Of a stretch of 64,000 nucleotides of DNA, positions 1 to 64,000 are shown piece after piece. The notes beneath the pieces were generated by a model. It ran no database searches. It worked only from the letters and a program-made list of their open reading frames with translations, and was not told where the DNA came from. How positions within the stretch are numbered: the first letter of the stretch is position 1; every line of letters begins with the position of its first letter. Location of the stretch: positions 2,688-66,687 of the forward strand of contig DASXYZ010000002.1 of the NCBI GenBank assembly GCA_036502185.1. The letters run 5' to 3'. This stretch comes from Rhizomicrobium sp. GTDB taxonomy: Bacteria; Pseudomonadota; Alphaproteobacteria; Micropepsales; Micropepsaceae. Position numbers and translations under genes: made by a program.

Positions 1-76
1 GCGATCAGGCGTTTTGTGATTGCCCGAACATTTTATCCGGACGGCCCTGCGCTTTCATGAGAATGACAATCGGCCT

Positions 77-325
77 TTATAGGTCAAGTACGCGGACAAG
101 GATAAGAGCGTAGAAAACAAGCCAGACGGCGGCGGCGGCGAATGTCGCGAGGAGCGCCTTGAAGAGAATGCGCGGATTGGCGGGCGCGCCTGCATCGGCT
201 AGCGCCGGCGTTGCCTCGCCGTTCTCGTGCGGCGCACGGATCCCGATCGGCAGCAGGATCTGCAGCATCAAAAACCACAGGATGACGTAGGCGCCGGCGA
301 GGACGATCCAGTGCATGCGCTTCAA
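77..325 (-). CDS. DUF1467 family small membrane protein
   Basis: Two hydrophobic helices around a 'PIGIR..HE.G......GAPANPR' motif; usual position after mce in alphaproteobacteria; start may be ATG at 316. Confidence 0.75.
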   Translation of the reverse strand: MKRMHWIVLAGAYVILWFLMLQILLPIGIRAPHENGEATPALADAGAPANPRILFKALLATFAAAAVWLVFYALILVRVLDL

Positions 326-362
326 CTTCCAACAGAGACTTGCATCGGCATCCGAACCAGCT

Positions 363-767
363 TCACGCCTGTTCGAGTTCGATCAGGGTGCCCAGGAAAT
401 CCTTCGGGTGCAGGAAGAGCACGTGTTTACCGTGGGCGCCCAGGCGCGGTTCGCCGTTGCCAAGGATCGTGGCACCGTTCGCGCGGAGGCAGTCGCGCGC
501 GGCGAGGATGTCTTCCACTTCGTAGCAAACATGATGGACGCCGCCCGCGGGATTTTTCTGCAGGAAACGCGCGATGGGCGAGTTCTCGCCAAGTGGCTCC
601 AGAAGTTCGATCTTGGTATTCGGCAGTTCGACGAAGACGGTAGTAACGCCATGCTCGGGCTGCGGCGCGGGATCGGATACTCGTGCGCCCAGTACCTCGC
701 GATAAATCCGCGCAGCCGCCGCGATATCCGCCGTAGCGATCGCCACGTGGTTGAGCCTCCCGATCAT
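363..767 (-). CDS. mce: Methylmalonyl-CoA epimerase (VOC family)
   Basis: MIGRLNHVAIA...EHGVTTVFVEL.NTKIELLEPLG...GGVHHVCYEV...HPKDF.GTLIELEQ. Confidence 0.95.
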   Translation of the reverse strand: MIGRLNHVAIATADIAAAARIYREVLGARVSDPAPQPEHGVTTVFVELPNTKIELLEPLGENSPIARFLQKNPAGGVHHVCYEVEDILAARDCLRANGATILGNGEPRLGAHGKHVLFLHPKDFLGTLIELEQA

Positions 768-768
768 C

Positions 769-2427
769 TCATACCCATATCACTTCCACACGCGTCACCG
801 GCTTCTTGCCCCAGTGCGCCATCGCTGCACGGCGGATCGCCAGCCGCGTGCGTTCCTTGAGGCCCGCCTCATCGCCACGCTTGCCGTCGTGCCGACCGAG
901 CGCCTCGTCGAGCGCGGCGCGTATGGAACCGTGCACTTCGTCCGGAATGCCTTCGAGGATAAGCACGGGATCGCCGGTGACACGGCCCTTTCGGTCGAGC
1001 GCGATCGTTGCCGCGACAAAGCCCGAAAAGGCGAGCGCGCCGCGCGCCCGGGCGTGGCCTTTGCCCTCGGCGACCAGCACCTTGCCGTCGAGATGGAGCC
1101 GGCCCGAGGGCGTTTCGTCGACGATCTCCGCGCGTCCGGGGGCGAGGCGCAGCATGTGCCCGTTCTGCAGCACGATTGCCTGCGGCACCTGGAGCGAGCG
1201 CGCGAGCCGCGCGTGCTCGGTCATGTGGCGCAACTCACCATGGACGGGCACGGCAACTCGCGGCCTCACCCAACGGTACATCTCCGCCAGTTCATCGCGC
1301 GCGGGATGGCCCGAGACGTGCACAAAATGGTCGCGCTCGGTAATTACTTCCACCCCCAGCGCCGCAAGTTTGTTCTGCAATTCGAAGATCGCGAGGTCGT
1401 TGCCGGGAATGATGCGCGAGGAAAAGATCACGCTGTCGCCGGGACCGAGAGCGACGGACGGATGCTCTGCAGCCGCGATGCGCGCGAGCGCGGCGCGCGG
1501 CTCACCCTGGCTGCCGGTGCAGAGGTAGAGAACGCGCGATGGCGCCAGCTGCGCCGCCTCCTCCGCTTCGATCGTGCGCGGAAGATCCGCGAGATACCCG
1601 GTCGCTTTTGCTGCTTCTACGATTCGTTGCATCGAACGGCCGACCAGAACGAGTTCGCGCCCGTGCCGCTTGGCAGCGATGCCGACGGAGTCGAGACGCG
1701 CGACATTGGAGGCGAACGCCGTCACTGCGATGCGGCCGGTGAGCGTGCCAATGAGATCGACAAGGCTTTGCCGCACGCGCGCTTCCGACCCGGATCCGCC
1801 GGGGACCAGCGCATTCGTCGAATCGCAAACGAGGGCCAGCGCGCCTTCCGCGCCGATCGCGCGCAATGCCGCTGAATCCGTGGTGCGGCCGACGAGCGGT
1901 TCCGGATCGAGCTTCCAGTCCCCGGTGTGCACCACCACGCCGAAGGGCGTGCGGATCGCGAGCGCGTTCGGCTCCGGAATCGAGTGGGTGATCGAAATGA
2001 ACTCGATGCGGAACGGACCCGCTTCGATGCGCCCGTCGAGAGGCACGATGTTCACGCGCACGCGCTCTGAAAGCCCTGCTTCGGCGAGCTTGCCCTCGAG
2101 CAGCTTCGCGGTGAAAGGAGTCGCATAGACGGGACAGCGAAGTTGCGGCCAGAGCTGCGCCACCGCTCCGATGTGATCCTCATGCGCATGAGTCAGCACG
2201 ATTGCAAGCACGTTTTCGCGCTGCTCGGCGAGATAGCGAATGTCGGGCATGATGACATCGACACCGGGCGTTCCGCTCTCGCGCCCGAACATCACGCCGC
2301 AATCGACCACGATCCAGCGCCGGTCCCCTGGCACGCCGCAGCCATAGGCGTTGAAGTTCATGCCGATCTCGCCGGCACCGCCGAGCGGCAAGAGGACAAG
2401 TTCGCTTTGTTCGAGTCGCGCGTCCAT
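769..2427 (-). CDS. rnj: Ribonuclease J
   Basis: PLGGAGEIGMN, THAHEDHIGA metallo-beta-lactamase motif, GSQGEP, HVSGH; start moved to ATG 2427, overlapping the coaX stop. Confidence 0.95.
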   Translation of the reverse strand: MDARLEQSELVLLPLGGAGEIGMNFNAYGCGVPGDRRWIVVDCGVMFGRESGTPGVDVIMPDIRYLAEQRENVLAIVLTHAHEDHIGAVAQLWPQLRCPVYATPFTAKLLEGKLAEAGLSERVRVNIVPLDGRIEAGPFRIEFISITHSIPEPNALAIRTPFGVVVHTGDWKLDPEPLVGRTTDSAALRAIGAEGALALVCDSTNALVPGGSGSEARVRQSLVDLIGTLTGRIAVTAFASNVARLDSVGIAAKRHGRELVLVGRSMQRIVEAAKATGYLADLPRTIEAEEAAQLAPSRVLYLCTGSQGEPRAALARIAAAEHPSVALGPGDSVIFSSRIIPGNDLAIFELQNKLAALGVEVITERDHFVHVSGHPARDELAEMYRWVRPRVAVPVHGELRHMTEHARLARSLQVPQAIVLQNGHMLRLAPGRAEIVDETPSGRLHLDGKVLVAEGKGHARARGALAFSGFVAATIALDRKGRVTGDPVLILEGIPDEVHGSIRAALDEALGRHDGKRGDEAGLKERTRLAIRRAAMAHWGKKPVTRVEVIWV

Positions 2428-3221
2428 CAGGAGTTCAAACGCGCCCGCCCCGCATTGGTGTTCCGGGCGTGGAGGAGGACGAGCCCGCGGATAGTCAGAT
2501 CCGCATCCAGATGATCGATGGCCTGAGTCTGACGGAAGAACACCCCGGCCAGACCACCCGTACCGATCACGGTCATGGGCTCGGCGTACTCGGCTCGGAT
2601 ACGGGCGACGAGCCCTTCCACCAGGCCGAGATAGCCCCAGTAGAGGCCCGACTGCATCGCGGGCACGGTGTCCTTGCCGATAACGGTCTGCGTGCGCTGG
2701 ATGGCGACACGCGGCAGCATCGCGGCACCCCGGTGCAGCGCCTCGGCCGAGACGTTGATGCCCGGCGCGATCACGCCGCCTTCGTAGTTCCCGGCCGCGC
2801 TCACGATATCGAAGGTCGTGGCGGTACCGAAATCGACCACCACCAGCGCCCCTTTGTAGCGCTCGTGCGCCGCCACCGCGTTGACGAGCCGGTCCGCGCC
2901 CACGGTGGTTGGACGGTCCACGCGAATCTCGATGCCGAGAGCGACATTGGGTTCGCCGACCACCAGCGGCTCGCATTTGAGATAGCGCCGGCAGAACAGG
3001 CGCAGGTCGAACAAGGCCGCCGGGACGACCGTCGCGATGATCGCGCAGTCGAGATCGGCGAAGCTCATGGCATGCAGCGAGAGCAGCGGGCCGAGCAGCA
3101 CCGCGTATTCGTCGGCGGTTCGCGCCTGGTCCATCACAGCGCGCCATTCCGCGCGAATTTCCCTGCCCTCGCAGATCGCGAAGACGATGTTGGTATTCCC
3201 GGCGTCTATCGCGAGGAGCAT
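2427..3221 (-). CDS. coaX: Type III pantothenate kinase
   Basis: MLLAIDAGNTN, GADRLVNA, VVDFGTATTFD, GGVIAPG motifs. Confidence 0.95.
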   Translation of the reverse strand: MLLAIDAGNTNIVFAICEGREIRAEWRAVMDQARTADEYAVLLGPLLSLHAMSFADLDCAIIATVVPAALFDLRLFCRRYLKCEPLVVGEPNVALGIEIRVDRPTTVGADRLVNAVAAHERYKGALVVVDFGTATTFDIVSAAGNYEGGVIAPGINVSAEALHRGAAMLPRVAIQRTQTVIGKDTVPAMQSGLYWGYLGLVEGLVARIRAEYAEPMTVIGTGGLAGVFFRQTQAIDHLDADLTIRGLVLLHARNTNAGRARLNS

Positions 3222-3269
3222 TGGATCCGTCGCTTACTGTGGCGCGCGCAGACCGCGGACCCTCTACCC

Positions 3270-3412
3270 TCACCATGGCCGGCCGGCGAGCCGGCCACCC
3301 AGTGCCGCGCGTCGGCGCGGCGAAAGAATCTTTGCTCGCCGACATCGCAAAGCTCCATTCGGCTCGCCGACGCTCGCCGGCTGGGTGGCCGGGTCGAGCC
3401 CGGCCATGGTGA
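3270..3412. repeat. REP-like palindromic element (CCATGGCCGG...CCGGCCACCCAG / CTGGGTGGCCGGG...CCGGCCATGG type)
   Basis: Terminal inverted arms TCACCATGGCCGG..CCGGCCACCCAG and CTGGGTGGCCGGG..CCGGCCATGGTGA; internal hairpin GCCGCGCGTCGGCGCGGC; followed by a half-copy TTTCGCGGGAATGAC (~3430-3447) of the family at 49355. Confidence 0.85.
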
Positions 3413-3471
3413 ATGGAGAGAGCCCATGGGTTTCGCGGGAATGACAGCGGTTTCGTAGTCGCGCATTCCCA

Positions 3472-4215
3472 TCAAAAAAACACCTCCCCCGCGGAGATGG
3501 TGCGCAGGCGCGACGGGTGTTCGCGCAAAAGGAGCGCGCCGCTGCCGTCGATGCCTTCGAACACGCCGCTGGTTTCCCCGCCCCCGAGCCGCGCCCGGAT
3601 TCGTGCGCCAAGCCCCGCCGCGCGCACGAGCCATCCGTCGCGAACCGGCTCGAATCCCTGTTCCGACCAGATGTCATACCATCGCGCCCAGGCGCGGGCG
3701 AGCACGGTCAGGGCGCCACGCGCCGGAGGGGTTTCGCAGTTCAGCGCGGCAAGCGAAGTCGCCGGAAACTCCGTTCGTTCGGGATGCGTTGCGAGATTGA
3801 TCCCGATGCCGACCGCGAGCCAGTCGGGCCGGGTGCCGTCGTTGCTCGCCGACTCAAGAAGAATACCGGCGATCTTGCGGCCGCAGACGAGCACGTCGTT
3901 TGGCCATTTCACCCGCACGTCCGTCGGCGGCGTGTAGCGGGCGACCATATCCGCAACGGCCAATGCCGCGACGAAGGAGAGTTGCGCGCATTCCGCGACG
4001 GGCTTCTTCAGCCGCAGAAGAAGCGTCGAGGCAAGATTTCCCGCGGGCGCTTCCCAGATGCGCCCGCGCCTTCCGCGGCCTTGCGTCTGCCGGTCGGCAA
4101 CAATCCAGAGCGGCGCCGGAGCGCCAGCGCCAGCAAGACGGCGCGCTTCGGCATTGGTCGAATCGAGTTCGGCGAAGTGGCGGAGGCCATAGCCGGCCGG
4201 CCAGGCTTCGCTCAC
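3472..4215 (-). CDS. birA: Biotin--[acetyl-CoA-carboxylase] ligase
   Basis: DSTN, QTQGRGRRGR.W, KWPNDV, KIAGILLE, AGEV motifs; GTG start overlaps the nuoN stop (GTGA). Confidence 0.93.
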   Translation of the reverse strand: MSEAWPAGYGLRHFAELDSTNAEARRLAGAGAPAPLWIVADRQTQGRGRRGRIWEAPAGNLASTLLLRLKKPVAECAQLSFVAALAVADMVARYTPPTDVRVKWPNDVLVCGRKIAGILLESASNDGTRPDWLAVGIGINLATHPERTEFPATSLAALNCETPPARGALTVLARAWARWYDIWSEQGFEPVRDGWLVRAAGLGARIRARLGGGETSGVFEGIDGSGALLLREHPSRLRTISAGEVFF

Positions 4216-5654
4216 GAGATGATCGCCTTGGCGCCCACCGCGGCGGCAGCGACCAGCGGATACGCGAACAGTACAAAAAACACATTGAACACGCTCGCGC
4301 CCGCCATGATCGAACCCAGCGGCGCCCCGATCGCCGCATCGAATGCCGGCGCCGGTTCGTCGAAATACATGATCTTGACGATTCGGAAGTAGTAGTAGGC
4401 GCCGATCACGCTCGCGATGACGCCGAGAATTGCGAGCGCGTAGAGATGCGCATCGATGGCGGCGAGGAAGACGTAGAACTTCGCGAAGAAGCCCGCGAAG
4501 GGCGGAATACCCGCAAGGCTCACGAACAGGATCGCAAAAGCGAGCGCGAGCCGCGGATCTGTACGGGCAAGACCTGCCAGGTCGGGAATGGTCTCGACCA
4601 TTTTGCCCTGCCGGCGCATGGCCAGAATGCAGACGAAGACGCCGGCATTGGTGACGACGTAGATCGCAAGGTAGATCAGGACGCCTTGCACGCCCTGGTA
4701 CGTGCCTGCGGCGATGCCCATCAGCGCGTAACCCATATGGGCGATGGAGCTGTAGGCCATCAGGCGCTTGATGTTGGTCTGCCCGATCGCGGCGATCGAG
4801 CCCAGGAACATCGACAGGACAGAGACAAAGATCACGATCTGCCGCCATTCGTGAATTGCGCCGGGCATCGCCACCAACATCGCGCGCACGAACAGCGCCA
4901 TGGCCGCGGTTTTGGGCGCAATCGAGAAGAACGCGGTGATCGGCGTGGGGGCGCCCTCGTATACATCCGGGGTCCACATATGGAATGGCACCGCGGAGAC
5001 CTTGAAGGCGAGGCCAGCGATCAGGAAAACAAGGCCAAACACAACCCCGATATTGGTGCCGGCATGGGCGACCGCGCGCGCCACCGCGGGAAAATCTGTC
5101 GTCCCGGCAAAGCCGTAGATGAACGAGATGCCGTAAAGCATCATTCCCGATGAGAGCGCGCCCAGCACGAAATATTTGAGCCCGGCTTCGCTCGAGCGTA
5201 CCGAATCGCGATCAAAGGCGGCGAGCACGTAAAGCGACAGGCTCTGCAGCTCGAATCCGAGATAAAGGGCGATGAAATTCGTCGCCGACACCATGAACAG
5301 CATGCCGATGGTGCCGAGGAGCACGAGCACGGAGAATTCGAAACTGGCGATCTTCTCCCGTTCGAGAAAATCCTGAGACATGAGGAGCGCAAGCGCCGAG
5401 CCGAGCAGCACGAGGATTTTTGCGTAACGTGCGAACCCGTCGGCCGCAAAGGCGCCCCCGAACGCCGAGTGCGCAGTCGTGAGCGGCGCCACCACGAACC
5501 AGCCCGCCACGATGAGCGCGCAGATGGCCGAAACAAGAACCGGACGGAAGGTCGCGCGCCCGCCCACCGCGCCTACCATCAGCAACCCCATGGCGGCGAG
5601 CGCGAGCAGGCATTCCGGGAACAGGACGAGAATGTTGGTGCCAATGCTGGTCAT
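4212..5654 (-). CDS. nuoN: NADH-quinone oxidoreductase subunit N
   Basis: [35 protein letters not shown]; position in operon. Confidence 0.97.
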
Positions 5655-7321
5655 GGCAGAAGCTCCGCGGCCGTCGCTCCAGACCTTTCCTCCCCCGTCG
5701 TGGGAGAGGTGTCGAGTGGAGCGAAGCGGAACGAGACGGAGGGGGAAGAGTCGACAATATCACTGCCCCCTCCGGCGCGCTGGCGCGCGCCACCTCCCCC
5801 ATGCTGGGGGAGGAACGCCAAATGCGTATCATTCTCGCCTCGCATCGCCAGGCGATGCTGCGCGACGAGGTTGGCGACGGAGACGGAGGTCTCGTCGAAG
5901 ATAATGCGCGGGTAGACGCCAAGCACGATGGTGAAGGCGACGAGCGGCGCCAGAATCGCGATTTCGCGCGCGCTCAGATCCTGCATGACCTTCAGCGCCG
6001 GCTTCACCAGCGCGCCGAAGATGACCCGCCCGTAGAGATAGAGCATGTAAGCCGCCGAGAGGATCAGGCCCGTGGTCGCGAATATCACCACCCAGGTGTT
6101 GACGTGGAAGGTGCCGAGCAAGGTCAAGAACTCGCCGACGAAACCGCTCGTCCCCGGCAGCCCCATATTGGCGAGGGTGAACACCATGAAACAGGCGGCA
6201 TAGACGGGCATGCGCTCGACGAGGCCGCCATAGGCCGCGATCTCGCGCGTGTGCAGGCGGTCGTACACCACGCCCACACAGAGGAAGAGCGCCCCCGACA
6301 CAATGCCATGCGACAGCATCTGGAAAATGCCGCCGTCAATGCCCTGCTGCGTCAGCGAGAATATTCCCATCGTGACGAGGCCCATATGGGCAACCGAGGA
6401 ATAGGCAATGAGCTTCTTCATATCCTCCTGGGCGAGCGCCACGAGCGAGGTGTAGACGATCGCCACAACCGAAAGGACGAAGACGAGCGGCGCGAACAGC
6501 TCCGATGCGTTCGGCATCATCGGAAGTGAGAAGCGCAGGAATCCGTAGCCGCCCATCTTGAGCAGGATGCCGGCAAGGATGACCGAACCCGCCGTCGGCG
6601 CTTCTACGTGGGCATCCGGTAACCAGGTATGGACCGGCCACATCGGCATCTTGACCGCGAATGAGGCAAAGAAGGCGAGCCACAACCAGGTCTGCATGGC
6701 CGGTGAGAAATGGGCCGTACGGATCAGCGTGTCGATGTCGGTGGTGCCGGTCTGGAAATAAATCGACAGGATCGCGAGCAGCATGAGCAGCGATCCGAGC
6801 AGCGTGTAAAGAAAGAACTTGAAGCTCGCATAGACGCGCCGCGCACCGCCCCACACGCCGATGATGAGGAACATCGGAACCAGTCCGCCCTCGAAGAATA
6901 CGTAGAACAGCACGAGATTGAGCGAGGTGAACACCCCGATCATCATTGTTTCGAGAAGGAGGAACGCGATCATGTATTCCGGCACGCGCTCGGTGATCGA
7001 TTTCCAGCTCGCGAGAATGCAGAACGGCATCAGCCCCGCCGTCAGCACCACGAACAGCATCGATATTCCGTCCACGCCGACACGATAGGTGATGCCGGTG
7101 CCGAGCCACGCCGCCTGTTCGACGAACTGGAAAGCGGCCGAGGAGCCGTCGAAGCGGGCCCAGACGATCAGCGCCACGGCGAGATTGCCGATCGTCGTCG
7201 CGAGCGCAATCACCCGCGCGGTCTGGGCAAGCGACTCGCGGCTGCCGCGCGCCACCAGAATGAACAGCGCACCCGCAAGCGGCAGGAAATTGGCAATGGT
7301 CAGGAGGGGCACGTGGTTCAT
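5651..7321 (-). CDS. nuoM: NADH-quinone oxidoreductase subunit M, with a 43-aa repeat-derived insertion near the C-terminus
   Basis: [41 protein letters not shown]; the tail contains the element at 5687-5815. Confidence 0.97.
5687..5815. repeat. Palindromic REP/MITE-like element inside the nuoM coding sequence
   Basis: Ends TTCCTCCCCC / GGGGGAGGAA are exact reverse complements; terminal sub-hairpins; inner GGAGGGGG / CCCCCTCC pair; 129 bp = 43 codons; same architecture as 54418-54658. Confidence 0.85.
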
Positions 7322-9351
7322 CGCGCACCCACGGTGAAGACGAACCAGGTCGCGAGCACCACGACCCCGATCAGCATCGCAAACGCGTAGTGGTAGACAT
7401 ACCCGGACTGCAGGCGCACCGCTTCGCGCGTCGCATCGATCACCCGTGCGGCCACGCCGTCAGGTCCCAGCCCGTCGATGACACGCCCGTCGCCACCGCG
7501 CCAGAACAGCCGGCCGATCCAGAAGGCGGGCCGAACGAAAAGAACGTCATACAGCTCGTCGAAATACCACTTGTTGTAGAGGAACGTGTAGACGAGCCCC
7601 CGGCGCTTCGCCATCTGCGGCGGTAACTCGGGATGCAGGATGTAATAGTACCAGGCGATCAGGAAACCGATGATCGTGAGCACGAAGGGCCCGAACTCCA
7701 CCCACACCGGAAGCTCGGTGCCGGACGCTGGCGCGCGGCCGGTGACCGCCGCGACGGTCCCGTGCCAGAACCCTTTCGCATCGCTGCCGATGAAGAGATG
7801 CGCGAAAATCCCGCCGGCGATGAGCGCGCCGATCGCGAGCGCAAACAGAGGCACAAGCATGGTCCACGGCGATTCATGCACTTCCGATAGCCGCACGCCA
7901 TGTTCATGCTCATGCCCCTCGCCCGCCAGCGGCTCGTCATGGGCGTGCGCATCTGCGTCGGCATGGGCGAATTTCTCCTCTTTCGCCCCCTTGTATGAGC
8001 CGTGGAACGTCATCAGGAACTGGCGCCAGGAGTAGAATGAAGTCAGGAGCACCGAGAACAGCGTCAGCACGAAGGCGTAGGTGCCCACCGGGGTACCTGC
8101 GAGCCATGTCGCGTTGATGATTTCGTCTTTGGAATAGAAGCCTGAAGTGCCGATGCCGAGGAGCGGCAGACCAACGCCGGTCAGCGCGAGATTGCCGATC
8201 AGCATGGTGAGCCAGGTGTAGGGCAGCATTGTTGCGAGCCCGCCCATCTTGCGCATGTCCTGCTCATGATGGACGGCGGTGATCACCGAGCCTGCGCACA
8301 AAAACAGGAGCGCCTTGAAGAAGGCGTGGGTGAACAGATGGAACATGGCCGCGCCGTACGCCGAGACGCCGGCCGCCGCGAACATGTAGCCGAGCTGCGA
8401 ACAGGTCGAATAGGCAATGACCCGTTTGATGTCGTTCTGGAACAGACCGACCGTCGCCGCGAAAAGCGCGGTGGTGGCACCGATGAAGGCGACGAAGCCA
8501 AGCGCCACGGGTGCGTGCTCGAAAAGCGGCGAGCAGCGGCAGACGAGAAACACGCCCGCCGTCACCATCGTCGCGGCATGAATCAGCGCAGAGACGGGGG
8601 TGGGGCCCTCCATCGCATCCGGCAACCAGACGTGAAGGCCGATCTGCGCTGATTTGCCCATCGCGCCGATGAACAGCAGAAAGCAGATGGTGGTCAGGAT
8701 ATCGAGATGATGGCCGGCAAAGAGAAATGTCTTTCCCGCCATCGCGGGCGCGGCGCCGAACACCGCCGAGAAATCGAGGGTATGGAACGTCATCCACACA
8801 GCAAAAATTCCGAGCGCGAATCCGAAATCGCCGATGCGGTTGACGACAAACGCCTTGATGGCGGCGGCGTTCGCGGTCGGGCGGGTGTACCAGAAACCGA
8901 TCAGGAGATAGGACGAAAGCCCCACGCCTTCCCAGCCGAAGAACAGCTGGAGGAAGTTGTTGGCGGTTACGAGCGCCAGCATCGAGAATGTGAAGAACGA
9001 CAGGTACGAAAAGAAGCGCGGCCGGTGCGGGTCCTCGTGCATATAGCCGATGGAATAAAGATGCACGAGTGCCGAGACGCCCGTGACCACGACCAGCATG
9101 ACCGCGGTGAGCGCGTCGACGCGGATGGCCCAGCCCGCGTGAAAATCGCCCGAGCGGATCCAGTCCGCGATGGGCACCAGTCCGGCGTGGCCGAGGAAGA
9201 TCACGTCATAGAAGGCGATGCAGGAGAGCGCGGCCGAGGCGAACAGAGGGATCGTGGTCACGACCTCGGAGGCACGCGCGCCGATCGCGCGGCCGAACAG
9301 CCCGGCGATGGCCGAACCCAGAAGCGGAAGAAAGACGATCGCCGCGTACAC
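7318..9351 (-). CDS. nuoL: NADH-quinone oxidoreductase subunit L
   Basis: [49 protein letters not shown]; His-rich loop; GTG start. Confidence 0.97.
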
Positions 9352-9355
9352 GCCC

Positions 9356-9661
9356 TCAGCCCTTCATCAGATTGACATTCTCGACCGCAATCGAGCCGCG
9401 ATTGCGGAAATAGACGACAAGAATCGCGAGTCCGATCGCCGCTTCCGCGGCCGCGACGGTCAGCACGAAAAGCGCGAAAATCTGACCGATCAGATTTCCG
9501 AGATAGGCCGAGAAGGCCACGAAGTTGATGTTGACCGAGAGCAGGATCAGCTCGATCGACATCAGGATGATGATGACGTTGCGGCGGTTGAGAAAAATTC
9601 CGAGCACGCCGATCGTGAAGACGATGGCGGCAACCGCAAGATAATGGGCGAGCCCGATCAA
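9356..9661 (-). CDS. nuoK: NADH-quinone oxidoreductase subunit K
   Basis: IGLAHYL...[23 protein letters not shown]...[10 protein letters not shown]; TTG start inferred (CTG at 9667 is an alternative). Confidence 0.95.
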
Positions 9662-9663
9662 GT

Positions 9664-10269
9664 TCAGCCCCCCTGCCCCGGCGGCACGTCCACCAGCCTG
9701 ATCGCAAGCGCCGGATCGCGCGCGTTCTGCCGGGCGATCTTCTGGCGCCGCGCGTCGGGCTTGTGGCGCAGCGTCAGCACGATCGCCCCGATCATCGCGA
9801 CGAGCAGGATGAGCCCCGCCGTCTCGAAGTAGTAGATGTAGTCTGTGTAGAGCACGCGCCCGAAAGCTTCGGTGTTGGTGAGGTTCGCAGGCGCTGCGTG
9901 GGGCAGCGGACTGTGCGAGGCGGGTGCGAGCGCCCAAGTGCCCACCAGCACCAGCTCGGTGGCGAGAATGACGCCGACGAGCCCGCCAAGCGGCAGATAT
10001 TGCAGCACGCCGTGCTTCAGCTCGGCAAAATCGACATCGAGCATCATCACCACGAACAGGAACAGCACCGCGACCGCGCCGACATAGACGATAAGCAGGA
10101 TCAGCGCGAGGAACTCGGCGCCCAGGAGGATGAACAGCGCCGCGGCGCTGAAGAAGGCGAGGATCAGGAACAGCACCGAATGGACGGGATTGCGCGAAGC
10201 AATCACCATCAGTGCGGCGCCGATCAGCACCGCCGAGAACGCATAAAAGGCGATCGCGGTCAGCAGCAT
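9664..10269 (-). CDS. nuoJ: NADH-quinone oxidoreductase subunit J
   Basis: [28 protein letters not shown]. Confidence 0.96.
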
Positions 10270-10298
10270 AAGCCTGTCGTCATCCCCTCAGGCGCCCT

Positions 10299-10787
10299 TT
10301 AGCGGTAGGGCGCGTCCAGTTCCAGATTGCGCGCGATCTCGCGTTCCCAGCGGTCGCCGTTCGCGAGCAGTCGGTCCTTGTCGTAATAGAGTTCCTCGCG
10401 CGTTTCCGTCGAGAACTCGAAATTCGGCCCCTCGACGATTGCATCCACCGGGCAGGCCTCCTGGCACAGACCGCAATAGATGCATTTGACCATGTCGATG
10501 TCGTAGCGGGTGGTGCGGCGGCTGCCGTCCTCGCGCGGTTCGGCCTCGATGGTGATGGCGAGCGCAGGACAGATCGCCTCGCACAGCTTGCAGGCGATAC
10601 AGCGTTCCTCGCCGTTCGGATAGCGGCGCAGTACATGCTCGCCGCGGAACCGCGGACTGAGCGGCCCCTTCTCGAAGGGATAGTTCAGCGTCGCCTTGGG
10701 CTTGAAGAAGTAGCGGATGGCGAGCCAGAACGCTTTCACGAGCTCCCAGAGGAAAATCCTGCGTGCGGTGCGGTCGAGCCAGGCCAT
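10299..10787 (-). CDS. nuoI: NADH-quinone oxidoreductase subunit I
   Basis: Two CxxCxxCxxxCP 4Fe-4S motifs; YPNGEERC. Confidence 0.97.
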
Positions 10788-10793
10788 GGCGCC

Positions 10794-11828
10794 TCACATG
10801 CCGTGCGGACGGAAGACGAGAACCCAGCCCGCGGTCAGCGCAACCCAGACGAGCGAGGCGGGCAGGAACACTTTCCAGCCCAGCCGCATCAGCTGGTCAT
10901 AGCGATAACGCGGCACGATGGCCTTCACGATCGCGAACAGGAAGAAGAAGAACCAGATTTTCAGCACGAACCAGATGATTCCAGGAACTGCCGTGAGCGG
11001 CCACACATGCCAGGGCGGCAGCCAACCGCCGAAGAACAGGATCGACAGCATCGCGCACATGAAGACGACGTTCAGGTACTCGCCGATCATGAAGAGCAGG
11101 TACGGCGTCGCGGAATACTCGACCATGAAGCCCGCGACGAGTTCGGATTCGGCCTCTGGCAGGTCGAAGGGCGGCCGATTCGTCTCTGCGAGCGCGGAGA
11201 CGAAGAACACCACGAACATCGGAAACAGGATGGTGAACGCGAACCAGCCATGCGCTTGCGCGCGGACGATCGCCGAAAGATTGAGCGAGCCCGCAAACAG
11301 CAGGACGGTGATGATGACGAAGCCGATCGAGACTTCATAGCTCACCATCTGGGCTGCGGAGCGCAGGCCGCCCAGGAACGGATATTTCGAATTCGACGCC
11401 CAGCCGCCCATAATGATGCCGTACACGCCAAGCGAGGAGATCGCGAATACGTAAAGTATGCCGACGTTGATGTTGGCGATTACCCAGCCGTTGGCGACCG
11501 GCATCACCGCCCAGGCGGCAAAGGCCAGAATGAAGGTGATAAGCGGCGCGAGGAGAAATATGACCTTGTTCGCGCCAGCCGGAATAACGGCCTCCTTGAG
11601 CGCGAATTTGAAGAAGTCGGCGAAGGACTGGAGAAGCCCGAATGCGCCCACCACGTTGGGCCCGCGCCGGATCTGCACCGCCGCCCAGATCTTTCGGTCG
11701 GCGAGGAGCACGTAAGCCAGCATCAGAAGCAGCGCCACCACGAAAATGACGATGCTGACGATCTGACTGATCGCCCACGCCCAGCCGTAAGGCAGGCCCG
11801 TCTGCTGAAGCGCGTGCACGAACATCAT
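10794..11828 (-). CDS. nuoH: NADH-quinone oxidoreductase subunit H
   Basis: [38 protein letters not shown]; start moved to ATG 11828. Confidence 0.96.
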
Positions 11829-11832
11829 GGGA

Positions 11833-13965
11833 TCATTCCGCCGCCAGCCGATGCGCGGTTCCGACGAATATGCGGCTGCACTCCGCCATGGTGCGGCTCG
11901 CTCGCGCAATCGGATTGGTGAGGTAGAAGTCGGTGATCTGCGACGCGAGCGGCAAGGCGGAATCGACAGGTCCTTCCGTTCCGATTGCCTCCCATACGTT
12001 TGCATCGGCCGCGGGTGGTGCGGGTAACGAGCCGACCTGCGCGAAATGCGACGCATCGGCGACAATGGCGGCGCCGAGCGCCTCGCGGCTGTCGTAAGGC
12101 AGGCGCTTGCCAATCACGTCGGAAAATGCGCGAAGGATTGCCCAGTCTTCTTTCGCCTCGCCTGGCGGGAACGTCGCCCGGCGTCCGCGCTGCACGCGGC
12201 CTTCGAAATTGACGTAGAGCCCATCTTTTTCGGTGTACGCGGCGCCCGGCAGCACCACGTCCGCGCGATGCGCGCCCGCATCGCCATGGGTGCCCTGATA
12301 AACCACGAAGGCATTGCCGAACGCGTCCGTCGGCAATTCGTCGGCGCCGAGCAGCCACACGAAATCGATGTCTCCGTTCGTAGCGCCATCGAGGATCGCG
12401 GGCGTGTCGCGTCCGCCCGGCTGCGGGACAAAGCCGAGATCGAGCGCGGCGACGCGCGAGGCGGCGGTGTGGAGGACGCTGAAGCCGTTCCAGCCGCCTT
12501 CCGCCGCCGATTGACCAGGTCCGATCATGCCGGTGGCGCCAGCAATGCGCGCGGCAAGTTTCAGGATCGCCGCACCATCGGGCCGCGCCAGCGCGCCGGG
12601 GCCGAGGATGAGCATCGGCCGCTCTGCATCCTTCAGCACTTTCGCGAAAGCATGACTTGCGTCCGCCAGTTCTCCGAGTATCGACGCGCTCTCGCCCAGT
12701 TGTTCGACCGGATAGGTGAGATCGTAAGCGCGTCCGACATTGGCGAGTTTGAGATTTCCGTTGAGCCAGGTCTTGCGCAGCCGCGCGTTCAATACCGGCG
12801 CTTCCCAGCGCGGATTGCTGCCGATGAGCAGCAGCGCGTCGGCGGATTCGACGCCGGCGATGGTGGTGTTGAAAAGATACGACTGCCGCGGTGCAGCCGA
12901 ATATTTTGCGCCGTCCTGGCGGCAGTCGAGATTGATGACACCGAGAGACAGCATCAGGTCCTTGAGCGCCTTGATCTCTTCTGCCGCGGCGAGATCGCCC
13001 ACGATGGCTGCCATGCGCTCGGGGCGTGTCGCGTTCATGCGCACGGCGATCGCGGCAAAGGCTTCGGACCAGCTGGCGCGGACGAGCCTGCCACCCCTGC
13101 GCAGGAACGGCCGGTCTAGCCGCTGGCGCTTGAGTCCGTCGCAGGCGTGGCGCGTCTTGTCGGAAATCCACTCCTCGTTGACGTCGTCGTTCTGCCGCGG
13201 CAGCACGCGCTGGACTTCGCGGCCGCGGGTATCGACGCGGATGTTGGCGCCCTGCCCGTCCATCACGTCGATGGACTCGGTCTTGCGTAGCTCCCACGGT
13301 CGCGCATTGAACGCGTAAGGCTTCGAGGTGAGCGCGCCCACCGGGCAAAGATCGACAGCGTTGCCCGACAGTTCCGATTCGAACGCCTTTTCGAGATAGG
13401 TCGTGATCTCGAGATCCTCTCCGCGGCCGGTGCCGCCAAGATCCGGCACGCCCGCGACCTCCGCCGCGAAGCGCACGCAGCGCGTGCACTGAATGCAGCG
13501 GGTCATGATCGTCTTGATCAGCGGACCCATGTACTTGTCGTCGACGGCGCGTTTGTTCTCGTTGAAACGATGATAGGCGGCGCGGCCATAGGCCACCGCC
13601 TGGTCCTGCAGGTCGCATTCGCCGCCCTGGTCGCAGATCGGGCAATCGAGCGGATGGTTGATGAGCAGGAATTCCATCACCCCTTCGCGTGCCTTCTTCA
13701 CAGCGGCGGATTTGGTGTTGATGCGCGCGGGGCTCCCGTCCTTGTTGGGAAAAATGTCGCGCACCTGTAGCGCGCAACTCGCCTGCGGCTTCGGCGCGCC
13801 CACCCATTCGACGAGACACATGCGGCAGTTGCCGGCGATCGACAGGCGCTCGTGATAGCAGAAGCGCGGGATTTCGGCGCCGGCCTGCTCGCAGGCCTGA
13901 ATGAGCGTGATGCTCTCCTCGGCCTCGATTTCTTTCCCGTCGATGATGAGCTTTCGCGCTGCCAT
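11833..13965 (-). CDS. nuoG: NADH-quinone oxidoreductase subunit G
   Basis: [47 protein letters not shown]. Confidence 0.97.
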
Positions 13966-13970
13966 CGGCG

Positions 13971-15260
13971 CTACTCCGCCGCTTGCGCGAGCAGAACGCG
14001 CTTGCGCTCGCCGATCCTGCGCTCGATCTCGGGACGGAAGTGCCGCAGGAAGCCCTGCACCGGCCAGGCGGCGCCTTCGCCGAACGCGCAGATCGTATGG
14101 CCCTCGATCTGTTTGGTCACTTCCTGGAGCAGATCGATCTCGGCGATCTCCGCGTCACCCCGCTGCATGCGCGTCAGCACGCGCCACATCCAGCCGCAGC
14201 CTTCGCGGCAGGGCGTGCATTGCCCGCAGCTCTCGTGCTTGTAAAACCACGCGAGACGCGCGAACGCCTTGATGATGTCGGTCGATCTGTCCATCACCGT
14301 GACGGCGGCGGTACCGAGGCCCGATTTCACCGCGACGAGCGAATCGAAATCCATCAGGATGGTATCGGCGATCTCCTTCGACAGCACCGGCATTGACGAT
14401 CCGCCGGGAATGACGCCCATCAGATTGTCCCAGCCGCCGCGCACGCCCCCCGCATGGCGCTCGATGAGTTCGCGGAGCGGAATGCTCATCGCCTCTTCAA
14501 CATTGCACGGCTTGTTCACGTGCCCAGAGATGCAGAAGATTTTCGTGCCGGTGTTTTTGGGTCGGCCGATCCCCGCAAACCAGTCCGCGCCCCGGCGCAG
14601 GATCGTGGGCACAACGGCGATCGACTCCACGTTGTTGACGGTGGTCGGGCAGCCATAGACGCCCACATTCGCCGGGAACGGCGGCTTGAGCCGCGGCTGG
14701 CCCTTTTTTCCTTCGAGGCTTTCGAGGAGCGCGGTTTCTTCGCCGCAGATGTAGGCGCCCGCGCCATGGTGGACGTAACAGTCAAAATCCCAGCCATGGA
14801 CGTTGTTCTTGCCGATCAGCCGCGCTTCATTGGCCTGGTCGATCGCGGCCTGCAGGCGCTCGCGCTCGCGGATGAATTCGCCGCGCACATAGATGTAGCA
14901 GGCATGCGCGCGCATCGCGAAGCAGGCGATCAGGCACCCTTCGACGAGCAGGTGCGGGTCGTGCCGCATGATGTCACGATCCTTGCAGGTTCCGGGCTCC
15001 GATTCGTCGGCGTTGACGACGAGATAATGGGCCCGGTCTTTCACTTCCTTCGGCATAAAGGACCATTTGAGTCCGGTCGGGAATCCCGCGCCGCCACGGC
15101 CCCGCAGGCCCGAATCCTTCATTTCCTTGATGATCACGTCCTGCCCGCGTTCGAGGATCGCTTTGGTGCCGTCCCAGGCGCCGCGCGACATCGCGCCTTC
15201 GAGCGTCCAGTCCTCGAAACCGTAGAGATTGGTGAAAATGCGATCGCGATCAGCGAGCAT
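13971..15260 (-). CDS. nuoF: NADH-quinone oxidoreductase subunit F
   Basis: [53 protein letters not shown]; start moved to 15260. Confidence 0.97.
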
Positions 15261-15345
15261 ACGTGAATCCATTGCCCGGCGCTCGGCCTGTGTTCCGCAC
15301 CCTCGGCAGCGCGATTTCCGGTGATGAAGTGGCGCCGGCAATTTT

Positions 15346-15502
15346 CACGCGGAGACGTAGAGACGCGGAACGAACGGTTTGAACCGCCAAGACGCCAAGA
15401 CCGCCAAGGGAAAATGGCGCGCAAAGCGCGCAAAAATCGCCTGGCGCGTTGGCGACTTGGCGTTTCCCGTTTTTCCGCTCTGCGGCTCCGCGGCTCCGCG
15501 TG
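15346..15502. repeat. Nested palindromic short-tandem-repeat element between nuoE and nuoF
   Basis: Outer arms CACGCGGAG-ACGTAGAG-ACGCGGA (15346-15369) / CTCTGCGG-CTCCGCGG-CTCCGCGTG (15478-15502); inner arms CCGCCAAG-ACGCCAAG-ACCGCCAAG (15384-15408) / CTGGCGCG-TTGGCGA-CTTGGCG (15441-15462). Confidence 0.8.
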
Positions 15503-15514
15503 CCGATTTTTTCG

Positions 15515-16123
15515 TCACGCATTGTCGCGCTCGTCCTTAAGTGTTGTAGGTCCGCCGAACGGTTCGGAGGAATGCCGGCCGGTCTGCGAACCAGGTTTTG
15601 GTTGCTCGCCGCGGCGGAACGATTCGAGAATGGTTTCGGCAGTCGCTTCGTCGAGGTCCTCGTAATAATCCTTTGCGATCTGCATCACCGGTGCGTTGAC
15701 GCAGGCGCCGAGGCATTCGACTTCCATCCAGCTGAACATGCCATCGGCGGAGATCGTGCTCGGCCGCGGCGCGATGTGCTTCTTGCAAGCGGCGACCACC
15801 GCGTCCGAACCCGCGAGCCAACAGGGCGTGGTCGTGCACACCTGGACGAGATGCCGTCCGACCGGCGCGAGATTGAACATGGTGTAGAAGGTGGCCACTT
15901 CGAGCACACGGATGTAGGCCATGCCGAGGAAACGCGCGACTTCCTCGATCATGGGCTTTGTCACCCAGCCTTCCTGCTCCTGCCCACGCCACAACAGCGC
16001 GATCACGGCCGAGGCCTGGCGGCCCGGCGGATATTTCGTCATCTCCTTCTCCGCCCACGCCCTGTTCTCGGCATTGAAGGCGAAGCTTGCAGGTTGCTGC
16101 TCGTGAAGGCGCCGCGCACTCAC
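15515..16123 (-). CDS. nuoE: NADH-quinone oxidoreductase subunit E
   Basis: [28 protein letters not shown] 2Fe-2S motifs. Confidence 0.97.
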
Positions 16124-17301
16124 CGGTCGATCTCCCCGAACACGACATCGATCGAGCCGAGCACGGCGGGCACGTCGGCCAGCATGTGGCCCTTACAGAG
16201 AAAATCCATCGCCTGCAGATGGGGGTAGCTCGGCGCGCGGATTTTGCAGCGATAGGGTTTATTGCTGCCGTCCGCGACGAGATAGACGCCAAACTCGCCT
16301 TTGGGCGCTTCCACAGCCGCGTACACCTCGCCCGCCGGCACGTGATAACCTTCGGTGAACAGCTTGAAGTGATGGATGAGCGCTTCCATCGAGCGTTTCA
16401 TCTCGCCGCGCTTGGGCGGCACCACCTTGCGGTCATCGGAAATCACCGGTCCCGCGGGCATCTTCTCGATGCACTGCTTCATGATCCACGTGGACTGGCG
16501 CATCTCCTCCATGCGGATGAGATAGCGGTCGTAACAGTCGCCCTTCGTGCCCACCGGAATCTTGAAATCGAGTTCCGAGTAGCACTCGTAGGGCTGCGCG
16601 CGCCGCAGATCCCAGGCAAGGCCGGTCGAGCGCAGCATCACGCCCGAAAAGCCGCGCGCCTCCGCGTCTGCGCGGGTAAACGCGCCGATATCGACGTTGC
16701 GCTGCTTGAAGATGCGGTTTTCAGTCAGGAGTTCGTCGATGTCGTCCACGACCTTCGGGAAGCTCTCGCAGAACGCGTAGATGTCCTCGGCAAGACCGGC
16801 CGGAATATCCTGGTGAACGCCGCCGGTACGGAAGTAATTCGCGTGCAGGCGCGCTCCGGATGCGCGCTCGTAGAATATCATCAGCTTTTCGCGCTCTTCG
16901 AAGCCCCACAAAGGTGGCGTGAGCGCGCCGATGTCCAGCGCCTGCGTGGTGATCTGCAGGAGGTGATTGAGGAGCCGCCCGATCTCGGAGTAGAGCACGC
17001 GGATGTACTGCCCGCGCTTTGGTACCTCGATGCCCAGAAGCCGCTCGATGGCCAGCGAGAAGGCGTGCTCCTGGTTCATCGGCGCCACATAGTCGAGGCG
17101 GTCGAAATAGGGCAACGCCTGCAAATAGGTCTTGTGCTCGATCAGTTTTTCGGTGCCGCGGTGAAGCAGCCCGATATGCGGATCGATGCGCCGCACGATT
17201 TCGCCGTCGAGTTCCATCACAAGGCGCAGGACTCCGTGCGCGGCCGGGTGCTGGGGGCCCCAGTTGAGCGTCATGCGGCGGTCGTCGAGCGCCTCTGGCA
17301 T
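16120..17301 (-). CDS. nuoD: NADH-quinone oxidoreductase subunit D
   Basis: [44 protein letters not shown]. Confidence 0.97.
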
Positions 17302-17906
17302 CAGCTTCCCTTCGAAGCTTTCTCGTCACCCGGCAGCACGTAACGCGCGCCTTCCCACGGGCTCATGAAATCGAAATCGCGGAATTCCTGCACCAGATCG
17401 ACCGGTCGATAGACGACTCGCTTCTGCTCCTCGTCGTAGCGCAGCTCCACGTAACCCGTCAGCGGAAAATCCTTGCGGAGCGGATAGCCGGAGAACCCGT
17501 AATCGGTGAGGAGCCGGCGCAGATCGGGATGATCGGAAAATGCGATGCCGTACATGTCGAAAGTCTCGCGCTCGAACCAGTCCGCCGCGGGAAAGAGCCC
17601 GACGCAGGACGGCACTGGCGTGTTCTCGTCGGTCTGAAGCTTCACGCGGATGCGCCGGTTCTTCGACAGCGACAGGAGATGGTAGACGACATCGAAGCGG
17701 CATTCGCGCCTCGGCCAGTCTACGCCTGTGATATCGATCAGGACCTTGAACTCGCAGCCCGGATCGTCGCGCAGATAGCCGAGCACGCGCAGGACTCCCC
17801 CGCGCGCCACATCGAGCGTGAGTTCGCCGAGCGCGTTCGACTGTCCTTCGACCGCGCCTTCCAGCGCCGTCGCGACCGTCCGGCCGAATTCCTCGAGATC
17901 CTGCAT
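17301..17906 (-). CDS. nuoC: NADH-quinone oxidoreductase subunit C
   Basis: [38 protein letters not shown]. Confidence 0.97.
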
Positions 17907-17912
17907 GGCGGT

Positions 17913-18449
17913 TCAGCGCTCGATCGTGCCCGTGCGGCGGATTTTGCGCTGCAGAAGCATGATTCCGTAAACCAGAGCTTCGGCGGTCGGCGGGCAGCCC
18001 GGGACGTACACATCGACGGGGAGGACACGGTCGCAGCCGCGTACCACCGAATAGGAATAGTGGTAGTAGCCGCCGCCGTTCGCGCAGGAGCCCATCGAGA
18101 TGACGTAGCGCGGCTCCGGCATCTGGTCATAGACCTTGCGCAGCGCCGGCGCCATCTTGTTGCAGAGCGTGCCCGCGACGATCATCACGTCGGACTGGCG
18201 CGGACTGGCTCTCGGCGCAAATCCGAACCGTTCGAGATCGTAGCGCGGCATGCTGGCCTGCATCATCTCGACCGCGCAGCAGGCGAGCCCGAACGTCATC
18301 CACATGAGCGAGCCCGTGCGCGCCCAGGTGATCAGGGAATCTGCGCTCGCGAGCAGATAGCCCTTGTTCTCGAATTGAGCCCGCATCGGGCCAAGAAATG
18401 GATCCTGCGCGCGGGCGGGATCGTCGGTAAAAAGACCCGCTACTCCCAT
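17913..18449 (-). CDS. nuoB: NADH-quinone oxidoreductase subunit B
   Basis: [27 protein letters not shown]; start moved to ATG 18449. Confidence 0.97.
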
Positions 18450-18805
18450 TCCAGCGCGCCCTTTCTCCACTCGTAGATAAAGCCGACCGTGAGCACGCCC
18501 AGAAACGCCATCATCGACCAGAAGGCGAAGGCGCCCGTGGCGCGCAGCGTGATCGCCCAAGGGAACAGGAATGCCACCTCCAGATCGAAGATGATGAAAA
18601 GAATCGAGACCAGGTAAAAGCGCACGTCGAATTTCATGCGTGCATCGCCGAAGGCGTTAAAGCCGCACTCGTAGGCCGATAGCTTCTCGGGATAGGGATC
18701 CTTGGGCGCGAGCACGAAGGGAATCGCGATCAGCGCGATGCCCACCACGCCGGCGATGGCGATGAACAGCAGGATTGGCAGGTATTCCAGCAAAAGACCC
18801 GGCAT
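18440..18805 (-). CDS. nuoA: NADH-quinone oxidoreductase subunit A
   Basis: [41 protein letters not shown]. Confidence 0.97.
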
Positions 18806-18932
18806 GCCGCCTTCCTCGACGGGCTAAACATTTGGCTCGCGGTATAGGCTGAGTGCCCATCTTGTGCAACGCGCGCGCGGCAGAAGATTTGCCACGCTCA
18901 CGAAGGATTTTGCAGGAATTTTTCGCGATCGA

Positions 18933-19009
18933 TGGCGGGAGCGACGGGGCTCGAACCCGCGACCTTCGGCGTGACAGGCCGACGCTCTAACCAACTGAGC
19001 TACGCCCCC
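18933..19009 (-). tRNA. tRNA-Asp (GUC)
   Basis: Cloverleaf GGGGGCG...TAGCTCAG..GTTCGAG..CGCTCCC-G-CCA; anticodon GTC. Confidence 0.96.
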
Positions 19010-19109
19010 GCGGGCGGCCTCGTTTCAGGAGGCGGCGCGATGTAGGGCCGCGAGGCTTTACGTGTCAAGGCGAAGCGAGGGAGCGCGCTTTGCTGCCGCG
19101 GATGCGGCC

Positions 19110-19541
19110 TCACGAGGTCGGCGGACGGCCGGGATGTAGTTCCTTCGACGTGAGCCGGCCATCGCCGTTCTTGTCGAGCTGGTCGAACAGCGAGCGCGGC
19201 GTGGCGGCGAACTCGTCGAAGTCGATGCAGCCGGTGTGCCGGAAGTCGATGAGCGGCGAGGCGGTCGAGGCGTCCGCCTTCCAGCGCGCCTCGTTGATCG
19301 GCCGAACTTCATCCGCGTCGAGGCAACCATCATGGTTTGTGTCGGCTGCGGCGAAATTGGCCCGCAAGCCCCGTTCCATTGCCGCGCGCGTCACCACGCC
19401 GGTGCGATCGGCATATTTCTCGAGCATTTCCGACGGCGGATGCCATTGCGGCGGGGGCGGCGCGCGATCGCCCGAACTGGCGCATCCGGCGGCGGACAAC
19501 ATGAGGCCGGCGCAGAAGACGAATTTTGAGGCGCGACTCAT
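19110..19541 (-). CDS. EF-hand lipoprotein
   Basis: Lipobox-like AAGC; loops DTNHDGCLDADE, DFRHTGCIDFDE, DKNGDGRLTSKE. Confidence 0.8.
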   Translation of the reverse strand: MSRASKFVFCAGLMLSAAGCASSGDRAPPPPQWHPPSEMLEKYADRTGVVTRAAMERGLRANFAAADTNHDGCLDADEVRPINEARWKADASTASPLIDFRHTGCIDFDEFAATPRSLFDQLDKNGDGRLTSKELHPGRPPTS

Positions 19542-19562
19542 CGGAACCAATTCCGCGGGTGC

Positions 19563-19638
19563 TGGTGGGCGGTGACGGGTTCGAACCGCCGACCCCTTCG
19601 GTGTAAACGAAGTGCTCTTCCGGCTGAGCTAACCGCCC
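19563..19638 (-). tRNA. tRNA-Val (UAC)
   Basis: GGGCGGTTAGCTCAG...TTTACAC...GGTTCGAA...CCGCCC-A-CCA; anticodon TAC. Confidence 0.95.
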
Positions 19639-19679
19639 GGGACAAGGAATACATAGCAGCTTTAGCGCGATGCGGGCAG

Positions 19680-19777
19680 CCTGGGACTGCGGGTGTCCCG
19701 CCCGTCATTTCCAAAAATAGCGGCAATCGCCAAATTGTGTTTAACAAAGCAGCGGGCGGGACGCCCGCGCTCCCAGG
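19680..19777. repeat. REP-like inverted repeat (CTGGGA.CGCGGGCGTCCCGCCCG type) downstream of hupB
   Basis: CCTGGGACTGCGGGTGTCCCGCCCG pairs with CGGGCGGGACGCCCGCGCTCCCAGG across an AT-rich spacer. Confidence 0.8.
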
Positions 19778-19781
19778 AAAT

Positions 19782-20054
19782 TTAATTCAACGCGTCCTTG
19801 AGCTGCTTGCCGGGGCGGAAGCGCGGCTGCTTGGACGGCTTGATGTCGATTTCCTGGCCGGTCTGCGGATTGCGGCCCTTCCCGCCCGCACGGTGCGACA
19901 CCTGGAAAACGCCGAAGCCCGTCAGGCGCACTTCATCGCCCGTCTTGAGTGCATCCGTGATCACATCGAATACCCCATCGACGGCCTTCGTCGCGTCATT
20001 TTTCGCAAGTCCGGTCTTGTCGGAAAGCTGCTGGATCAGGTCGTTCTTGTTCAC
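19782..20054 (-). CDS. hupB: HU family DNA-binding protein
   Basis: MNKNDLI, GFGVF, GRNPQTGQEI.I, P.FRPGK.LKDALN; GTG start. Confidence 0.95.
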   Translation of the reverse strand: MNKNDLIQQLSDKTGLAKNDATKAVDGVFDVITDALKTGDEVRLTGFGVFQVSHRAGGKGRNPQTGQEIDIKPSKQPRFRPGKQLKDALN

Positions 20055-20208
20055 CGCACCGCTCCTTTGCGAGTCACCGCCCGGACGGGAGTCTAGGGCG
20101 GCAGGCGGGAAGCCGCCAAGCCAAAATCGTGGACCATCACCATTTTTCCCGGGCAGGACAGGGCGGGATTTTTATCGAGAAATTGCCCAGGCTCGCATTT
20201 TGTCGCCC

Positions 20209-21870
20209 CTAGCCGGTCAACGGCGTGTCCCGTGTCGCAAGGAAAGCGTGAAGCGTCGCCACCACTTGCGAGCCCTCGCCCACCGCGGCCGCTACGCGCT
20301 TGACGGATCCCGCGCGCACGTCGCCCACCGCAAAGATGCCCGGACAATTCGTCTGGAAGGGATGGCGGCCGTTTCCGGCGAATGGCTCGGCACAGACGAA
20401 GCCTTTCGCATCCACTTCGACGCCCGATCGGGCGAGCCATTTCGTATTCGGCGCGGCGCCGATCAGAAGAAACAGATGCCGGATGGGATGGGTCGTCTCG
20501 TGTCCCGTTGCGCGATCCCGCCAGCGCACGCGTTCGAGCGCGCCGCCGCTACCTTCGAGCCCCGTCACTTCCGTACCCGTCAGCACTTCGACGTTGGGTT
20601 GGGCGGCGATGCGATCGCAGAGATAGCGTGACATGGTGGCATCAAGTGCCTTCCCGCGCACGATCATCCGCACCTTGCGTGCATGTCCCGCGAGAAAGAC
20701 GGCGGCCTGCCCCGCGGAATTGCCGGCGCCCACAAGCGCCACTTCCTCGCCCGAACAGAGCCTGGCTTCGAGCGGCGAGGCCCAGTAATGCACGTGTGAA
20801 CCTTCGTAGTCGCCGACATTTGCAACTTCCAATCGGCGGTATTCGGCGCCGCTCGCCACGACAACCGCGCGCGCCCGCACGGATTCGCCGCTCTCGAGGT
20901 GCAGAAGGAATACGTCGGAGCATTCAAGCTTTGTAACTTCTTCCGGGATCGCCAGTTCAGCGCCGAATTTCTGCGCCTGATTGTAGGCACGCGCCATCAG
21001 CGCCATGCCGGAAATGCCGGTCGGAAAGCCGAGGTAATTCTCGATGCGTGCGGACGCGCCCGCCTGGCCGCCGAAGGCACGGCAATCGAGAACTATGGCG
21101 GAGAGCCCTTCCGACGCCCCATAGACCGCGGCCGCCAGCCCGGCCGGCCCGGCGCCGACAATCGCCGCGTCATAGATCTTCGAGGTGTCGAGTGCGCGCA
21201 CGAGCCCAAGGCAGCGCGCGAGCTGGTATTCACCCGGATTGCGCAGCATCGACCCGTTCGGACAAATGACGATGGGCAGTTCGCCCGGCTGCACACGGAA
21301 ACGTTCCAGCGCGATCCTGCCGTCTTCGTCCTCTTCGGGATCGAGCCGGTGATGCGGATGCCCGTTGCGCCGCAGGAAATTTTCGAGCCGCAATACGTCG
21401 CGATCACCGGCGTGGCCGACGATAAGCGGACCGCCGACGTTCTGTTCGAGCAGTCCCACGCGGCGCAGGATCAGCGCGCGCATGATGCGCTCGCCCAGCT
21501 CGGCTTCCTCGACCATCAGCTCGCGAAGCCTGTGCGGAGGAATGAGAACCGCTTCGACGTCGCCCTCGGCGGTGCCGTTCACGAGCGATGGCCGGCCCGA
21601 CAATTGGGCCAGTTCGCCCTGAAATTCGCCGGGACCGTGAGTGATAATGGGAGAGTCAGGCGAATCGTGCGGCGCCATTCGGAGGTGACCTGCAAGCACC
21701 AGAATGAGTCCTGCCGTCGGTTCTCCGGCTTTCACCACGAGTTCGCCGGAGGGATAGCGACACAACTTTCCGAACCGCCGCAGGCGCTCGATCTCGTCGG
21801 GCGCGAGCCGCGGAAACATCTGTCCGCTCCGCGTCTCCATCACCGAGGGCCCTGATCCGTATTCGCTCAT
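20209..21870 (-). CDS. cNMP-binding domain fused to a thioredoxin-reductase-like FAD oxidoreductase
   Basis: N-terminal cNMP fold (GEFQGELAQLSGRP); VGAGPAGL, SARIENYLGFPTGISG, VGAGNSAGQ, FAVGDV. Confidence 0.88.
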   Translation of the reverse strand: MSEYGSGPSVMETRSGQMFPRLAPDEIERLRRFGKLCRYPSGELVVKAGEPTAGLILVLAGHLRMAPHDSPDSPIITHGPGEFQGELAQLSGRPSLVNGTAEGDVEAVLIPPHRLRELMVEEAELGERIMRALILRRVGLLEQNVGGPLIVGHAGDRDVLRLENFLRRNGHPHHRLDPEEDEDGRIALERFRVQPGELPIVICPNGSMLRNPGEYQLARCLGLVRALDTSKIYDAAIVGAGPAGLAAAVYGASEGLSAIVLDCRAFGGQAGASARIENYLGFPTGISGMALMARAYNQAQKFGAELAIPEEVTKLECSDVFLLHLESGESVRARAVVVASGAEYRRLEVANVGDYEGSHVHYWASPLEARLCSGEEVALVGAGNSAGQAAVFLAGHARKVRMIVRGKALDATMSRYLCDRIAAQPNVEVLTGTEVTGLEGSGGALERVRWRDRATGHETTHPIRHLFLLIGAAPNTKWLARSGVEVDAKGFVCAEPFAGNGRHPFQTNCPGIFAVGDVRAGSVKRVAAAVGEGSQVVATLHAFLATRDTPLTG

Positions 21871-21954
21871 GGAGAGACACTAGCCGGGAGGTGACGGAAA
21901 ATCATTCCGTCTCCCTCCAATTGAAGCTGAAATGTACAGGCGGAAAACGGCACC

Positions 21955-22860
21955 TCACCCTCCCGTCTTTCCCGTCCACTCCCAATGCCACGGCTCGAAG
22001 GCGTAGTTCGCGAAACCGAAGCGCGAGGCGTTCCGGACGAGCCAGCGATAACCGATCGAGCGGGACAGATAGAGACGGTTCGCATCGGCAGAGGAATCCG
22101 GCGCAAATCCGGGCGCCGCGCCGAGGTACAAATCCATCGCGAGGCCTGTGCGATGCGCCGAGCAGGTCGCGCGTATCACGCCCTGACAATTGTTTTCGCG
22201 CGCACAACGCGCCGCGTCTTCATCGGGACTGCGGTAGCCGGAAAAAATCGTGAAGAGTTTCGGGTCGGAGTCGAGCGCGGGTTGCTTGTTTCGCGCGGCC
22301 GCTACCATCATCCGGTAAGCGGCCAGAGCCTGCGGCCGCAAGAAGATGTGCTTGCCGCCATAGCTCTCGCCTGGTGCGGCCTCAGCGAGATCCGAAGCTT
22401 GCGGCGCCGGCGGGCAACCCTTTTGCGATTCCGTCACGAACGGCCGACGCTGCTCCCAGACTTGGTACATCTGCGCGAACGTACCGGGATCCAGCACGCC
22501 CGTACCGGGAAGGGCATGTTTCTTCTGCCATCCCGCGAGGCTCGCGGCAAAGCCCGGCGAGCCGGCGGGGCATGCCGTGCCTATTTCCTGCGCTATCAGC
22601 GGTTCGTACATATCCCAGCCTGTTTCGGGGCGCTTGAATGGGGCCCATTTCAGGGCATCGAGGGATGCAGCGTTTTTCGCGGCCGCCGCGCCGGAACCAA
22701 CTTCGCACGGGCTCGTCGACGCCCACGCTCCGGTTGAGGCGACGAGCACGAACAATCCGGCAATCAGCCCGGCATGCACATGCCCGGCCGCCCGGCTGGA
22801 AACCGGGGGAACCGGATGCCCCGGCCGGCTTTGCTTTGATGTAGAGTTCTCCGGATGCAT
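21955..22860 (-). CDS. D-Ala-D-Ala carboxypeptidase (M15/VanY-like) with a peptidoglycan-binding-like segment
   Basis: SGYRSP, SAHRTGLAMD (SxHxxGxAxD), EPWHW; signal-like hydrophobic stretch; start uncertain. Confidence 0.85.
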   Translation of the reverse strand: MHPENSTSKQSRPGHPVPPVSSRAAGHVHAGLIAGLFVLVASTGAWASTSPCEVGSGAAAAKNAASLDALKWAPFKRPETGWDMYEPLIAQEIGTACPAGSPGFAASLAGWQKKHALPGTGVLDPGTFAQMYQVWEQRRPFVTESQKGCPPAPQASDLAEAAPGESYGGKHIFLRPQALAAYRMMVAAARNKQPALDSDPKLFTIFSGYRSPDEDAARCARENNCQGVIRATCSAHRTGLAMDLYLGAAPGFAPDSSADANRLYLSRSIGYRWLVRNASRFGFANYAFEPWHWEWTGKTGG

Positions 22861-23937
22861 TTCGCTCAATCCAAACGAACTACACGCACACAGCGTCTTC
22901 TTCACGCCGGACTCGTGGCGTTCGGCATTTCCCTTCCTGTCGCGAACCTTCTTGCACAACCCCCACACCCCAATTCCGGCAGCGCAACGACGCCCATGCC
23001 CGCGGCCTCCCAGCAGCCGCAGGCCCAGGCCATCGAGGCGAGCACGTTTTCGGACAGCCTCCCGCCTGAAGCCCAACCTGCTCTTCTGACGAAAGTCGAA
23101 ACATTGCTCGACCGGGCTCATTTCTCACCGGGTGTGATCGACGGAAGGCCGGGCGTCAATCTGCACAATGCGCTCGCCGCTTATGCCGAAGCGCACGGGC
23201 TTGCTTCCGACGGCACCCTGACCGCGCAGCTATTCAATGCACTGAGTAGTGCAGACAAGGTCCCAATCACGCAGGATTACACCGTCACGGCCGATGACGA
23301 GAAGGGACCGTTCATCGGACACGTTCCGAGCGATTTCCGTGCACTCGCAAAATTCAAACATCTCGGCTACCGGGATGTCGTGCAGGAGCTCGCGGAAAAG
23401 TTTCACATGAGCGAAGCGCTCCTGCGCGGGCTCAATCCAAATGCGAATTTCCGCACGGCCGGTACGTCGATCGTCGCGGTGCGTCCGGGAAACGGCGATC
23501 TTCGCGGCCCGATCGCGCGCGTCGAGGTCAACAAGAGTACCAATCAGGTCAGTGCGTTCGACAACGCCGGGACTCTCATCGCCGTCTTTCCGGCAACCGT
23601 CGGAAGCACCGAACGGCCGGCGCCGAGCGGGCGCTGGGCCGTCAAGTTCGTGACCTTCAATCCCAAATACATCTACAACCCGAAGCGGCTCACCTTCGGC
23701 CACAAATCGAAACGCGTGCTCACCATCGCGCCGGGTCCGAACAATCCGGTGGGAACAACCTGGATCGAATTGACGAAGCCGACCTACGGAATCCACGGTG
23801 CGCCCGACCCGGAGCTTGTCGGAAAGACGGCGTCGCACGGTTGCGTGCGGCTCACGAACTGGGACGCCGCGGCGCTCGGGCATGCCGTGAAAAAAGGTAC
23901 GCCGGTGCTGTTTGTCGGGCAGACGAACAAGAAATAG
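22855..23937 (+). CDS. L,D-transpeptidase (YkuD family) with peptidoglycan-binding domain
   Basis: HFSPGVIDG, YGIHG.....VGKTASHGCVRLTNWDA catalytic motif; start uncertain. Confidence 0.9.
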   Translation: MHFAQSKRTTRTQRLLHAGLVAFGISLPVANLLAQPPHPNSGSATTPMPAASQQPQAQAIEASTFSDSLPPEAQPALLTKVETLLDRAHFSPGVIDGRPGVNLHNALAAYAEAHGLASDGTLTAQLFNALSSADKVPITQDYTVTADDEKGPFIGHVPSDFRALAKFKHLGYRDVVQELAEKFHMSEALLRGLNPNANFRTAGTSIVAVRPGNGDLRGPIARVEVNKSTNQVSAFDNAGTLIAVFPATVGSTERPAPSGRWAVKFVTFNPKYIYNPKRLTFGHKSKRVLTIAPGPNNPVGTTWIELTKPTYGIHGAPDPELVGKTASHGCVRLTNWDAAALGHAVKKGTPVLFVGQTNKK

Positions 23938-24028
23938 GCGATTCACCCGGAGTATCGATTTTCCCCGGGGTTGACGCTTCCCGCCCTGTCGCCGAATCTG
24001 TCGGTCGCAGCAAACAACGGGGGGACCC

Positions 24029-24427
24029 ATGACGGCAACAGACCTTGCGCGATTTCCCGTCCATCTCGGGCGCGGCGCAACTGCCCTCAGCCAGCCGGAA
24101 TTTCACGGCGATCCCGCGTGGTACGCGGACTACGGCGAACGCCACGCGGCCGACGGCGCGGAGGGGCGACTCGTCGGCATGCACACATTCCGCGAACCAT
24201 GGTCGAGCTGGGAAATGCATCCCGCCGGCAGCGAAGTTGTCGTGTGCGTGAGCGGTACGCTCGTGCTTCATCAGGAGCAGGCCGATGGCTCCGTTATCAC
24301 GACGACGCTTGCGCCCGGCCAATACGCGATCAACCCGCCGGGCACATGGCACACCGCCGATGTTTCAAGCGAGACGACCGCGTTCTTCATCACCGCCGGT
24401 CTCGGAACCGAGGTGCGGTCCCGCTGA
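24029..24427 (+). CDS. Cupin domain protein
   Basis: WEMHPAGSEVVVCVSG, INPPGTWHTAD cupin motifs. Confidence 0.85.
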   Translation: MTATDLARFPVHLGRGATALSQPEFHGDPAWYADYGERHAADGAEGRLVGMHTFREPWSSWEMHPAGSEVVVCVSGTLVLHQEQADGSVITTTLAPGQYAINPPGTWHTADVSSETTAFFITAGLGTEVRSR

Positions 24428-24455
24428 TCGATCCGTTCCGCGCGAAGGCGATTCG

Positions 24456-24480
24456 GGAACCCGTCCCCGCCGCACGCGTT
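24456..24480 (+). promoter_or_regulatory. Sigma-EcfG (general stress response) promoter
   Basis: GGAAC (24456-24460) - 16 nt - CGTT (24477-24480), matching the EcfG/SigT/RpoE2 consensus. Confidence 0.7.
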
Positions 24481-24508
24481 CGGTGAATGCTTTTTGTTGG
24501 GGGAACCC

Positions 24509-24589
24509 ATGCGCTCCTGCCTCCTCTGGATGATCGGCGTGCCGATCCCGATCATCATCATCATCTGGCTGATCGTCGGGCACGCCTAG
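24509..24589 (+). CDS. 26-aa single-helix membrane microprotein (MRSCLLWMIGVPIPIIIIIWLIVGHA)
   Basis: ATG preceded by GGGGGA; hydrophobic; resembles the recalled alphaproteobacterial 'LLW.LG.P.PII.L' microprotein pattern; below the ORF-track cutoff. Confidence 0.7.
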   Translation: MRSCLLWMIGVPIPIIIIIWLIVGHA

Positions 24590-24627
24590 GCGAGCGCCCG
24601 TCCCTTCCCTTATCGAGGAATAACGCC

Positions 24628-25380
24628 ATGGCCGAATCGCTCGTCGCTGCAGGTGAAGAAAACACCGATTTCCGTTTCTCATGGGGACTCGCCATTGCCG
24701 GCGGCATCGTCGCCGCCGGCGTGACCTTCTTTCTGCTCTTGTTCGGCGCCGGTTTCGGGCTTCTCCTCCTCGATCCGACGAAGCCGGCCGGGCCGCCCGT
24801 CTTTCTCACCGGAAGCGCCGTCTATTTCTTCGCGGCGCAGGCCTTCGGATTTGCCATGGGAGGTTATCTCGCCGGCCGCATGCTCGGACCACAGATTGAA
24901 ACCCGCCTCGAGGAGGAGTTTCGCGCGGCAGCGCATGGCCTGGTCGCCTGGGCCGTCACGATCTTCGCCAGCCTGTGCATGGTCGCGCTGGCCGGTGTCG
25001 CCGGGCTGGGCGGTGGCCTGACCGTAAAGCCACTTTATGGTGCCAACGTCGTGCCCGGTACCGGCGCGTTGTCGACCGCCTATGTCGTGGATGGCCTGTA
25101 CTGGCCGGAAATGGCGCGAGCGGCGCTCCCGAATTCGGCGACCAACGCCAACACCGCAGCGGGACCCGATGCCGCCGCGGGGATGCCGGCCAATGACCAG
25201 GCGCGCATGGGCAGCGCGGACGACGCGCGCAAAGTCGCCAGCTACGCCACTTTGTGGATTGCCCTTTCGCTGCTCTTCGGCGGTCTTGTTTCGGTGTTCG
25301 CGGCGATCGTCGGGCGCATCGAGGACGATCGTGAATTCTGGGTACCTTGGCAGGCCTTCCGCGGCCGTCGCCCGATCTGA
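24628..25380 (+). CDS. Conserved multi-pass membrane protein of unknown function
   Basis: GAGG RBS; four or more hydrophobic segments; GGYLAGRM, AHGLVAWA; start moved to 24628. Confidence 0.75.
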   Translation: MAESLVAAGEENTDFRFSWGLAIAGGIVAAGVTFFLLLFGAGFGLLLLDPTKPAGPPVFLTGSAVYFFAAQAFGFAMGGYLAGRMLGPQIETRLEEEFRAAAHGLVAWAVTIFASLCMVALAGVAGLGGGLTVKPLYGANVVPGTGALSTAYVVDGLYWPEMARAALPNSATNANTAAGPDAAAGMPANDQARMGSADDARKVASYATLWIALSLLFGGLVSVFAAIVGRIEDDREFWVPWQAFRGRRPI

Positions 25381-25419
25381 CACGCGGGACATTGCACCGT
25401 CTCCGAGTGGGGCGCGGAA

Positions 25420-25680
25420 ATGCGAATCCTCGCCTGGCTCATTCACGGCTTTTTCGATCCTATGGGGATCGTTCTCGGCCTTGCAGCAGGATTGGTGGTC
25501 CGGCGGCGCTGGCACGCGGCCTTGGGCGGGGCTGCGCTGGGTGCGCTCGCGACTACAGTCGTCGCCCGATATCATCACGCTCCAATGGAGATGCGGCCCA
25601 CGGTGACCGCCGCGATCGTCTCCGGCGGCTGGGGGTTCGTAGCTTTCTTGCTGCGCCGATGGCTTAGTGGCGCGATGTAG
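25420..25680 (+). CDS. Small hydrophobic hypothetical protein
   Basis: 86 aa, about three TM-like segments. Confidence 0.55.
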   Translation: MRILAWLIHGFFDPMGIVLGLAAGLVVRRRWHAALGGAALGALATTVVARYHHAPMEMRPTVTAAIVSGGWGFVAFLLRRWLSGAM

Positions 25681-25706
25681 AGTTTTGGCCCCGGTGCTCC
25701 GCGTAT

Positions 25707-25950
25707 TCAATCGCTGCAAGACGCCAAGCCGGTCGAGCAGGAACCCCGTACCGTGTTCGCGCGAGCCGGCATCGTCATGGCGTCGAGAAGAACGCTCTGC
25801 TTGGTGACAGTCAGTCTCGTTCGATGCGGTCCGTCTGCAGTGATCTGGATGGTGGCCAGCGACACCGAAACTTTCCTGTTGTCGAGATGCATTTCGAAGA
25901 TAATGCGCTCGTTGTGAACGATGTGGTGTTAGAGCGCGTCGAAGGTGGAG
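25707..25950 (-). pseudogene. SRPBCC/AHSA1-family gene remnant (5'-truncated, internal stop, frameshift)
   Basis: STFDAL*HHIVHNERII..EMHLDNRKVSVSLATI..TRLTVT.Q..LLD, then a frame change to HDDAGSREHGTGFLLDRLG. Confidence 0.8.
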
Positions 25951-25992
25951 GCGTCTCTCCTCGCCGCCAAGCATTTTATTAACGAGGGCGGC

Positions 25993-26793
25993 CTAGGGAG
26001 CGACATCGAGTTCGGAAAAACTGTCGGAGATGCTCGGGTTCTTGGCTTTTGCGGCCGCGACGTCCGTATTTCCAAGCCTTGCGTCGCCGCCCTTCAGCGC
26101 AATCACCCCGCGCACGTAGAGCGCACCCGCGAGCTTCGGATCGATTGTAAGCGCCCGGTCGAAATCAGCCGCTGCATCCTTCAGGTGTCCAAGGCGGTAT
26201 TGAAGGAGTCCCGCAGCGCCCAGCACCTGCGTGTTTGCGGAATCCCGCTTCATCGCCTGCGTGCAATCCGCCAGCGCCTTGTCGAGATCGGTTTTTGCGA
26301 TCGTGCGGACACGGCAGCGGATGGCATAGGAGATCGCCGCGTCGGGCGAGAGCCGGAAAATCTCCGCCGTGTCGGCGAGCGCGAGGTCCGGCTTGCCGAT
26401 CAGCGCATAGAGTTCCGCGCGGCCTTCGAGCGCGCCCGTCAGCGCCCCCTTGGTGGGCAGGGCTATTTGCGATCCCGGCGAGATGACCGATTCGCGTCTT
26501 TCTGCCACGCCGAGCGACTCGTAGGCGATTGCACGGCTGTAGGACTGGATGGCATCCGGATATCTGTGCTCCTGGCGATACAGCGCGCCAAGCGCCGTCA
26601 ACACTGCAATTTCGCTGTTGGGGCCGCCGCCGTTATTGAGCAGGCGCGTGCAGAACGCGATACGGCGCTCGGGCGACAGCCTCGCATCCGTGCAGCGGCT
26701 CCAGCTGTTGAAGAAAGACTGCGCCAGGACAGTAGGTCCGGGCGAGAGGGCAAATGCGAGGGTCAGCGCCCCAAATAATCGGGGTGTTCGCAT
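25993..26793 (-). CDS. Secreted tetratricopeptide-repeat protein
   Basis: Signal peptide (...VLAQ); TPR helices ALGALYRQEHRYPDAIQSY, DLDKALADC, AAADFDRAL. Confidence 0.8.
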   Translation of the reverse strand: MRTPRLFGALTLAFALSPGPTVLAQSFFNSWSRCTDARLSPERRIAFCTRLLNNGGGPNSEIAVLTALGALYRQEHRYPDAIQSYSRAIAYESLGVAERRESVISPGSQIALPTKGALTGALEGRAELYALIGKPDLALADTAEIFRLSPDAAISYAIRCRVRTIAKTDLDKALADCTQAMKRDSANTQVLGAAGLLQYRLGHLKDAAADFDRALTIDPKLAGALYVRGVIALKGGDARLGNTDVAAAKAKNPSISDSFSELDVAP

Positions 26794-26859
26794 CGAAGCC
26801 GTCCAGCGCCCAGCGCGCTCATCCTGACCATGACAACCAAGCTCCAACCTTCTTGACGC

Positions 26860-27650
26860 TCATGGGGGAACTCCGTAGGCGGCGTACTCATCGGCGATCT
26901 GCGGATCGCGGTCCTTTGCTGCGGTAATGTCGGCCTTTCTCCAACAACGTCGCCATTCCTCAACTTAATAATCCCGCGCATGTAAAGGGAGCTTTCGAGA
27001 TGGGGTTCTCGGTCCAAGGCGGATTGGAAATCGGACGCTGCTTCATTCAGTTTACCCAGTTCGAATTCGACCAAACCGCGCGAGTCCAACACGTCCGCGT
27101 TGTGGGGATCGTTCTTGAGAGCCACATTGCAATCCGCCAGTGCCAAATCGAGATCCTTGCCGGCAATTGCACGAACCCAGCAGCGCTTGCCGTAACGCTC
27201 GGGTTCTTCGGGGGTGATCTTTATTGCGTCATTGAGATCGTCTATCGCGCTGGCATACTGCCCGCTCAGCGCCAATACCTCGTCAAGCCCCTCACGGGCC
27301 TCGCCAAACGCTTTTCCCGAGTATCCACCCAGAGCCGATTTGAAAGCGTCGATGGCAAAGTCGAATTTGCGCTGTTCCATATACGCATAGCCGATTTGGG
27401 TCCAGGCATCGGCATCATCGCCATGGCCTCTACCAATCATGCTCCGGCAGTATTGGATGCGCCGTTCAGGCTCGATTCGTCTGTTGCTGCACCGGCTCCA
27501 GTAATCAAAATGATTCGAGGCGCCCAGGAAGTAGCTGTTCGGATTGATGGGCTGCGGCGCGCCCTGCCCGGAGCCGGTCACAAAGAACAAAGCAGCCAGA
27601 AGGAGACTGCGCGGTAATCTCAAGATGCGCCCCTCACAAGGGATGTTCAT
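26860..27650 (-). CDS. Secreted TPR protein, paralog of the downstream gene, with an apparent frameshift near 26938
   Basis: Shared WSRC..PERRI..C and DL..ALADC motifs; the family C-terminus ADITAAKDRDPQIADEYAAYGVPP* is in another frame; the unshifted frame runs to 26763. Confidence 0.7.
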
Positions 27651-28522
27651 CGCACTGCACGCCCGCGACCCCGGCCGGCAGCACTGGCTACGACAATGCC
27701 CGTCTCCTCGCCAGGCGGCGTTTCGTATTGGCGGTAGGCGGGCATTTCGTCGAGGCGAACGAAGCTGTAACCCTCTTCGATGAGCGGCGGCACGATCTCG
27801 GAAACCAGTGCCGCAGACTGGGTGTTGATGCAGTGGATCAGCACCACGCCGCCATCCTTGCGGCGGATCTCGCGCATGTAGCCCTTGGCGCAGGTCGCCG
27901 CATTCCAGCCGCGGCGCCAGCAATCCCAGTCCGCGGAACTGAGGACGTAACCGTCGTCGCTGAGGCTCGTCTCGCCGCCTTCGTCCCACCAGACGGGTCC
28001 CACATATTTTCGCAGATTGGGATCGGCGTTGAGTGCATGGGCGAAAGCCGGCCGCCACGACCCATATGGGGCGCGAAAGTAGAATTTTGCGCCATCCGGC
28101 ATTAGCGGCGCGATCAGATCGTCAACGCGCCGGATCTGGTCGAGCAGCAGATCCGGATTGTCGGCATAGCTTTGGTCGAGAAAGATATGCCTCTCGGTGT
28201 GATTGCCGAGGAGATGTCCCTCCGCGGCGATCCGCGCGAGAATGGCCGGATGGGCTTCAGCCATCTGTCCGACGATGAAGAACGTTGCCTTGACGCTGAG
28301 CGTCTTCAGCGTATCGAGGACCGCGGGCGTGTAGCGGTTCGGACCGTCGTCGAAGGTCAGCGCCACGGCGTGTGAATGCGGAAGCCCCGACTCGTAGATG
28401 TCGGTTGGTTGGAACCAGGCGACCTCGAGGCGGGGCGCGCGTGGTGCGGACCGGACCCCGGCCGTCGTCGACACCGAAAAAATAGCCGCCAGTCCGAGGA
28501 CTGCCGCCATACCCCTGCGCAT
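27647..28522 (-). CDS. Polysaccharide deacetylase (NodB/CE4 family), secreted
   Basis: ALTFDDGP, GNHTERH, FRAPYG, GGVVLIH motifs. Confidence 0.9.
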   Translation of the reverse strand: MRRGMAAVLGLAAIFSVSTTAGVRSAPRAPRLEVAWFQPTDIYESGLPHSHAVALTFDDGPNRYTPAVLDTLKTLSVKATFFIVGQMAEAHPAILARIAAEGHLLGNHTERHIFLDQSYADNPDLLLDQIRRVDDLIAPLMPDGAKFYFRAPYGSWRPAFAHALNADPNLRKYVGPVWWDEGGETSLSDDGYVLSSADWDCWRRGWNAATCAKGYMREIRRKDGGVVLIHCINTQSAALVSEIVPPLIEEGYSFVRLDEMPAYRQYETPPGEETGIVVASAAGRGRGRAVR

Positions 28523-28772
28523 CGCATTTCCCCCACGCGCGAAGCTCTTCTGACGGGAACCCTACGCTCAGCCAGCGGAAGCGGCAATTCGTCACCAACC
28601 GTGAAGCGGGGGGCCGCAAGCGCGCAATCCTGGGTCGACTGCGTGAATTCGCGGTCATTTCTCGCTCATGTTCCACGACCGCCGGTCGGGCCGTGATAGG
28701 ACGCCACACCGCGAGGTCATCATGGATCTTCCCGACTCCATCACATCGGCTCAGATGGGAAGGGTTGTCCTC

Positions 28773-29891
28773 ATGCTGAGCCTGTCGAAGCGCGCATGGC
28801 GCATATCCAGGGCGATGCTGTTATTCGTCCTCGTTACTTCGTCTGCGTTCGCTCAGCAGCAGCGTTCGGCGCCGCCGTCAGTCGGCGTGTTACCGGCCCG
28901 GGTGGTCAAGATGCCGCCAAAGGCCGTGTTGCCGGGCACCGTCGTATCGCGCAATGATTCCCAGCTGGCCTCCGAAGTGGAAGGGCGCATTGCGTCGGTA
29001 GCTGAAGTCGGCACCGTCGTCTCCAAAGGCGGCATCGTGGCGCGCGTAGACAGCAGCCTCGCCGCCATGCAACTCGCCTCGGACAGGGCCAATGTCGCAC
29101 GCCTTTCGGCGCAGCTTCATTTCGACCACGATCAGGCGCAGCGGATGGAGAACTTGTTCGCACAGAACGCGGTCGCGAAAAGCACGCGCGACCAGTCGGT
29201 TTCGACGCGCGACATGGATGTGGCGGCGCTCGCGCAGGCCGAGGCTGCCGTCAAGAAGAGCCAATACCAGTTCGATCACAGCGACATCCGTGCGCCGTTT
29301 CCGGGCCGCGTCGTTGCGCGCCTGATCAACCCTGGCGAATACGCGACCCCCGGCAAACCTATCGTGCGCCTCGTCGACATTGGTGCGACGGAAGTCAGCG
29401 TGCAGATTCCGATCGAAACGTCGAACTATCTGCGCGAAGGCCTGCCGCTCACCGTCGAGATCGAAGGTTGCGAAGCCACAGCAAAGGTTCGCGCGATCGT
29501 TCCCGTGGGCGATGTGGCGAGCCGGACAATTGAACTCCGGCTTACGCTCCCCGCAGGCAGCGGATTCGTTGGCGATGCCGCGAAGGTCTTCATTCCTTCC
29601 GCGCAGCCGCATGAGGTCATCGCCGTGCCGCGCGACGCGCTCGTGCTCAGGGAAGACAACACCTACGTGTTCAAGGTGGACCGGAAGGGTGTCGCCCAGC
29701 GCGTCGCGGTGCAGACCGGCGCCGAAGAGGGTTCACTCGTCGAAGTGCACGGCCCCATTGCGGCCGGCGAACGCGTGATCGTGCGCGGCGCCGAACGCCT
29801 CGAAGCCGGCCAGAAGGTACGGCCCGTGTTTGCGTCGTGGCTGCCTGAAAAATATGAAACTCCATTGTCATTCCCGCTTGCGCGGGAATGA
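28773..29891 (+). CDS. RND efflux periplasmic adaptor (MFP) subunit
   Basis: Lipoyl/hairpin pattern, IRAPFPGRV, PGEY, VPRDALV, GERVIVRG; start could be further upstream (28722). Confidence 0.88.
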   Translation: MLSLSKRAWRISRAMLLFVLVTSSAFAQQQRSAPPSVGVLPARVVKMPPKAVLPGTVVSRNDSQLASEVEGRIASVAEVGTVVSKGGIVARVDSSLAAMQLASDRANVARLSAQLHFDHDQAQRMENLFAQNAVAKSTRDQSVSTRDMDVAALAQAEAAVKKSQYQFDHSDIRAPFPGRVVARLINPGEYATPGKPIVRLVDIGATEVSVQIPIETSNYLREGLPLTVEIEGCEATAKVRAIVPVGDVASRTIELRLTLPAGSGFVGDAAKVFIPSAQPHEVIAVPRDALVLREDNTYVFKVDRKGVAQRVAVQTGAEEGSLVEVHGPIAAGERVIVRGAERLEAGQKVRPVFASWLPEKYETPLSFPLARE

Positions 29892-29921
29892 CAATGTTTG
29901 AAAAAATGCGCGAGCTGACGA

Positions 29922-32684
29922 TTACCCCAGCCGCGCTACCGCTTCGGTGAGGCGGGCGGCGAGACCTTCGGCATCGGCGCGGCGCTGCTTCTGCTCTTCG
30001 ATCACCTCTTCGGGCGCGCGCGCCGCGAAATCGGGATTGCCGAGCTTCGCATCGATCTTCGACACTTCGCTCTTCGCGCGCACGAGTTCCTTCTCCAGCC
30101 GCGCGCGTTCCTTCGCGAGGTCGATGACATCGCCGAGCGGCAGCGCCGCCACTGTTTCACCCACCACAAACTGCGCGGCAGCCGGCGGCACGGCACCGGC
30201 GAATTCGATCGAGGCGAGCCGCGCCAGCGTCGTTATCGGTTCGCGATTGCGGGCGAGACGGTCACGCGTTGCCGCATCTGCGCCGGCAAGCACGAGCGCG
30301 ATTCGCGCTGAAGCCGGAACATTCATCTCCGTGCGCACCGAGCGCACGCCGGAGACGAGGGCGATCACCCATTCGATCTCCGCGCGCGCTTCTCCGTTCG
30401 GAGGAACGGAAATTTCCGGCCATGGCGACACGAGCAGAAGCGAACTGCGTCCCGCCGTGCGCCCCCACAGCTCCTCCGTGACGAACGGCATGAAGGGATG
30501 CAGCAGTCCCAGAATGCGATCGTGCACAAAACCGGCCGTCGCGCGGGTTTCCGCAGCCTGCGCCGCATCGCTTCCGGCGAGGATCGGCTTGATCAGTTCG
30601 AGATACCAGTCGCAGAAGCGCGACCACACGAACTGATACGCGGCGCCCGCCGCTTCGTTGAAGCGCAGCTGCTCGAGATATTGCGTGATCTCGCGCGAGG
30701 CCTGTGCCGCTTCGGCGAGGATCCATTTATTTACGGTCAGTTTGACCGCGGCGGGTTCGAAACCAGCGGGCGCTTCGCAGCCATTCATTTCGCAGAAGCG
30801 GGCGGTATTCCAGAGTTTAGTGGTGAAATTGCGATTGGCCTCGACGCGCGATGGGCCGATGCGCATGTCACGCCCCTGCCCCGCTGCGAGCGCCAGCGTG
30901 AAACGGAGCGCGTCCGCGCCGAATTCGTCGATGAGCACCAGGGGATCGACCACATTCCCCTTCGTTTTCGACATCTTCTGCCCTTTTTCGTCGAGCACGC
31001 GGGTGTGAATGAACACGGTGTGGAACGGCACCTCTCCCATGAAATGCAGCCCCATCATCATCATCCGGGCGACCCAAAAGAAGATGATGTCGAAACTCGT
31101 GACCAGCACGTCCGTCGGATAGAATCGCGCGAGTTCGGACGTTTTGTCCGGCCAGCCGAGCGTTGAGAACGGCCACAGCGCGGAGGAAAACCAGGTGTCG
31201 AGCACGTCAGGATCGCGCCACAAGAATATCGTGCGATTGTCCTGTTTCATCTCCTCAATAACGTCATCATTGAACAGGTCAGCTTCCGATGAAAGTATTT
31301 TGACGGGCTTTTTATAAAATATATGAGCCTCGGCTCTGGCGGCATCCTCTGACTCGGCCACAAACATCTTGTTGCTTCCGCGTTCATTTCCGAATGCATA
31401 TGGAATTCGATCGTCGCGCACCATGGGCCCATACCACATCGGAATCTGGTGGCCCCACCACAGCTGGCGCGAGATGCACCAGGGCTGGATGTTGCGCAGC
31501 CAGTTGAAATAGACGTTTGCCCACTGCGCCGGCACGAAACGCGTGCGGCCCCCCTCCACCGCGGCGATGGCTTTCTCGGCGAGCGGCCGCACGTCGAGAT
31601 ACCATTGCTCGGTCAGATAGGGTTCGAGCACGACGGTTTTGGTTTTCTCATCGTGCGGCACCGCGTGCACGATCGGCTCGGTGCGTTCGAGAAAACCGAG
31701 CCCCTCCAGATCCGCGAGCACGGCCTTGCGCGCGGCGAAGCGGTCGAGGCCGCGATAGGGTTTGGGCACGGACTCGTTCAGCCGTCCGTCGCGTTCCAGA
31801 ATGTTGAGAAGCGGCAGGTTGTGGCGGCGGCCCACCTCGAAATCGTTGAAATCGTGCGCCGGCGTGATCTTGACGGCGCCCGTTCCCTTCTCCGGATCGG
31901 AATGTTCATCGGCGATGATCGGAATGCGCCGGTTCGCGAGCGGCAGCACGACGTGCCTGCCGACCAGTTCGCGATAGCGGCCGTCTTCTGGATGCACCGC
32001 CACCGCCACATCGCCGAGCATGGTTTCGGGCCGCGTCGTCGCGATGACAATGCAGCGCTCTGCCTCGCCCTCGATCGGATATTTGATGTACCAGAGATGC
32101 CCCTTGACCTCGATGTTTTCGACTTCGAGGTCGGAGACCGCCGTTTGCAATCGCGGGTCCCAGTTGACGAGGCGGTTGTCCTTGTAGATCAGCCCTTCGC
32201 GATGAAGCTGGACGAACACTTTGGCGACCGCGCGGCTCAGTCCTTCATCCAGCGTGAAACGCTCGCGCGACCAGTCGCAGGAGGCGCCGAGGCGGCGCTG
32301 TTGCTCCACGATCGCGCCGCCCGATTCTTCCTTCCATTTCCAGACCTCGCGCAGGAATGCCTCGCGCCCGAGACCGATCCGGCTTTGCTGGCGCTCGGCG
32401 AGGCTCCTCTCGACCACGAGTTGCGTGGAAATGCCCGCGTGATCGGTGCCCGGTTGCCAGAGCACGTCCTTCCCGCGCATCCGCTCGAAGCGGGCGAGGA
32501 TGTCCTGTAGCGTGTTGTTGAGTGCGTGCCCGATATGGAGGCGGCCCGTCACGTTGGGCGGCGGGATCATGATGCAGAAGGGCTGAGCCTCAGGCCGATA
32601 GCCCGCGCGGAACGCGCCCGACTCTTCCCACAGGCGGTAGATGCGCCCCTCGACGTCGCGGGGCGAAAAGGTCTTGTCGAGCAT
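29922..32684 (-). CDS. valS: Valine--tRNA ligase
   Basis: PPPNVTGRLHIGHA (HIGH), WCISRQLWWGH, DVLDTWFSS, KMSKTKGN (KMSKS-like). Confidence 0.98.
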   Translation of the reverse strand: MLDKTFSPRDVEGRIYRLWEESGAFRAGYRPEAQPFCIMIPPPNVTGRLHIGHALNNTLQDILARFERMRGKDVLWQPGTDHAGISTQLVVERSLAERQQSRIGLGREAFLREVWKWKEESGGAIVEQQRRLGASCDWSRERFTLDEGLSRAVAKVFVQLHREGLIYKDNRLVNWDPRLQTAVSDLEVENIEVKGHLWYIKYPIEGEAERCIVIATTRPETMLGDVAVAVHPEDGRYRELVGRHVVLPLANRRIPIIADEHSDPEKGTGAVKITPAHDFNDFEVGRRHNLPLLNILERDGRLNESVPKPYRGLDRFAARKAVLADLEGLGFLERTEPIVHAVPHDEKTKTVVLEPYLTEQWYLDVRPLAEKAIAAVEGGRTRFVPAQWANVYFNWLRNIQPWCISRQLWWGHQIPMWYGPMVRDDRIPYAFGNERGSNKMFVAESEDAARAEAHIFYKKPVKILSSEADLFNDDVIEEMKQDNRTIFLWRDPDVLDTWFSSALWPFSTLGWPDKTSELARFYPTDVLVTSFDIIFFWVARMMMMGLHFMGEVPFHTVFIHTRVLDEKGQKMSKTKGNVVDPLVLIDEFGADALRFTLALAAGQGRDMRIGPSRVEANRNFTTKLWNTARFCEMNGCEAPAGFEPAAVKLTVNKWILAEAAQASREITQYLEQLRFNEAAGAAYQFVWSRFCDWYLELIKPILAGSDAAQAAETRATAGFVHDRILGLLHPFMPFVTEELWGRTAGRSSLLLVSPWPEISVPPNGEARAEIEWVIALVSGVRSVRTEMNVPASARIALVLAGADAATRDRLARNREPITTLARLASIEFAGAVPPAAAQFVVGETVAALPLGDVIDLAKERARLEKELVRAKSEVSKIDAKLGNPDFAARAPEEVIEEQKQRRADAEGLAARLTEAVARLG

Positions 32685-32921
32685 GAGCCGTGTTATGATC
32701 CGCGTGACGTCTCTCTCAAACCGTTCCGCGCCCGGGCCGTCAAGAGAGGCGAACCAAATACCGTGTCATGGCACGCAAATGCGGTCCACCCGGTTGAAAT
32801 CCGGAGAATGCCGATGGCCCCGCAAAATGCCGCGTCTTTGCGGCAAACGCGCGAGCGTCAACTAGGCGGCCCGCATTTGCGGGCCGTGACAGTTATTCCT
32901 TTAACGGTGGGGCGAAGCGGT

Positions 32922-33485
32922 TCAGCGCCTGAACCGTGACCGTGCGGCGCGGGCGAGTTCGTTCTTGACTGCGGTTTCAAGCATCGCGGGAAAATGTTCA
33001 TCGAGCCAGTCACGGATCACCGGTTTCATGTGGCCCAGCATGGTTCCGCTATTGTTTGCGAGCCATTTCTCAAGCGCCGGCTCGAAGGCTTCCCGCACCG
33101 CGCGCTCAAATGTGGCCTGCACGGACTCTCCCACCGGCGCGCCGGCTCCGTGGTGCTTGCTCGCCGCGCTGTCTTCCGGTTCGAAACCGGAGAAGGTTTC
33201 CTCGGCCGCGGCGCGCGCCTGCTCCGAAAACAGGCCGTCGCCATCATCTGCCGATGCCGGCGCGCTCTGTGGCAACCCGCGCACGTCGTGGTGTTCATGG
33301 CAATTCGCGGGGCTCTCCGAGCCTGGCGAAGGCGCCACTTCATGCACTTCCTGCGTCAGGTCGAGCACCTCGCCCTCGCCGTTCGGAGCGGAAGCCTGAG
33401 AGGCTGAAGGCGTATCTTCCGAGATGATCTTGCGGATCGAGGCCAGGATTTCCTCCATCGTCGGTTCGTGCTGGGGATTGGACAT
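32922..33485 (-). CDS. popZ: Polar organizing protein PopZ (DUF2497)
   Basis: N-terminal EPTMEEILASIRKII, acidic Pro-rich linker, C-terminal KP.IRDWLDEHFP.MLE.AV..EL; adjacent to valS. Confidence 0.9.
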   Translation of the reverse strand: MSNPQHEPTMEEILASIRKIISEDTPSASQASAPNGEGEVLDLTQEVHEVAPSPGSESPANCHEHHDVRGLPQSAPASADDGDGLFSEQARAAAEETFSGFEPEDSAASKHHGAGAPVGESVQATFERAVREAFEPALEKWLANNSGTMLGHMKPVIRDWLDEHFPAMLETAVKNELARAARSRFRR

Positions 33486-33597
33486 CGATTTGCTCCGGCG
33501 CGGCCCGCGCCCGCGCGCGGAAAACCCTAGAATAGTTGCAGAAAGAAGGAAAGGCGCGGTTAACATTCGAAAGCGTGGAGCCGCGCCCGCTCGGCGA

Positions 33598-34251
33598 TCA
33601 GAAGACGAATCCCGCAGGCGCGCGGAACCCGGCGAGCACCTGCGCCGAGGCATCGAACGCCATCCGCCGCCCCACCTTCCCGTATTCCTTCAGATAAAGC
33701 ATCGCGTGGCCCTGCGGTTCGTAGTGCAGGATGCCTACGAGGCGGCCGCCTTCGGCCAGCTGCGCGAGCAGCCGCTCCGGCTCCTGCTCCATGGCACCTT
33801 CGACCAGAATGACATCGTAGGGATTCTCCGCAGGATGGCCGTCCGCCAGCGCCCCCTGCACGATCTGCGCGTTGCCGACCTGCATTGCGTGCAGGCCTTC
33901 CGAAGCGATGCGCACGAGATCCGCATCCTCTTCGAGCCCAACCACGCGCCGCGCCAGCTTGGCGAGCACCGCGGTCGAATAGCCAGTGGTGCAGCCCACA
34001 TCGAGCACGTTGTCGCCCGGTGCGATCACCGCCAGCTGGACGAGCCGCGCGAAGGTCGCGGGCGCCAGCAGCCAGCGGCGGTTCACCACTTCCAGCGGCG
34101 CATCGGCGTAGGCGATGCTGCGTTTGTCGCCCGGCACGAAGCGCTCGCGCGGGATTTCGCCCATGGCATCGAGCAGGCGTTCGTCGGTGGCGCCGCCCGC
34201 AAGCACCTGCGAGGCGACCATGATCTGACGCTGGCGGGCGTAATCGGGCAT
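33598..34251 (-). CDS. pcm: Protein-L-isoaspartate O-methyltransferase
   Basis: RQIMVASQV, IPRERFVP, VLDVGCTTGYSTAVL, PYDVILVEG, QLAEGGRLV. Confidence 0.92.
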   Translation of the reverse strand: MPDYARQRQIMVASQVLAGGATDERLLDAMGEIPRERFVPGDKRSIAYADAPLEVVNRRWLLAPATFARLVQLAVIAPGDNVLDVGCTTGYSTAVLAKLARRVVGLEEDADLVRIASEGLHAMQVGNAQIVQGALADGHPAENPYDVILVEGAMEQEPERLLAQLAEGGRLVGILHYEPQGHAMLYLKEYGKVGRRMAFDASAQVLAGFRAPAGFVF

Positions 34252-34384
34252 TTTCCGCTTCTGTGATTGAATTCCCCGGGCGGCGGCGCTTATACGTTGC
34301 GGGCCGGGCGGTGACAACGCGAGAGGCGAAGCCGGTTTTTCGAATCGGTCAGGCCGGGGGCAACGCGGAAATCGGCAAGGGTTC

Positions 34385-34458
34385 GGCCACGTGGCGGAGT
34401 GGTGACGCAGCGGTCTGCAAAACCGTTTACCCCGGTTCAATTCCGGGCGTGGCCTCCA
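34385..34458 (+). tRNA. tRNA-Cys (GCA)
   Basis: GGCCACG...CTGCAAA...GGTTCAATTCC..CGTGGCC-T-CCA; 74 nt. Confidence 0.96.
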
Positions 34459-34484
34459 AACCTTGCTGAAAGATTCACGCCGCA

Positions 34485-34500
34485 TTAACGTTTGCTTAAC
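34485..34500 (+). promoter_or_regulatory. CtrA binding box
   Basis: TTAA-CGTTTGC-TTAAC is an exact TTAA-N7-TTAAC; extra TTAA at 34502-34505; -10-like TAGATT at 34511-34516. Confidence 0.75.
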
Positions 34501-34520
34501 CTTAATCCATTAGATTGGTA

Positions 34521-34592
34521 ATCGTCTTCCCTTGAAGACACCCCACCATACCCAACCCCTTGGGGCCGGACCTCTCGCCCGGCCCCTTTTTT
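34521..34592 (+). ncRNA. Candidate small regulatory RNA (~70 nt)
   Basis: Promoter-like upstream region, hairpin GTCTTC-CCTT-GAAGAC, C-rich single strand, intrinsic terminator; no ORF. Confidence 0.55.
34562..34592 (+). terminator. Rho-independent terminator
   Basis: GGGGCCGG-(ACCTCTCGC)-CCGGCCCC followed by T6. Confidence 0.85.
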
Positions 34593-34647
34593 CCGGCGGT
34601 TAACGCCTATAGCCATCGCGGTTCGGATGCGCTAACAGGCACGCAGT

Positions 34648-34723
34648 TCCCCGGTAGCTCAGTCGGTAGAGCAAGCGGCTGTTAACCGCTGGGTCGCTGG
34701 TTCGAGTCCGGCCCGGGGAGCCA
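34648..34723 (+). tRNA. tRNA-Asn (GUU)
   Basis: TCCCCGGTAGCTCAG...CTGTTAA...GGTTCGAGTCC..CCGGGGA-G-CCA. Confidence 0.96.
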
Positions 34724-34725
34724 GT

Positions 34726-35415
34726 TTACGCTGCGATTCGGGCGACGAGTTCCGGGCCCTCATTGCGGACATTCCCGGCCGCTTTTGCCACGGGCCAGCA
34801 TTCCATCCGTTCGGCGGGGAACGCGCGCAGCAGCGCCTTGCGATCTTCGGGCGTGGCGAGCCATTTCGGCCAATCCTCGCGCGCCAGGATCACCGGCATC
34901 CGGTTGTGCACCGGAGCGCACAGTTCGTTCGGCTCGGTCGTCAGAACCGTGAAAGTTTCGAGTGCCGGCGAATCAGCCCTCGCGTCCTTCGCTCTCCACG
35001 ATTCCCACAGGCCCGCGAACGCAAATGGCTCGCGCTCGCGCGTGGTGATGAAATAAGGCTGCTTCCCGCCCACCCCGACCGGCGCCCACTCATAAAAGCC
35101 ATCCGCCGGCACAAGACAGGGCCGCGATTTGAATGCGCCGCGGAACATCGGCTTTTCCGCAACGGTTTCCGCCTTCGCATTGATGCAGCGCGACGCCGCC
35201 GATTCGTCCCTGGCCCAGCCCGGCACCAGGCCCCAGCGCATCATCGCGAGCTCGCGTCGCCCTACCCTGTCGAGCCGGATCACGATCCCGCCCTGCATCG
35301 GCGCGAAGTTGAATCGCGGCTGAAGGTTTGAGACCGGCGCGATGTAAGGCTCGGTAATGCCGTACAGCTCGACGAGCTCGCGCCAGGTAAACTGGTTGGT
35401 GAAGCGTCCGCACAT
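34726..35415 (-). CDS. SOS response-associated peptidase (SRAP/YedK/HMCES family)
   Basis: N-terminal MCGRF (catalytic Cys2), RWGLVP.W, INAKAET, ADGFYEW, HNRMPVIL. Confidence 0.92.
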   Translation of the reverse strand: MCGRFTNQFTWRELVELYGITEPYIAPVSNLQPRFNFAPMQGGIVIRLDRVGRRELAMMRWGLVPGWARDESAASRCINAKAETVAEKPMFRGAFKSRPCLVPADGFYEWAPVGVGGKQPYFITTREREPFAFAGLWESWRAKDARADSPALETFTVLTTEPNELCAPVHNRMPVILAREDWPKWLATPEDRKALLRAFPAERMECWPVAKAAGNVRNEGPELVARIAA

Positions 35416-35448
35416 GGTCCGAGGCGATGAACGGTCACTCAATCGGCA

Positions 35449-35886
35449 TCAGCAGCACGATAATGTGGCACAGCAGGCGCTTTGCAGTGACGATTCTGCA
35501 GCCGCTTCATCCTCGCCGTAGCTGGTCGCTTCGCCGAAGGTGAAGAAGGTTTCCCAGCGGATGCCGCTCGGATCGTTGATCCACGCCTTGTTCGATTGCG
35601 CGTAGCAGCAGGTCGTGGCTTCCTGGTCGCGGGTCTTCTCGCCGGCAGCCTTCAGCCGTCCCGCCAACTCGCGCAGTTCGCCGTCGGACTCGACCTGGAT
35701 GCCGAGATGATCGACCCCGGCCGTGCGGCTGCGCCGTGAGATCGCGAGATTGACCTTCGGGTCGTCCAGCATCCACTTCGCGTAATCGTCTTTCACGACG
35801 CTTGGCCGTGCGCCGAACAGCGTTTCGTAGAATCCGATGGATCTGTCGAGATCGTCAACGGCGATATGAACGTGCAGGCGCTTCAT
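35449..35886 (-). CDS. arsI: ArsI/CadI-family VOC metalloenzyme (putative C-As lyase)
   Basis: MKRLHVHIAV, YAKWMLDDP.VNLAIS, vicinal TTCCYA, DPSGIRWETF, Cys-rich tail. Confidence 0.8.
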   Translation of the reverse strand: MKRLHVHIAVDDLDRSIGFYETLFGARPSVVKDDYAKWMLDDPKVNLAISRRSRTAGVDHLGIQVESDGELRELAGRLKAAGEKTRDQEATTCCYAQSNKAWINDPSGIRWETFFTFGEATSYGEDEAAAESSLQSACCATLSCC

Positions 35887-36238
35887 GGCGCACTCCTTTG
35901 GCTGGCTTGCAACACCGGTTCGCGACCGCCACAAGCGGCGCGCAGATTTCTTCGCGCCCGGCGCAGCAATCCCTGGTCAGGTAAACCAGGAGATCGCTCA
36001 TGGCGGGAAAATCGACGGAATAGATGATCGACCGCCCTTGGCGCCGCGCGCGGATCAGCCCCGCGTTCGAGAGGATGAGGAGCTGCGCCGACATCGTGTT
36101 CGGCGGAGTGGCGAGCGTTCGCGCGATCTCGCCCGCGGGCAGTCCCTCCGGCCCGGCCCTCACCAGCAGCCGAAACACCTCGAGCCGGGCGTCCTGGGCC
36201 AGCGCGGAGAGGCGCTTGATGGCGTCGGTCAATTCCAT
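35855..36238 (-). CDS. arsR: ArsR/SmtB family repressor
   Basis: LSALAQDARLEVFRLLV.AGPEGL.AGEIA, LTRDCCAG..E.C arsenic-binding motif. Confidence 0.88.
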   Translation of the reverse strand: MELTDAIKRLSALAQDARLEVFRLLVRAGPEGLPAGEIARTLATPPNTMSAQLLILSNAGLIRARRQGRSIIYSVDFPAMSDLLVYLTRDCCAGREEICAPLVAVANRCCKPAKGVRHEAPARSYRR

Positions 36239-36260
36239 AATTCGATGATTCCGGAATTAT
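36237..36260. promoter_or_regulatory. Putative ArsR operator palindrome
   Basis: ATAATTC-N10-GAATTAT inverted repeat overlapping the arsR start codon. Confidence 0.55.
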
Positions 36261-36269
36261 AGCAGCAAG

Positions 36270-36506
36270 TCAAGGCCAATTCGTTATCTGCGCCCGCGCC
36301 TTCCACCAGCGGCGGAGTGCCACAATCAGCCAGACCGCCTCCACAACGCCGAAGGGCCACGCGCCCTGCAGGAAACCGTAAGCCGAGCCAAGCCCGCAGG
36401 CACCGGCGAAGGCCAGCACAAACCACGAGCTCCTGTGTTCCAGCGCGTAGAACAGCAGCATCAGCGAAACCGCGAGGAGACCGAAAAGCGTCAGAGCGTT
36501 AAACAT
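36270..36506 (-). CDS. Conserved small membrane protein
   Basis: GAGG RBS; three short TM segments; YGFLQGAWPFGVVEAVW. Confidence 0.7.
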   Translation of the reverse strand: MFNALTLFGLLAVSLMLLFYALEHRSSWFVLAFAGACGLGSAYGFLQGAWPFGVVEAVWLIVALRRWWKARAQITNWP

Positions 36507-36648
36507 CCTCGTTCAGGAGCACGGAGAATTTCATCGGGCAAGGGCGTGAACGCACGCGCCGATTTCGAACCGGCTCGGTCCGCGCCGTATTGCCCCATTT
36601 CGGGCTTTCCCGTTTTGCGATTGCCGCCGCTCTGCTAACGAACGGCGC

Positions 36649-37521
36649 ATGAACCCCAGTTCGCGCCTCGGCACTTGCATCGCCATCGCTCTGGCGTTGA
36701 GCGGGCCGGCGCTCGCGCACGGCATCGTGGGCGATCGGTTTTTTCCGGCCACGATCACCATCGACGATCCTTTCGCGGCCGACGAGCTGGCACTTCCGAC
36801 CGTTACGATCTTGAACCACGAAACCGACTACGATCTCGACTACGCGAAGTCGATCTGTCCCGGTTTTGCCCTATCCATCGGAGCCGGATACGCGAATGCT
36901 TCGCCGCCCGGAGAGCCGCACGCGACCGGTTTCGAAGATGTCTCGTTGACGCCCGTCGCCGAACTCTTCCGCAGCGCACCGCACGAGGCGATCGTGTCCG
37001 CCGGAGTGATCTGGGAGATCGGTGGCACCGGCAGGAAGAGCCTCGCGGACCGCTTATCGACCTACACGCCCGAAATTCTGTTCGGAAAGGGGTTCGGCGA
37101 TATTCCGGATTCGCTGGCGCTGCTGCGCCCCTTTGCCGTCACCGGCCAGATCGGAGTCAAAATCCCCGGCGAGAGCGCGAACTCAAAAGCCGTCGAATGG
37201 GGAGGCGCACTCGAATACAGTCTCCTGTACCTTGAGAACAATGTCCGCGACGTTGGCCTTCCGAATATCGCGGCGCGCCTGACCCCGATCGTGGAATTCT
37301 CACTGGAAACGCCGACCGAGAAGAGCGGCGGCCCCACCACCGGCACCCTCAATCCGGGCCTGATCTGGTCTGGGCAAACCATCCAGCTCGCTGCCGAAGC
37401 GATGATTCCCGTCAACGGCGCTTCGGGCCGGACGGTCGGCGCGATCGCGCAGCTGCACTTCTACGTCGATGACATTTTCCCGCATTCTCTGGGACGGCCG
37501 ATCTTCGGGAGCACGCGATGA
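36649..37521 (+). CDS. Secreted/outer-membrane protein, probable beta-barrel, linked to copCD
   Basis: Signal peptide ending ALA-HG, then HGIVGDRFFPAT..DDP..ADEL.LP; alternating beta-strand patterns; ATGA overlap with copC. Confidence 0.65.
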   Translation: MNPSSRLGTCIAIALALSGPALAHGIVGDRFFPATITIDDPFAADELALPTVTILNHETDYDLDYAKSICPGFALSIGAGYANASPPGEPHATGFEDVSLTPVAELFRSAPHEAIVSAGVIWEIGGTGRKSLADRLSTYTPEILFGKGFGDIPDSLALLRPFAVTGQIGVKIPGESANSKAVEWGGALEYSLLYLENNVRDVGLPNIAARLTPIVEFSLETPTEKSGGPTTGTLNPGLIWSGQTIQLAAEAMIPVNGASGRTVGAIAQLHFYVDDIFPHSLGRPIFGSTR

Positions 37522-37865
37522 AACGGGTTTGCCTGGCAGCGGTCTCACTGCTCTTCGGGAGCACAATCGCTCACGCACACGCGCTGCTCGAACACGCCAA
37601 TCCCGGCGCTGGCGCGGTCGTTTCACCGGCTCCGAAGGGTGTGACGCTCGACTTCAGCGAAGGACTGGAACCATCGTTCAGCACCGTTGCTGTGACCAAC
37701 GCCGCCGGCCAAAGCGTGACATCGGCGCCGTCCGCTGCAAGCGGCACGCAGATGCAGGTGACGCTGAAGCCGCTCGGCCCGGGAACCTATCGGGTCACGT
37801 GGCACGCGCTGTCTGTCGATACCCACCGAACGCAAGGCAGCTTCGTTTTCACCATCAAGCGATGA
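37518..37865 (+). CDS. copC: Copper resistance protein CopC
   Basis: Mature N-terminal HA.L..A.P, LDFSEGLEP.FS, Y.V.WHALSVDTHRTQGSF.F. Confidence 0.92.
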   Translation: MKRVCLAAVSLLFGSTIAHAHALLEHANPGAGAVVSPAPKGVTLDFSEGLEPSFSTVAVTNAAGQSVTSAPSAASGTQMQVTLKPLGPGTYRVTWHALSVDTHRTQGSFVFTIKR

Positions 37866-38734
37866 GCATTGCGCTTGCACTCGCCCGCGCTGCCCATCTG
37901 GCGTCTCTGCTGATCCTGTTCGGCTCGGAATCGGTGCAGGCGCTGTTTCGCGCCCAGATACCGAATCCGCCGGTCATTCCGCTTCCTGCCTCAACGCCGA
38001 TCTGGCTTGCGGCGCTGGCGCTGGCAACCGCGGTTCTGTGGTTTTTCCTCGCCGCCGGCATGATGGCCGATTCCGCGATGCCGCTCGGTCCTGCCGCGAT
38101 CTGGACGGTCGCGAAGGACACGCTATTCGGCCGAGTGTTCCTTGTCAGGCTCGCGTTGCTTGCACTGCTTCTCATCGTGGTAATCCGGTGGGAGCTTCAC
38201 AGCCTTCGCATTGCGCTCGTTGGTGCGGCTCTGGTGGCGATAGCGCTGACGAGCCATGCCGCTGCAAGGGGGGATCCGCGGTTCATGCTCGCCCGCGCGG
38301 CGAACGACTCACTGCACCTGCTCGCGGCGGGATTCTGGATCGGCGGTCTTGCTCTTCTTGTTCCGCTGGTACGCGTCAACCGCAACACGCCGAAAGCACT
38401 GCTTGCGCCGCTGCAATTGTTCTCTTCCTGGGGAATGGCCGCCGTCGCCCTGCTGATCGTCGCCGGCTCGATCAACGCGTGGCTGATATTGCACGGCGCA
38501 CCGGCGGGCGTGTCACTCGCCTACGCCGGTCTTCTGGCCGGAAAAATCGTCCTGGCGTCGCTGATGGTTGCGCTCGCGCTCAGCAACCGTCTGGGGCTCC
38601 TGCCCGAACTTGGAAAAGACCCGAACGCATCGGCGGCAAGCCTGATCTCATCCACGTTGGCCGAGCTGATTCTGGGACTCGTGATCGTCCTCATTGTGGG
38701 CTTTCTCGGTACGATGTCGCCCTTGATGGGCTGA
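37862..38734 (+). CDS. copD: Copper resistance protein CopD
   Basis: Multi-TM; TSHAAA, LHLLAAGFWIGGL, FS..G, L.GK, ALSNR; ATGA overlap with copC. Confidence 0.88.
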   Translation: MSIALALARAAHLASLLILFGSESVQALFRAQIPNPPVIPLPASTPIWLAALALATAVLWFFLAAGMMADSAMPLGPAAIWTVAKDTLFGRVFLVRLALLALLLIVVIRWELHSLRIALVGAALVAIALTSHAAARGDPRFMLARAANDSLHLLAAGFWIGGLALLVPLVRVNRNTPKALLAPLQLFSSWGMAAVALLIVAGSINAWLILHGAPAGVSLAYAGLLAGKIVLASLMVALALSNRLGLLPELGKDPNASAASLISSTLAELILGLVIVLIVGFLGTMSPLMG

Positions 38735-38902
38735 GGCGTGCTTGTCATCGCGGACTTGCGTGGCCAATCACAATCACGCGCATCCGATTTTCTTAATTGT
38801 GGAGGAAATGTGTCGACGCAAAGGTGCGCAGTGCAATTGACGGGCGCGAACCTCCACGCCTAGTCTTTGCGCACGGGCTGCGGGCAGAGAGGGAGTATTC
38901 TC

Positions 38903-39925
38903 ATGCACGCACGACATGGAATGTTATTTGGAACGGCATTGGTTGCGCTGGCCGCTGCGTTGCAGGCGGACGCAGCCACGCTCGTTCCCGTTACGCCGCC
39001 ACCGGGCGCAACCCAGACGATCGTATTCGGGATCAACAAGCACGCGGTCATCACCGGCTCATATATTGACTCGAACGGCGTGACTCATGGCTTCTTCGGT
39101 CCGCTCAACGGAACCTATACGACGTTCGACTATGGCAACGGCACGACCGGAACGGCCGCGCGCGCCATCGACGATGACGGGAACATCACCGGCTTCGCCG
39201 AGGGTCCGAATTACGTGGTCGGAGTGGAATTTTTCCGGGAGGATGACGGCACGCTGAAGACCATCGAAAAGGATGGCGCGCCGCTCGATGGCGTTGCCCA
39301 GGGAATCATCAAGAAGGACGAGACCTCGACGGGTGATTACGTCGATCCCGATACGGGCGTCCGCAACGGCTATCTGGCAAAAGACGGGAATTACCTGTCG
39401 GACGTCAATCTCGGACGGAACGTTTATTCCACCAATCCCCGTGCGCTCAACTGGTTCGGAACACTGGCCGGCTTCTACTACGATCCCGACGGGACGACGT
39501 CGCACGGCTTCATTCTCAAGAACGGCATCGTCCAGGTGGTCGATGCCGATGACAGCGGCACCACGGCGCTCGAAGGCATCAACAAGAAGGAGTTTGCCGC
39601 AGGCCAGGTCATCGATTCCCAGGGCGAGCCGCATGCCTTTACCTACGACAACAGGACCGGCGTGTTCACGACCATCGATGTCCCCGACGGTTCGCCGGGC
39701 CAGCAGGCCTGGGGCGTGAACGACAAGGGGCAGGTTGCGGTGAGCACGAACAGCGGCAACTCGTACATCTACTGCTTGAAGAACGTGCTTTGCCCTCGTG
39801 GCGGAAGGACCATCCCGGACGGGCGTTCGTGGACGCACGCAGCCGCGCTCCACTATGGCCGCAATGGCCGAACAAGCGCGAAAGCGGCCGCATCCCGGCC
39901 GACGCTCCACGGGGCTCGCCGGTAA
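38903..39925 (+). CDS. Secreted HAF-like repeat (beta-propeller) protein
   Basis: Signal peptide (ADA); about six ~45-aa repeats with GIN..G...G.Y.D..G..HGF. Confidence 0.75.
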   Translation: MHARHGMLFGTALVALAAALQADAATLVPVTPPPGATQTIVFGINKHAVITGSYIDSNGVTHGFFGPLNGTYTTFDYGNGTTGTAARAIDDDGNITGFAEGPNYVVGVEFFREDDGTLKTIEKDGAPLDGVAQGIIKKDETSTGDYVDPDTGVRNGYLAKDGNYLSDVNLGRNVYSTNPRALNWFGTLAGFYYDPDGTTSHGFILKNGIVQVVDADDSGTTALEGINKKEFAAGQVIDSQGEPHAFTYDNRTGVFTTIDVPDGSPGQQAWGVNDKGQVAVSTNSGNSYIYCLKNVLCPRGGRTIPDGRSWTHAAALHYGRNGRTSAKAAASRPTLHGARR

Positions 39926-40077
39926 TTGTCTCAAGATCGGTATCGGCTGAGGTGCCTTGCGCACCCCAGCCGATGTCTGTCGCTGTTAGTGTCCGGTTGT
40001 AAAGAGGGAGCGGGACGAACGAACGCCTGACAAACTGTAGGCGGGGATCTTACGCCCGCCAGACACGCGCCAGGTCC

Positions 40078-40971
40078 TCACGACATCGGGTTCGGTGAGG
40101 ACGCAGGTCGGTCCGGCAACGGAATGAATTCCTTGTCGTCGGCCACGGGCAATTTCATGCGCCCGGCCTGCCAGTCGGCCGCAGCCTGTGACAGGCGCTC
40201 CTGCGACGAGGAAACGAAATTCCAGTAGAGGAAGCGTTCCCCGATGGATTCGCCGCCCAGCACCATCACGGTTGAATGCACCATAGCTTGCATGCGCGAT
40301 GCGCCGGCATCTATCACGATCATTTTGCCGGCGCCGAAGCGCTCGCCTTCGATTTCAATCGCGCCAGCGGCGATATAGATCGCGCGCTCCGCATGGTCGC
40401 GGGGAATTTCCGCTGTCCTATCCGGTTCCATCTCGAGATGCACGTAGAACAAAGGCGAATGGATGCGCACGCCTGCCGAAAGGCCATAGGCAGTTCCCGC
40501 AATCAGCCGGCCGTGAACGCCAGCGTCGCTCCATTGCGGCAGGTCCGCGCCCTCGTGATGCGAAAAGGACGGTTCGCTCTCCTCGTCGCGTTCCGGCAAC
40601 GCAACCCACGCCTGGATGCCGTGGAGATGATCGCCTTGCGCGCGCGCTTTCTCGAAGCGCTCGCTGTGCGTGATGCCGCGGCCCGCCGTCATCCAGTTCA
40701 CTTCGCCCGGGCGCACCGCGACGGCGGACCCAAGGCTGTCGCGATGCATGACCTCGCCTGCAAAAAGATAGGTCACGGTAGAAAGCCCGATATGGGGATG
40801 CGGTCGCACGTCGACGCTGCGATCCACACCGCGTGCGAGATCGAGCGGCCCCATGTGATCGAAGAAAACGAACGGGCCGATCATGCGGCGCCGGGCGAAG
40901 GGAAGGACGCGACCGACCTCGAGGCCGCCGCCCAGACTCCTGCGCCGCTGGTCGATCACCAAATCGATCAC
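40078..40971 (-). CDS. Pirin family protein
   Basis: IGPFVFFDHMGP, PHPHIGLSTVTYLF, HRDSLG, MTAGRGITHSE, HGIQAWVALP; GTG start. Confidence 0.93.
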   Translation of the reverse strand: MIDLVIDQRRRSLGGGLEVGRVLPFARRRMIGPFVFFDHMGPLDLARGVDRSVDVRPHPHIGLSTVTYLFAGEVMHRDSLGSAVAVRPGEVNWMTAGRGITHSERFEKARAQGDHLHGIQAWVALPERDEESEPSFSHHEGADLPQWSDAGVHGRLIAGTAYGLSAGVRIHSPLFYVHLEMEPDRTAEIPRDHAERAIYIAAGAIEIEGERFGAGKMIVIDAGASRMQAMVHSTVMVLGGESIGERFLYWNFVSSSQERLSQAAADWQAGRMKLPVADDKEFIPLPDRPASSPNPMS

Positions 40972-41070
40972 GAATTGACTCCCGCATCCGCGTTCCGCGA
41001 ACCGCCTTCGTACACCCGGGAGTACTCCGCGAGCCACTCTCGCCGAGAGATTTGGCGTACAGTCCACCGC

Positions 41071-42072
41071 ATGGATGCCGATCTGCACGAATTTCTGATT
41101 GAAAGCGGCCTCGCCTCGCCCGGCGCGCAGGCCATTTGCACGCCACTTTTCGGCGGAGTCTCCTGCGATGTCTGGCGCGTCGAGGCCGAGGGTCGCGCAA
41201 TCTGCGTGAAGCGTCCGCTGCCGCGGCTGCGCGTCGCCGCGGTTTGGGAAGCACCTGTATCGCGGAGTGCACAGGAGTACGCCTGGCTCGAATTTGCCCG
41301 CTGCATCGTACCGCGTTCGGCTCCGAAGCCGCTTGCGCACGATCCGGTGCGCGGCTTCCTGGCGTTGGAATATCTCGAGCCTTCGCGCCATCCAGTCTGG
41401 AAGGCGCAACTTCTCGACGGCCGGATCGAGCCGCAGTTTGCGGAAGCCGTAGCCCGCATGCTTGCAAAATTCCATGCCGCCAGCGCAGGCGATGCGACAA
41501 TTGCCACGCGTTTCGACACCGGCGAGGCATTCTTCGCGCTGCGGATCGATGCCTATCTTCTCGAAGCCGCGCGACGGAATCCCGACGTTTCGGAACCGTT
41601 GCGGCGCCTCGCCGATGCGACATTCACGACAAGAATCGCTCTGGTGCACGGCGACGTGAGCCCGAAGAACATCCTCGCCGGTCCCGCGGGCCCCGTCTTC
41701 CTCGATGCAGAGACGGCGTGGTTCGGCGATCCCGCCTTCGACCTCGCCTTCTGCCTCAATCACCTGCTTCTCAAATGTCTCGCGCGGCCCCCTTTTGCAA
41801 GCGCTTATCTCACCTGTTTCGCCGCGTTCCGTTCCGCATATTTTTCCGGTGTGACATGGGAAAACGCAGCAGCACTCGAACTACGAACGGCGCGTCTGCT
41901 GCCTGCGCTGTTGCTCGCGCGCATCGACGGCAAGTCGCCAGTCGAGTATCTGACGGAGCCGGACAGGAATTTTGTGCGGAGATTCGCGTGCGGGTTGCTG
42001 CTCGGACCGGTGGATCACCTCACAATTCTGTCGGCGACATGGAAGGCCGCGCTTGCCTCACGGCCACAATGA
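41071..42072 (+). CDS. Aminoglycoside-phosphotransferase-family kinase (methylthioribose kinase-like)
   Basis: GGVSCDVW, VKRPL, LVHGDVSPKNIL, LDAE.AWFGDPAFDLAF. Confidence 0.8.
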   Translation: MDADLHEFLIESGLASPGAQAICTPLFGGVSCDVWRVEAEGRAICVKRPLPRLRVAAVWEAPVSRSAQEYAWLEFARCIVPRSAPKPLAHDPVRGFLALEYLEPSRHPVWKAQLLDGRIEPQFAEAVARMLAKFHAASAGDATIATRFDTGEAFFALRIDAYLLEAARRNPDVSEPLRRLADATFTTRIALVHGDVSPKNILAGPAGPVFLDAETAWFGDPAFDLAFCLNHLLLKCLARPPFASAYLTCFAAFRSAYFSGVTWENAAALELRTARLLPALLLARIDGKSPVEYLTEPDRNFVRRFACGLLLGPVDHLTILSATWKAALASRPQ

Positions 42073-42080
42073 AGCACCCG

Positions 42081-42884
42081 TTACCTCTGTAAGGGAACAA
42101 TCTCCCGCAGCCGTGCAAGCTCGAGCCCCGCATTCGCCAGATCGCCGGGAAATTCGGGGCCGAAGAGATAGCGCCATTCGTCGGCGCGGGTCTCCTGCAC
42201 GGGATCGCGTTCCGCAAGTGTCGAGTCCGGGTGGCCGGGATGGCAAATGACGAGAGTGCCGTCGTGCGCGCTCGCGATCATGTTCCGGAACAGTTCGCCG
42301 AAGGGCACTTTCTCGCGGAACGTGCGGACACCACGAAAGCCGCGGTTCGTCACAACGCCCGCTGTGCGCGCCAACCGGTCGAGCCCGCGCGAGGCGCGCG
42401 CGAGATAGAAGGATTCGGGTGCCGAAGGCCGCCGCCACATCGACGCATCGATCGGCTCGCGCGTGCTGCGCACATAAGCGCCGACGCGCGCCGCCGCGGA
42501 GATCACAGCCTCGCGCACCACCGGCAGCACGTGCACATGCTGGTGCCCGTCGATGTAATCTGGTAGCCGGCCCATGACCTCGGTGAATTTTCCCAGCTGC
42601 CGCTCCACCTCGTCCTGTAGAACCGCGAGCCGAGGCGGCCTCAGGTGACATTCGAGTGCGACGCTCGCAATCGAGCGGGACCCCGTCAGCGAAAAATGAA
42701 GCCCCAGATCGGCATGGCCTGCGAATGGTTCGAGCAGCTTCGCGTCGCATGCGAACTCCGGATAGTTCACCATGCAACTCGTGGCGGAGAGCCGCCCGGC
42801 CTCAAGCAACTCGACGATCCCGCGGCTCACGCCCGGCGAAAGCCCGAAATCGTCGGCACAGAGAACGATGCGGTTTGCGCTCAT
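42081..42884 (-). CDS. ChbG/HpnK (YdjC) family deacetylase
   Basis: LCADDFG, LGLHF, PDYIDGHQHVH, ICHPG. Confidence 0.9.
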   Translation of the reverse strand: MSANRIVLCADDFGLSPGVSRGIVELLEAGRLSATSCMVNYPEFACDAKLLEPFAGHADLGLHFSLTGSRSIASVALECHLRPPRLAVLQDEVERQLGKFTEVMGRLPDYIDGHQHVHVLPVVREAVISAAARVGAYVRSTREPIDASMWRRPSAPESFYLARASRGLDRLARTAGVVTNRGFRGVRTFREKVPFGELFRNMIASAHDGTLVICHPGHPDSTLAERDPVQETRADEWRYLFGPEFPGDLANAGLELARLREIVPLQR

Positions 42885-42989
42885 GCGTGGTTCGGGAGCG
42901 GCCGGACGACACGCTGAAAATCGCGAATCGACCGAATGCAGCGCAAGGCTCGCGCGTTTTGATTGTCGTAGAGAAAAGGAACTCCTGCC

Positions 42990-43316
42990 ATGGCGGCGCA
43001 CGCCTCTCGCAAACCCCGCACCAAGCGAAGACAAGTCCGCAGCCGCACAAACAGATGGTCCGGTCGCGTGACCCGCGAGAGCAATGCGCTCGATCTGAAA
43101 GGAGGAGTTTTCACGTTGCGTGACCCCAGAAAAATCGCTGCTTCGCTCAAACGCTCCGCCGAACGGAGCAATCGCCGCAAAGTCGATCCGTTCCGCTCGG
43201 CGCTGTCGATGCTCACCTTCTATATCAATCGTGGCGGACGGAATCTCCCCGAAAGCCGCAAGCGCATTCTCGAACGCGCGAAGGCGGAACTGCGGCGGCA
43301 GTTCGGCCGCGCTTGA
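42990..43316 (+). CDS. DUF3175 family protein
   Basis: WS..VT.ESNALDL..GVF...DPRKIA.SLKRSAE.S.RRK..PFRSALSMLTFYINR. Confidence 0.85.
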   Translation: MAAHASRKPRTKRRQVRSRTNRWSGRVTRESNALDLKGGVFTLRDPRKIAASLKRSAERSNRRKVDPFRSALSMLTFYINRGGRNLPESRKRILERAKAELRRQFGRA

Positions 43317-43368
43317 ACCCCGTGGTCCTCACGATTAGGTTCCCCCCGCAACCAGCCGCGCCCGGTTC

Positions 43369-44403
43369 ATGGAGATCAAGCCCGATATTGTTGCCGCGAT
43401 CGGGAACACGCCGCTCATCCGCCTGAAGCGCGCTTCCGAGCAGACGGGCTGCAACATTCTCGGCAAGGCCGAGTTCATGAATCCCGGTCAGTCCGTCAAG
43501 GATCGCGCGGCGCTGTACATCATCCGCGACGCGATCGAACGCAGGATCCTCAGGCCGGGCGGCGTGATCGTGGAAGGCACGGCCGGCAACACCGGAATAG
43601 GGCTCGCAGTCGTCGCCAACGCGCTCGGCTTCCGTACGCTGATCGTCATTCCCGAAACCCAGAGCCAAGAAAAAAAAGACGCGCTGCTTCTCCTCGGCGC
43701 GGAGTTGGTCCAGGTTCCGGCGGTGCCGTATCGGGACCCCAACAACTACGTGAAGCTGTCCGGGCGGCTCGCGCAGCAGCTGGCGGAAAGCGAGCCAGCG
43801 GGCGCGGTGTGGGCGAACCAGTTCGACAATGTCGCGAACCGCCGTGCTCATGTCGAAACCACGGGCCCGGAAATCTGGCGCCAGACCAGCGGCAAGATCG
43901 ATGGATTCGTCTGTGCCGTGGGAACGGGTGGGACGCTCGCCGGCGTTGCCATCGCGCTCAAGGCACGCAATCCCGCCGTGCGCATCGTCGCGGCCGATCC
44001 GATGGGCGCTGCGATCTACAGCTGGATCAAGACGGGCACCCTCGCTTCCGAAGGCACTTCGATCACCGAAGGCATCGGCCAGGGGCGCGTGACCGCCAAT
44101 CTCGAAGGCGCGCCCATCGATGACGCCTACCGGATCAAGGACAGCGAGGCGCTGCCCATCCTCTTCGATCTCGTGCTGCAGGAAGGCTTGTGCCTCGGTG
44201 GCTCGAGCGGCATCAACATCGCCGGCGCCATCCGGCTTGCGCGGGATCTGGGACCGGGCCACTCCATCGTGACCATGCTCTGCGACTACGGTACGCGCTA
44301 CAGCGCCAGGCTCTTCAATCCCGAATTCCTGCGAGCGCACGATTTGCCGGTTCCACCCTGGCTCGCACATGCAGGCGAGCATCGCGACCTGCCGCTCCAA
44401 TGA
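43369..44403 (+). CDS. cysK: Cysteine synthase A family PLP enzyme
   Basis: IGNTPLIRL, KAEFMNPGQSVKDR, EGTAGNTG, GTGGT, GGSSG. Confidence 0.9.
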   Translation: MEIKPDIVAAIGNTPLIRLKRASEQTGCNILGKAEFMNPGQSVKDRAALYIIRDAIERRILRPGGVIVEGTAGNTGIGLAVVANALGFRTLIVIPETQSQEKKDALLLLGAELVQVPAVPYRDPNNYVKLSGRLAQQLAESEPAGAVWANQFDNVANRRAHVETTGPEIWRQTSGKIDGFVCAVGTGGTLAGVAIALKARNPAVRIVAADPMGAAIYSWIKTGTLASEGTSITEGIGQGRVTANLEGAPIDDAYRIKDSEALPILFDLVLQEGLCLGGSSGINIAGAIRLARDLGPGHSIVTMLCDYGTRYSARLFNPEFLRAHDLPVPPWLAHAGEHRDLPLQ

Positions 44404-45248
44404 CCACACCCGCGTCGCCGCTTGTTTCGACAGAATGGCTCGGCGCGCATCTTGCGGCGCCCGATGTCCGGGTGGCGGATGCCTCCTGGTATCTGCCGCA
44501 GGCCGGACGCGATGCCCAAGCGGAGTATCTGTCGGCGCATATTCCGGGCGCGGTGTTCTTCGGTATCGAGGATCTCTCCGACGAAACACGCGAGCTGCCG
44601 CACATGCTGGCGCCAGCGACGAAGTTTGCGAGCCGCATGCGGAAGCTGGGCCTGGGAGATGGCAATCTCATCGTGGTCTACGACGGGTCGGGGATTTATT
44701 CCGCGCCACGCGCCTGGTGGATGCTGCGCGCCATGGGCCACGAGGAAGTCGTCGTGCTCGATGGCGGGCTGCCGAAATGGAAGCGGGAGGGACGGCCTGT
44801 CGAGGACCTCGTTCCCCATCCGCATCCGCGCCATTTCACGCCCAGGCCCAACAACGCGCTGTTGCGCGAATTTTCCCAGCTCGCGGAGAATCTCAAGACT
44901 CGCCGCGAGCAGGTGGTTGACCTGCGCAGCGCCCCGCGCTTTGAGGGTAAGGAAGCCGAGCCGCGCCCGGGAGTGCGTCCGGGCCATATCCCCGGCAGCT
45001 CCAATGTTCCGTATGCGGAGCTGACCGATGCCCAGGGCACGCTCAAACCACGCGACGCGTTGCTCGCGATTTTGCGCGCGCACGGCGTGGATCCAGCGAA
45101 GCCGATCGTGACGACCTGCGGTTCGGGAATAACCGCGGCGATCGGCATGCTGGCGCTGACGGTCGCCGGCGCCCGCGATCTGGCGCTCTACGACGGCTCG
45201 TGGGCGGAATGGGGCGCGCGCGCCGAGGTCCCGGTCGCGACCGGATGA
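44400..45248 (+). CDS. sseA: 3-mercaptopyruvate sulfurtransferase
   Basis: LVSTEWL, HIPGAVFF, RAWWML, GHIPGS, TCGSGITA, LYDGSWAEWG; ATGA overlap. Confidence 0.92.
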   Translation: MTTPASPLVSTEWLGAHLAAPDVRVADASWYLPQAGRDAQAEYLSAHIPGAVFFGIEDLSDETRELPHMLAPATKFASRMRKLGLGDGNLIVVYDGSGIYSAPRAWWMLRAMGHEEVVVLDGGLPKWKREGRPVEDLVPHPHPRHFTPRPNNALLREFSQLAENLKTRREQVVDLRSAPRFEGKEAEPRPGVRPGHIPGSSNVPYAELTDAQGTLKPRDALLAILRAHGVDPAKPIVTTCGSGITAAIGMLALTVAGARDLALYDGSWAEWGARAEVPVATG

Positions 45249-45775
45249 CCGGCGCCCGCCCGCCCCGCCGCATCCCGACCGTCGTGACCTTTCTTGAGAT
45301 GAAGGCACGGCCCTCGGCCATTTCTCCCCCGCAGCCCAAGGGCAAGATCGCGCTCCTGCGCGCGCTTCATCCGCCCGTGCATTTCTACCGCTACCTCTAC
45401 GATGCGATCGGCCGCACCTATCACTGGGTGGACCGCAAGAAACTCTCCGACGACCAGCTCGCCTCGGTGCTCGCCGAGGATCGGCTCGAACTCTACGTGC
45501 TGTACGTCGAAGGCTGTCCCGCCGGCATGGCGGAGCTGGAATTCCGGGACGCCGCGACCGCAAACCTCGGCTATTTCGGCCTGCTCCCCGAATATGTCGG
45601 CCGCCGCCTCGGCTACTTCTTTCTCTACCATACGGCGCTCAATGCCTGGTCGAGACCGATCTCGCGGTTTCTCGTCAACACCTGCACGCTCGACCATCCC
45701 CGCGCCCTGCCGCTCTATCAGCGGTTGGGATTTGTCCCCTACAGCCGCGAGGATCGTTTCATCGAGCTGGTGTGA
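45245..45775 (+). CDS. GNAT N-acetyltransferase
   Basis: FYRYLY..IG..Y.W, YFGLLPEYVGRRLG, VNTCTLDHP.AL..YQRLGF. Confidence 0.85.
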   Translation: MTGARPPRRIPTVVTFLEMKARPSAISPPQPKGKIALLRALHPPVHFYRYLYDAIGRTYHWVDRKKLSDDQLASVLAEDRLELYVLYVEGCPAGMAELEFRDAATANLGYFGLLPEYVGRRLGYFFLYHTALNAWSRPISRFLVNTCTLDHPRALPLYQRLGFVPYSREDRFIELV

Positions 45776-45855
45776 AACGGCGGGCGCGCCCGCCGATTGC
45801 GTCGCGTTCCGAACCGTGCAGACTCGGGCCCGTCAAGGAACGGAGGACGTTGGGG

Positions 45856-47304
45856 ATGGCTGCCGAGCGCACAGCTGCGCCGAAAGAAAAGACGCTGTTC
45901 GGGCACCCGCTCGGGCTGACGCATCTCTTCACGACCGAAATGGCGGAGCGGTTCTCCTATTACGGGATGACGTCGTTCCTGATCCTCTATCTCACCAAGG
46001 ATCTTCTGCTTGGCGGCCATCACGACAGCGTCATCGGCTATTCCGGCGTCAAATCCGCGCTGGAAACCGTGCTGGGCCCTCTCTCCGTGGTGCGGTTGGG
46101 CTCGATCATCTTTGGTCTCTATACCGGCCTTGTGTACCTGACGCCCGTGTTCGGCGGATATCTCGCCGACCGCGTTCTTGGGCAGCGCTACGCCGTGGTC
46201 GCGGGCGGCATTGTCATGGCGGCGGGCGAATTCATGCTGACGCAGGATTCGCTCTTCTTCTTTGGTCTTCTCGCGCTCATCGTCGGCAATGGCGGCTTCA
46301 AGCCGAACATCTCGACCCAGGTGGGTAATCTTTACGCAGCAGGGGATTCGCGGATCGACCGCGCCTATTCGATCTTCTACGTCGGCATCAATATCGGCGC
46401 GACTCTTGCGCCGTTGATTTGCGGTACGCTGGCTTCGGAAGTCGGCTGGCACTGGGGGTTCTTCGCGGCAGGCGTGGGCGTTTCGCTGGGTGTCATCAAC
46501 TATCTGTTCGCGCTGCGCACGCTGCCACCGGATCGCATTACCAGGGCACGCAGGACGGGCGAAAAGGTTCAGCGGAGCAAGATGACCGCGGAAGAACGCA
46601 AGTCGGTGCTCGCGATCATCGCGCTGTGCATACCGACCGCGCTCTTCTGGACCGCCTACCAGCAGCAGTCGATCACCATCAATCTGTGGGCGCAGGATTA
46701 TACAAATCGAACCCTCGCAATCCCTGGGCTGTTCCGGTTCGATATGCCGGCGCCGTGGTCGCAGTTCATCAATCCGGCCTTCATCTTCGCGTTCACGCCG
46801 TTTGTCATCGGCCACTGGGCCTGGCAGTCACGAAGGAACCGCGAGCCCTCGACGGTGCTCAAGATGGCCATCGGTTGCGGGCTGCAGGCGCTGTCATTCC
46901 TGATCATGGCGGGCGTGGCCTTTCTGACCGGCCCGCACGGACAGGCGACATGGCTGTGGCTCATCCTCTTCTTCGTCATCTATACGCTCGCGGAGCTTTA
47001 CGTTTCTCCCATCGGGCTTGCGCTCGTCGCCCGTGTCGCACCTCCGCAGGTGCTGTCGATGATGATGGGCTTCTGGTTCATCGCGACTTTCGTCGGCAAC
47101 ATCGCGGCGGGCTACATGGGCGGCTTTTGGGATAATATGAGCAAACCCGCGTTCTTCCTGATGACCGCCGCCGTACCGGCCGTCGCCAGCGTGATCATCT
47201 TCCTGTTCGACAGGCCTTTGCGGCCGATCCTGGAAAAGCGGGGGAACACACCGCTTACGCCTGGACCGGATCTGGCGACCGAAGAGGCCGTTCCGGCGGA
47301 ATAG
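45856..47304 (+). CDS. Proton-dependent oligopeptide transporter (POT/PTR, MFS)
   Basis: LFGHP.GL..LF.TEMAERFSYYGM (ExxERF), GNGGFKPN, FY.GINIGA. Confidence 0.93.
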   Translation: MAAERTAAPKEKTLFGHPLGLTHLFTTEMAERFSYYGMTSFLILYLTKDLLLGGHHDSVIGYSGVKSALETVLGPLSVVRLGSIIFGLYTGLVYLTPVFGGYLADRVLGQRYAVVAGGIVMAAGEFMLTQDSLFFFGLLALIVGNGGFKPNISTQVGNLYAAGDSRIDRAYSIFYVGINIGATLAPLICGTLASEVGWHWGFFAAGVGVSLGVINYLFALRTLPPDRITRARRTGEKVQRSKMTAEERKSVLAIIALCIPTALFWTAYQQQSITINLWAQDYTNRTLAIPGLFRFDMPAPWSQFINPAFIFAFTPFVIGHWAWQSRRNREPSTVLKMAIGCGLQALSFLIMAGVAFLTGPHGQATWLWLILFFVIYTLAELYVSPIGLALVARVAPPQVLSMMMGFWFIATFVGNIAAGYMGGFWDNMSKPAFFLMTAAVPAVASVIIFLFDRPLRPILEKRGNTPLTPGPDLATEEAVPAE

Positions 47305-47326
47305 ATTTCTGGCTCTCCTTCCGGCG

Positions 47327-48493
47327 ATGGCACACGACAGACGTTTGGCACCGGACACGGTGGCGGCCCATGCCGGCCGCATGAGCCGCGAGCATTTCGG
47401 CGTCGTCAACACGCCGGTCTATCGCGCCTCGACGATCCTCTACGACACGCTCGCCGCACTCGAAGCGGCGGACGCGCCCTATATTTATGGCCGGCTCGGC
47501 ACGCCGACGTCGCGCAGCCTGGAAGTGGCGGTGAGCGCGCTCGAAGGGGCGGCGGACAGCGTTCTTTGCCCGTCGGGCCTCTCCGCCATCACCACAGCGA
47601 TTCTGTCGGTCTGCGCCGCGGGCGATCATGTCCTCGTTACCGACAGCTGTTACGGCCCGACGCGCAGCTTTTGTGACAAGCTTTTGAAGCGCTATGGTAT
47701 CGAAACGACGATTTACGATCCGTGCATCGGCGCGAATATCCAAAATCTGTTCCGGTCCAACACCTGCGCGGTGTTCTGCGAAAGCCCCGGCTCGCTCACT
47801 TTCGAAGTGCAGGACATACCGGCGATCGCTGCCGTCGCGCACGCCCGTGGCGCCTCGGTCCTGCTCGACAACACCTGGGCGACGCCACTCTATTTCGATC
47901 CGTTCGGCCATGGGGTCGATCTTTCGATCCAGGCCGCGACGAAATATGTCGGCGGTCATGCCGATGTGATGCTGGGCTACGTGGCGGCAAACGAGCCACA
48001 CGCGAAGCGTCTTCGCGAGACTCACGAACAGCTCGGCCTTTGCGCAAGCGGCGACGACTGTTTCCTCGGCCTGCGCGGCCTGCGCACGATGCCGGTCCGC
48101 CTCGCCCGCCATCAGGATACTGCGCTCCGGCTCGCGCAGTTTCTCGAAAGCGAGCCTGCCATCGCGCGGGTGCTCCATCCGGCGCTCGAGAGCGATCCGG
48201 GCCATGCGCTGTGGACGCGCGACTTCAAGGGCGCAAGTGGATTGTTTGGTATTGTCCTTCGCCCCGTTTCGGATGCGGCGCTCGCCGCCTTCTTCGACGG
48301 ATTCGAAGTCTTCGGACGCGGCTACTCCTGGGGCGGCTATGAGAGCCTGATCGTCCCGGCGCATGTGCGTCGCACCGCGGGACCTTTCGCGGGCGAGGGA
48401 CCGCTCCTGCGCATCCACGCGGGCCTCGAAAACCCGGACGATCTTCTTGACGATCTGCGGCAGGGTTTTGCCCGCCTCGCCGCGCACGTCTGA
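47327..48493 (+). CDS. metC: Cystathionine beta-lyase
   Basis: VNTPVYRASTI, YGRLGTPT, PSGLSAI, DNTWATP, QAATKYVGGHADVM, SWGGYESL. Confidence 0.92.
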   Translation: MAHDRRLAPDTVAAHAGRMSREHFGVVNTPVYRASTILYDTLAALEAADAPYIYGRLGTPTSRSLEVAVSALEGAADSVLCPSGLSAITTAILSVCAAGDHVLVTDSCYGPTRSFCDKLLKRYGIETTIYDPCIGANIQNLFRSNTCAVFCESPGSLTFEVQDIPAIAAVAHARGASVLLDNTWATPLYFDPFGHGVDLSIQAATKYVGGHADVMLGYVAANEPHAKRLRETHEQLGLCASGDDCFLGLRGLRTMPVRLARHQDTALRLAQFLESEPAIARVLHPALESDPGHALWTRDFKGASGLFGIVLRPVSDAALAAFFDGFEVFGRGYSWGGYESLIVPAHVRRTAGPFAGEGPLLRIHAGLENPDDLLDDLRQGFARLAAHV

Positions 48494-48501
48494 ACCTGGC
48501 C

Positions 48502-49311
48502 GTGAGCCGTTCGCCAAGGCTCTATCACCGCCTGCACCAGGATCTCCTGATGGGCGACCGGCTTGCGCACTATCGCGCGCTGCTGCGGCGTCTCAAGGAT
48601 CTGGGCTACCGGTTTCATACCATGTCGGAGTATGTGGGGCTGGTTGCGCGCGGCGAGGCCTTCGCGGATCCCGTCTGTCTCCTGCGCAACGACATCGACA
48701 GCGATCCGGCGGGCGCCGTGCGCATGTTCGCTTGCGACTGCCAGGAAAACGTGCGCGCCACCTATTTCTTTCGCTTTTCCACGCTCGATCCCGATCTGGC
48801 CGCTCGGATAACGGCCCATGGAAGCGAAGTCGGTTATCACTACGAGGAAATCGCGACGGTCGCGCGCAAGCTCGGGCTTACGCGTGCAAGCGAGATCGAC
48901 GCGCACCTCGATGCGATCCGCGGCGCGTTCCGCAATAACGTGATCCGTTTCCGCGCGCGCGCGGGCGTCGCGGCGCGCATCATCGCCGCCCATGGCGATT
49001 TCCTCAACCGCCGACTCGGCGTCACTAACCGGCATCTGCTCACGCCCGCGCTCGGGCTCGAACTCGGTATCGTCGCGGATGCCTATGATCCCGTGCTCCA
49101 CGATCGGCTCGCCGCGCGTTTCTCCGACCGCCCCGCTCCGCAATGGTGGCGCCCCGCGGACCCGATGCAGGCGCTCGCCGAGCGCCCGGCCACGGTGTCC
49201 ATCCTCGTGCATCCCCGCCAATGGGTGTGTAGTCCGCTCCAAAACATGAAACTCGCTGTCACGCGCGGGGCGCACGAACTAACCTGGCGAGTCCGCGCCG
49301 CCTTTGGGTAG
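48502..49311 (+). CDS. Hypothetical protein, probable deacetylase-like fold
   Basis: LLRNDID, ATYFFRF, GSEVGYHYE, IAAHG, LVHPRQW. Confidence 0.6.
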   Translation: MSRSPRLYHRLHQDLLMGDRLAHYRALLRRLKDLGYRFHTMSEYVGLVARGEAFADPVCLLRNDIDSDPAGAVRMFACDCQENVRATYFFRFSTLDPDLAARITAHGSEVGYHYEEIATVARKLGLTRASEIDAHLDAIRGAFRNNVIRFRARAGVAARIIAAHGDFLNRRLGVTNRHLLTPALGLELGIVADAYDPVLHDRLAARFSDRPAPQWWRPADPMQALAERPATVSILVHPRQWVCSPLQNMKLAVTRGAHELTWRVRAAFG

Positions 49312-49354
49312 AACCCATTCTGGATCATTATAAGCATTCCAAACGTCCCTCCGG

Positions 49355-49440
49355 TGTCATTCCCGCGAAAGCGGGAACCCAGCAGCGTGACCTCTCAGGA
49401 AAAATCAGTGATCTGGGTCCCTGCTTTCGCAGGGATGACA
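49355..49440. repeat. REP-like palindrome (GTCATTCCCGCGAAAGCGGGAACCCAG type)
   Basis: TGTCATTCCCGCGAAAGCGGGAACCCAG ... CTGGGTCCCTGCTTTCGCAGGGATGACA between convergent genes. Confidence 0.88.
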
Positions 49441-49507
49441 ATTGTTTTTTGTAATGTTCGTCCGGGAAAAACACCAGGCAATCCACTTCGCGGATCAAGA
49501 TAACATC

Positions 49508-50813
49508 CTACGCGAACAGCGACTCGAGGTAGCGATTGAGAAACTTCCCGCGCGGGTCGAGCTTGCGGCGAAGGGTGCAAAAGCGTTCGAAACCGGGATA
49601 GAGGCTCGCGAGCTCGTTGCGCGTGCGGGAGTGGCGCTTGGCCCAGTGTGGGCGGCCGGCGTGGTTTCGGAAGATCGCTTCGCAGACGGTGAAGAGCGCC
49701 GTTGTGTCCACCTTGTGATACTGATGCACCGCAATGGTGACACTGTCGCGCTCGCAAAACGGGCTCAGCGGAATATCGTCCGCCGCCACCGTGCGGAATT
49801 CCAGCGGAAAGCCGGTGACAAGGCGCTTTTGGCGGATCTCCGCGACGATCTCGCGCAGGCAGTCCGCGCCGTTCGCAATCGGCAGCGCATATTCCATCTC
49901 GTTGAAGCGCACAGGACGTGCGCTGGGAAACACTTCGTGGCTCCATCGCACGCGCGCGGGCCCGGGCATTACCCGCGAAAACAGGCCGTGCACGGGCCGC
50001 GCGAGAAAAGGCAGATAGGGCAGCACCTCGTTCAAACCCGCGAACACGCGCTCCTCAAGACCACAGCGTGCGCCGCGCCGGCGCAAGGTCTCCGCGCTGA
50101 CCGGCACGGGCGCGGGTCTGTCTGTTTCGTTTAGTGTCTTGCAGATCGCTACGTCGGAAAACGCGAACCAGAAGAACTCGAAATACCGGTTCCTGGTAAT
50201 CAGCTCGTCGAGCCGCTCGAACAGTTCGCCCGAGCGCAGAAAGAAATTATCCTCGATCAGCCCGTAGCGCGGTCGCAGCGACAGCGTGATCTCCGTCATC
50301 ACGCCGAGCGTACCGAGCGCCACGCGGCAGGCACGGAAGATCTCCGCATTGTCCTCGGGCGTACAGTTGAGCACCGAACCATCGGCGAGAATGAGCCGGA
50401 AGCCCGCGACATGGGCCGACAGGCAGCGAAGCGTGCGGCCCGTGCCGTGGGTGGCCGTGGCGACCGCGCCCGCGAGCGTCTGCCGGTCGATGTCCCCCAT
50501 GTTGTTGAGCGCCAGACCATGCGGATGAAGCGCGGGCCCGATCGCCCAGAGCGGCGTCGCCGCAAAAAACGTGGCACGTTCCGTTTCCGGCGATGCGCTT
50601 CTGAGCCCCGAACGCCGCCAGATCGAGGAGATCGCCGTCGCTTGCCGCAATTGGCGTAAAGGAATGCCCGCTTCCGGCCGCGCGGATCGGTCCCTCAGCG
50701 CTGCGAATGACCGCCGCGAGATCCATCTCGTTCGGCGGCGCAAGCACCCGGGCTGGGCGGGATTTCACCCCGCCCGACCAGTTCCGCCATTTGCCGCCGA
50801 CGAGTTGGACCAT
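49508..50813 (-). CDS. D-arabinono-1,4-lactone oxidase family FAD oxidoreductase, with a frameshift at ~50607
   Basis: N-part W.NWSG..., AAGSGHSFTP; C-part NMGDID.QTLAGA.ATATHGTG, RFNEMEY, GRPHWAK; the frames switch in a G4 run. Confidence 0.8.
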
Positions 50814-50856
50814 CGTCGCGAGAAAACGACCGGAGCCGGAAAAAGCCTTGGCTTTC

Positions 50857-53115
50857 TCAGTGTCCGTTCAACACGCGCATCGCCTGATCGAGGCGTGCGC
50901 TGTAAGCATCGAGCGCATCGGCGGTGAGTTTCGCGTAGCGGTCCGCGTCGGCGAAGCGTTCGTCCTCGATGCCTTCGCGCACGCCGGGCAGCGTCTTCAC
51001 GCCATAGCCGGTGTTGCGGCCAGGTGCATAGACGAGATTGCGATACCAGTTGCGCCCCGGCAGGCCAACAGCGGGCGCGAGCGTCTGATCGATGCCATCC
51101 ATGATGGCGCGCAGCCGCGCGCGGTTCGTATCGCTGAGCGCGGCGCCGTGTGCCGCCACCGCCGCATCATAGGCGTGCGCGCTGTTCTGCAGCCGTTTCA
51201 CCGCCGCATCGAGTGGCGCGAAGTCGATCTGCGGCACCGGCTTGAGCGCCACCGGTGGACCGCTTGTCTTGGTAGGATCGGCCGACAGCGCAAAGGCACG
51301 GTCGCTCAGCATCGCGGCCTGGGTCTGCGCCTGTTCGCGTCTGTCCTTCGCGAGCTTTTTGATCTCGCCCAGATCGGCCGCCACAGCATCGGCAAAATCG
51401 CCCGCCTGCTCGAGTGGCATGGCGGAATCGGCGGCGCGGATCATCAGCCATCCGATCGTCTTTGCGAGCAGTGCGTCGTAGACGAAGCCCGGATCGACGA
51501 AACGGCTATGATGCTCGAACGTATCGTAGCGCGAGTGATAAACGCCGCCCGAATCGCCTTCTTCGCCAAAGCCGAGATTGAGCGCCGGCAGGCCCAGATG
51601 ATCGAGGAAGCTCGAATAGTCGGAACCGGAACCGATCGCCGCGATGGGAAAATCTTTCTTCCCGTTGGCGGCAATTTTCGCGTCGGCCTTTGCCTCGTCC
51701 GTCGCGTCTGGCGCGAGCGCGTCGTCGCGAATTTTTGCGCGCAGCCTCTTGCCGATGGTGGCGTGGGTTTCCGGATCCTCGACCTCGCCCGCGATGGCAT
51801 TGACGAAATGCGTGAGGTCCTGGCTGCCGCCCGGGCGGAAGAATCCGCGCGCGTTGGAATCGCTGTTGACGTACAGAACCGCGTGCCGCTTGAGGTCGTC
51901 CGCGTGCGCTTCGGCCCATTCGGTCGAGCCGAGCAGCATGGGCTCTTCGCCGTCCCAACTCGTATAGACGATCGTGCGTTTCGGCCGCCAGCCTTCCTTT
52001 GCAAGCCCGCCGAGCGCCTTGGCTTCGGCCAGCAGCGCCACCTGGCCTGACAGCGGATCGGTGGCGCCGAACACCCAGCCGTCATGGTGATTGCCGCGCA
52101 CCACCCATTCGTCGGGCCAGGTCGAACCCTTGAGGGTGGCGATCACATCGTAGATCGGCCGAAGCTTCCAGTCGGATTTGACGCGCAGATGCACGACCGC
52201 CGGGCCCGGACCGACGTGATAGGTGATGGGAAGCGCGCCGCGCCAATCGGGCGGCACCACATCGCCGCCGAGCGCGGCAAGAAACACCTGGGCGTCCGCG
52301 TACGACATCGGCAGCACCGGAATCTTGAGAATGGTCGGCGATTGCGCGCGCGTGAGCCGCTTCGCATCGGGCGTCGCCGCGATTCCCGGCGTCAGGGGAT
52401 CGCCCGGATAAAGCGTCATGTCCGCAACGGAGCCGCGCTGGATGCCGTGCGGCGGACGCGCGGGACCTTCGGGATAGGTCTCGTCAACCGCATAACCATC
52501 GTCGGCGGGATCGGAATAGATGAGGCAGCCGATCGCGCCGTGCTCCTGTGCAAGTCGCGGCTTCAATCCGCGCCAGCCCTTGCCGTAGCGCGCAATCACG
52601 ATCGCGCCTTTCACGTCCACGCCCATGCGCGCCAGCGCCTTGTAATCGTCGGGCATGCCGTAATTGACGTAGACGAGCTTCGCGGTCACGTCGCCGTCAC
52701 CCTGATAGGCGACATAGGCCGGCAGCGCGGGCTCGGTCGCCGTCGCGCTTGTATCGCCTGGGATGGGTGGCTCCTGGAGCAGCGCCTTGTAAGGTTTGGG
52801 CGAGACCAGCTCGAGCGTTTCGTCGATCGGTGTCGGATAGAGCACGTCGAAGGTCTCGATATGCGCGTCCCAGCCCCAGTCCTTGAACCGGGCGAGAATC
52901 CATTGCGCGTTCTTCGCGTCGTGCGGCGAACCCACATGGTTCGGCTCGGCCGCGAGCAGCTTCATCCAGTCGCGGAGGTCAGAGGGATTGATCGCTGCGT
53001 CAAGCTTCTGCTGGAGCGCCGCATCGTCCGCCGCCAGAGCACTCGGAGCTCCAGCCGCGGGTACGGCCACTGCAAGGAAAATACCGGTGATTGCACCGGA
53101 AAAGCCAACATGCAT
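50857..53115 (-). CDS. M28 glutamate carboxypeptidase II-like peptidase (PA and transferrin-receptor dimerisation domains)
   Basis: Signal peptide; GIQRGSV, GNHHDGW..GATDP.SG, WDGEE..LLGSTEW, GSGSDY, YHSRYDTF. Confidence 0.9.
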   Translation of the reverse strand: MHVGFSGAITGIFLAVAVPAAGAPSALAADDAALQQKLDAAINPSDLRDWMKLLAAEPNHVGSPHDAKNAQWILARFKDWGWDAHIETFDVLYPTPIDETLELVSPKPYKALLQEPPIPGDTSATATEPALPAYVAYQGDGDVTAKLVYVNYGMPDDYKALARMGVDVKGAIVIARYGKGWRGLKPRLAQEHGAIGCLIYSDPADDGYAVDETYPEGPARPPHGIQRGSVADMTLYPGDPLTPGIAATPDAKRLTRAQSPTILKIPVLPMSYADAQVFLAALGGDVVPPDWRGALPITYHVGPGPAVVHLRVKSDWKLRPIYDVIATLKGSTWPDEWVVRGNHHDGWVFGATDPLSGQVALLAEAKALGGLAKEGWRPKRTIVYTSWDGEEPMLLGSTEWAEAHADDLKRHAVLYVNSDSNARGFFRPGGSQDLTHFVNAIAGEVEDPETHATIGKRLRAKIRDDALAPDATDEAKADAKIAANGKKDFPIAAIGSGSDYSSFLDHLGLPALNLGFGEEGDSGGVYHSRYDTFEHHSRFVDPGFVYDALLAKTIGWLMIRAADSAMPLEQAGDFADAVAADLGEIKKLAKDRREQAQTQAAMLSDRAFALSADPTKTSGPPVALKPVPQIDFAPLDAAVKRLQNSAHAYDAAVAAHGAALSDTNRARLRAIMDGIDQTLAPAVGLPGRNWYRNLVYAPGRNTGYGVKTLPGVREGIEDERFADADRYAKLTADALDAYSARLDQAMRVLNGH

Positions 53116-53267
53116 GCGCGAACATCCCGCTCTGAACCTGTCGGCGGGACACTACTCATCCCGCCACGAATGGCGGTAGGTGCATTTCGTCGCGCAGTCG
53201 GAAGCCTTGGCACGGAGCGTTGCGCCGCGTAATGATTCCCGCCCGGTTGGGTTGCGGGGGGTCGCAG

Positions 53268-54164
53268 ATGTGGGCGCGTTGGGCCGTTCTCCTTGCGGGG
53301 TGCATCGCGCTATGCGGCTGCGGACCAAGTCTCAAGGATTTCGCCGAAACCGGGATGAACTCATCGGCACCGAAGTACAACACGACGGAATGCTTGGCAG
53401 CGCGGCAGGAGGCGATCCGCGCCGCGGACAAAGCAGTCGCCGAATCGGTATTGATTCTCGGCGCAGATGCGCTTGCGGTCGCGACGCTACCGGTCGCGCC
53501 TGTCGTCATCCCCAGTTTTGCCAATCAGAGCCGGGGCGCCGTGCACAATCTTCGGCAATCCTGCGGGGAAGAATCCTTTCTGCCCCTCCTTGAGAACAAG
53601 GCGCGCGAGGGGGATGCAAATGCCGAGGCATGGATGGGACAGGCTTACGACAATGGAACTGTCGTGAAAAAGGACCCCGCGCAGGCCGTGTATTGGTACA
53701 AGCTCGCCGCGGTACAAGGGAACACCGATGCCGAGATCAATCTGGGTGCCCACTACGCGGCGGGTAATGGCGTCGCGAAAGATGACGCCCGCGCCATCGA
53801 ACTGTGGCAAGCGGCCGCCCGGCACCGCATCCCGCAGGCGGAAACCAACCTCGGACAGTTCTACGAGGACGGACGCGGTGTCGCGCGGGATTTTTCAAAG
53901 GCAGAGCAATTCTGCCGCGCCGCCGCTGTCCAGGGATTCGGCGACGCCCAGTTCCTGCTTGGCGGAATGTATGAAAAGGGAGAGGGCGTTCCGCAAAGCG
54001 ATGTCGTCGCATATCGCTGGTACATTCTTGCCGACCGAAACGGCGCGAAAGGCACGGATGAGAGGCGCACGCCGCTCATGCAGCGGCTTTCGCAAAACGA
54101 CAAGAACGTTGCCGACCGGCAGGCGCAGCACTGCCTCGACACGCTGTACAACGAGTGCCCGTGA
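53268..54164 (+). CDS. Sel1-repeat lipoprotein
   Basis: Lipobox LCGC; about four Sel1 repeats (A..WY..AA.QG...A..NLG..Y..G.GV.KD). Confidence 0.85.
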   Translation: MWARWAVLLAGCIALCGCGPSLKDFAETGMNSSAPKYNTTECLAARQEAIRAADKAVAESVLILGADALAVATLPVAPVVIPSFANQSRGAVHNLRQSCGEESFLPLLENKAREGDANAEAWMGQAYDNGTVVKKDPAQAVYWYKLAAVQGNTDAEINLGAHYAAGNGVAKDDARAIELWQAAARHRIPQAETNLGQFYEDGRGVARDFSKAEQFCRAAAVQGFGDAQFLLGGMYEKGEGVPQSDVVAYRWYILADRNGAKGTDERRTPLMQRLSQNDKNVADRQAQHCLDTLYNECP

Positions 54165-54214
54165 GTTTCAGTGGGCGAGAGCTGCGCCCGACATTGGGAC
54201 GACATTTTCGCGAG

Positions 54215-54291
54215 TGGTGACCCCGGCAGGAATCGAACCTGCGACCCGCTGCTTAGAAGGCAGCTGCTCTAGTCCGCTGAGCTACGGGGCC
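54215..54291 (-). tRNA. tRNA-Arg (UCU)
   Basis: GGCCCCG..TAGCTCAG..GCTGC-CTTCTAA-GCAGC..GGTTCGATTCC..CGGGGTC-A-CCA. Confidence 0.95.
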
Positions 54292-54417
54292 TGACGGGGT
54301 TCATCTATCAGCTATCCGCACCCGAAATCAAAGACAACAACGGCACGGTGCTCGCGCCTTTCCCGGCCATATTGGGTTTGCAACGTCAGTGTTTCATCTC
54401 GCTTTTGCGGTCTGTCC

Positions 54418-54658
54418 TTTCCTCCCCCGGCGCGAATGCGCTGGGGGAGGGGGACCGCGAAGCGGTGGAGGGTGTTCGCGATCGATGCGCGCGTTCTGGC
54501 CGGCCAAACTGTGTTACGCATCTCGCTCACTAGCCGGACCTTTGCGGCTCAAGAAACACGGGCCGCATGTGTAATCCAGCTGCGGCCGTCGCATTCTCGG
54601 CGGCAGGCCCCCTCCACCGCTTCGCGGTCCCCCTCCCCCGCCTTGGGCGGTGAGGAAA
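54418..54658. repeat. Palindromic REP/MITE-like element, same family as the nuoM insertion
   Basis: Ends TTTCCTC / GAGGAAA; long inverted match GGGAGGGGGACCGCGAAGCGGTGGAGGG vs CCCTCCACCGCTTCGCGGTCCCCCTCCC around a ~130-bp core. Confidence 0.85.
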
Positions 54659-54693
54659 ATGTGGGTCCGCACCGACGCTGCGATGACCGTCCG

Positions 54694-55002
54694 TCAATGC
54701 GTCCAGGGAATCTTCCGGTCGAAGCGAAAATTGTCGGAATAGGATTTGGGCCGGGCCTTGGACGGATGCGCATCGAAGACCTGATAGGGAATCTCGTGCC
54801 GCTTCGCGTAGGCGACCGCTTCCTCTTTGGTATCGAATTCGAGCACGACCTGGCTGCGCATGTCGTCGGAACTCGTCCAGCCCATGAGCGGCTCGACGGT
54901 GCGCGGCCGCTCCGGCTCGAACTCCAGCACCCAATGTTTGGTCAGCGCGCGGCCGGCCTGCATCGCGGTGCGCGCCGGGCGATAAATTCTCGCAAGCATC
55001 AC
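54694..55002 (-). CDS. ETC complex I accessory subunit (NDUFS4-like)
   Basis: ARIYRPARTAMQAG, W.LEFE, EPLMGWTSS.D...QV.L.F..KE.A, SYSDNF. Confidence 0.92.
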   Translation of the reverse strand: MMLARIYRPARTAMQAGRALTKHWVLEFEPERPRTVEPLMGWTSSDDMRSQVVLEFDTKEEAVAYAKRHEIPYQVFDAHPSKARPKSYSDNFRFDRKIPWTH

Positions 55003-55032
55003 GTCACCAAATAATCTTAAGTTCCGGCCGGT

Positions 55033-55109
55033 TGGTCGGGGCGGCGTGATTCGAACACGCGACCCTCTGCTCCCAAAGCAGATGCGCTACCAGGCTGCGC
55101 CACGCCCCG
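55033..55109 (-). tRNA. tRNA-Pro (UGG)
   Basis: CGGGGCG..TGGCGCAGCCTGGTAGCGC..TTTGGGA..GTTCGAATC..CGCCCCG-A-CCA. Confidence 0.96.
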
Positions 55110-55228
55110 ACAGTACCAGCAGTTCCGCCATCCAGGTTCGGACCGTCATCCAGATTTGACAGTGCCACAACGAAGCCAAAATGGTTTGGGTCCTCCCAGA
55201 CGTCAAGCACCTTTGATGAGTGCTCCCC

Positions 55229-56245
55229 TCACCGCGTCCGCACAAAGCCGTGGAAGTTAAAGCCGTCGGCCGTGTAATAACCCACAATCGTCCGGTCGTT
55301 ATTGACGGACAAGGGGATGGTCTCGATGGATCCCGGTGGATCGAAAACCGAAATCTTTCCCGCCGATGTACGCAGGAAACCGTGAGCCGGCGAGCTATCG
55401 TCGGAGCAAGCTCCTGCAGTATCCTGCTTATCGTTCATCGCGAATGGAATCGTTGCATTATCTCCCGGCACGCCAAAAATGGTAAAGGTCCCGTCCCCGG
55501 CGCGCAAAAAGCCGTCGTAAGCTGCGATGTTGCCGGGGATTTGGAAAGATCCGGCGATCTCGCCATACCGGTTGATACCGGCTGGCTCGGTGTCCTGCGA
55601 GCCGGATGGATCGAAGGCGGTGATGACACCGTCAGAGGTCCGAAGAAAGCCGTGTGACTCGCCGCTGCCGTCGACGAAATTTCCGGCGATCGAACCCTCA
55701 TCATTGATAGAGGCCGTTTGGGTAAAAGTCGATCCGGGCGGGTCGAAAACTGCCATTTTACCATTGGATTTGCGCTCGTAGCCGTGAGATGTGCCATCGC
55801 GCTTATGAAGAATTCCGGCAACGTCGCCGTGGCTATTGATGGACACCGGACACGAACCCTTCGTGTCGAAAATCGTGAACGTGCCGTCCGGCGCGCGCAA
55901 GTAGCCATGATAGACGGAATTGGGATCAATATAGCATCCGGCAATTGTGCCACTGCGATTGATGGCACTTGCGGCCGTGTTGATCGATTCAGTCACATCG
56001 AACGAGATGATAGTGCCGTCGCTGTTCCGCACGAAACCGTGATAAGTCTGGCTTCCATCCTCGTAATACCCAGTAATGACACCCGAGGCATTGATGCCCT
56101 CAGGATGGGTGAGCACCGCTCCAGGAGGATCGAACGTTGTGATCGTGGCGCCGGCGAATGCCGGTACGGACAATCCGGACACGCATGCGGCCAAACAAGC
56201 CACGGCAGCGTCCATTCGAATTTCCAACCGATATCTGTTTCTCAT
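55229..56245 (-). CDS. Secreted 7-repeat HAF-like beta-propeller protein
   Basis: Signal peptide (AFA); seven ~44-aa repeats FDPPGS..T....IN..G.IAG...D....HGFLR. Confidence 0.8.
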
Positions 56246-56307
56246 TGAGCTCGCTTCCTCAAGAAATCCGAAATCTTCGTCGCTGGGTGCACAATCATCG
56301 CCGCGCG

Positions 56308-56796
56308 TCACTTCTGCCCCGGCAGCGCGTTGCCGAAGATCGCGTTGTGGACGCGCTGGCCGGGCTCGATGCCGAGGGCCGCGGCGCGGCCCCCGTTGAT
56401 TTCGAGGACGGCGCGCACCCGCTCATACGAGGGAATGGGTGTTTCCGAATAGGGCGTCGCCTCCTGCGCGATCGACGAAATCGTCCCGTCGGCGCGAATG
56501 AAGAGCATGTCGAGCGGCAGAATGGTATTCTTCATCCAGAAGGTCTGGAAGGCCGGCGTGTGAAAATCGAACAGCATGCCGGCATTCGGCGCGAGCTTTG
56601 TACGAAACATCAGGCCGCGTTCCTGCGACGCCGGGTCGCCGGCAATTTCGGTGGTGAAGCGGACCGCGCCGTGCCCGGAATCGATCACAACGGACGTGAC
56701 GGGCAACGGCGCATTGGCTTTCGGAATTGCCGCGTCTGCCTTGCTCACGGCAACCACGAACGCCACGGCGAGCGCGGCGAGACAAACGTTCTTCAT
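56308..56796 (-). CDS. DUF192 family protein
   Basis: ERGLMFR..L....GMLFDF, FWMKNTILPLDMLFI, AVLEINGG. Confidence 0.92.
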   Translation of the reverse strand: MKNVCLAALAVAFVVAVSKADAAIPKANAPLPVTSVVIDSGHGAVRFTTEIAGDPASQERGLMFRTKLAPNAGMLFDFHTPAFQTFWMKNTILPLDMLFIRADGTISSIAQEATPYSETPIPSYERVRAVLEINGGRAAALGIEPGQRVHNAIFGNALPGQK

Positions 56797-56852
56797 TTCC
56801 GGAAACCAATAGCGGACGCGGACCGCAGACTGCCACAAGCGTCGCGGGCGAT

Positions 56853-57386
56853 CTATGCTTCCGCCATCGCGATTTCCGCGGCGAGTTCGCCCTTGGGGCC
56901 ATCGCCGACGCGGACGCGCACCTTCTGGCCTTCCTTCAACTCGCGGATGCCGGAGCGGCGCAGCATTTCCATGTGCACGAAAATATCGGGCGTATCGGGG
57001 CCGCGCGAGACGAAGCCGTAGCCCTTGCCGCGATTGAACCACTTCACCGTCGCCTCGAAGGCCGGTCCGTGCGGTACCACGTTGTAGCGCGCGGAGCGCT
57101 GCGCCGCCTGGGGCAGAGCAGGCGCCATGGAATTGTCGAGCACGAGCAACCGCCGCGCCTGGAGACCTTTCGGCCCCTGGACGGCTTCGCACACCACGCG
57201 AGCGCCTTCCTGCGCAACCTTGAATCCGGACTGCCGCACGCATGTCTGATGAAGAAGAATGTCCCCTTGCGGACCTGCGGAAGGTTTGATGAATCCGTAG
57301 CCCTTTGCCACGTCAAACCACTTCACGGAACCGGCAACTTCGAACGCCTCGCCCCCAACGGCGGGCGACGTAGCCTGCGTTTCCAT
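56853..57386 (-). CDS. Cold-shock protein with two CSD domains
   Basis: Two domains: VKWFDVAKGYGFI..DILLH and VKWFNRGKGYGFV..DIFVH. Confidence 0.92.
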   Translation of the reverse strand: METQATSPAVGGEAFEVAGSVKWFDVAKGYGFIKPSAGPQGDILLHQTCVRQSGFKVAQEGARVVCEAVQGPKGLQARRLLVLDNSMAPALPQAAQRSARYNVVPHGPAFEATVKWFNRGKGYGFVSRGPDTPDIFVHMEMLRRSGIRELKEGQKVRVRVGDGPKGELAAEIAMAEA

Positions 57387-57560
57387 CCCTACCCCCGACG
57401 CGATTTTTCCTGAACTGTGCAGGAATTGTTAAGCACGCTACCACAAAGCCTGCGGGTGGAAAAGCGTGGGCGGCGCAAACTGGCGCAGAAAGTTTCTTCT
57501 GCGCCCGGAAAACTGGTAAGTCCCGATGGCGTAGCGCAAATTTTTCCGGGGGACCCACCG

Positions 57561-58172
57561 ATGGAATTTGCCGGCCGCTACCTCATCCCGGCCGCGCCCG
57601 ACTTCGTCTGGGCCGCCTTGAACAATCCCGACGTGCTGAAGGCCAGCGTGCCGGGGTGCGAACGCCTGGCGCGGGTCGCTGCGCATCGTTTCGATGCCGT
57701 GGCCTCGCTGCGCATCGGTCCGGTGAAGGCCACGTTCAAGGCCAATATCGAACAAAGCGATCTCGATCCGCCGCACCGCTGCGTACTCAAGGGCGAAGGG
57801 CGCGGCGGAGTCGCAGGATTCGCGCGCGGGGAAGCGGAAGTGCTGCTCGCGCCCGAGGCGGACGGCACCGTTCTCTCCTACACCGCGAAAGCGACGCTCG
57901 GTGGCAAGCTCGCGCAGATCGGGCAACGGTTGATCGACGGTGCCGCCCGGCAGATCGCCGACGATTTCTTCGCGCGCTTCGCAGCGCAAGTTGCGATTAT
58001 CCTGCCCCCGCCGGAGCCGGAGGAAATGCTTGCAGCTGTTGAAACAGAGAGTGTGTCCGAACCCGCCACAGCCTCAGCCGAACGACGCGAGGGCGTTGCG
58101 CCGGAAATCTGGGTCGTCGGTCTGATCGCCGTCATCGTTATCCTGCTGGTCCTGTTCGGCGTCGCGCTGTAA
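57561..58172 (+). CDS. coxG: CoxG/SRPBCC family protein
   Basis: VWAALNNPDVLKASVPGCE, IGPVKA.F, GGKLAQIGQRLI, C-terminal TM anchor. Confidence 0.88.
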   Translation: MEFAGRYLIPAAPDFVWAALNNPDVLKASVPGCERLARVAAHRFDAVASLRIGPVKATFKANIEQSDLDPPHRCVLKGEGRGGVAGFARGEAEVLLAPEADGTVLSYTAKATLGGKLAQIGQRLIDGAARQIADDFFARFAAQVAIILPPPEPEEMLAAVETESVSEPATASAERREGVAPEIWVVGLIAVIVILLVLFGVAL

Positions 58173-58216
58173 GGCGCGCTTGACCACCTGCACGGGCCAC
58201 GACTATCGGTGGGACC

Positions 58217-58693
58217 GTGACAAGCGTCAGCATGACCGTAAACGGCGAGCCGGTGCGAGCGGATGTCGAAGACCGTACGCTGCTCGTGTATTTCCTGCGC
58301 GAGCATCTCGGGCTCACCGGAACCCATATCGGCTGCGACACCAGCCAGTGCGGCGCTTGCGTAGTGCATGTAGACGGCCGCGCGGCCAAGGCGTGCACAC
58401 TCTTTGCCTGCCAGCTGGACGGCGCACAGATCACGACGATCGAAGGCATCGCGAAGGACGGCGTTTTGCATCCCGTGCAGGAGGCCTTCCGCGAACACCA
58501 CGCACTGCAATGCGGCTTCTGCACGCCGGGCATGATCATGACGGCGCTCGACATGATCCGCCGCGGACGCGCTGGCGACCGGGCGACGATCCGGCGCGAA
58601 CTCGACGGCAATCTTTGCCGCTGCACCGGCTATCACAACATCGTGGATGCGATCGAAGCCGCGGCACGGGGCATGAAGGGAGCGGCCGCGTGA
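58217..58693 (+). CDS. coxS: Xanthine dehydrogenase/CO dehydrogenase family 2Fe-2S small subunit
   Basis: [27 protein letters not shown]. Confidence 0.92.
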
Positions 58694-59511
58694 TCCCGTA
58701 CGCGTTCCAATATCATCGGCCGCAGAACCTTGCCGCCGCGGAGTCGCTGTTCATGAACGCCGCTGATGCGCGCTATCTCGCGGGCGGGCAGACGCTCATT
58801 CCCACAATGAAACAGCGCCTCGCCAGCCCCTCCGACCTGATTGATCTCTCGCGGCTGGGACTGGATCATATCCGCACGGAGGACCGCGGCATTGTCGTGG
58901 GTGCCGGAACCTGCCACTGCGACGTTGCGGAGTCGGGAGAAATCCGCAGCCGCATTCCGGCGCTTGCGGCGCTCGCACGTTCGATCGGCGATCCGGCGGT
59001 GCGTCACCGGGGCACGCTTGGCGGCTCGCTCGCCAACAGCGATCCCGCCGCCGATTATCCGGCTGCGGTACTCGGGCTCGGCGCAACGATCCGCACGACA
59101 AAGCGCGCGATTGAAAGCGACGCGTATTTCACCGGCATGTTCGAAACCGCGTTGCAGCCTGGCGAGATTATTACCGAGATTTCTTTCCCTGTTCCCGGGC
59201 GCGCGGGTTACGCGAAATTCCGCAATCCCGCTTCCGGTTACGCAACCGTCGGGGTGTTTGTTGCGCAATTCGGCGCCGCGGTTCGCCTGGCGGTTACGGG
59301 CGCGGGGCCCTTCGTATTCCATGGACCTGAAATGGAAGCTGCGTTGAGGAAGCAGTTTGAACCGGAAGCGGTGACGGGGATCGTGATTTCGGCCGACCGT
59401 CTCAATGCAGATCTGCACGCCTCGGCGGAATATCGGGCCCATCTGGTGTCGGTGATGGCGAAGCGCGCCATCGAAGACGCGCTGCACAGCCACGCGGAGC
59501 TTTCGACATGA
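58690..59511 (+). CDS. coxM: Xanthine dehydrogenase/CO dehydrogenase family FAD-binding medium subunit
   Basis: [43 protein letters not shown]; GTGA overlap with coxS. Confidence 0.9.
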
Positions 59512-59828
59512 GCACGGACGACGACGTCCTCGAAACCGCTGAACGATGGCTTGCCGCCGGGCGCAGGGTCGCGCTCGCGACGGTGGTGGAGACCTGGGGT
59601 TCGGCGCCGCGGCCGGCCGGTAGCGCGATGGCGATCGGCGACGACGGCGCCTTTGTCGGCTCGATTTCCGGCGGCTGCGTGGAAGGCGCAGTGATCGAGG
59701 CGGCCGCCGAAACGCTGCGCAGCAGCAGCCCACGCGAACTGAAATTCGGCATCGCCGATGCGAACGCCTGGTCTGTCGGCCTCGCCTGCGGCGGCCAGAT
59801 CCGCGTGTATGTCGAACCGATCGCCTGA
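59508..59828 (+). CDS. xdhC: XdhC/CoxI family protein, N-terminal module
   Basis: ALATVVETWGSAPRP.GS, GSISGGCVE, GLACGG. Confidence 0.88.
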   Translation: MSTDDDVLETAERWLAAGRRVALATVVETWGSAPRPAGSAMAIGDDGAFVGSISGGCVEGAVIEAAAETLRSSSPRELKFGIADANAWSVGLACGGQIRVYVEPIA

Positions 59829-59843
59829 GCGGCGCACCCGGGC

Positions 59844-60581
59844 ATGAAACGCTCGACGCTCCAGGCGCTTCGCGAAGCGAGCAAAACCGGCAAAGCGCTG
59901 GTGCGCGCGGTCGATCTCGCAACCGGCGAAGAACAGCTGCTCGATCCGTTTGCAGACGACACACTCCTCGGCCGCGCGGCGGCGGAAGCGGCGCGGACGG
60001 GTCGCAGCGGGCCCAGAGAGATCGGCGGCCGCAGCTGGTTTATCGAAGTCCACAACCCGCCGCTTGATCTCCGGATCATAGGTGCCGTGCACATCGCCCA
60101 GCCCCTCGCGCGCATGGCGATACTCGCCGAATATCGCGTGACGGTGATCGATCCGCGCAGCGCCTTTGCGACGCAGGCGCGATTTCCCGGCGTGCGGCTC
60201 TCGCATGACTGGCCCGACGAGGCGCTCGCGCACGAGCCCTTGTCACCACGCAGCGCGCTCGTCACGCTGACACACGATTCCAAGATCGACGATCCCGCGC
60301 TCGCCACGGCACTCAGGTCAGACTGCTTCTACATCGGCGCGCTCGGATCGAAGAAGACGCACTCGGCGCGTCTCGCGCGCCTGAAGGAACAGGGATTCGG
60401 AGAGACGGAGCTTGGCCGTATTCGCGGGCCCGTCGGGCTTGCGATCGGCGCGCGCTCGCCCGCCGAGATCGCCATCTCCATTCTCGCGGACATGACATTG
60501 AAGCTGCGCGCGGACGGCGCTTGGGAGCGATCCACCGTCCGCGCGACAGCCCATACGGGGACTTCCCCCCGTTCCTGGTAG
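59844..60581 (+). CDS. xdhC: XdhC family protein, Rossmann C-terminal module
   Basis: IGAVHIAQPL, VIDPR, LTHDSKIDD, YIGALGS, GPVGL.IGA.SPAEIAISI. Confidence 0.88.
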   Translation: MKRSTLQALREASKTGKALVRAVDLATGEEQLLDPFADDTLLGRAAAEAARTGRSGPREIGGRSWFIEVHNPPLDLRIIGAVHIAQPLARMAILAEYRVTVIDPRSAFATQARFPGVRLSHDWPDEALAHEPLSPRSALVTLTHDSKIDDPALATALRSDCFYIGALGSKKTHSARLARLKEQGFGETELGRIRGPVGLAIGARSPAEIAISILADMTLKLRADGAWERSTVRATAHTGTSPRSW

Positions 60582-60589
60582 CGGCTGGC

Positions 60590-61468
60590 CTAGTTGCGGC
60601 TGGCGAGTTTGCTTCGCCGCGACGTCGTCATTTCGTCTTCCGTTACGGTGCCGTCGTTGTTCTTGTCGAGCCGCGAGAACAGCCGTTCCCGCGACGCCGC
60701 AAATTCCGCCAGCGTGAGCTTGCCGTCGCGATCCTTGTCCAGACGCTGGAACACGCGCTCGGATATTGTGCGCGATTGTGCGGCGACGAGCGCGATGTAC
60801 TGCGCTGCATTGAGGCTGCCGCCCTTGGCGAAGGCATTGAACTGCTGCCCAGTCAATTTGTCGAATTCGGCGCGCGTCACCTTGCCGTCGCGGTTGGTGT
60901 CGTAGTTGAAGCAGAGGCTCGATCGTCCGCGCGCGCCGGCGCCGGGGCCCGACGACGAACTGCTGCGGCTGCGTGAGAGCGCGGTGCCGGCCGAGCGTCC
61001 GCCTCGCGAGGAGGCGCAGGAAATCACCCCGGTGCCGTCGCGATCCATCTGCTCGAAGCGGTCGTGCTCGGCCGCCATGTACTCGTCGGCCGTGATCCTG
61101 CCGTCGCCGTTCCAGTCGATGCGATGAAAATCCGCGGCAGCCTGTTCGCGCGAGTCCTTCTGATAAATCCCGGCGTACTCGTCGAGCGTCATGGCCGGTG
61201 CGCCTTTCGTTGCGGTCGAAAATTCGTGCGCCAGCGTGCGGTTGAATTCGTCATGCGTGACCTTCCCGTCGCCGTTGCTATCGAACTCGGCGAGGAATTT
61301 CTGCGAGAACCGTCCCCGCCCGGTATAGGTCTGTACGCTGCTCCCGCTGTTCGTGTTTTGCCGGTGCGCGGCCGGCGCGGACGAACCACCCATTCGCGCG
61401 ACTGCCACGCCCGTGCCCACTGCCAGCGCCGCCGTCAGAAGCAGGCCATATCGAATTGTCTGTTTCAT
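60590..61468 (-). CDS. Secreted multi-EF-hand protein
   Basis: Signal peptide; about six DxN/DxDG loops (DSNGDGKVTHDE, DWNGDGRITADE, DTNRDGKVTRAE, DKDRDGKLTLAE, DKNNDGTVTEDE); GAGGAG RBS. Confidence 0.85.
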   Translation of the reverse strand: MKQTIRYGLLLTAALAVGTGVAVARMGGSSAPAAHRQNTNSGSSVQTYTGRGRFSQKFLAEFDSNGDGKVTHDEFNRTLAHEFSTATKGAPAMTLDEYAGIYQKDSREQAAADFHRIDWNGDGRITADEYMAAEHDRFEQMDRDGTGVISCASSRGGRSAGTALSRSRSSSSSGPGAGARGRSSLCFNYDTNRDGKVTRAEFDKLTGQQFNAFAKGGSLNAAQYIALVAAQSRTISERVFQRLDKDRDGKLTLAEFAASRERLFSRLDKNNDGTVTEDEMTTSRRSKLASRN

Positions 61469-61587
61469 TGAAGTCATCTCCTCTTGGCACTCCTGGTGCC
61501 CGCGAAGTGATAACCGCCGGTCCGTCGCGGAACTTTGTCCGGCAGCCCGCCGAATGGTCGCAATTTGCCCCGCCCCTCCCGGCTTTT

Positions 61588-61603
61588 GCGACAGGTTGTG
61601 ACA
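61588..61603. promoter_or_regulatory. Putative OmpR-family tandem binding site
   Basis: GCGACA-N4-GTGACA, a 10-bp-period direct repeat between the divergent EF-hand gene and the response regulator. Confidence 0.5.
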
Positions 61604-61658
61604 AATCCCGATTGCGGGCCGCCCTCCCGCGCGGCATGAATGGAATCGGAGAAGGACG

Positions 61659-62387
61659 ATGCTCAAGGACGACGCCAAACCGCATGTGCTGATCGTCGAG
61701 GACGCGCGCGATATCCGCGAGCCCCTCGCGCGCTACCTGCGCGAACACGGCTACCGCACCACGACGGCGGCCGACGCCCAGGTGGCGCGCAAGGTGATGA
61801 AGGGCGCGGCCATCGATCTCGTGGTGCTCGACATCATGATGCCGGGCGAGGACGGCCTCAGCCTCTGCCGCTATATCCGCGAGACCTCGCAGATCCCGGT
61901 GGTGCTGCTCACCGCGCGCGGCGAGGAGGTCGATCGCATCATCGGCCTCGAAATGGGCGCGGACGACTACATTCCGAAGCCGTTCAGCCCGCGCGAGCTG
62001 GTGGCCCGCATCGCGGCCGTACTCCGCCGCACCCAGGCACTGCCGCCTCGCCAGCACCCGCCCAAGGCCGACCGCATCCGCTTCGGCGACTGGATGCTCG
62101 ATACCGGCCAGCGCGAGCTGATCGACAAGGAAGGAATGGCGACCGCGCTGTCGAGCGGCGAATTCCGGCTTCTGAGCGCGCTGATCGACCGGCCCAAAAT
62201 GGCACTCAACCGCAACCAGCTTCTCGACCTGACCAAGGGGCGCGACGCCGACCTGTTCGACCGCAGCATCGACAATCATGTCAGCCGGCTGCGCAAAAAA
62301 CTCGAGCCGGACCCCAAGAATCCGCGCTATATCAAGACGGTGTGGGGCGGCGGATACATGTTCGCAGTGGAACCCGAATTCGCATGA
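61659..62387 (+). CDS. OmpR-family response regulator
   Basis: VLIVED, VLDIMMPGEDG, GADDYIPKPF, RSIDNHVSRLRKK, TVWGGGY. Confidence 0.93.
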   Translation: MLKDDAKPHVLIVEDARDIREPLARYLREHGYRTTTAADAQVARKVMKGAAIDLVVLDIMMPGEDGLSLCRYIRETSQIPVVLLTARGEEVDRIIGLEMGADDYIPKPFSPRELVARIAAVLRRTQALPPRQHPPKADRIRFGDWMLDTGQRELIDKEGMATALSSGEFRLLSALIDRPKMALNRNQLLDLTKGRDADLFDRSIDNHVSRLRKKLEPDPKNPRYIKTVWGGGYMFAVEPEFA

Positions 62388-63751
62388 ACCTGTGGCCACG
62401 CCATTGGTGGCCTAGAACCCTGGGCGCGCAGCTGGTCGTGCTCGCGGCCACGGCGGTCATCGCATCCAATATCGCCGTCGGCATCTGGTTCGCGACCGCG
62501 CAGGAGCAACTCGCCGAAACCTCGATCGCCGAGCGCCTGCTCGATCGGGGCGTTTCGGCCGCCACGCTTCTGAGCGGCATCCCGGCGCGCGAACGCGAGG
62601 CCGCGGTCCAGACCATGAGTTCGGGGCCGTGGCATTTTCGCCTGGTCTACGGCCGGCCGGCCACGCGCCCGATGAACGACGAAGAGGCCCGCTACGCTGC
62701 GCGGGTACGGGCCATGCTTCCGCCGGCGCGCGCAAAACTTCCTGTCATCGTCAGCATCCGCAAGGGCACCCTGCCGGCTCCGCCCGACCGGGCGAGCGAA
62801 CCGCGTACGGGCACCATCGTCGAAGTCACGTTGCCGGTTGTCCGGCGAACGCAGCTCGTCACCACGTTCTCGCGCCCCTCGCCCCCGGCGTTTCCGCTCG
62901 AGGTCGTCATTGCAGCGCTCGTCGCCTTGCTCACCACATCAGCCGCCGCCGCCTTCATCGCGCGGCGCGTTGCGCGGCCGCTTTCCGAACTCGCAGCCGC
63001 CGCCACGGAAGCCGCCGACGGCGGGCACGCCCCGCGCGTCCCGGAGGAAGGTCCGGACGATGTGAGGCGTGCCGCCCGCGCCTTCAACCGCATGACCGAC
63101 CAGGTTTCGCGCACGCTCGACAGCCAGCGCAATCTGCTCTCCGCAGTGGGCCACGATCTGCGCACGCCCATCACCGCGATGCGGATCAATTCCGAATTCA
63201 TCGAAGACGAGGAACTGCGCCAGCGCATCCAGCGGAATCTGGAAGAACTGCAGGAGCTGACCGAGGCCGTGCTGTCGGCGGCACGAGGCGCGGGCGGCGA
63301 GAAGACGCGCAAGATCGACCTGGCGGCGCTCGTGGAGAGTCTGTGCACCGATCTTGACGAGATGGGCGAACCGGTATCCTGGTCCTCGCATTCGGCCGCG
63401 CCGGTGTGTTGCCGGCCGAACGAAATCCGGCGCGCCGTCCGCAATCTGATCCACAACGCCGTGGCGTATGGCAGCCGCGCCGAGGTGTGCCTCTCATCCG
63501 CGCCGGACCGCTACGACATCATCGTGGAGGACGAAGGACCCGGCATTCCCGACGCGGATCGCACGCGCGTGTTCGAACCTTTCGTGCGGCTCGATGCGTC
63601 GCGCAATGCCGAGACCGGCGGCTGCGGACTGGGGCTGACGCTCGTCAAGGCGATCGCCGAAGGCCATGGTGGGGGCATCGCGCTCGAGAGCCGCGGCGAG
63701 CGGGGCCTGCGCGCGCGGCTCAGCCTGCCGCGCGAGCCTGTCAGCGCCTGA
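62384..63751 (+). CDS. HAMP-domain sensor histidine kinase
   Basis: Two TMs, HAMP (EEGPDDVRRAARAFN), GHDLRTP, N box, DEGPGIP, GCGLGL; ATGA overlap. Confidence 0.93.
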   Translation: MNLWPRHWWPRTLGAQLVVLAATAVIASNIAVGIWFATAQEQLAETSIAERLLDRGVSAATLLSGIPAREREAAVQTMSSGPWHFRLVYGRPATRPMNDEEARYAARVRAMLPPARAKLPVIVSIRKGTLPAPPDRASEPRTGTIVEVTLPVVRRTQLVTTFSRPSPPAFPLEVVIAALVALLTTSAAAAFIARRVARPLSELAAAATEAADGGHAPRVPEEGPDDVRRAARAFNRMTDQVSRTLDSQRNLLSAVGHDLRTPITAMRINSEFIEDEELRQRIQRNLEELQELTEAVLSAARGAGGEKTRKIDLAALVESLCTDLDEMGEPVSWSSHSAAPVCCRPNEIRRAVRNLIHNAVAYGSRAEVCLSSAPDRYDIIVEDEGPGIPDADRTRVFEPFVRLDASRNAETGGCGLGLTLVKAIAEGHGGGIALESRGERGLRARLSLPREPVSA

Positions 63752-63758
63752 TTTGCCG

Positions 63759-64000
63759 ATGCAGATCGCCGCAATCGTGCTGGCTGCGGGACTCTCCACC
63801 CGCATGGGATGGAACAAGCTCGTCGAGGAAATCGGCGGGCAGCCGATGGTGCGGCGTGTCGTGGGAGCTGCGCTCGCAAGCCGCGCCCGTCCGTTGATCG
63901 TCGTCCTCGGCAACGAGGCGGAAGCCGTTCGCGGCGTGCTCGCGGGCCTGGATGTGCAAACGGTGGAAAATCCCGATTATCGCGAGGGGCTCGGCGCCTC
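63759..64000 (+). CDS. mocA: Molybdenum cofactor cytidylyltransferase (MocA-like), truncated by the window end
   Basis: AAIVLAAGLSTRMG.NKL, V.NPDY.EG. Confidence 0.85.
   Translation, partial: MQIAAIVLAAGLSTRMGWNKLVEEIGGQPMVRRVVGAALASRARPLIVVLGNEAEAVRGVLAGLDVQTVENPDYREGLGA

Follow-up and report, generated by a model that had tools for sequence, protein, structure and literature searches.

How does the gene for a core respiratory protein come to carry an entire palindromic repeat within its reading frame, and is the repeat merely tolerated there or does it serve a purpose? This question is raised by the last part of nuoM, which encodes a subunit of complex I, in an uncultured free-living, high-GC soil alphaproteobacterium. 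An earlier note on the window, i.e. the whole stretch of 64,000 nucleotides analysed here, had claimed that a 129-bp element of exactly 43 codons, bounded by exact inverted repeats, lies in the end of nuoM. The element is indeed present at positions 5687-5815, and the features of the region are as follows.

The element in nuoM

4212-5654, minus strand: nuoN, 480 amino acids (from the list of open reading frames; passes its NCBIfam equivalog cut-off).
5651-7321, minus strand: nuoM, complex I subunit M, 556 amino acids including the insert (from the list of open reading frames).
5651-5654, minus strand: nuoM stop and nuoN start codons, overlapping as ATGA.
5654-5686, minus strand: native final 11 codons of nuoM, containing the nuoN Shine-Dalgarno sequence GGAG 8 nt upstream of the ATG.
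5687-5815, minus strand: nested-palindromic repeat, 129 bp (43 codons), in frame as NuoM residues 503-545.
5687-5709, minus strand: terminal hairpin at the 3' end in nuoM sense, TTCCTCCCCC-GTCGT-GGGAGAGG with one mismatch, encoding TSPTTGEE.
5710-5737, minus strand: second spacer, of the subfamily type TGTCGAG..CGAGAC.
5738-5745, minus strand: second inner arm, GGAGGGGG on the plus strand, pairing with 5766-5773.
5746-5765, minus strand: variable centre of the element, from the alignment of family copies.
5766-5773, minus strand: inner arm, CCCCCTCC on the plus strand and GGAGGGGG in nuoM sense.
5774-5791, minus strand: spacer hairpin GGCGCGC..GCGCGCC, between the terminal hairpin and the inner arm.
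5793-5813, minus strand: terminal hairpin at the 5' end in nuoM sense, CCTCCCCC-ATGCT-GGGGGAGG, encoding FLPQHGGGG together with its TT/AA ends.

The element is a non-autonomous, inverted doublet of ~50-bp modules, in each of which a C-run/G-run hairpin is followed by a small spacer hairpin and then by a mirror G-run. On the plus strand it reads TTCCTCCCCC...GGGGGAGGAA, and its terminal inverted repeats are exact over 10 bp; this terminal 10-mer occurs three times in the window against 0.15 expected occurrences, a count reached in 0 of 100 shuffles. The inner arm at 5766-5773 is the mirror image of the purine arm of the terminal hairpin. The spacers of other subfamilies differ in sequence yet still self-pair. 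A search of Rfam returned nothing real, i.e. only plant or animal miRNA hairpin models that scored 18-24 bits where 64-168 would be needed for gathering, and a search of phages gave no match.

The peptide FLPQHGGGG...SPTTGEE that the earlier note had read from the element is encoded in frame as NuoM residues 503-545, with eight Gly, six Ser and four Pro among its 43 residues. Joining the flanks without the element gives the 513-residue NuoM anticipated there and leaves the ATGA overlap with nuoN intact; this overlap of stop and start codons leaves no room for a spacer between the two genes. In a profile search, NuoM scores 846 bits as an equivalog of NCBIfam NF004499 (cut-off 585) over residues 2-500, and it matches Paracoccus Nqo13 (8qby_M) with E = 1e-191. 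The 502-position profile is exhausted by residue 500, and the tail (residues 490-556) has no relatives among 5.8 billion proteins besides this very protein. The genome carrying this nuoM (G000; a 3.14-Mb draft of 88 contigs, 92% complete) gave a single nuoM match, and a second nuoM or further copies of the element could conceivably lie in its missing part.

A single-sequence AlphaFold2 prediction of NuoM was unusable (pLDDT 42), and a model based on a 29-sequence alignment was used instead (pLDDT 80.6). In this model, the last helix spans residues 472-502 and residues 500-556 are coil with a pLDDT of 25-33, a value that is partly forced because the alignment lacks homologues covering the tail. 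As modelled, the insert begins where ordered structure stops, after the last helix. The ND4 loops between TMH2 and TMH3 and between TMH6 and TMH7 are periplasmic (PMC11522691) and the ND4/NuoM subunit has 14 TMHs (PMC3046159); therefore, we infer that the NuoM tail lies in the periplasm. The earlier proposal that the insert is tolerated in a soluble tail after the last transmembrane helix is thus supported for the position, while “soluble” is refined to a probable periplasmic side. In Paracoccus ND5, a disordered 44-residue periplasmic insertion after TMH14 is tolerated (PMC11522691).

The insertion in relatives and its age

In ~30 NuoM proteins of the same genus, a clean gap is present at the position of the insert and the flanks align (HLA vs KLA, followed by 7-15 residues), as the earlier note had expected. 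Counted from the SVSV motif, the tail has 24-44 residues in these proteins vs 78 here, and an equally long homologous tail is absent among them. The related loci that carry names are in MAGs labelled Rhizomicrobium sp., Hyphomicrobiales or Alphaproteobacteria, with NuoM identities of 72-75%. Expanded tails are present in a 12-species clade and in two other lineages; they involve several unrelated palindrome families, and all are in frame and end in an ATGA or GTGA overlap with nuoN. One of these two overlaps is present in all 42 same-genus genomes that were read. Ten of the 12 long tails in the genus have fold z values of -2.9 to -9.4 vs -2.8 to +1.6 for short tails. At the very same codon, the genomes G010 and G153 carry another subfamily; elements also occupy this site in G132 and others, which were independently assembled, while in G138 little of the copy is left. 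The peptides encoded here by other clade members are unrelated. Expansion was never seen at the ends of NuoL or NuoN in these relatives, and both proteins end in transmembrane helices. Thus, a single gene tail in ~45 related species provides an unusually clear natural experiment, in which palindromic repeats have been gained, have decayed, have been deleted and, in one case, have flipped.

The chance that a single insertion is in frame and open is only ~0.25-0.3, and six or more independent in-frame states therefore argue for a frame filter. The number of independent insertion events is uncertain, and some of the states could be in-place replacements or gene conversions. The absence of a stop in a single in-frame copy was rejected as evidence, because two thirds of the element frames are open and eight of 18 doublet lengths are divisible by three.

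The sister species G184 has a decayed copy of the element, which shares its left junction (ggcg|TTC) and its right junction (GGAA|[a/g]GGTC) with the copy in G000. Therefore, the insertion predates the split of G000 and G184, and the earlier statement that a coding insertion of the type known from Rickettsia “is happening” in a free-living alphaproteobacterium is borne out for the behaviour of the element but not for its recency. The G184 copy, which has decayed to a fold z of -0.7, is flipped relative to that in G000 (alignment score 83.5 flipped vs 48.5 in the same sense; shuffles 28 +/- 5). The opposite orientations, as well as the other subfamily in G010 and G153, would fit independent, sequence-specific insertions into the same target in G000, G184 and other clade members instead of a single ancestral insertion followed by flip or replacement, and certain REP families target specific palindromes (PMC3733652). 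We nevertheless consider independent insertions unlikely, if worth keeping in mind, because both junctions are identical in the two species and because the 66-68% identity of the two copies equals the third-codon-position identity of the flanking nuoM (67.7%), i.e. neutral divergence, and fits the 3.4-fold longer G184 branch. Moreover, the full copies elsewhere in the genome have neither a target-site duplication nor a shared target motif in their flanks, while inversion across the 23-bp terminal inverted repeats would be simple and would leave length and frame unchanged.

Persistence of the element

We suggest that the element is, in all likelihood, a tolerated selfish passenger without a function of its own, and that selection would act only as a filter on the reading frame and on nuoM-nuoN coupling. 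In this model, the NuoM tail of ~30 residues, which is poorly conserved, probably unstructured and located after the last helix, would be a permissive site for members of a family that tends to sit just beyond the 3' ends of genes, and one such repeat would have entered it before the two sister species diverged. What would let the element persist is a length divisible by three together with an open reading frame. Translation would run through it as 43 Gly/Ser/Pro-rich and probably disordered residues and would then resume in the native last 11 codons with the nuoN ribosome-binding site and the ATGA overlap; by this return to native sequence, translational coupling of nuoM and nuoN would be kept. 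All surviving states keep the frame and the stop/start overlap and, therefore, the proposed filter, i.e. translational coupling together with a disordered periplasmic tail, is directly testable. The recurrence at the nuoM-nuoN junction could also reflect a benefit rather than permissiveness alone.

Could the hairpin, which according to the earlier note might affect nuoN translation or mRNA decay, be kept for a use at the RNA level in the nuo mRNA, as a stabiliser against 3'-exonucleases, an RNase processing site or a brake that sets the translation of nuoN against that of nuoM? Folding of the element RNA gives -78 kcal/mol (z = -6.1), its 3' end is 33 nt upstream of the nuoN start, different palindrome families are found at the same junction in several lineages, and REP and MITE hairpins have known stabilising or destabilising effects on mRNA nearby (PMC3733652). 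However, there is no hairpin here in most of the genus (~30 species), the G184 copy has lost its fold without sign of replacement, and in G138 most of the copy is gone. In addition, translating ribosomes would melt the structure, PIT/BoxC elements showed neither promoter nor terminator nor polymerase effects in vivo (PMC4666352), and permissiveness alone explains why NuoL and NuoN are unexpanded. Taken together, these points make an RNA role improbable.

The odds are even longer against a co-option of the 43 residues, by which they would now serve NuoM as a functional extension in the periplasm, e.g. in contact with another subunit, a lipid or an assembly factor. Lineage-specific extensions of complex I can stabilise interfaces, e.g. 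the C-terminal extension of Paracoccus ND6 (PMC11522691), and the frame has been maintained since before the split of G000 and G184. The peptide itself, however, is not conserved: it is altered throughout by the flip in G184, and those of other clade members are unrelated to it. Furthermore, the tail is without relatives in the protein search, the element DNA diverges at the neutral rate, and the composition of the insert and its low pLDDT indicate disorder. It is hardly credible that the insertion is an artefact of a metagenome-assembled genome, with a repeat misplaced in nuoM. The genome is a draft of 88 contigs, and a scan of metagenome contigs with the left flank, for filled and empty alleles, gave no independent contig with the junction; the sole match was a chance match, its upstream sequence not being nuoM. 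Against this, the element is within an 89.6-kb contig with the frame kept perfectly, and the nuoM copy is not a collapsed repeat because it is only 129 bp long and 13-16% different from all other copies. Moreover, elements occupy this site in relatives that were assembled independently (G184, G010, G153, G132 and others). Thus, a tolerated passenger is the explanation that we favour.

The repeat family and its known counterparts

Other copies in the same genome, on which the earlier note had made its proposal depend, are present: ~8 further full copies share 84-87% identity with that in nuoM (~9 full doublets in all), and the terminal hairpin module is found at 44 loci, nearly all of them intergenic and 3-60 bp from gene ends. 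Coding sequence is touched by only three of these ~44 loci, nuoM included, all at gene 3' ends; the other two are at the 3' ends of an amidohydrolase gene and a sulfotransferase-like ORF, where they are read as C-terminal extensions, and the remaining loci are intergenic or in 5' UTRs. Thus, the in-frame copies in other ORFs that had been looked for exist in the form of these two extensions, while candidates at 5' ends were rejected as coding. Specifically, gyrB homology begins only after the in-ORF copy near the gyrB 5' end, and the copies C55, C30, C40, C60:46704, C63, C67 and C68 are within the first 60 codons of over-extended ORFs that had been stretched to the first possible start codon. 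For annotation, this means that odd, long Gly/Pro/Arg-rich C-terminal tails and N-terminal extensions in genomes of this kind are often repeat-derived (gyrB and the amidohydrolase gene here). The earlier note had also listed an intergenic element of the same family in the window:

54418-54658, no strand assigned: intergenic doublet of the same superfamily, 241 bp, with type-A inner arms GGGACCGCGAAGCGGTGGAGGG.

This doublet is 35 bp downstream of an NDUFS4-family gene. It is intergenic and shares the terminal hairpin module, as claimed, but it belongs to another subfamily with different inner arms.

Rickettsia palindromic elements (RPEs; Ogata et al. 2000, summarised in PMC10969869 and PMC3733652) are palindromic repeats found in frame inside genes, and Wolbachia palindromic elements are of the same kind. 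Like these, the nuoM element is in the range of ~100-150 bp, has no coding capacity of its own and has other copies in the same genome, and it is in frame in an essential gene, where it adds a peptide at a fold-compatible position. It appears unrelated to RPEs in sequence and is set apart by its ends, which are TTTCC/GGAAA (TTTCCTCCCCC...GGGGGAGGAAA) without a terminal CGTC, while a CGTC tag has been reported at one end of RPE-4 and RPE-6. The hosts also differ (a free-living, high-GC soil bacterium vs Rickettsia), as does the intragenic share, which is nearly half in certain RPE families vs three of ~44 loci here. Thus, the description “RPE-like” is apt for the behaviour (size, copies, in-frame permissive site) but not for family membership.

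RPEs are also not the sole known case, as the earlier note had it. REPs and REPINs have been described inside ORFs of Opitutus, Thauera, Xanthomonas, Stenotrophomonas, Erythrobacter and Sphingopyxis (Di Nocera et al. 2013, PMC3733652), and because this includes free-living alphaproteobacteria, the implied novelty was too high. Similar to the nuoM element, REPs/REPINs consist of short hairpins in inverted doublets and are located for the most part directly downstream of genes; a minority of them is read in frame for 20-80 residues and certain ones supply stop codons or C-terminal ends. The nuoM element differs in that it has no GTAG or CGTC tag and in that its modules are longer (~50 bp) and have three arms. 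The genome has 4-5 PF01797 (RAYT) genes, two of them at contig ends; no family hairpin was seen within 1.5 kb of any of these genes, the nearest being 15 kb away. Bacterial MITEs (ERIC, Correia/NEMIS, Nezha and others; reviewed in PMC10969869) share with the element a size of 70-300 bp, terminal inverted repeats, strong RNA hairpins and occasional in-frame fusions with host ORFs; by contrast, no target-site duplication was seen at full copies of the family described here. The nuoM insertion is, then, a clean example of an already described kind of event, with the same spot affected repeatedly in relatives. It also means that selfish DNA inside protein-coding genes, famous from Rickettsia, extends to free-living soil alphaproteobacteria of high GC content, and to a gene at the core of respiration.

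Each half of the element resembles the intrastrand triplex motif of BoxC/PIT/TMECO (Holder et al. 2015, PMC4666352) without matching the pattern given for it. Both have a C-run, a G-run and a mirror G-run with a first loop of 3-6 nt (5 nt in the nuoM element), often occur as inverted pairs ~100 bp across, are G/C-rich and lack target-site duplications and, as far as seen, an associated mobility gene. However, the arms are CCTCCCCC/GGGGGAGG/GGAGGGGG in the nuoM element vs CCCTCNCCC/GGGNGAGGG in BoxC/PIT/TMECO, and the second loop is 16-28 nt and itself a hairpin vs 3 nt, which places the nuoM element outside the ITxF definition (both loops 1-6 nt). The canonical TMECO pattern CCCTCNCCC-N3-6-GGGNGAGGG-N3-GGGNGAGGG (PMC4666352) had 0 matches in the 3.14-Mb genome, and TMECO is reported to be always intergenic in E. 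coli (PMC4666352).

In any case, the three-arm module is a new data point on the nature of BoxC/triplex-type repeats. We speculate, with considerable doubt, that the ~50-bp half-module is an undescribed relative of these repeats distributed across alphaproteobacterial orders. The module consists of a C-run/G-run hairpin, a structured spacer with a stem that co-varies between subfamilies and a G-run that mirrors the hairpin arm; on this view, the third arm would be kept for a fold of the DNA or a recognition step, and new copies would home to hairpins already present, which would make the NuoM tail a true recurrent landing pad. If so, each flip between the terminal repeats would give a new peptide while the frame always stays intact. 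There are 32 cases in the genome of a mirror arm 7-40 nt after the hairpin, vs seven and six for two control arms, and one genomic copy (C31, near 67160) has a second loop of 1 nt.

The nuoM insert and its place in the protein

The element occupies positions 5687-5815 (TTCCTCCCCC...GGGGGAGGAA on the plus strand, 129 bases) in the 3' part of nuoM, which overlaps nuoN on the minus strand:

5651-7321, minus strand: nuoM, 556 aa, above the curated NCBIfam equivalog cut-off
4212-5654, minus strand: nuoN, 480 aa, above the curated NCBIfam equivalog cut-off
5651-5654, minus strand: ATGA overlap of the nuoM stop and the nuoN start

The NuoM profile (502 positions) is exhausted by residue 500, and residues 503-545 are encoded by the element. 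This peptide is Gly/Ser/Pro-rich (eight G, six S and four P among 43 residues) with a net charge of about -2. Joining the flanks by script yields a 513-aa NuoM with the nuoN overlap unbroken, and the nuoN ribosome-binding site GGAG falls outside the element. The element RNA has a predicted fold of -78 kcal/mol (fold-energy z = -6.1), and the window contains the terminal 10-mer, in direct or reverse-complement form, three times where 0.15 are expected, a count reached in 0 of 100 shuffles. Thus, sequence, profiles and joined flanks bear out everything that the earlier note had stated as fact about the element, the genes, the peptide and the empty-site product. No independent copy of the nuoM-element junction was found in public metagenome contigs, and a collection of 5.8 billion proteins contained no relative of the NuoM tail peptide.

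The closest solved chain, Paracoccus denitrificans Nqo13 (8qby_M, 513 aa), aligns to residues 6-490 (E = 1e-191). In an AlphaFold2 model from a 29-sequence alignment (pLDDT 80.6, pTM 0.82) the core is confident, the last ordered helix spans residues 472-502, and residues 500-556 are modelled as coil with pLDDT 25-33, a part that no sequence in the alignment covers. The model agrees with the earlier placement of the insert after the last helix, with the predicted helix ending at 502 and the insert starting at 503. In ND4, the TMH2-3 and TMH6-7 loops are on the periplasmic side (PMC11522691), and there are 14 similarly oriented helices (PMC3046159); the segment after TMH14, and thus the NuoM tail, should therefore be periplasmic. 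In the paralogous ND5, TMH14 is followed by a disordered periplasmic insertion of 44 residues (PMC11522691), a precedent for tolerance of the NuoM insert.

A family of doublet repeats

That the element would have other genomic copies was confirmed by BLAST and an nhmmer profile, which recovered about eight further full-length copies in addition to partial ones in the 3.14-Mb, 88-contig genome of the window, G000 (full copies, as contig:position, at C60:20003, C82:91292, C44:24472, C44:50214, C47:9452, C60:82146 and C56:56933). The closest share 84-87% identity with the nuoM copy. The copies have a common plan, in which a terminal hairpin, TTT-CCTCCCCC-(5 or more nt)-GGGGGAGG, is followed by a spacer forming a small hairpin of its own, by the inner arm GGAGGGGG and by a variable centre, after which terminal hairpin, spacer and inner arm are repeated in inverted form. 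The spacer stems vary by subfamily and are all self-complementary (GGCGC..GCGCC, GGTTTGC..GCAAACC, ACCGC..GCGGT and GCCGCC..GGCGGC). The terminal hairpin is found at 44 loci in G000, counting the 241-bp element at 54418-54658; this element, which had been assigned to the same family, has the terminal hairpin in common with the nuoM copy and differs from it in its inner arms ("type A"). The type-A doublet is separated by 35 bp from the 3' end of an NDUFS4-family gene (54694-55002; PF04800, E = 1e-36; complex I-associated) and is preceded by a Sel1-repeat gene (53220-54164).

Genome-wide, the terminal hairpin is present in 3 copies in the relative G184, 44 in G000 and 205 in the relative G132, which indicates that the family undergoes rapid bursts and extinctions among close relatives. 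Half-modules with 86-88% identity are present in Sphingomonas and Chelatococcus replicons, and the complete doublet plan is seen in a Sphingomonas copy flanked by a SPOR-domain gene and serB; the family therefore spans alphaproteobacterial orders. The full doublet is in Sphingomonas parapaucimobilis (NZ_CP155750.1, at about 174.8 kb), and similar half-modules are in Sphingomonas sanguinis and Chelatococcus plasmids.

In its three-block logic the element resembles BoxC, PIT and triplex motifs. GGAGGGGG mirrors GGGGGAGG rather than complementing it, and in G000 it lies 7-40 nt after the hairpin in 32 cases, whereas two control arms do so in 7 and 6. TMECO (CCCTCNCCC-N3-6-GGGNGAGGG-N3-GGGNGAGGG) is reported to be always intergenic in E. 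coli, where it forms five inverted pairs (Holder et al. 2015, PMC4666352). By contrast with the 3-nt loop of TMECO, the second "loop" of the element is structured and 16-28 nt long (1 nt in one family copy), and the canonical TMECO pattern has no match in G000. Unlike the REP superfamilies, the element is without a GTAG/CGTC tag; no RAYT gene flanked by repeats was seen in G000, and no family hairpin lies within 1.5 kb of its four to five IS200-like Y1 transposase genes (PF01797; C77:22500-22832, C45:3998-4333, C85:2364-2528 and C55:252071-252394), two of which are at contig ends. Unlike MITEs, the family has no target-site duplications at its copies in G000, and an Rfam search with the element returned nothing comparable. 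The element works like an RPE, a REPIN or a BoxC doublet without demonstrably belonging to any named family.

Judged from ORFs and the third-position GC signal (GC3 about 0.8, GC2 about 0.45), nearly all copies in G000 are intergenic, with gene ends 3-60 bp away. Copies seemingly within 60 codons of the start of long ORFs were rejected as coding and are best read as 5'-UTR with false N-terminal extensions, most clearly at gyrB, where the conserved start comes after the element. This nuoM-subfamily copy (C60:20003-20131) lies about 20 nt upstream of that start, with its orientation and frame matching those of the nuoM copy, so that the longest ORF falsely adds about 70 residues to GyrB; expression could be affected by a strong hairpin in the leader. 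Real coding sequence is overlapped at only two loci of G000 besides nuoM:

C31:65728-67062, minus strand: amidohydrolase whose conserved end ...VMKSGRVVR continues through a type-A half-element for about 35 residues to ...RVVRTGVSSPAKGGGGGPRSGGGGLTRANASRKTNEKRPHY and the stop
C82:91354-92217, minus strand: weakly sulfotransferase-like ORF (PF03567 below cut-off), with its last ~23 codons and stop from a nuoM-subfamily element

The check for in-frame copies across ORFs thus gave, on the ORF and GC3 criterion, three coding overlaps, all at gene 3' ends, and only in nuoM is the native C-terminus regained after the element.

NuoM tails in relatives

The collection contains >229 species of the large, MAG-rich genus to which G000 belongs. 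Among named records, the closest to it are MAGs from soil with the labels Rhizomicrobium sp., Hyphomicrobiales or Alphaproteobacteria (NuoM identity 72-75%). The NuoM C-terminus and the nuoM-nuoN junction were read in 42 same-genus genomes and two outgroups. Usually, 24-44 residues follow the conserved SVSV motif, and the tail ends in ...DHAPKLA, 7-15 further residues and an ATGA or GTGA overlap with nuoN. Aligned with these short same-genus tails, the window NuoM has the clean 43-residue gap that the earlier note expected, with HLA pairing with KLA. In a maximum-likelihood tree of the NuoM core, G000 falls in a well-supported 12-species clade with tails of 41-136 residues; long tails outside this clade are found in G096, G080 and G109.

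Tail contents in individual relatives
G010, G153: type-A element at the same codon as the nuoM insert
G138: decayed single hairpin alone remaining at the insert site
G132: different doublet and a solo half
G131: two or three modules
G104: unrelated repeat filling the tail (peptide DKLGMR...PEPVEGR, read as ...DKLGMRVNRTALGS...PQPEPVEGRMAS...; fold z = -1.6)
G150, G120: tail palindrome with arms of tandem GCGGAGAC units

The G104 repeat appears to resemble a widespread alphaproteobacterial repeat found in many "hypothetical proteins". The DNA of short tails folds with z from -2.8 to +1.6 and that of long tails with z from -2.9 to -9.4 in 10 of 12, the two without a strong fold being G104 and the decayed copy in G184. 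In six genomes (G101, G110, G083, G067, G054 and G100), 2-5 in-frame TGA codons appeared where the query tail aligned past residue ~195, probably because the search ran past the genuine stop into the nuoN overlap.

The sister G184 has a NuoM core 94.6% identical to that of G000 and an insert with the same left (between ggcg and TTC) and right (between GGAA and [a/g]GGTC) junctions. Against the window element, this insert scores 83.5 when flipped and 48.5 in the same sense (shuffles 28 +/- 5, maximum 47). The identity between the two inserts, 66-68%, equals the third-codon-position identity of the flanking nuoM (67.7%), and the G184 branch is 3.4-fold longer, which fits a window copy only 13-16% diverged from its genomic siblings. 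Independent insertions at the same nucleotide in both genomes are less likely, as they need more coincidences than a single insertion and a flip. The alignments therefore point to one insertion before the G000/G184 split, followed by neutral decay and then by inversion of the element in place through its 23-bp terminal inverted repeats, which would leave length and frame unchanged.

Precedent, frame and choice of site

The textbook example of such events is the insertion of RPEs into Rickettsia genes (PMC10969869). REPs wholly within ORFs have been described in free-living bacteria as well, among them the alphaproteobacteria Erythrobacter litoralis and Sphingopyxis alaskensis; the listed cases have clusters of repeats coding for 43-82 residues and stop codons provided by REP ends (Di Nocera et al. 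2013, PMC3733652). Events of this kind are therefore already known, and the novelty first implied for this one was too high. The present case contributes a new and clean example from a core respiratory gene, a series of relatives in which one tail is occupied repeatedly by several families of repeats, what appears to be an in-place flip, and a three-arm variant of the triplex-motif module.

Two thirds of the reading frames in family copies are stop-free and 8 of 18 doublet lengths are divisible by three, so the chance of one insertion being in frame and open is roughly 0.25-0.3, and the single nuoM case is unremarkable. The informative point is instead the repeated in-frame occupation: across lineages there are at least six distinguishable tail states, all in frame and all ending in the ATGA or GTGA overlap, with the GGAG of the nuoN ribosome-binding site outside the element, although as a lower-bound estimate of independent events this number could be reduced by in-place replacements. 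None of the genomes read has a nuoM that terminates within an element. NuoL and NuoN, which end inside or directly after the last transmembrane helix, served as controls and are unexpanded in every clade member. In the simplest reading, repeats of this type would land near gene 3' ends everywhere, a free tail would be available within the L-M-N block in NuoM only, and the survivors would be those insertions that preserve the frame and hence the translational coupling of nuoM and nuoN; we infer that the inserts are translated, neutral and filtered by this coupling.

Follow-up and report, generated by a model that had tools for sequence, protein, structure and literature searches.

Why should an essential gene carry, within its reading frame, the lowest-GC stretch of the 64 kb of Rhizomicrobium DNA analysed here (the window)? 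The gene is valS, and aminoacyl-tRNA synthetases are the textbook example of slow evolution and vertical inheritance, for which they serve as phylogenetic markers. As judged from its ORF and translation valS (29922..32684, minus strand) is intact and specifies a protein of 920 aa possessing HIGH (H50-I-G-H53) and KMSKT (570–574) motifs, editing (CP1) and anticodon-binding domains and a C-terminal coiled coil. It contains PF00133 [tRNA-synt_1], PF13603, PF08264 [Anticodon_1] and PF10458 [Val_tRNA-synt_C] motifs, and Thermus thermophilus ValRS [9e-216, 1GAX] is its homolog by sequence as well as its top fold match. The product is a class Ia valyl-tRNA synthetase. Directly upstream, and outside the module discussed below, is a DUF2497-family gene (32922..33653, minus strand; PF10691), which is a syntenic neighbor of valS also found in relatives L031–L037.

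The segment in question (31218–31424, minus strand) comprises codons 421–489 (MVRDD...TIFLW) and is flanked by RQLWWGHQIPMWYGP and RDPDVLDTWFSS. The initial annotation had described it as a low-GC cassette of 69 in-frame codons, of which 33 end in A or T, and this description holds: its GC3 is 0.52 (0.52–0.54 for the cassette and the replaced block defined below) against 0.79 in the rest of valS, and its overall GC is 0.46 versus 0.63. At 0.459 GC this 207-nt segment is the lowest stretch of the window (mean 0.635, sd 0.037), and the only equally low stretches of that length are those which overlap it. The 60-nt line 31260–31319 does have a GC content of 37%, as annotated. All of the reported codon counts (ATA, three; TCA, two; AGA and CGA, one each) were correct, and relative to genome usage ATA is enriched about 10-fold, TCA 7-fold and AGA 4-fold, while CGA, listed with them as atypical, is not enriched.

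The GC3 check which had been proposed at that stage places the segment far below the gene-wide range. Even where valS is least conserved outside the cassette, GC3 is 0.71–0.72. Encoding the same amino acids with genome codon usage would give 0.68 ± 0.054, and amino acid composition is therefore not the explanation of the dip. Genome-wide, 5.8% of 69-codon windows have a GC3 of 0.52 or less, and the valS dip ranks 63rd among 2153 ORFs; ten higher-ranked internal dips which we inspected include the C-terminal tips of RHS-type toxins, what looks like a DNA methyltransferase gene, and ORFs whose calling is doubtful. An embedded regulatory or RNA feature was rejected, since a scan for such features revealed no inside terminator, promoter-like site or Rfam family at the site.

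To what part of the enzyme does the segment correspond? In the alignment with 1GAX it falls into the gap between two HMMER blocks (query 420 to 488), bounded by residues 418 and 446 of the chain. In IleRS, CP3 is the piece which follows the CP2-3 linker "...RYWG", with CP2 on its one side and the second Rossmann half on the other (PMC7955072, PMC7191050). Judged by this position, the low-GC segment is the CP3 connective-peptide subdomain. Codons 419–489 contain no cysteine and hence do not specify a zinc-knuckle CP3 like those of T. thermophilus ValRS and IleRS, for which four Zn-ligating cysteines are needed, nor does the module carry any catalytic motif.

On its upstream side lies RQLWWGHQIPMWY (codons 406–418; 31431..31469, minus strand), the CP2-CP3 linker motif, which is nearly invariant across the family and might act as a recombination anchor; columns W409–W417 are invariant in our alignment (A1), and DNA identity to relatives extends to ...TGGTA(T/C) and stops there. 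The replaced block follows (codons 419–489, 71 codons; 31218..31430, minus strand). It contains the 69-codon core and represents a long-form CP3 module which we designate type A; it cannot be aligned with the 36-aa module of L032, the nearest relative by backbone, and is 47–67% identical at the amino acid level to five further modules of type A. On the downstream side RDPDVLDTWFSS (codons 490–501; 31182..31217, minus strand) marks the start of the second Rossmann half and might likewise serve as an anchor: D493–S501 are invariant in the same alignment, and DNA identity to relatives restarts at CGCGA(T/C)CC.

Within the block, comparison with the short forms distinguishes three parts, all on the minus strand. 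The first expansion, MVRDDRIPYAFGNERGSNK (codons 421–439; 31368..31424), is a lengthened beta-hairpin, which in the short forms (VWYDADGNxYVAETE...) amounts to only about five residues (D-x-D-G-N); AF2 models it, at lower confidence (pLDDT 62–74), as a loop and a short helix. The retained core, MFVAESEDAARAEAHIFYKKPVKIL (codons 440–464; 31293..31367), is a strand-helix-strand element recognizable in nearly all long and short forms, with the pattern FVAETExEA...A..(Y)YG..V common to nearly all of the 119 linkers compared below; the model places strands at 438–442 and 461–464 and a helix at 446–457 (pLDDT 86–91). The second expansion, SSEADLFNDDVIEEMKQDNRTIFLW (codons 465–489; 31218..31292), adds an extra helix and a closing strand which the short forms lack, with helices modeled at 467–471 and 473–481 and a strand at 486–490 (pLDDT 80–86), and its topology was unchanged when CP3 was folded alone. 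The type A module is thus predicted to be a compact, acidic beta-beta-alpha-beta-alpha-beta mini-domain, the full-length AF2 model being mediocre (mean pLDDT 73.6). Judging by its acidic charge and by what has been published on IleRS, CP3 presumably lies at the surface and would not contact tRNA. The isolated model found no fold match in the PDB (best E 1.7, TM < 0.3).

We compared the 119 closest ValRS sequences with a readable linker, from Rhizomicrobium and its relatives, all derived from MAGs and metagenome contigs. A conserved short CP3 of 31 or 36 aa is present in 79 of these (mean pairwise identity 55%), and a long one of 49–96 aa in the remaining 40, with a mean pairwise identity of 26% versus 18% for shuffled controls. 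The long forms fall into about 26 clusters at 40% identity, that is, into mutually unalignable types. Almost all of the variation in protein length resides here, the standard deviation being 3.4 aa for the backbone and 20 aa for the linker (linker versus total length, r = 0.99); the linker of the window's own gene is 77 aa. Scored by a match bridging the cassette, a CP3 longer than the short form occurs in about a quarter of the species genomes, in three genera of the family, and beyond the family each of the 12 alphaproteobacterial genomes which gave a linker had the 36-aa form. No such variation is seen in the CP3 of the paralogous IleRS from the same genus, which is 57–59 aa long, colinear, and has a GC3 of 0.66–0.88. 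As aligned here, CP3 of ValRS in the Rhizomicrobium family is hypervariable, with at least about 26 alternative long modules alongside the short one.

Two MAGs possess both a long and a short valS. The second one in G107, at just 66% identity, is by this measure a contaminant or else divergent; at 90–93% identity, the pair in G138 suggests that two related organisms were co-binned. Neither proves polymorphism of CP3 within a population.

How did so many versions come to occupy one site? One might have expected ordinary vertical divergence, CP3 being a fast, indel-prone loop which drifts in each lineage without exchange, and CP3 does differ in topology and length among the IleRS and ValRS of distant taxa, as the 28-aa Zn knuckle of 1GAX illustrates. 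The close relatives tell otherwise. Unrelated modules sit on backbones that are 93–98% identical, and in 25 pairs backbones at least 93% identical carry cassettes at most 29% identical. In DNA alignments L033 (85 aa) and L034 (36 aa) are 97–100% identical in their flanks up to the breakpoints, with the replacement lying exactly between TGGTA and CGCGATCC; L035, L036 and L037 carry three unalignable long modules between flanks which are mostly 90–98% identical; and the window and L032 show the same breakpoints as L033 and L034. These breakpoints coincide with the two invariant motifs WWGHQIPxWY and RDPDVLDTWFSS. The initial annotation had envisaged a swapped hypervariable module in an essential enzyme and had suggested aligning valS from close relatives; that alignment bears it out, with non-homologous cassettes between the same two breakpoints.

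The window's gene is itself a mosaic. Its flanks are nearest to the short-form gene of L032 and its cassette to those of L029 and L038; although the backbone groups within the short-form genes, the module on it is a long one of type A. Modules of this type are found on five distinct backbone lineages, and constraining them to one clade was rejected (delta lnL 1017, p-AU 5e-46) in an AU test for which the group was chosen after the tree had been seen. Long and short states change at least 15 times on the large backbone tree, which was built with FastTree only. Among cassette pairs at least 40% identical, cassette identity is always below that of the backbone, and part of the discordance could arise if cassettes stay put while the backbones around them recombine.

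Within a type dN/dS is 0.09–0.15, and dN is 1.4–2.2 times that of the backbone. Such purifying selection marks the module as a functioning component of the enzyme rather than junk. The initial annotation had further raised the possibility of diversifying selection, of which these values give no sign as an ongoing process within types. By the same estimates, this within-type divergence does not explain why the types cannot be aligned, and evolution at a dN/dS near 0.1 would not be fast enough to make modules unalignable in near-identical strains. Unrelated modules on near-identical backbones, together with the AU test, refute vertical divergence for the family as a whole, and we regard it as highly improbable for the window's gene. 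As far as these comparisons go, CP3 modules are replaced whole, and the type of module conflicts strongly with the phylogeny of the remaining enzyme; CP3 has both the sharp common breakpoints and the segment-backbone discordance of a mosaic segment shuffled by recombination. We therefore favor, with a probability of roughly 0.85, the reading that the segment is a type A CP3, one of many swappable ValRS modules exchanged by recombination in the Rhizomicrobium family. The exchange would proceed by homologous recombination of the ordinary kind, with the conserved flanks as anchors.

Does the low GC content then identify a donor? A recent horizontal acquisition from a foreign low-GC taxon, phage or plasmid, its composition still un-ameliorated, would account for the sharp compositional edges and for the segment being the lowest-GC stretch of the window, and would sit well with a backbone nested among short-form genes. 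The nearest known relative of the cassette is, against this, only 64–71% identical in DNA. A word-index search with the cassette returned only the query itself, and exhaustive phmmer against 1.84 billion representatives, a set whose 50% clusters may conceal long-form ValRS, found no homolog outside ValRS, its single hit being a low-complexity repeat protein and spurious. Plasmids and a metagenome scan yielded no donor; 50,697 phage records held no match to the cassette, a result which is silent on phage proteins that might bind CP3. In the word-index, phmmer and metagenome searches no donor was found for the cassette of this gene, nor any sequence nearly identical to it. These results do not support the recent date which the initial annotation had assigned to the swap.

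The composition of the other modules also speaks against it. GC3 is low in all nine long modules for which DNA is available, whatever their type or host (on average 0.26 below the rest of the gene, versus 0.07 below for short modules), which argues that low GC is a standing property of the long modules and not a sign of recent foreign origin. The one module type so tested kept a GC3 of about 0.5 over a dS of 0.6–1.5, time enough for amelioration. A foreign donor is for these reasons an unlikely source. Somewhat less likely still is that the low GC3 has been selected as a cluster of rare codons which pauses translation at the boundary between CP3 and the Rossmann fold and so aids the co-translational folding of long modules. 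The 4- to 10-fold over-representation of ATA, AGA and TCA and the restriction of low GC3 to long modules are what one would look for; the depression, though, spans the whole 70-codon module and not a defined pause site, and the short forms meet the same boundary without low GC3. The most plausible cause, in our opinion, is that non-homologous modules would escape the force which raises GC3 elsewhere, be it GC-biased conversion or codon selection.

An essential alphaproteobacterial gene with an AT-rich insertion in its reading frame also brings to mind mobile or self-diversifying elements, namely a translated MITE, a repeat like the Rickettsia palindromic element, an intein remnant or the target of a diversity-generating retroelement (DGR). 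Blastn and tblastn searches of the whole 3.14-Mb genome returned only the self-match, that is, no second DNA or peptide copy which would betoken a repeat family or a template repeat, and there are neither terminal repeats nor meaningful inverted repeats. A translated RPE- or MITE-like element, which should exist in multiple copies, was rejected for its single copy. An intein or mini-intein (at least about 130 aa, with a Cys/Ser start and a His-Asn end) was likewise rejected: the block has 71 codons, begins GP-M and ends FLW-R, and the extra 41 aa are far below intein size and lack the Cys/Ser...HN boundary residues. As for a DGR variable region, there is no second genomic copy, and the variation is not adenine-specific, the variants differing as whole modules in length and throughout their sequence. 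We consider this class of explanation the least probable of all.

What drives the diversity of the exchanged modules is less certain. The reading to which we lean, at a little under even odds, is that CP3 is a structurally permissive site at which old variants are shuffled through frequent interspecies recombination. A more tentative proposal is that CP3 serves as the docking surface of an antagonist (phage factor, toxin or inhibitor) and that the modules represent an escape polymorphism kept up by negative frequency-dependent selection. The antagonist might be a widespread phage-encoded modifier of ValRS, or a toxin or inhibitor protein which targets the synthetase. Phage T4 encodes a valyl-tRNA synthetase modifier, Vs, a phage protein able to target bacterial ValRS. 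To our knowledge Vs is the only precedent for such an antagonist, and we know of none for CP3 of ValRS; Vs belongs to the E. coli/T4 system, and its link to Rhizomicrobium CP3 is speculative. Were the proposal true, a cytoplasmic housekeeping enzyme would harbor an "immune-type" variable region, an unrecognized battleground at the translation apparatus through phage takeover of ValRS or toxins, and CP3 would offer a concrete site for tests. If the diversity is neutral, nature has cleanly tested how much arbitrary sequence the core of a synthetase can accommodate, which is of use in engineering insertion sites.

Whatever the cause, CP3 of ValRS behaves as one would expect of a surface antigen's variable region. 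A single family of soil bacteria harbors upwards of 25 unrelated versions, which are conserved after they have arisen and pass between strains that are 97–100% identical in the rest of valS, an unusual state of affairs for a housekeeping enzyme. A full-text literature search, which did locate definitions of CP3, found no published description of CP3 cassette exchange in ValRS. The low GC3 of non-homologous modules within a high-GC gene provides a rare natural test of biased gene conversion versus codon selection. On the practical side, CP3 should be masked in valS trees and MLSA schemes for the Rhizomicrobium group.

The CP3 modules described here occupy the same position as those of other class Ia synthetases (1GAX ~418–446; IleRS, PMC7191050, PMC7955072), between the CP2-3 linker (..WWGH or ..RYWG) and the DxWF(S/D)S strand of the second Rossmann half. 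Known CP3 domains of IleRS and ValRS are likewise small strand/helix modules whose topology differs between distant species. Relative to 1GAX, the modules of the Rhizomicrobium family lack the Zn-binding cysteine knuckle, and the long forms gain a helix and a strand. The 15–60 extra residues of these long forms, which occur in a free-living alphaproteobacterial family, gave no fold or homolog that could be recognized. The known differences lie between distant taxa, whereas in this family there are dozens of unrelated versions which near-identical strains exchange. In this respect CP3 resembles the mosaic segments of other proteins, namely the central domain of flagellin, pilin, the variable regions of outer membrane proteins and the C-termini of polymorphic toxins, of which the RHS tips of this very genome are an example. 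With these it shares anchors in conserved flanks, many deeply divergent alleles, discordance between the trees of segment and backbone, and a GC content lower than that of the surroundings. The difference is that those segments belong to surface or secreted proteins with obvious antagonists (immunity, phages which use them as receptors, competitors), whereas ValRS is a cytoplasmic housekeeping enzyme.

The valS gene (29922–32684, minus strand) is intact and specifies a 920-aa valyl-tRNA synthetase (ValRS) which possesses the full Pfam set and matches Thermus thermophilus ValRS 1GAX (E 9e-216); its closest relatives are labeled Rhizomicrobium sp. or Alphaproteobacteria. Translation places codons 421–489 (31218–31424, minus strand), a segment singled out in the initial annotation for its base composition, between RQLWWGHQIPMWYGP and RDPDVLDTWFSS. 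The figures given there proved correct on recount: 33 of the 69 codons end in A or T, the rare codons are ATA (three times), TCA (twice), AGA and CGA, and one 60-nt line has 37% GC. The window has 63.5% GC and the genome assembly (88 contigs, 3.14 Mb) 62.9%; within the window no 207-nt stretch has a lower GC than the segment, which lies 4.7 sd below the mean and has a GC3 of 0.52 versus 0.79 for the rest of valS. Neither amino-acid composition (expected GC3 0.68 ± 0.054 for the same residues at genome codon usage) nor low conservation (the least conserved valS sites elsewhere keep 0.71–0.72) accounts for this. Genome-wide the dip ranks 63rd among 2153 ORFs. Of ten higher-ranked internal dips that were read, some belong to the C-terminal tips of RHS-type polymorphic toxins and some to dubious ORF calls, so that the valS dip stands out among housekeeping genes. 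Several such RHS-type genes lie outside the window (C57:12672–16050 and C42:100839–105759 of this genome); their conserved core ends in DPxGL, and their tips, with GC3 of 0.27–0.40 versus 0.67–0.79 for the gene, form some of the genome's largest internal GC3 dips.

The HMMER alignment to 1GAX falls into two blocks, one ending at residue 420 of the window's ValRS and the other beginning at 488; the equivalent residues of 1GAX are 418 and 446, at the Thermus zinc knuckle. In IleRS structures CP3 is the piece after the RYWG of the CP2-3 linker and before the second half of the Rossmann fold (PMC7955072, PMC7191050). Since the alignment gap coincides with this position, the segment is the CP3 subdomain of ValRS.

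Other identities were rejected. The cassette has no second copy in the genome, as a MITE or RPE-like repeat would, and is likewise single-copy with no template repeat for a diversity-generating retroelement (DGR). An intein would be far longer and would have boundary residues that are absent here. No flanking repeats were found, nor any promoter-like site, terminator or Rfam match within it. Sequence searches revealed no homolog outside ValRS, and neither phages and plasmids nor a metagenome 8-mer scan yielded a similar sequence.

In most protein matches from the first 30 related genomes the alignment is interrupted between residues ~420 and ~485. Where a linker could be extracted, a CP3 of 31 or 36 aa (VWYDADGNxYVAETEAEALAEAR...LTRDP) occurs in most genomes of the genus and in 12 of 12 from outside the family. 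Four genus genomes, the window's included, have 75–77 aa instead, in three sequence types, one shared by the window and locus L029 and one each in L002 and L003. Of the 119 closest ValRS proteins with a readable linker (from 5.8 billion searched), 79 have short and 40 long forms (49–96 aa). Mean identity is 55% between short forms and 26% between long forms (shuffled control, 18%), and the latter fall into ~26 clusters at a 40% threshold. The sole part common to nearly all forms is a strand-helix core (FVAETExEA..A..YYG..V), extended in long forms by a variable hairpin on its N-terminal side and a variable stretch on its C-terminal side. The backbone, that is, ValRS minus CP3, has a length sd of 3.4 aa and the linker 20 aa, so nearly all length variation lies in CP3. 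In a survey of the order, which covered one family and eight genera, a cassette-bridging match, which indicates a longer-than-short CP3, was found in about a quarter of the species genomes and in three genera.

Two of these loci call for comment. In L029 (G005:C4:79255–81917), whose cassette is the one most closely related to the window's, valS is spread over multiple reading frames and interrupted by in-frame TGA stops; it is either a pseudogene or the product of an error-prone assembly. A single MAG (G138) carries two valS copies, L068 (C203) and L069 (C158), with flanks 90–93% identical and CP3s of 96 and 31 aa; these are probably two related organisms binned together.

CP3 modules are exchanged and not inherited together with valS. 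A backbone tree, built with CP3 removed, requires at least 15 changes between long and short states, and 25 pairs have backbones 93–98% identical with CP3 modules just 14–29% identical. L033 (85-aa CP3) and L034 (36 aa), from sister metagenomes, are 97–100% identical over ~1.8 kb upstream of CP3 and 100% immediately downstream; in the DNA alignment everything between ...GTCTGGTA and CGCGATCCCGAC..., the complete module, is replaced. Loci L035, L036 and L037, whose flanks are mostly 90–98% identical, each bear a long module that cannot be aligned with the other two, inserted between the same pair of breakpoints. L032, a short-form locus and the window's closest relative by backbone, has flanks 82–93% identical to the window's and differs from it at these breakpoints as well. 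The window's backbone groups with short-form genes P0002–P0004 (100% support, 88% identity), and its module is colinear, at 47–67% identity, with those of G005/L029, P0027, P0048, P0028 and P0077 (type A). Five separate backbone lineages carry type A modules; constraining these to one clade cost 1017 log-likelihood units (p-AU 5e-46, the group having been named after seeing the tree). In sliding windows the window's flanks are nearest L032 and its cassette nearest L029 and L038. The proposal of a swapped hypervariable surface module was thus supported by comparison of relatives, in which unrelated modules occupy common breakpoints in near-identical genes.

The order PCMT methyltransferase, DUF2497 protein, valS (32922–34485, minus strand, for the first two) is kept across the family, while the genes downstream of valS differ between the window and L031–L037; the DUF2497 gene itself has indels between close relatives. 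Two tRNA genes (34385–34455 and 34648–34720, plus strand) lie just upstream of this block, and four more at 18936–19638 and 54218–55109.

Low GC characterizes long modules as such and does not date their acquisition. In all nine long modules with DNA, GC3 lies 0.14–0.36 below that of the gene (mean −0.26), the mean difference for 27 short modules being −0.07. For one long type there are three copies (L002, L064, L065), separated by dS of 0.6–1.5; because L002, the sole copy measured, nonetheless has a GC3 of 0.48, the composition looks like an equilibrium. Modules without a homologous pairing partner might escape the process that raises GC3 elsewhere, perhaps GC-biased conversion, perhaps codon selection linked to conserved sites.

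The long modules are functional protein. In this same type dN/dS is 0.09–0.15 versus 0.08–0.09 for the rest of the gene, and dN is only 1.4–2.2 times higher. While the AlphaFold model of the whole ValRS (88-sequence alignment) is mediocre (mean pLDDT 73.6), CP3 is confident (80–91, residues 441–490); it has no fold neighbor in the PDB. Every CP3 form is acidic (net charge −1 to −9), which argues against direct binding to an RNA backbone.

Evolution within types is slow and constrained, yet the types are mutually unalignable; they may therefore predate the family by far or have come from unsampled sources, or alternatively they may have arisen in bursts of indels with positive or relaxed selection. 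As to the driver, a phage Vs-like modifier or a toxin, as first suggested, is an attractive candidate. Alternatively, CP3 diversity may be neutral, a permissive loop being shuffled: three further tracts of the L033/L034 valS 3' half (alignment columns 2300–2800, 3200 and 3600) are at 85–91% identity, so interspecies recombination is frequent in valS beyond CP3.

The paralog IleRS served as control: in 24 genus genomes its CP3 is 57–59 aa, colinear, with GC3 of 0.66–0.88. Elsewhere in IleRS the match breaks around residues 232–238 of the G000 protein in L059, L060 and L061 (G032, G035 and G033), with ~30 extra codons in G032 and G035 and two pieces on different contigs in G033; unlike the invariant IleRS CP3, this may be an insertion specific to certain lineages, close to where the editing domain begins. 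In the literature we found CP3 nomenclature and no description of intra-family exchange of CP3 cassettes in ValRS. Differences in CP3 topology between distant species are already known from IleRS structures (PMC7955072, PMC7191050); here CP3 is a variable connective-peptide insertion behaving as a recombining mosaic segment.

Follow-up and report, generated by a model that had tools for sequence, protein, structure and literature searches.

A distant member of the RF01519 small RNA family with a putative CtrA-controlled promoter in Rhizomicrobium

The stretch of Rhizomicrobium DNA analysed here (64 kb in all, referred to below as the window) holds, between two tRNA genes of the same strand, a full CtrA box, a -10 hexamer and a short segment with two stem-loops. 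The features of this region are as follows.

34385-34458, + strand: tRNA-Cys(GCA), found with ARAGORN and matched by the Rfam tRNA model at 65.5 bits; the upstream neighbour, outside the sRNA unit
34485-34500, + strand: full CtrA box TTAA-CGTTTGC-TTAAC (TTAACGTTTGCTTAA at 34485-34499, followed by C34500), overlapping the -35 position of the sRNA promoter
34511-34516, + strand: -10 hexamer TAGATT, whose second base is A and sixth base is T
34524-34592, + strand: sRNA of ~69 nt, with a predicted start at G34524 (+/-2 nt) and a 3' end within the T-run
34524-34539, + strand: 5' stem-loop GUCUUC-CCUU-GAAGAC (6 bp), which begins at the predicted +1 and was located by folding
34540-34561, + strand: unpaired C-rich tract (the C-rich ACCCCACCATACCCAACCCC at 34540-34559), single-stranded in both the MFE and the centroid fold
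34562-34592, + strand: intrinsic terminator, with an 8-bp G+C stem formed by GGGGCCGG (34562-34569) and CCGGCCCC (34579-34586), a 9-nt loop ACCTCTCGC and T6 at 34587-34592
34648-34723, + strand: tRNA-Asn(GTT), found with ARAGORN; the conserved downstream neighbour

Structure of the RNA and its promoter

An initial annotation, made by inspection of the sequence, had described the hairpin, the C-rich tract and the terminator, and all three lie at the positions that it gave. Folding of the 75-nt stretch 34520-34594 yielded a minimum free energy of -25.3 kcal/mol (z = -5.3), which none of 200 shuffled sequences matched in stability, and the fold consists of exactly two stems, the 5' hairpin and the terminator, with the C-rich tract left open. 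The same two stems are kept among relatives. In an alignment of 26 distinct homologues found with a covariance model, which was fitted to that model and includes weak hits, 96% of the cells are paired as opposed to 74% in shuffled controls, and within the 5' hairpin the proportion reaches 98.6%. Changes on both sides were seen at 12 of the 14 pairs (four of six in the 5' hairpin and all eight in the terminator), so that the comparison across relatives suggested along with the initial annotation revealed compensatory changes in both stems; sliding the partner columns against each other destroyed this signal. The U-G wobbles found in Caulobacter (GUCUUC/GAAGGC) and in one further homologue (locus L198) speak against the first hairpin acting at the DNA level, as a palindrome or operator, since they keep the RNA helix while breaking the palindrome in the DNA.

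Conservation of the primary sequence is centred on the beginning of the open tract. Its core, ACACCCCACCAU at 34538-34549 (two stem bases included), is nearly invariant across orders, and every one of its columns is invariant or at least 90% conserved in the two alignments that were made (A1 and A2), where the hairpin arms adjoining the core are likewise conserved as sequence in most lineages. We presume, from this pattern of constraint, that ACACCCCACCAU serves as the seed of the sRNA, just as ACCCACCAU is the presumed seed of the C. crescentus RNA R0032 discussed below. A coding function was considered for the 23-aa frame on the + strand, the only one on that strand, and for a 43-aa frame on the - strand, and both are broken by 1-nt indels in close relatives. 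Such one-base indels within the single strand (CCAUACCC in some copies, CCAUUACCC in others) exclude a conserved ORF, and the earlier view that the segment is non-coding holds despite the presence of the short 23-aa frame.

The promoter was likewise described correctly from the letters in most respects. The exact CtrA box lies at 34485-34500, as had been proposed, and TTAAN7TTAA, noticed only once by eye, does occur once in the window, where shuffled sequences predict 0.02 matches. The whole 3.14-Mb assembly contains ten TTAA-N7-TTAA sites, all ten of them intergenic by crude gene calls that leave little of the genome non-coding. With the first base of the hairpin, a G, as reference, the box starts 39 nt upstream and extends from about -39 to -24, and the TAGATT hexamer lies 7 nt upstream of that G at a spacing from the box that is constant among homologues. 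There is no recognisable -35 hexamer in the sRNA promoter; the full CtrA box occupies its place. A promoter/terminator scan made no call at the sRNA locus because of this missing -35 hexamer and because the 9-nt terminator loop exceeds the 8-nt limit of the scan.

The arrangement could be followed through 164 distinct homologous promoters. TTAA-N7-TTAA is exact in 127 of them, 35 deviate from it at one position and the remaining 2 at two positions, and the start of the box always falls at -38 to -40 from the hairpin G, even though none of the searches by which the homologues were collected (BLAST, a pattern search and the covariance model) used the box as a criterion. The proposal that the box lies over the predicted -35 region is supported by 162 of the 164 promoters, in which it has at most one mismatch at a fixed distance. 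Between box and hairpin just two columns are conserved (1.3 bits each), with A at -11 and T at -7. They correspond to the second and sixth bases of a -10 hexamer and shift one base upstream in those copies, the window copy among them, in which the box begins at -39. The -10-like hexamer first noted in the window is borne out by a signature that its homologues share. Its conserved position predicts transcription from about G34524 and leaves the box, at about -39 to -24, in the region normally taken by a -35 element. Within the genus, all copies carry TTAA-N7-TTAAC about 23 nt upstream of the hairpin, and the intervening bases vary freely. The further TTAA to which the initial annotation had drawn attention is present in the window at 34503-34506, but relatives do not keep it and have CCTTAT, CCTTAG or CCTTAC instead. 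A GGCA that recurs between box and hairpin was inspected as a possible sigma-54 element and discarded, as its spacing to any GC element is wrong.

Distribution and family membership

The segment 34520-34593 was found by BLAST in 19 of 24 Rhizomicrobium genomes at 83-95% identity, with both flanks diverging, and one of these congeners holds a second copy that is 75% identical. R. electricum also has the RNA in its genome (locus L082). A pattern search for the hairpin followed by the C-rich start extended the distribution to at least 120 public genomes. The matches include Rhizomicrobium and other Micropepsaceae together with Caulobacter, Phenylobacterium and Aquidulcibacter, and further Hyphomonas, Hirschia, Hellea, Robiginitomaculum, Maricaulis, Oceanicaulis, Woodsholea and alphaproteobacterial MAGs, so that the carriers span Micropepsales, Caulobacteraceae, Hyphomonadaceae, Maricaulaceae and related lineages. 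From the pattern matches we built a covariance model (R1) with 40 seed sequences, among them one Caulobacter sequence of the RF01519 type and one from Phenylobacterium. On the present genome R1 gives a single match (85.3 bits, 34522-34592), and on an even sample of the class it detects the RNA in 22 of 401 genomes from about ten families, where family names were inferred only for loci identical to a named record; these matches include divergent forms beyond the reach of the pattern. Altogether the unit of promoter and RNA is conserved in more than 160 distinct copies from several alphaproteobacterial orders, and with it the box and both hairpins, whose conservation had been named as a test of the original proposal.

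The initial annotation could not assign the RNA to a named family, and in this regard it needs to be corrected. At gathering thresholds, Rfam reports only the tRNAs around the locus. The Rfam scan advised at the outset did point to RF01519 as the best non-tRNA match, at 34529-34588 and over model positions 1-58 of 58, but this match, with 18.8 bits and an E-value of 0.083 for the 551 nt searched, falls short of the 35 bits that the family requires, and a whole-genome search of this genome with RF01519 gave no hit. A sub-threshold scan by E-value brought up RF01519, suhB/mmgR, SorX and others, all far below their cut-offs, and of these candidates only RF01519 survived follow-up. The RF01519 model appears to have been built from Caulobacter alone. 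In Caulobacter genomes, the locus corresponding to ours is the single above-threshold match of RF01519 ('Caulobacter sRNA CC0196'), at 36-95 bits. R1 in turn matches every Caulobacter locus found with RF01519 at 28-67 bits (E <= 2e-5), including the locus of an NA1000-like genome (L151) at 38.8 bits, and alignment A1 contains a continuous series of forms from the window to Caulobacter. Since one model matches both the window copy and the RF01519 members, homology is shown through intermediates, and the locus is a genuine sRNA gene that adds a new and distant member to the RF01519 family.

The Caulobacter member has been annotated before. CCNA_R0032 has figured as a C. crescentus cell-cycle-regulated sRNA since 2008 (Landt et al. 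2008). Some one cell-cycle sRNA of that work reportedly 'appears to be controlled by CtrA'. PMC5546546 cites Landt 2008 for CtrA-regulated sRNAs of Caulobacter, and the Schrader 2014 supplement gives CCNA_R0032 as a 66-nt "cell cycle regulated sRNA" in NA1000. The transcription start of the next gene, tRNA-Asn CCNA_R0033, has been placed at 1,491,757 (Zhou 2015; PMC4287350), and the promoter string of this tRNA-Asn, which has one mismatch in L151, allowed the R0032 coordinates to be moved onto that near-NA1000 genome. The transferred 5' end falls on the first hairpin G and the 3' end within the T-run, and because these coordinates fit the locus, the window element is the R0032 orthologue. The mapped 5' end of R0032 is also consistent with the start that the conserved -10 hexamer predicts, and, through this transfer of coordinates, with the start near 34521-34523 that had been proposed for the window. 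Two other identities were tried and rejected. The reading of 'CC0196' as CCNA_R0004, beside leuC (CCNA_00196), fails in that the R0004 promoter string (Zhou 2015) is absent from the RF01519 loci, all of which precede tRNA-Asn; R0138 is likewise wrong as the RF01519 locus, which is R0032.

Side by side, the window copy and CCNA_R0032 (~69 and 66 nt, respectively) lie directly upstream of tRNA-Asn on the same strand and have a common layout, in which a 5' hairpin GUCUUC...GAAG(A/G)C is followed by ACCC(C)ACCAU and a terminator, and both have a CtrA-type box 38-39 nt before the hairpin. They differ in the middle of the single strand, which reads UACCCAACCCC in the window copy and CACUGACUUCC in CCNA_R0032, in the sequence of the terminator, and in the order of the host, the window copy being in Micropepsales. 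The box, perfect in the window copy, has one mismatch in the NA1000-like genome L151 (TTAG-N7-TTAAC), which may explain why motif surveys did not flag R0032; its start site is absent from the TSS tables of Zhou 2015. In the study of Christen 2011 (PMC3202797), R0032 is not among the non-disruptable Caulobacter sRNAs, and any role that it has would therefore be non-essential in the laboratory. The searchable literature yielded no functional study of R0032.

That an sRNA of this kind exists, with a family in Rfam and an annotation in NA1000, is already known. What is new is a distant member below the Rfam threshold in another order, together with the breadth of the family, which makes the RNA far more widespread, over several orders, than the Rfam model suggests. 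Also new are the near-universal CtrA box at a fixed spacing, the invariant seed and the linkage to tRNA-Asn: box and -10 hexamer lie at a fixed distance in about 99% of the copies, a single-stranded core of 12-16 nt is essentially invariant, and the gene almost never leaves tRNA-Asn. Such a pattern of constraint makes the RNA a strong candidate for a conserved riboregulator of the CtrA regulon, for which more than 160 orthologues are now available for comparative target prediction. For this genome, the result is the annotation of a real gene that automated pipelines would miss.

The neighbouring tRNA genes

The position of the segment between two tRNA genes raises the question of whether it belongs to either of them. 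As the initial annotation itself had pointed out, the terminator might do no more than end the transcript of tRNA-Cys, in which case the piece would be a functionless 3' trailer. The window does contain no terminator between the end of tRNA-Cys (34458) and 34562, and since tRNA-Cys has no terminator of its own here, its transcripts very likely run into that of the sRNA. In this genome tRNA-Cys transcripts probably end there, and such read-through could yield a constitutive precursor. As an explanation of the element itself, we reject the trailer, which we find hardly credible, because tRNA-Cys is often absent upstream: it occurs there in only 73 of 127 related loci, at distances from 66 to 3371 nt, and the copies of Caulobacter and Phenylobacterium come after a protein-coding gene. 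In addition, a trailer would not hold a box and a -10 hexamer at a fixed distance, or a near-invariant 16-nt core, across orders, and the RNA in Caulobacter is a discrete species of 66 nt.

The linkage to tRNA-Asn is much tighter. Of 136 distinct loci, 131 (those of the window and of Caulobacter among them) have tRNA-Asn downstream in the same orientation, and the median distance to it from the first hairpin base is 170 nt. It could therefore be argued that the element is a cis-acting leader, in which the CtrA-box promoter drives cell-cycle-timed expression of tRNA-Asn through a leaky terminator and the short RNA is a by-product, and it would fit with this that no convincing sigma-70-type promoter for tRNA-Asn was identified in the window. 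We nevertheless regard such a leader as very improbable. First, eight G-C pairs and a U6 tail make for a strong terminator. Second, the tRNA-Asn of NA1000 has its own mapped start site and a promoter 50 nt after R0032 (Zhou 2015). Third, tRNA-Asn is convergent with the sRNA in two genomes of one family (L198 and L201), and paralogous copies of the sRNA lie far from any tRNA (L020; L202, L205 and L206). Finally, a leader leaves the invariant unpaired tract unexplained. With regard to the trailer/leader ALTERNATIVES, a fixed linkage to a flanking tRNA was not what the loci displayed, tRNA-Cys being often absent or far away and tRNA-Asn sometimes convergent or absent.

With the tRNAs set aside, the proposal of an independently promoted sRNA of ~70 nt gains support from the box, the spacing, the -10 hexamer, the hairpin, the C-rich strand and the terminator, all conserved in more than 160 copies. 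We consider it likely that 34485-34592 constitutes a self-contained sRNA gene, the Rhizomicrobium orthologue of R0032, which is driven by CtrA and acts by pairing with mRNAs.

CtrA control and possible function

Control of the sRNA by CtrA is strongly implied by the promoter sequence. The assembly (3.14 Mb, 92% complete) encodes CtrA, as judged by the equivalog NF045991, whose cut-off of 350 is exceeded with 424.6 bits. Of the nine remaining TTAA-N7-TTAA boxes, one lies 61 nt upstream of a gene for a ChpT-like histidine phosphotransferase. This protein matches PF10090, and among NCBIfam models it scores best, but under the respective cut-offs, with those for ChpT. The ctrA leader contains five TTAA half-sites. 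In C. crescentus, full CtrA motifs with the 5' base near -35 mark CtrA-activated promoters, and six non-coding RNAs were among the start sites with CtrA motifs (Zhou 2015; PMC4287350). The window promoter shares TTAA-N7-TTAA with those activated promoters, the 5' base of the motif falling close to the predicted -35 position, and it too lacks a canonical -35 element. The full-motif arrangement gives activation at the predivisional stage in Caulobacter, where the comparison is with protein-coding genes, whereas the product here is an sRNA.

Based on this geometry, its conservation and the presence of CtrA, we infer activation by CtrA~P. Phosphorylated CtrA would bind the box and recruit RNA polymerase, transcription would start at about G34524, and the RNA would be made while CtrA is active, that is, in predivisional and swarmer-type cells. 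The 5' hairpin may stabilise the transcript, and the C-rich single strand could pair with G-rich sites (of the type GGUGGGG or AUGGUGGG) near the ribosome-binding sites or start codons of mRNAs, which is the least certain step of this scheme; such pairing would alter the translation or stability of these mRNAs.

CtrA also represses some promoters (Zhou 2015; PMC4287350), and TTAA-N7-TTAAC could accordingly be a repressor site for CtrA, or be used by another regulator, so that the RNA would not be CtrA-activated. This seems highly improbable to us, given that a box in the -35 place without a -35 hexamer is the geometry of activated full-motif promoters in that study, that TTAA-N7-TTAA sites are very few in this genome and confined to intergenic DNA, and that a bona fide CtrA is encoded.

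Activation by CtrA and action on mRNAs have partial parallels among known RNAs. Alphaproteobacterial sRNAs with C-rich anti-Shine-Dalgarno motifs (AbcR, CcsR and the 'cuckoo' type) are short and combine an unpaired C-rich motif with an intrinsic terminator. The layout of the window RNA is alike, but its motif is ACACCCCACCAU where theirs is CCUCCUCCC, and the locus gave no Rfam hit to families of these types. A second parallel is the Caulobacter RNA CcnA, whose C-rich loops reportedly base-pair with G-rich stretches in the leaders of ctrA and gcrA. Like the window element, CcnA (CCNA_R0094; Beroual et al. 2022, PMC8959179) is non-coding, has CtrA boxes in its promoter and follows CtrA activity in its level. 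It differs in being located in the replication origin, in its much greater length and in having no evident sequence relationship to the window element, which adjoins tRNA-Asn. In this genome, neither the ctrA nor the gcrA leader stood out for complementarity to the window RNA.

A broader reading can be put forward, although we hold it to be doubtful. The RNA might be an ancient core arm of the CtrA regulon, acting post-transcriptionally in alphaproteobacteria that form stalks or bud (Caulobacterales sensu lato, Micropepsales and their neighbours), in which the ACACCCCACCAU seed would control a conserved mRNA of the cell cycle or of polar development. The linkage to tRNA-Asn would then serve a function, such as tying the supply or processing of tRNA-Asn to CtrA activity, and not be a frozen accident.

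The search for targets was confined to this genome. A duplex-energy scan of 3285 translation-initiation windows gave no excess over shuffled seeds, and no outstanding complementarity was found in the leaders of ctrA, gcrA, ccrM, dnaA, hdaA, ftsZ and chpT, the gcrA leader ranking at the 2nd percentile by way of a heavily looped duplex. It is conceivable on these grounds that a CtrA-dependent sRNA binds or titrates a partner, either a protein or an RNA such as a tRNA precursor or a second sRNA, and does not pair with mRNAs at all, and the hairpin arms, conserved as sequence in most lineages next to an invariant stretch of 12 nt, form a pattern typical of a sequence-specific partner. We consider titration unlikely, as a 5' hairpin, an unpaired C-rich tract and an intrinsic terminator are the standard layout of a base-pairing sRNA, as the neighbours of the gene are tRNAs and no co-conserved partner protein adjoins it, and as the null result comes from a crude scan of a single genome. 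Seed-complementary sites of at least 9 nt do occur near gene starts in this genome, but they are unconvincing as targets, with no cell-cycle genes among them. They lie near the starts of an Ada/AlkA-like gene, of genes for a Tat-signal protein and a secreted repeat protein, and of others. The Tat-signal protein has a GGG dinucleotide-binding motif and, judging from its sequence, is apparently an FAD-dependent oxidoreductase.

CtrA boxes elsewhere in the source assembly

Besides the one in the sRNA promoter, nine sites with the full CtrA motif TTAA-N7-TTAA were found across the whole source assembly (G000), and all nine are intergenic.

Other TTAA-N7-TTAA sites in G000, outside the window (contig:position)
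C8:77925
C8:150180
C30:13101
C57:18207
C79:342
C79:443
C80:108966
C86:83771
C86:98092

A gene for a ChpT-like phosphotransferase lies 61 nt downstream of one of these boxes, and the genes near the nine sites also include those for a CHASE4 histidine kinase, a PilZ-methyltransferase protein, a DUF6600 protein and a fatty-acid desaturase. Together, the full-box sites look like a compact predicted CtrA regulon. The leader of ctrA itself (C8:133589-133918, outside the window) has no full box upstream of the gene and carries five TTAA half-sites, which suggests that ctrA is autoregulated in this organism, as in Caulobacter.

Additional copies and divergent forms of the sRNA

One Rhizomicrobium genome harbors a second sRNA copy (locus L020; G012:C3, approximately 1500-1571, minus strand) with no adjoining tRNA gene. 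This copy is preceded by an exact box of its own (TTAATCATTCATTAAC), its single strand has diverged to ACACCUAUCAAUACCCGAUGAC, and the copy is a paralogue with an altered seed. A further genome, G264, has four additional copies distant from tRNA genes (L202, L205, L206 and L207). Three of the four have the seed ACAACCCACC and share a common sigma-70-like upstream region that differs from the usual promoter and lacks a CtrA box. Evidently, members of this family can come under the control of different promoters.

Divergent homologues were found at two loci (L198 and L201) in one family of the class-wide sample. At both, the 5' hairpin is longer or altered (GUCUCG...CGAGGC; GUCUUC...GGGGAC) and the sRNA and tRNA-Asn are oriented convergently, not in the same direction; the box is retained, as TTAA-N7-TTAA in L201 and TTAG-N7-TTAAC in L198. 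In another homologue (L192:1501-1598), the terminator hairpin is duplicated in tandem (GGGGCCACATTTCCCATGTGGCCCC, twice).

The spacer and genes around tRNA-Asn

Between the sRNA terminator and tRNA-Asn (34594-34647), two blocks, CCTATAGCCAT and GGATGCGCTAACA, are conserved with L002, the best-matching congeneric locus. These blocks probably constitute the tRNA-Asn promoter, with GCTAACAG as its -10-like element; a clear -35 could not be assigned within this spacer. Two genes lie downstream of tRNA-Asn:

34726-35442, minus strand, SRAP (YedK-type) gene
35449-35934, minus strand, glyoxalase-family gene

In Caulobacter NA1000, the gene immediately upstream of R0032, the sRNA orthologue, is CCNA_01375, which is annotated as a lactoylglutathione lyase and presumably encodes an enzyme of the glyoxalase family. 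The presence of such a gene near the sRNA in both places could reflect either residual synteny or chance.

Family name and probably mislabelled records

Despite the family name 'CC0196', RF01519 matches precede tRNA-Asn and adjoin CCNA_01375 and CCNA_R0033 (near-NA1000 locus L151; NA1000 approximately 1,491,642), and the sRNA beside CCNA_00196 is CCNA_R0004, which is distinct from the RF01519 RNA. The name seems misleading. Separately, MAGs labelled Azorhizobium (L026) and Flavobacteriaceae (L040) carry an sRNA type identical to Hyphomonadaceae or other alphaproteobacterial forms; both contigs are probably mis-binned or mislabelled.
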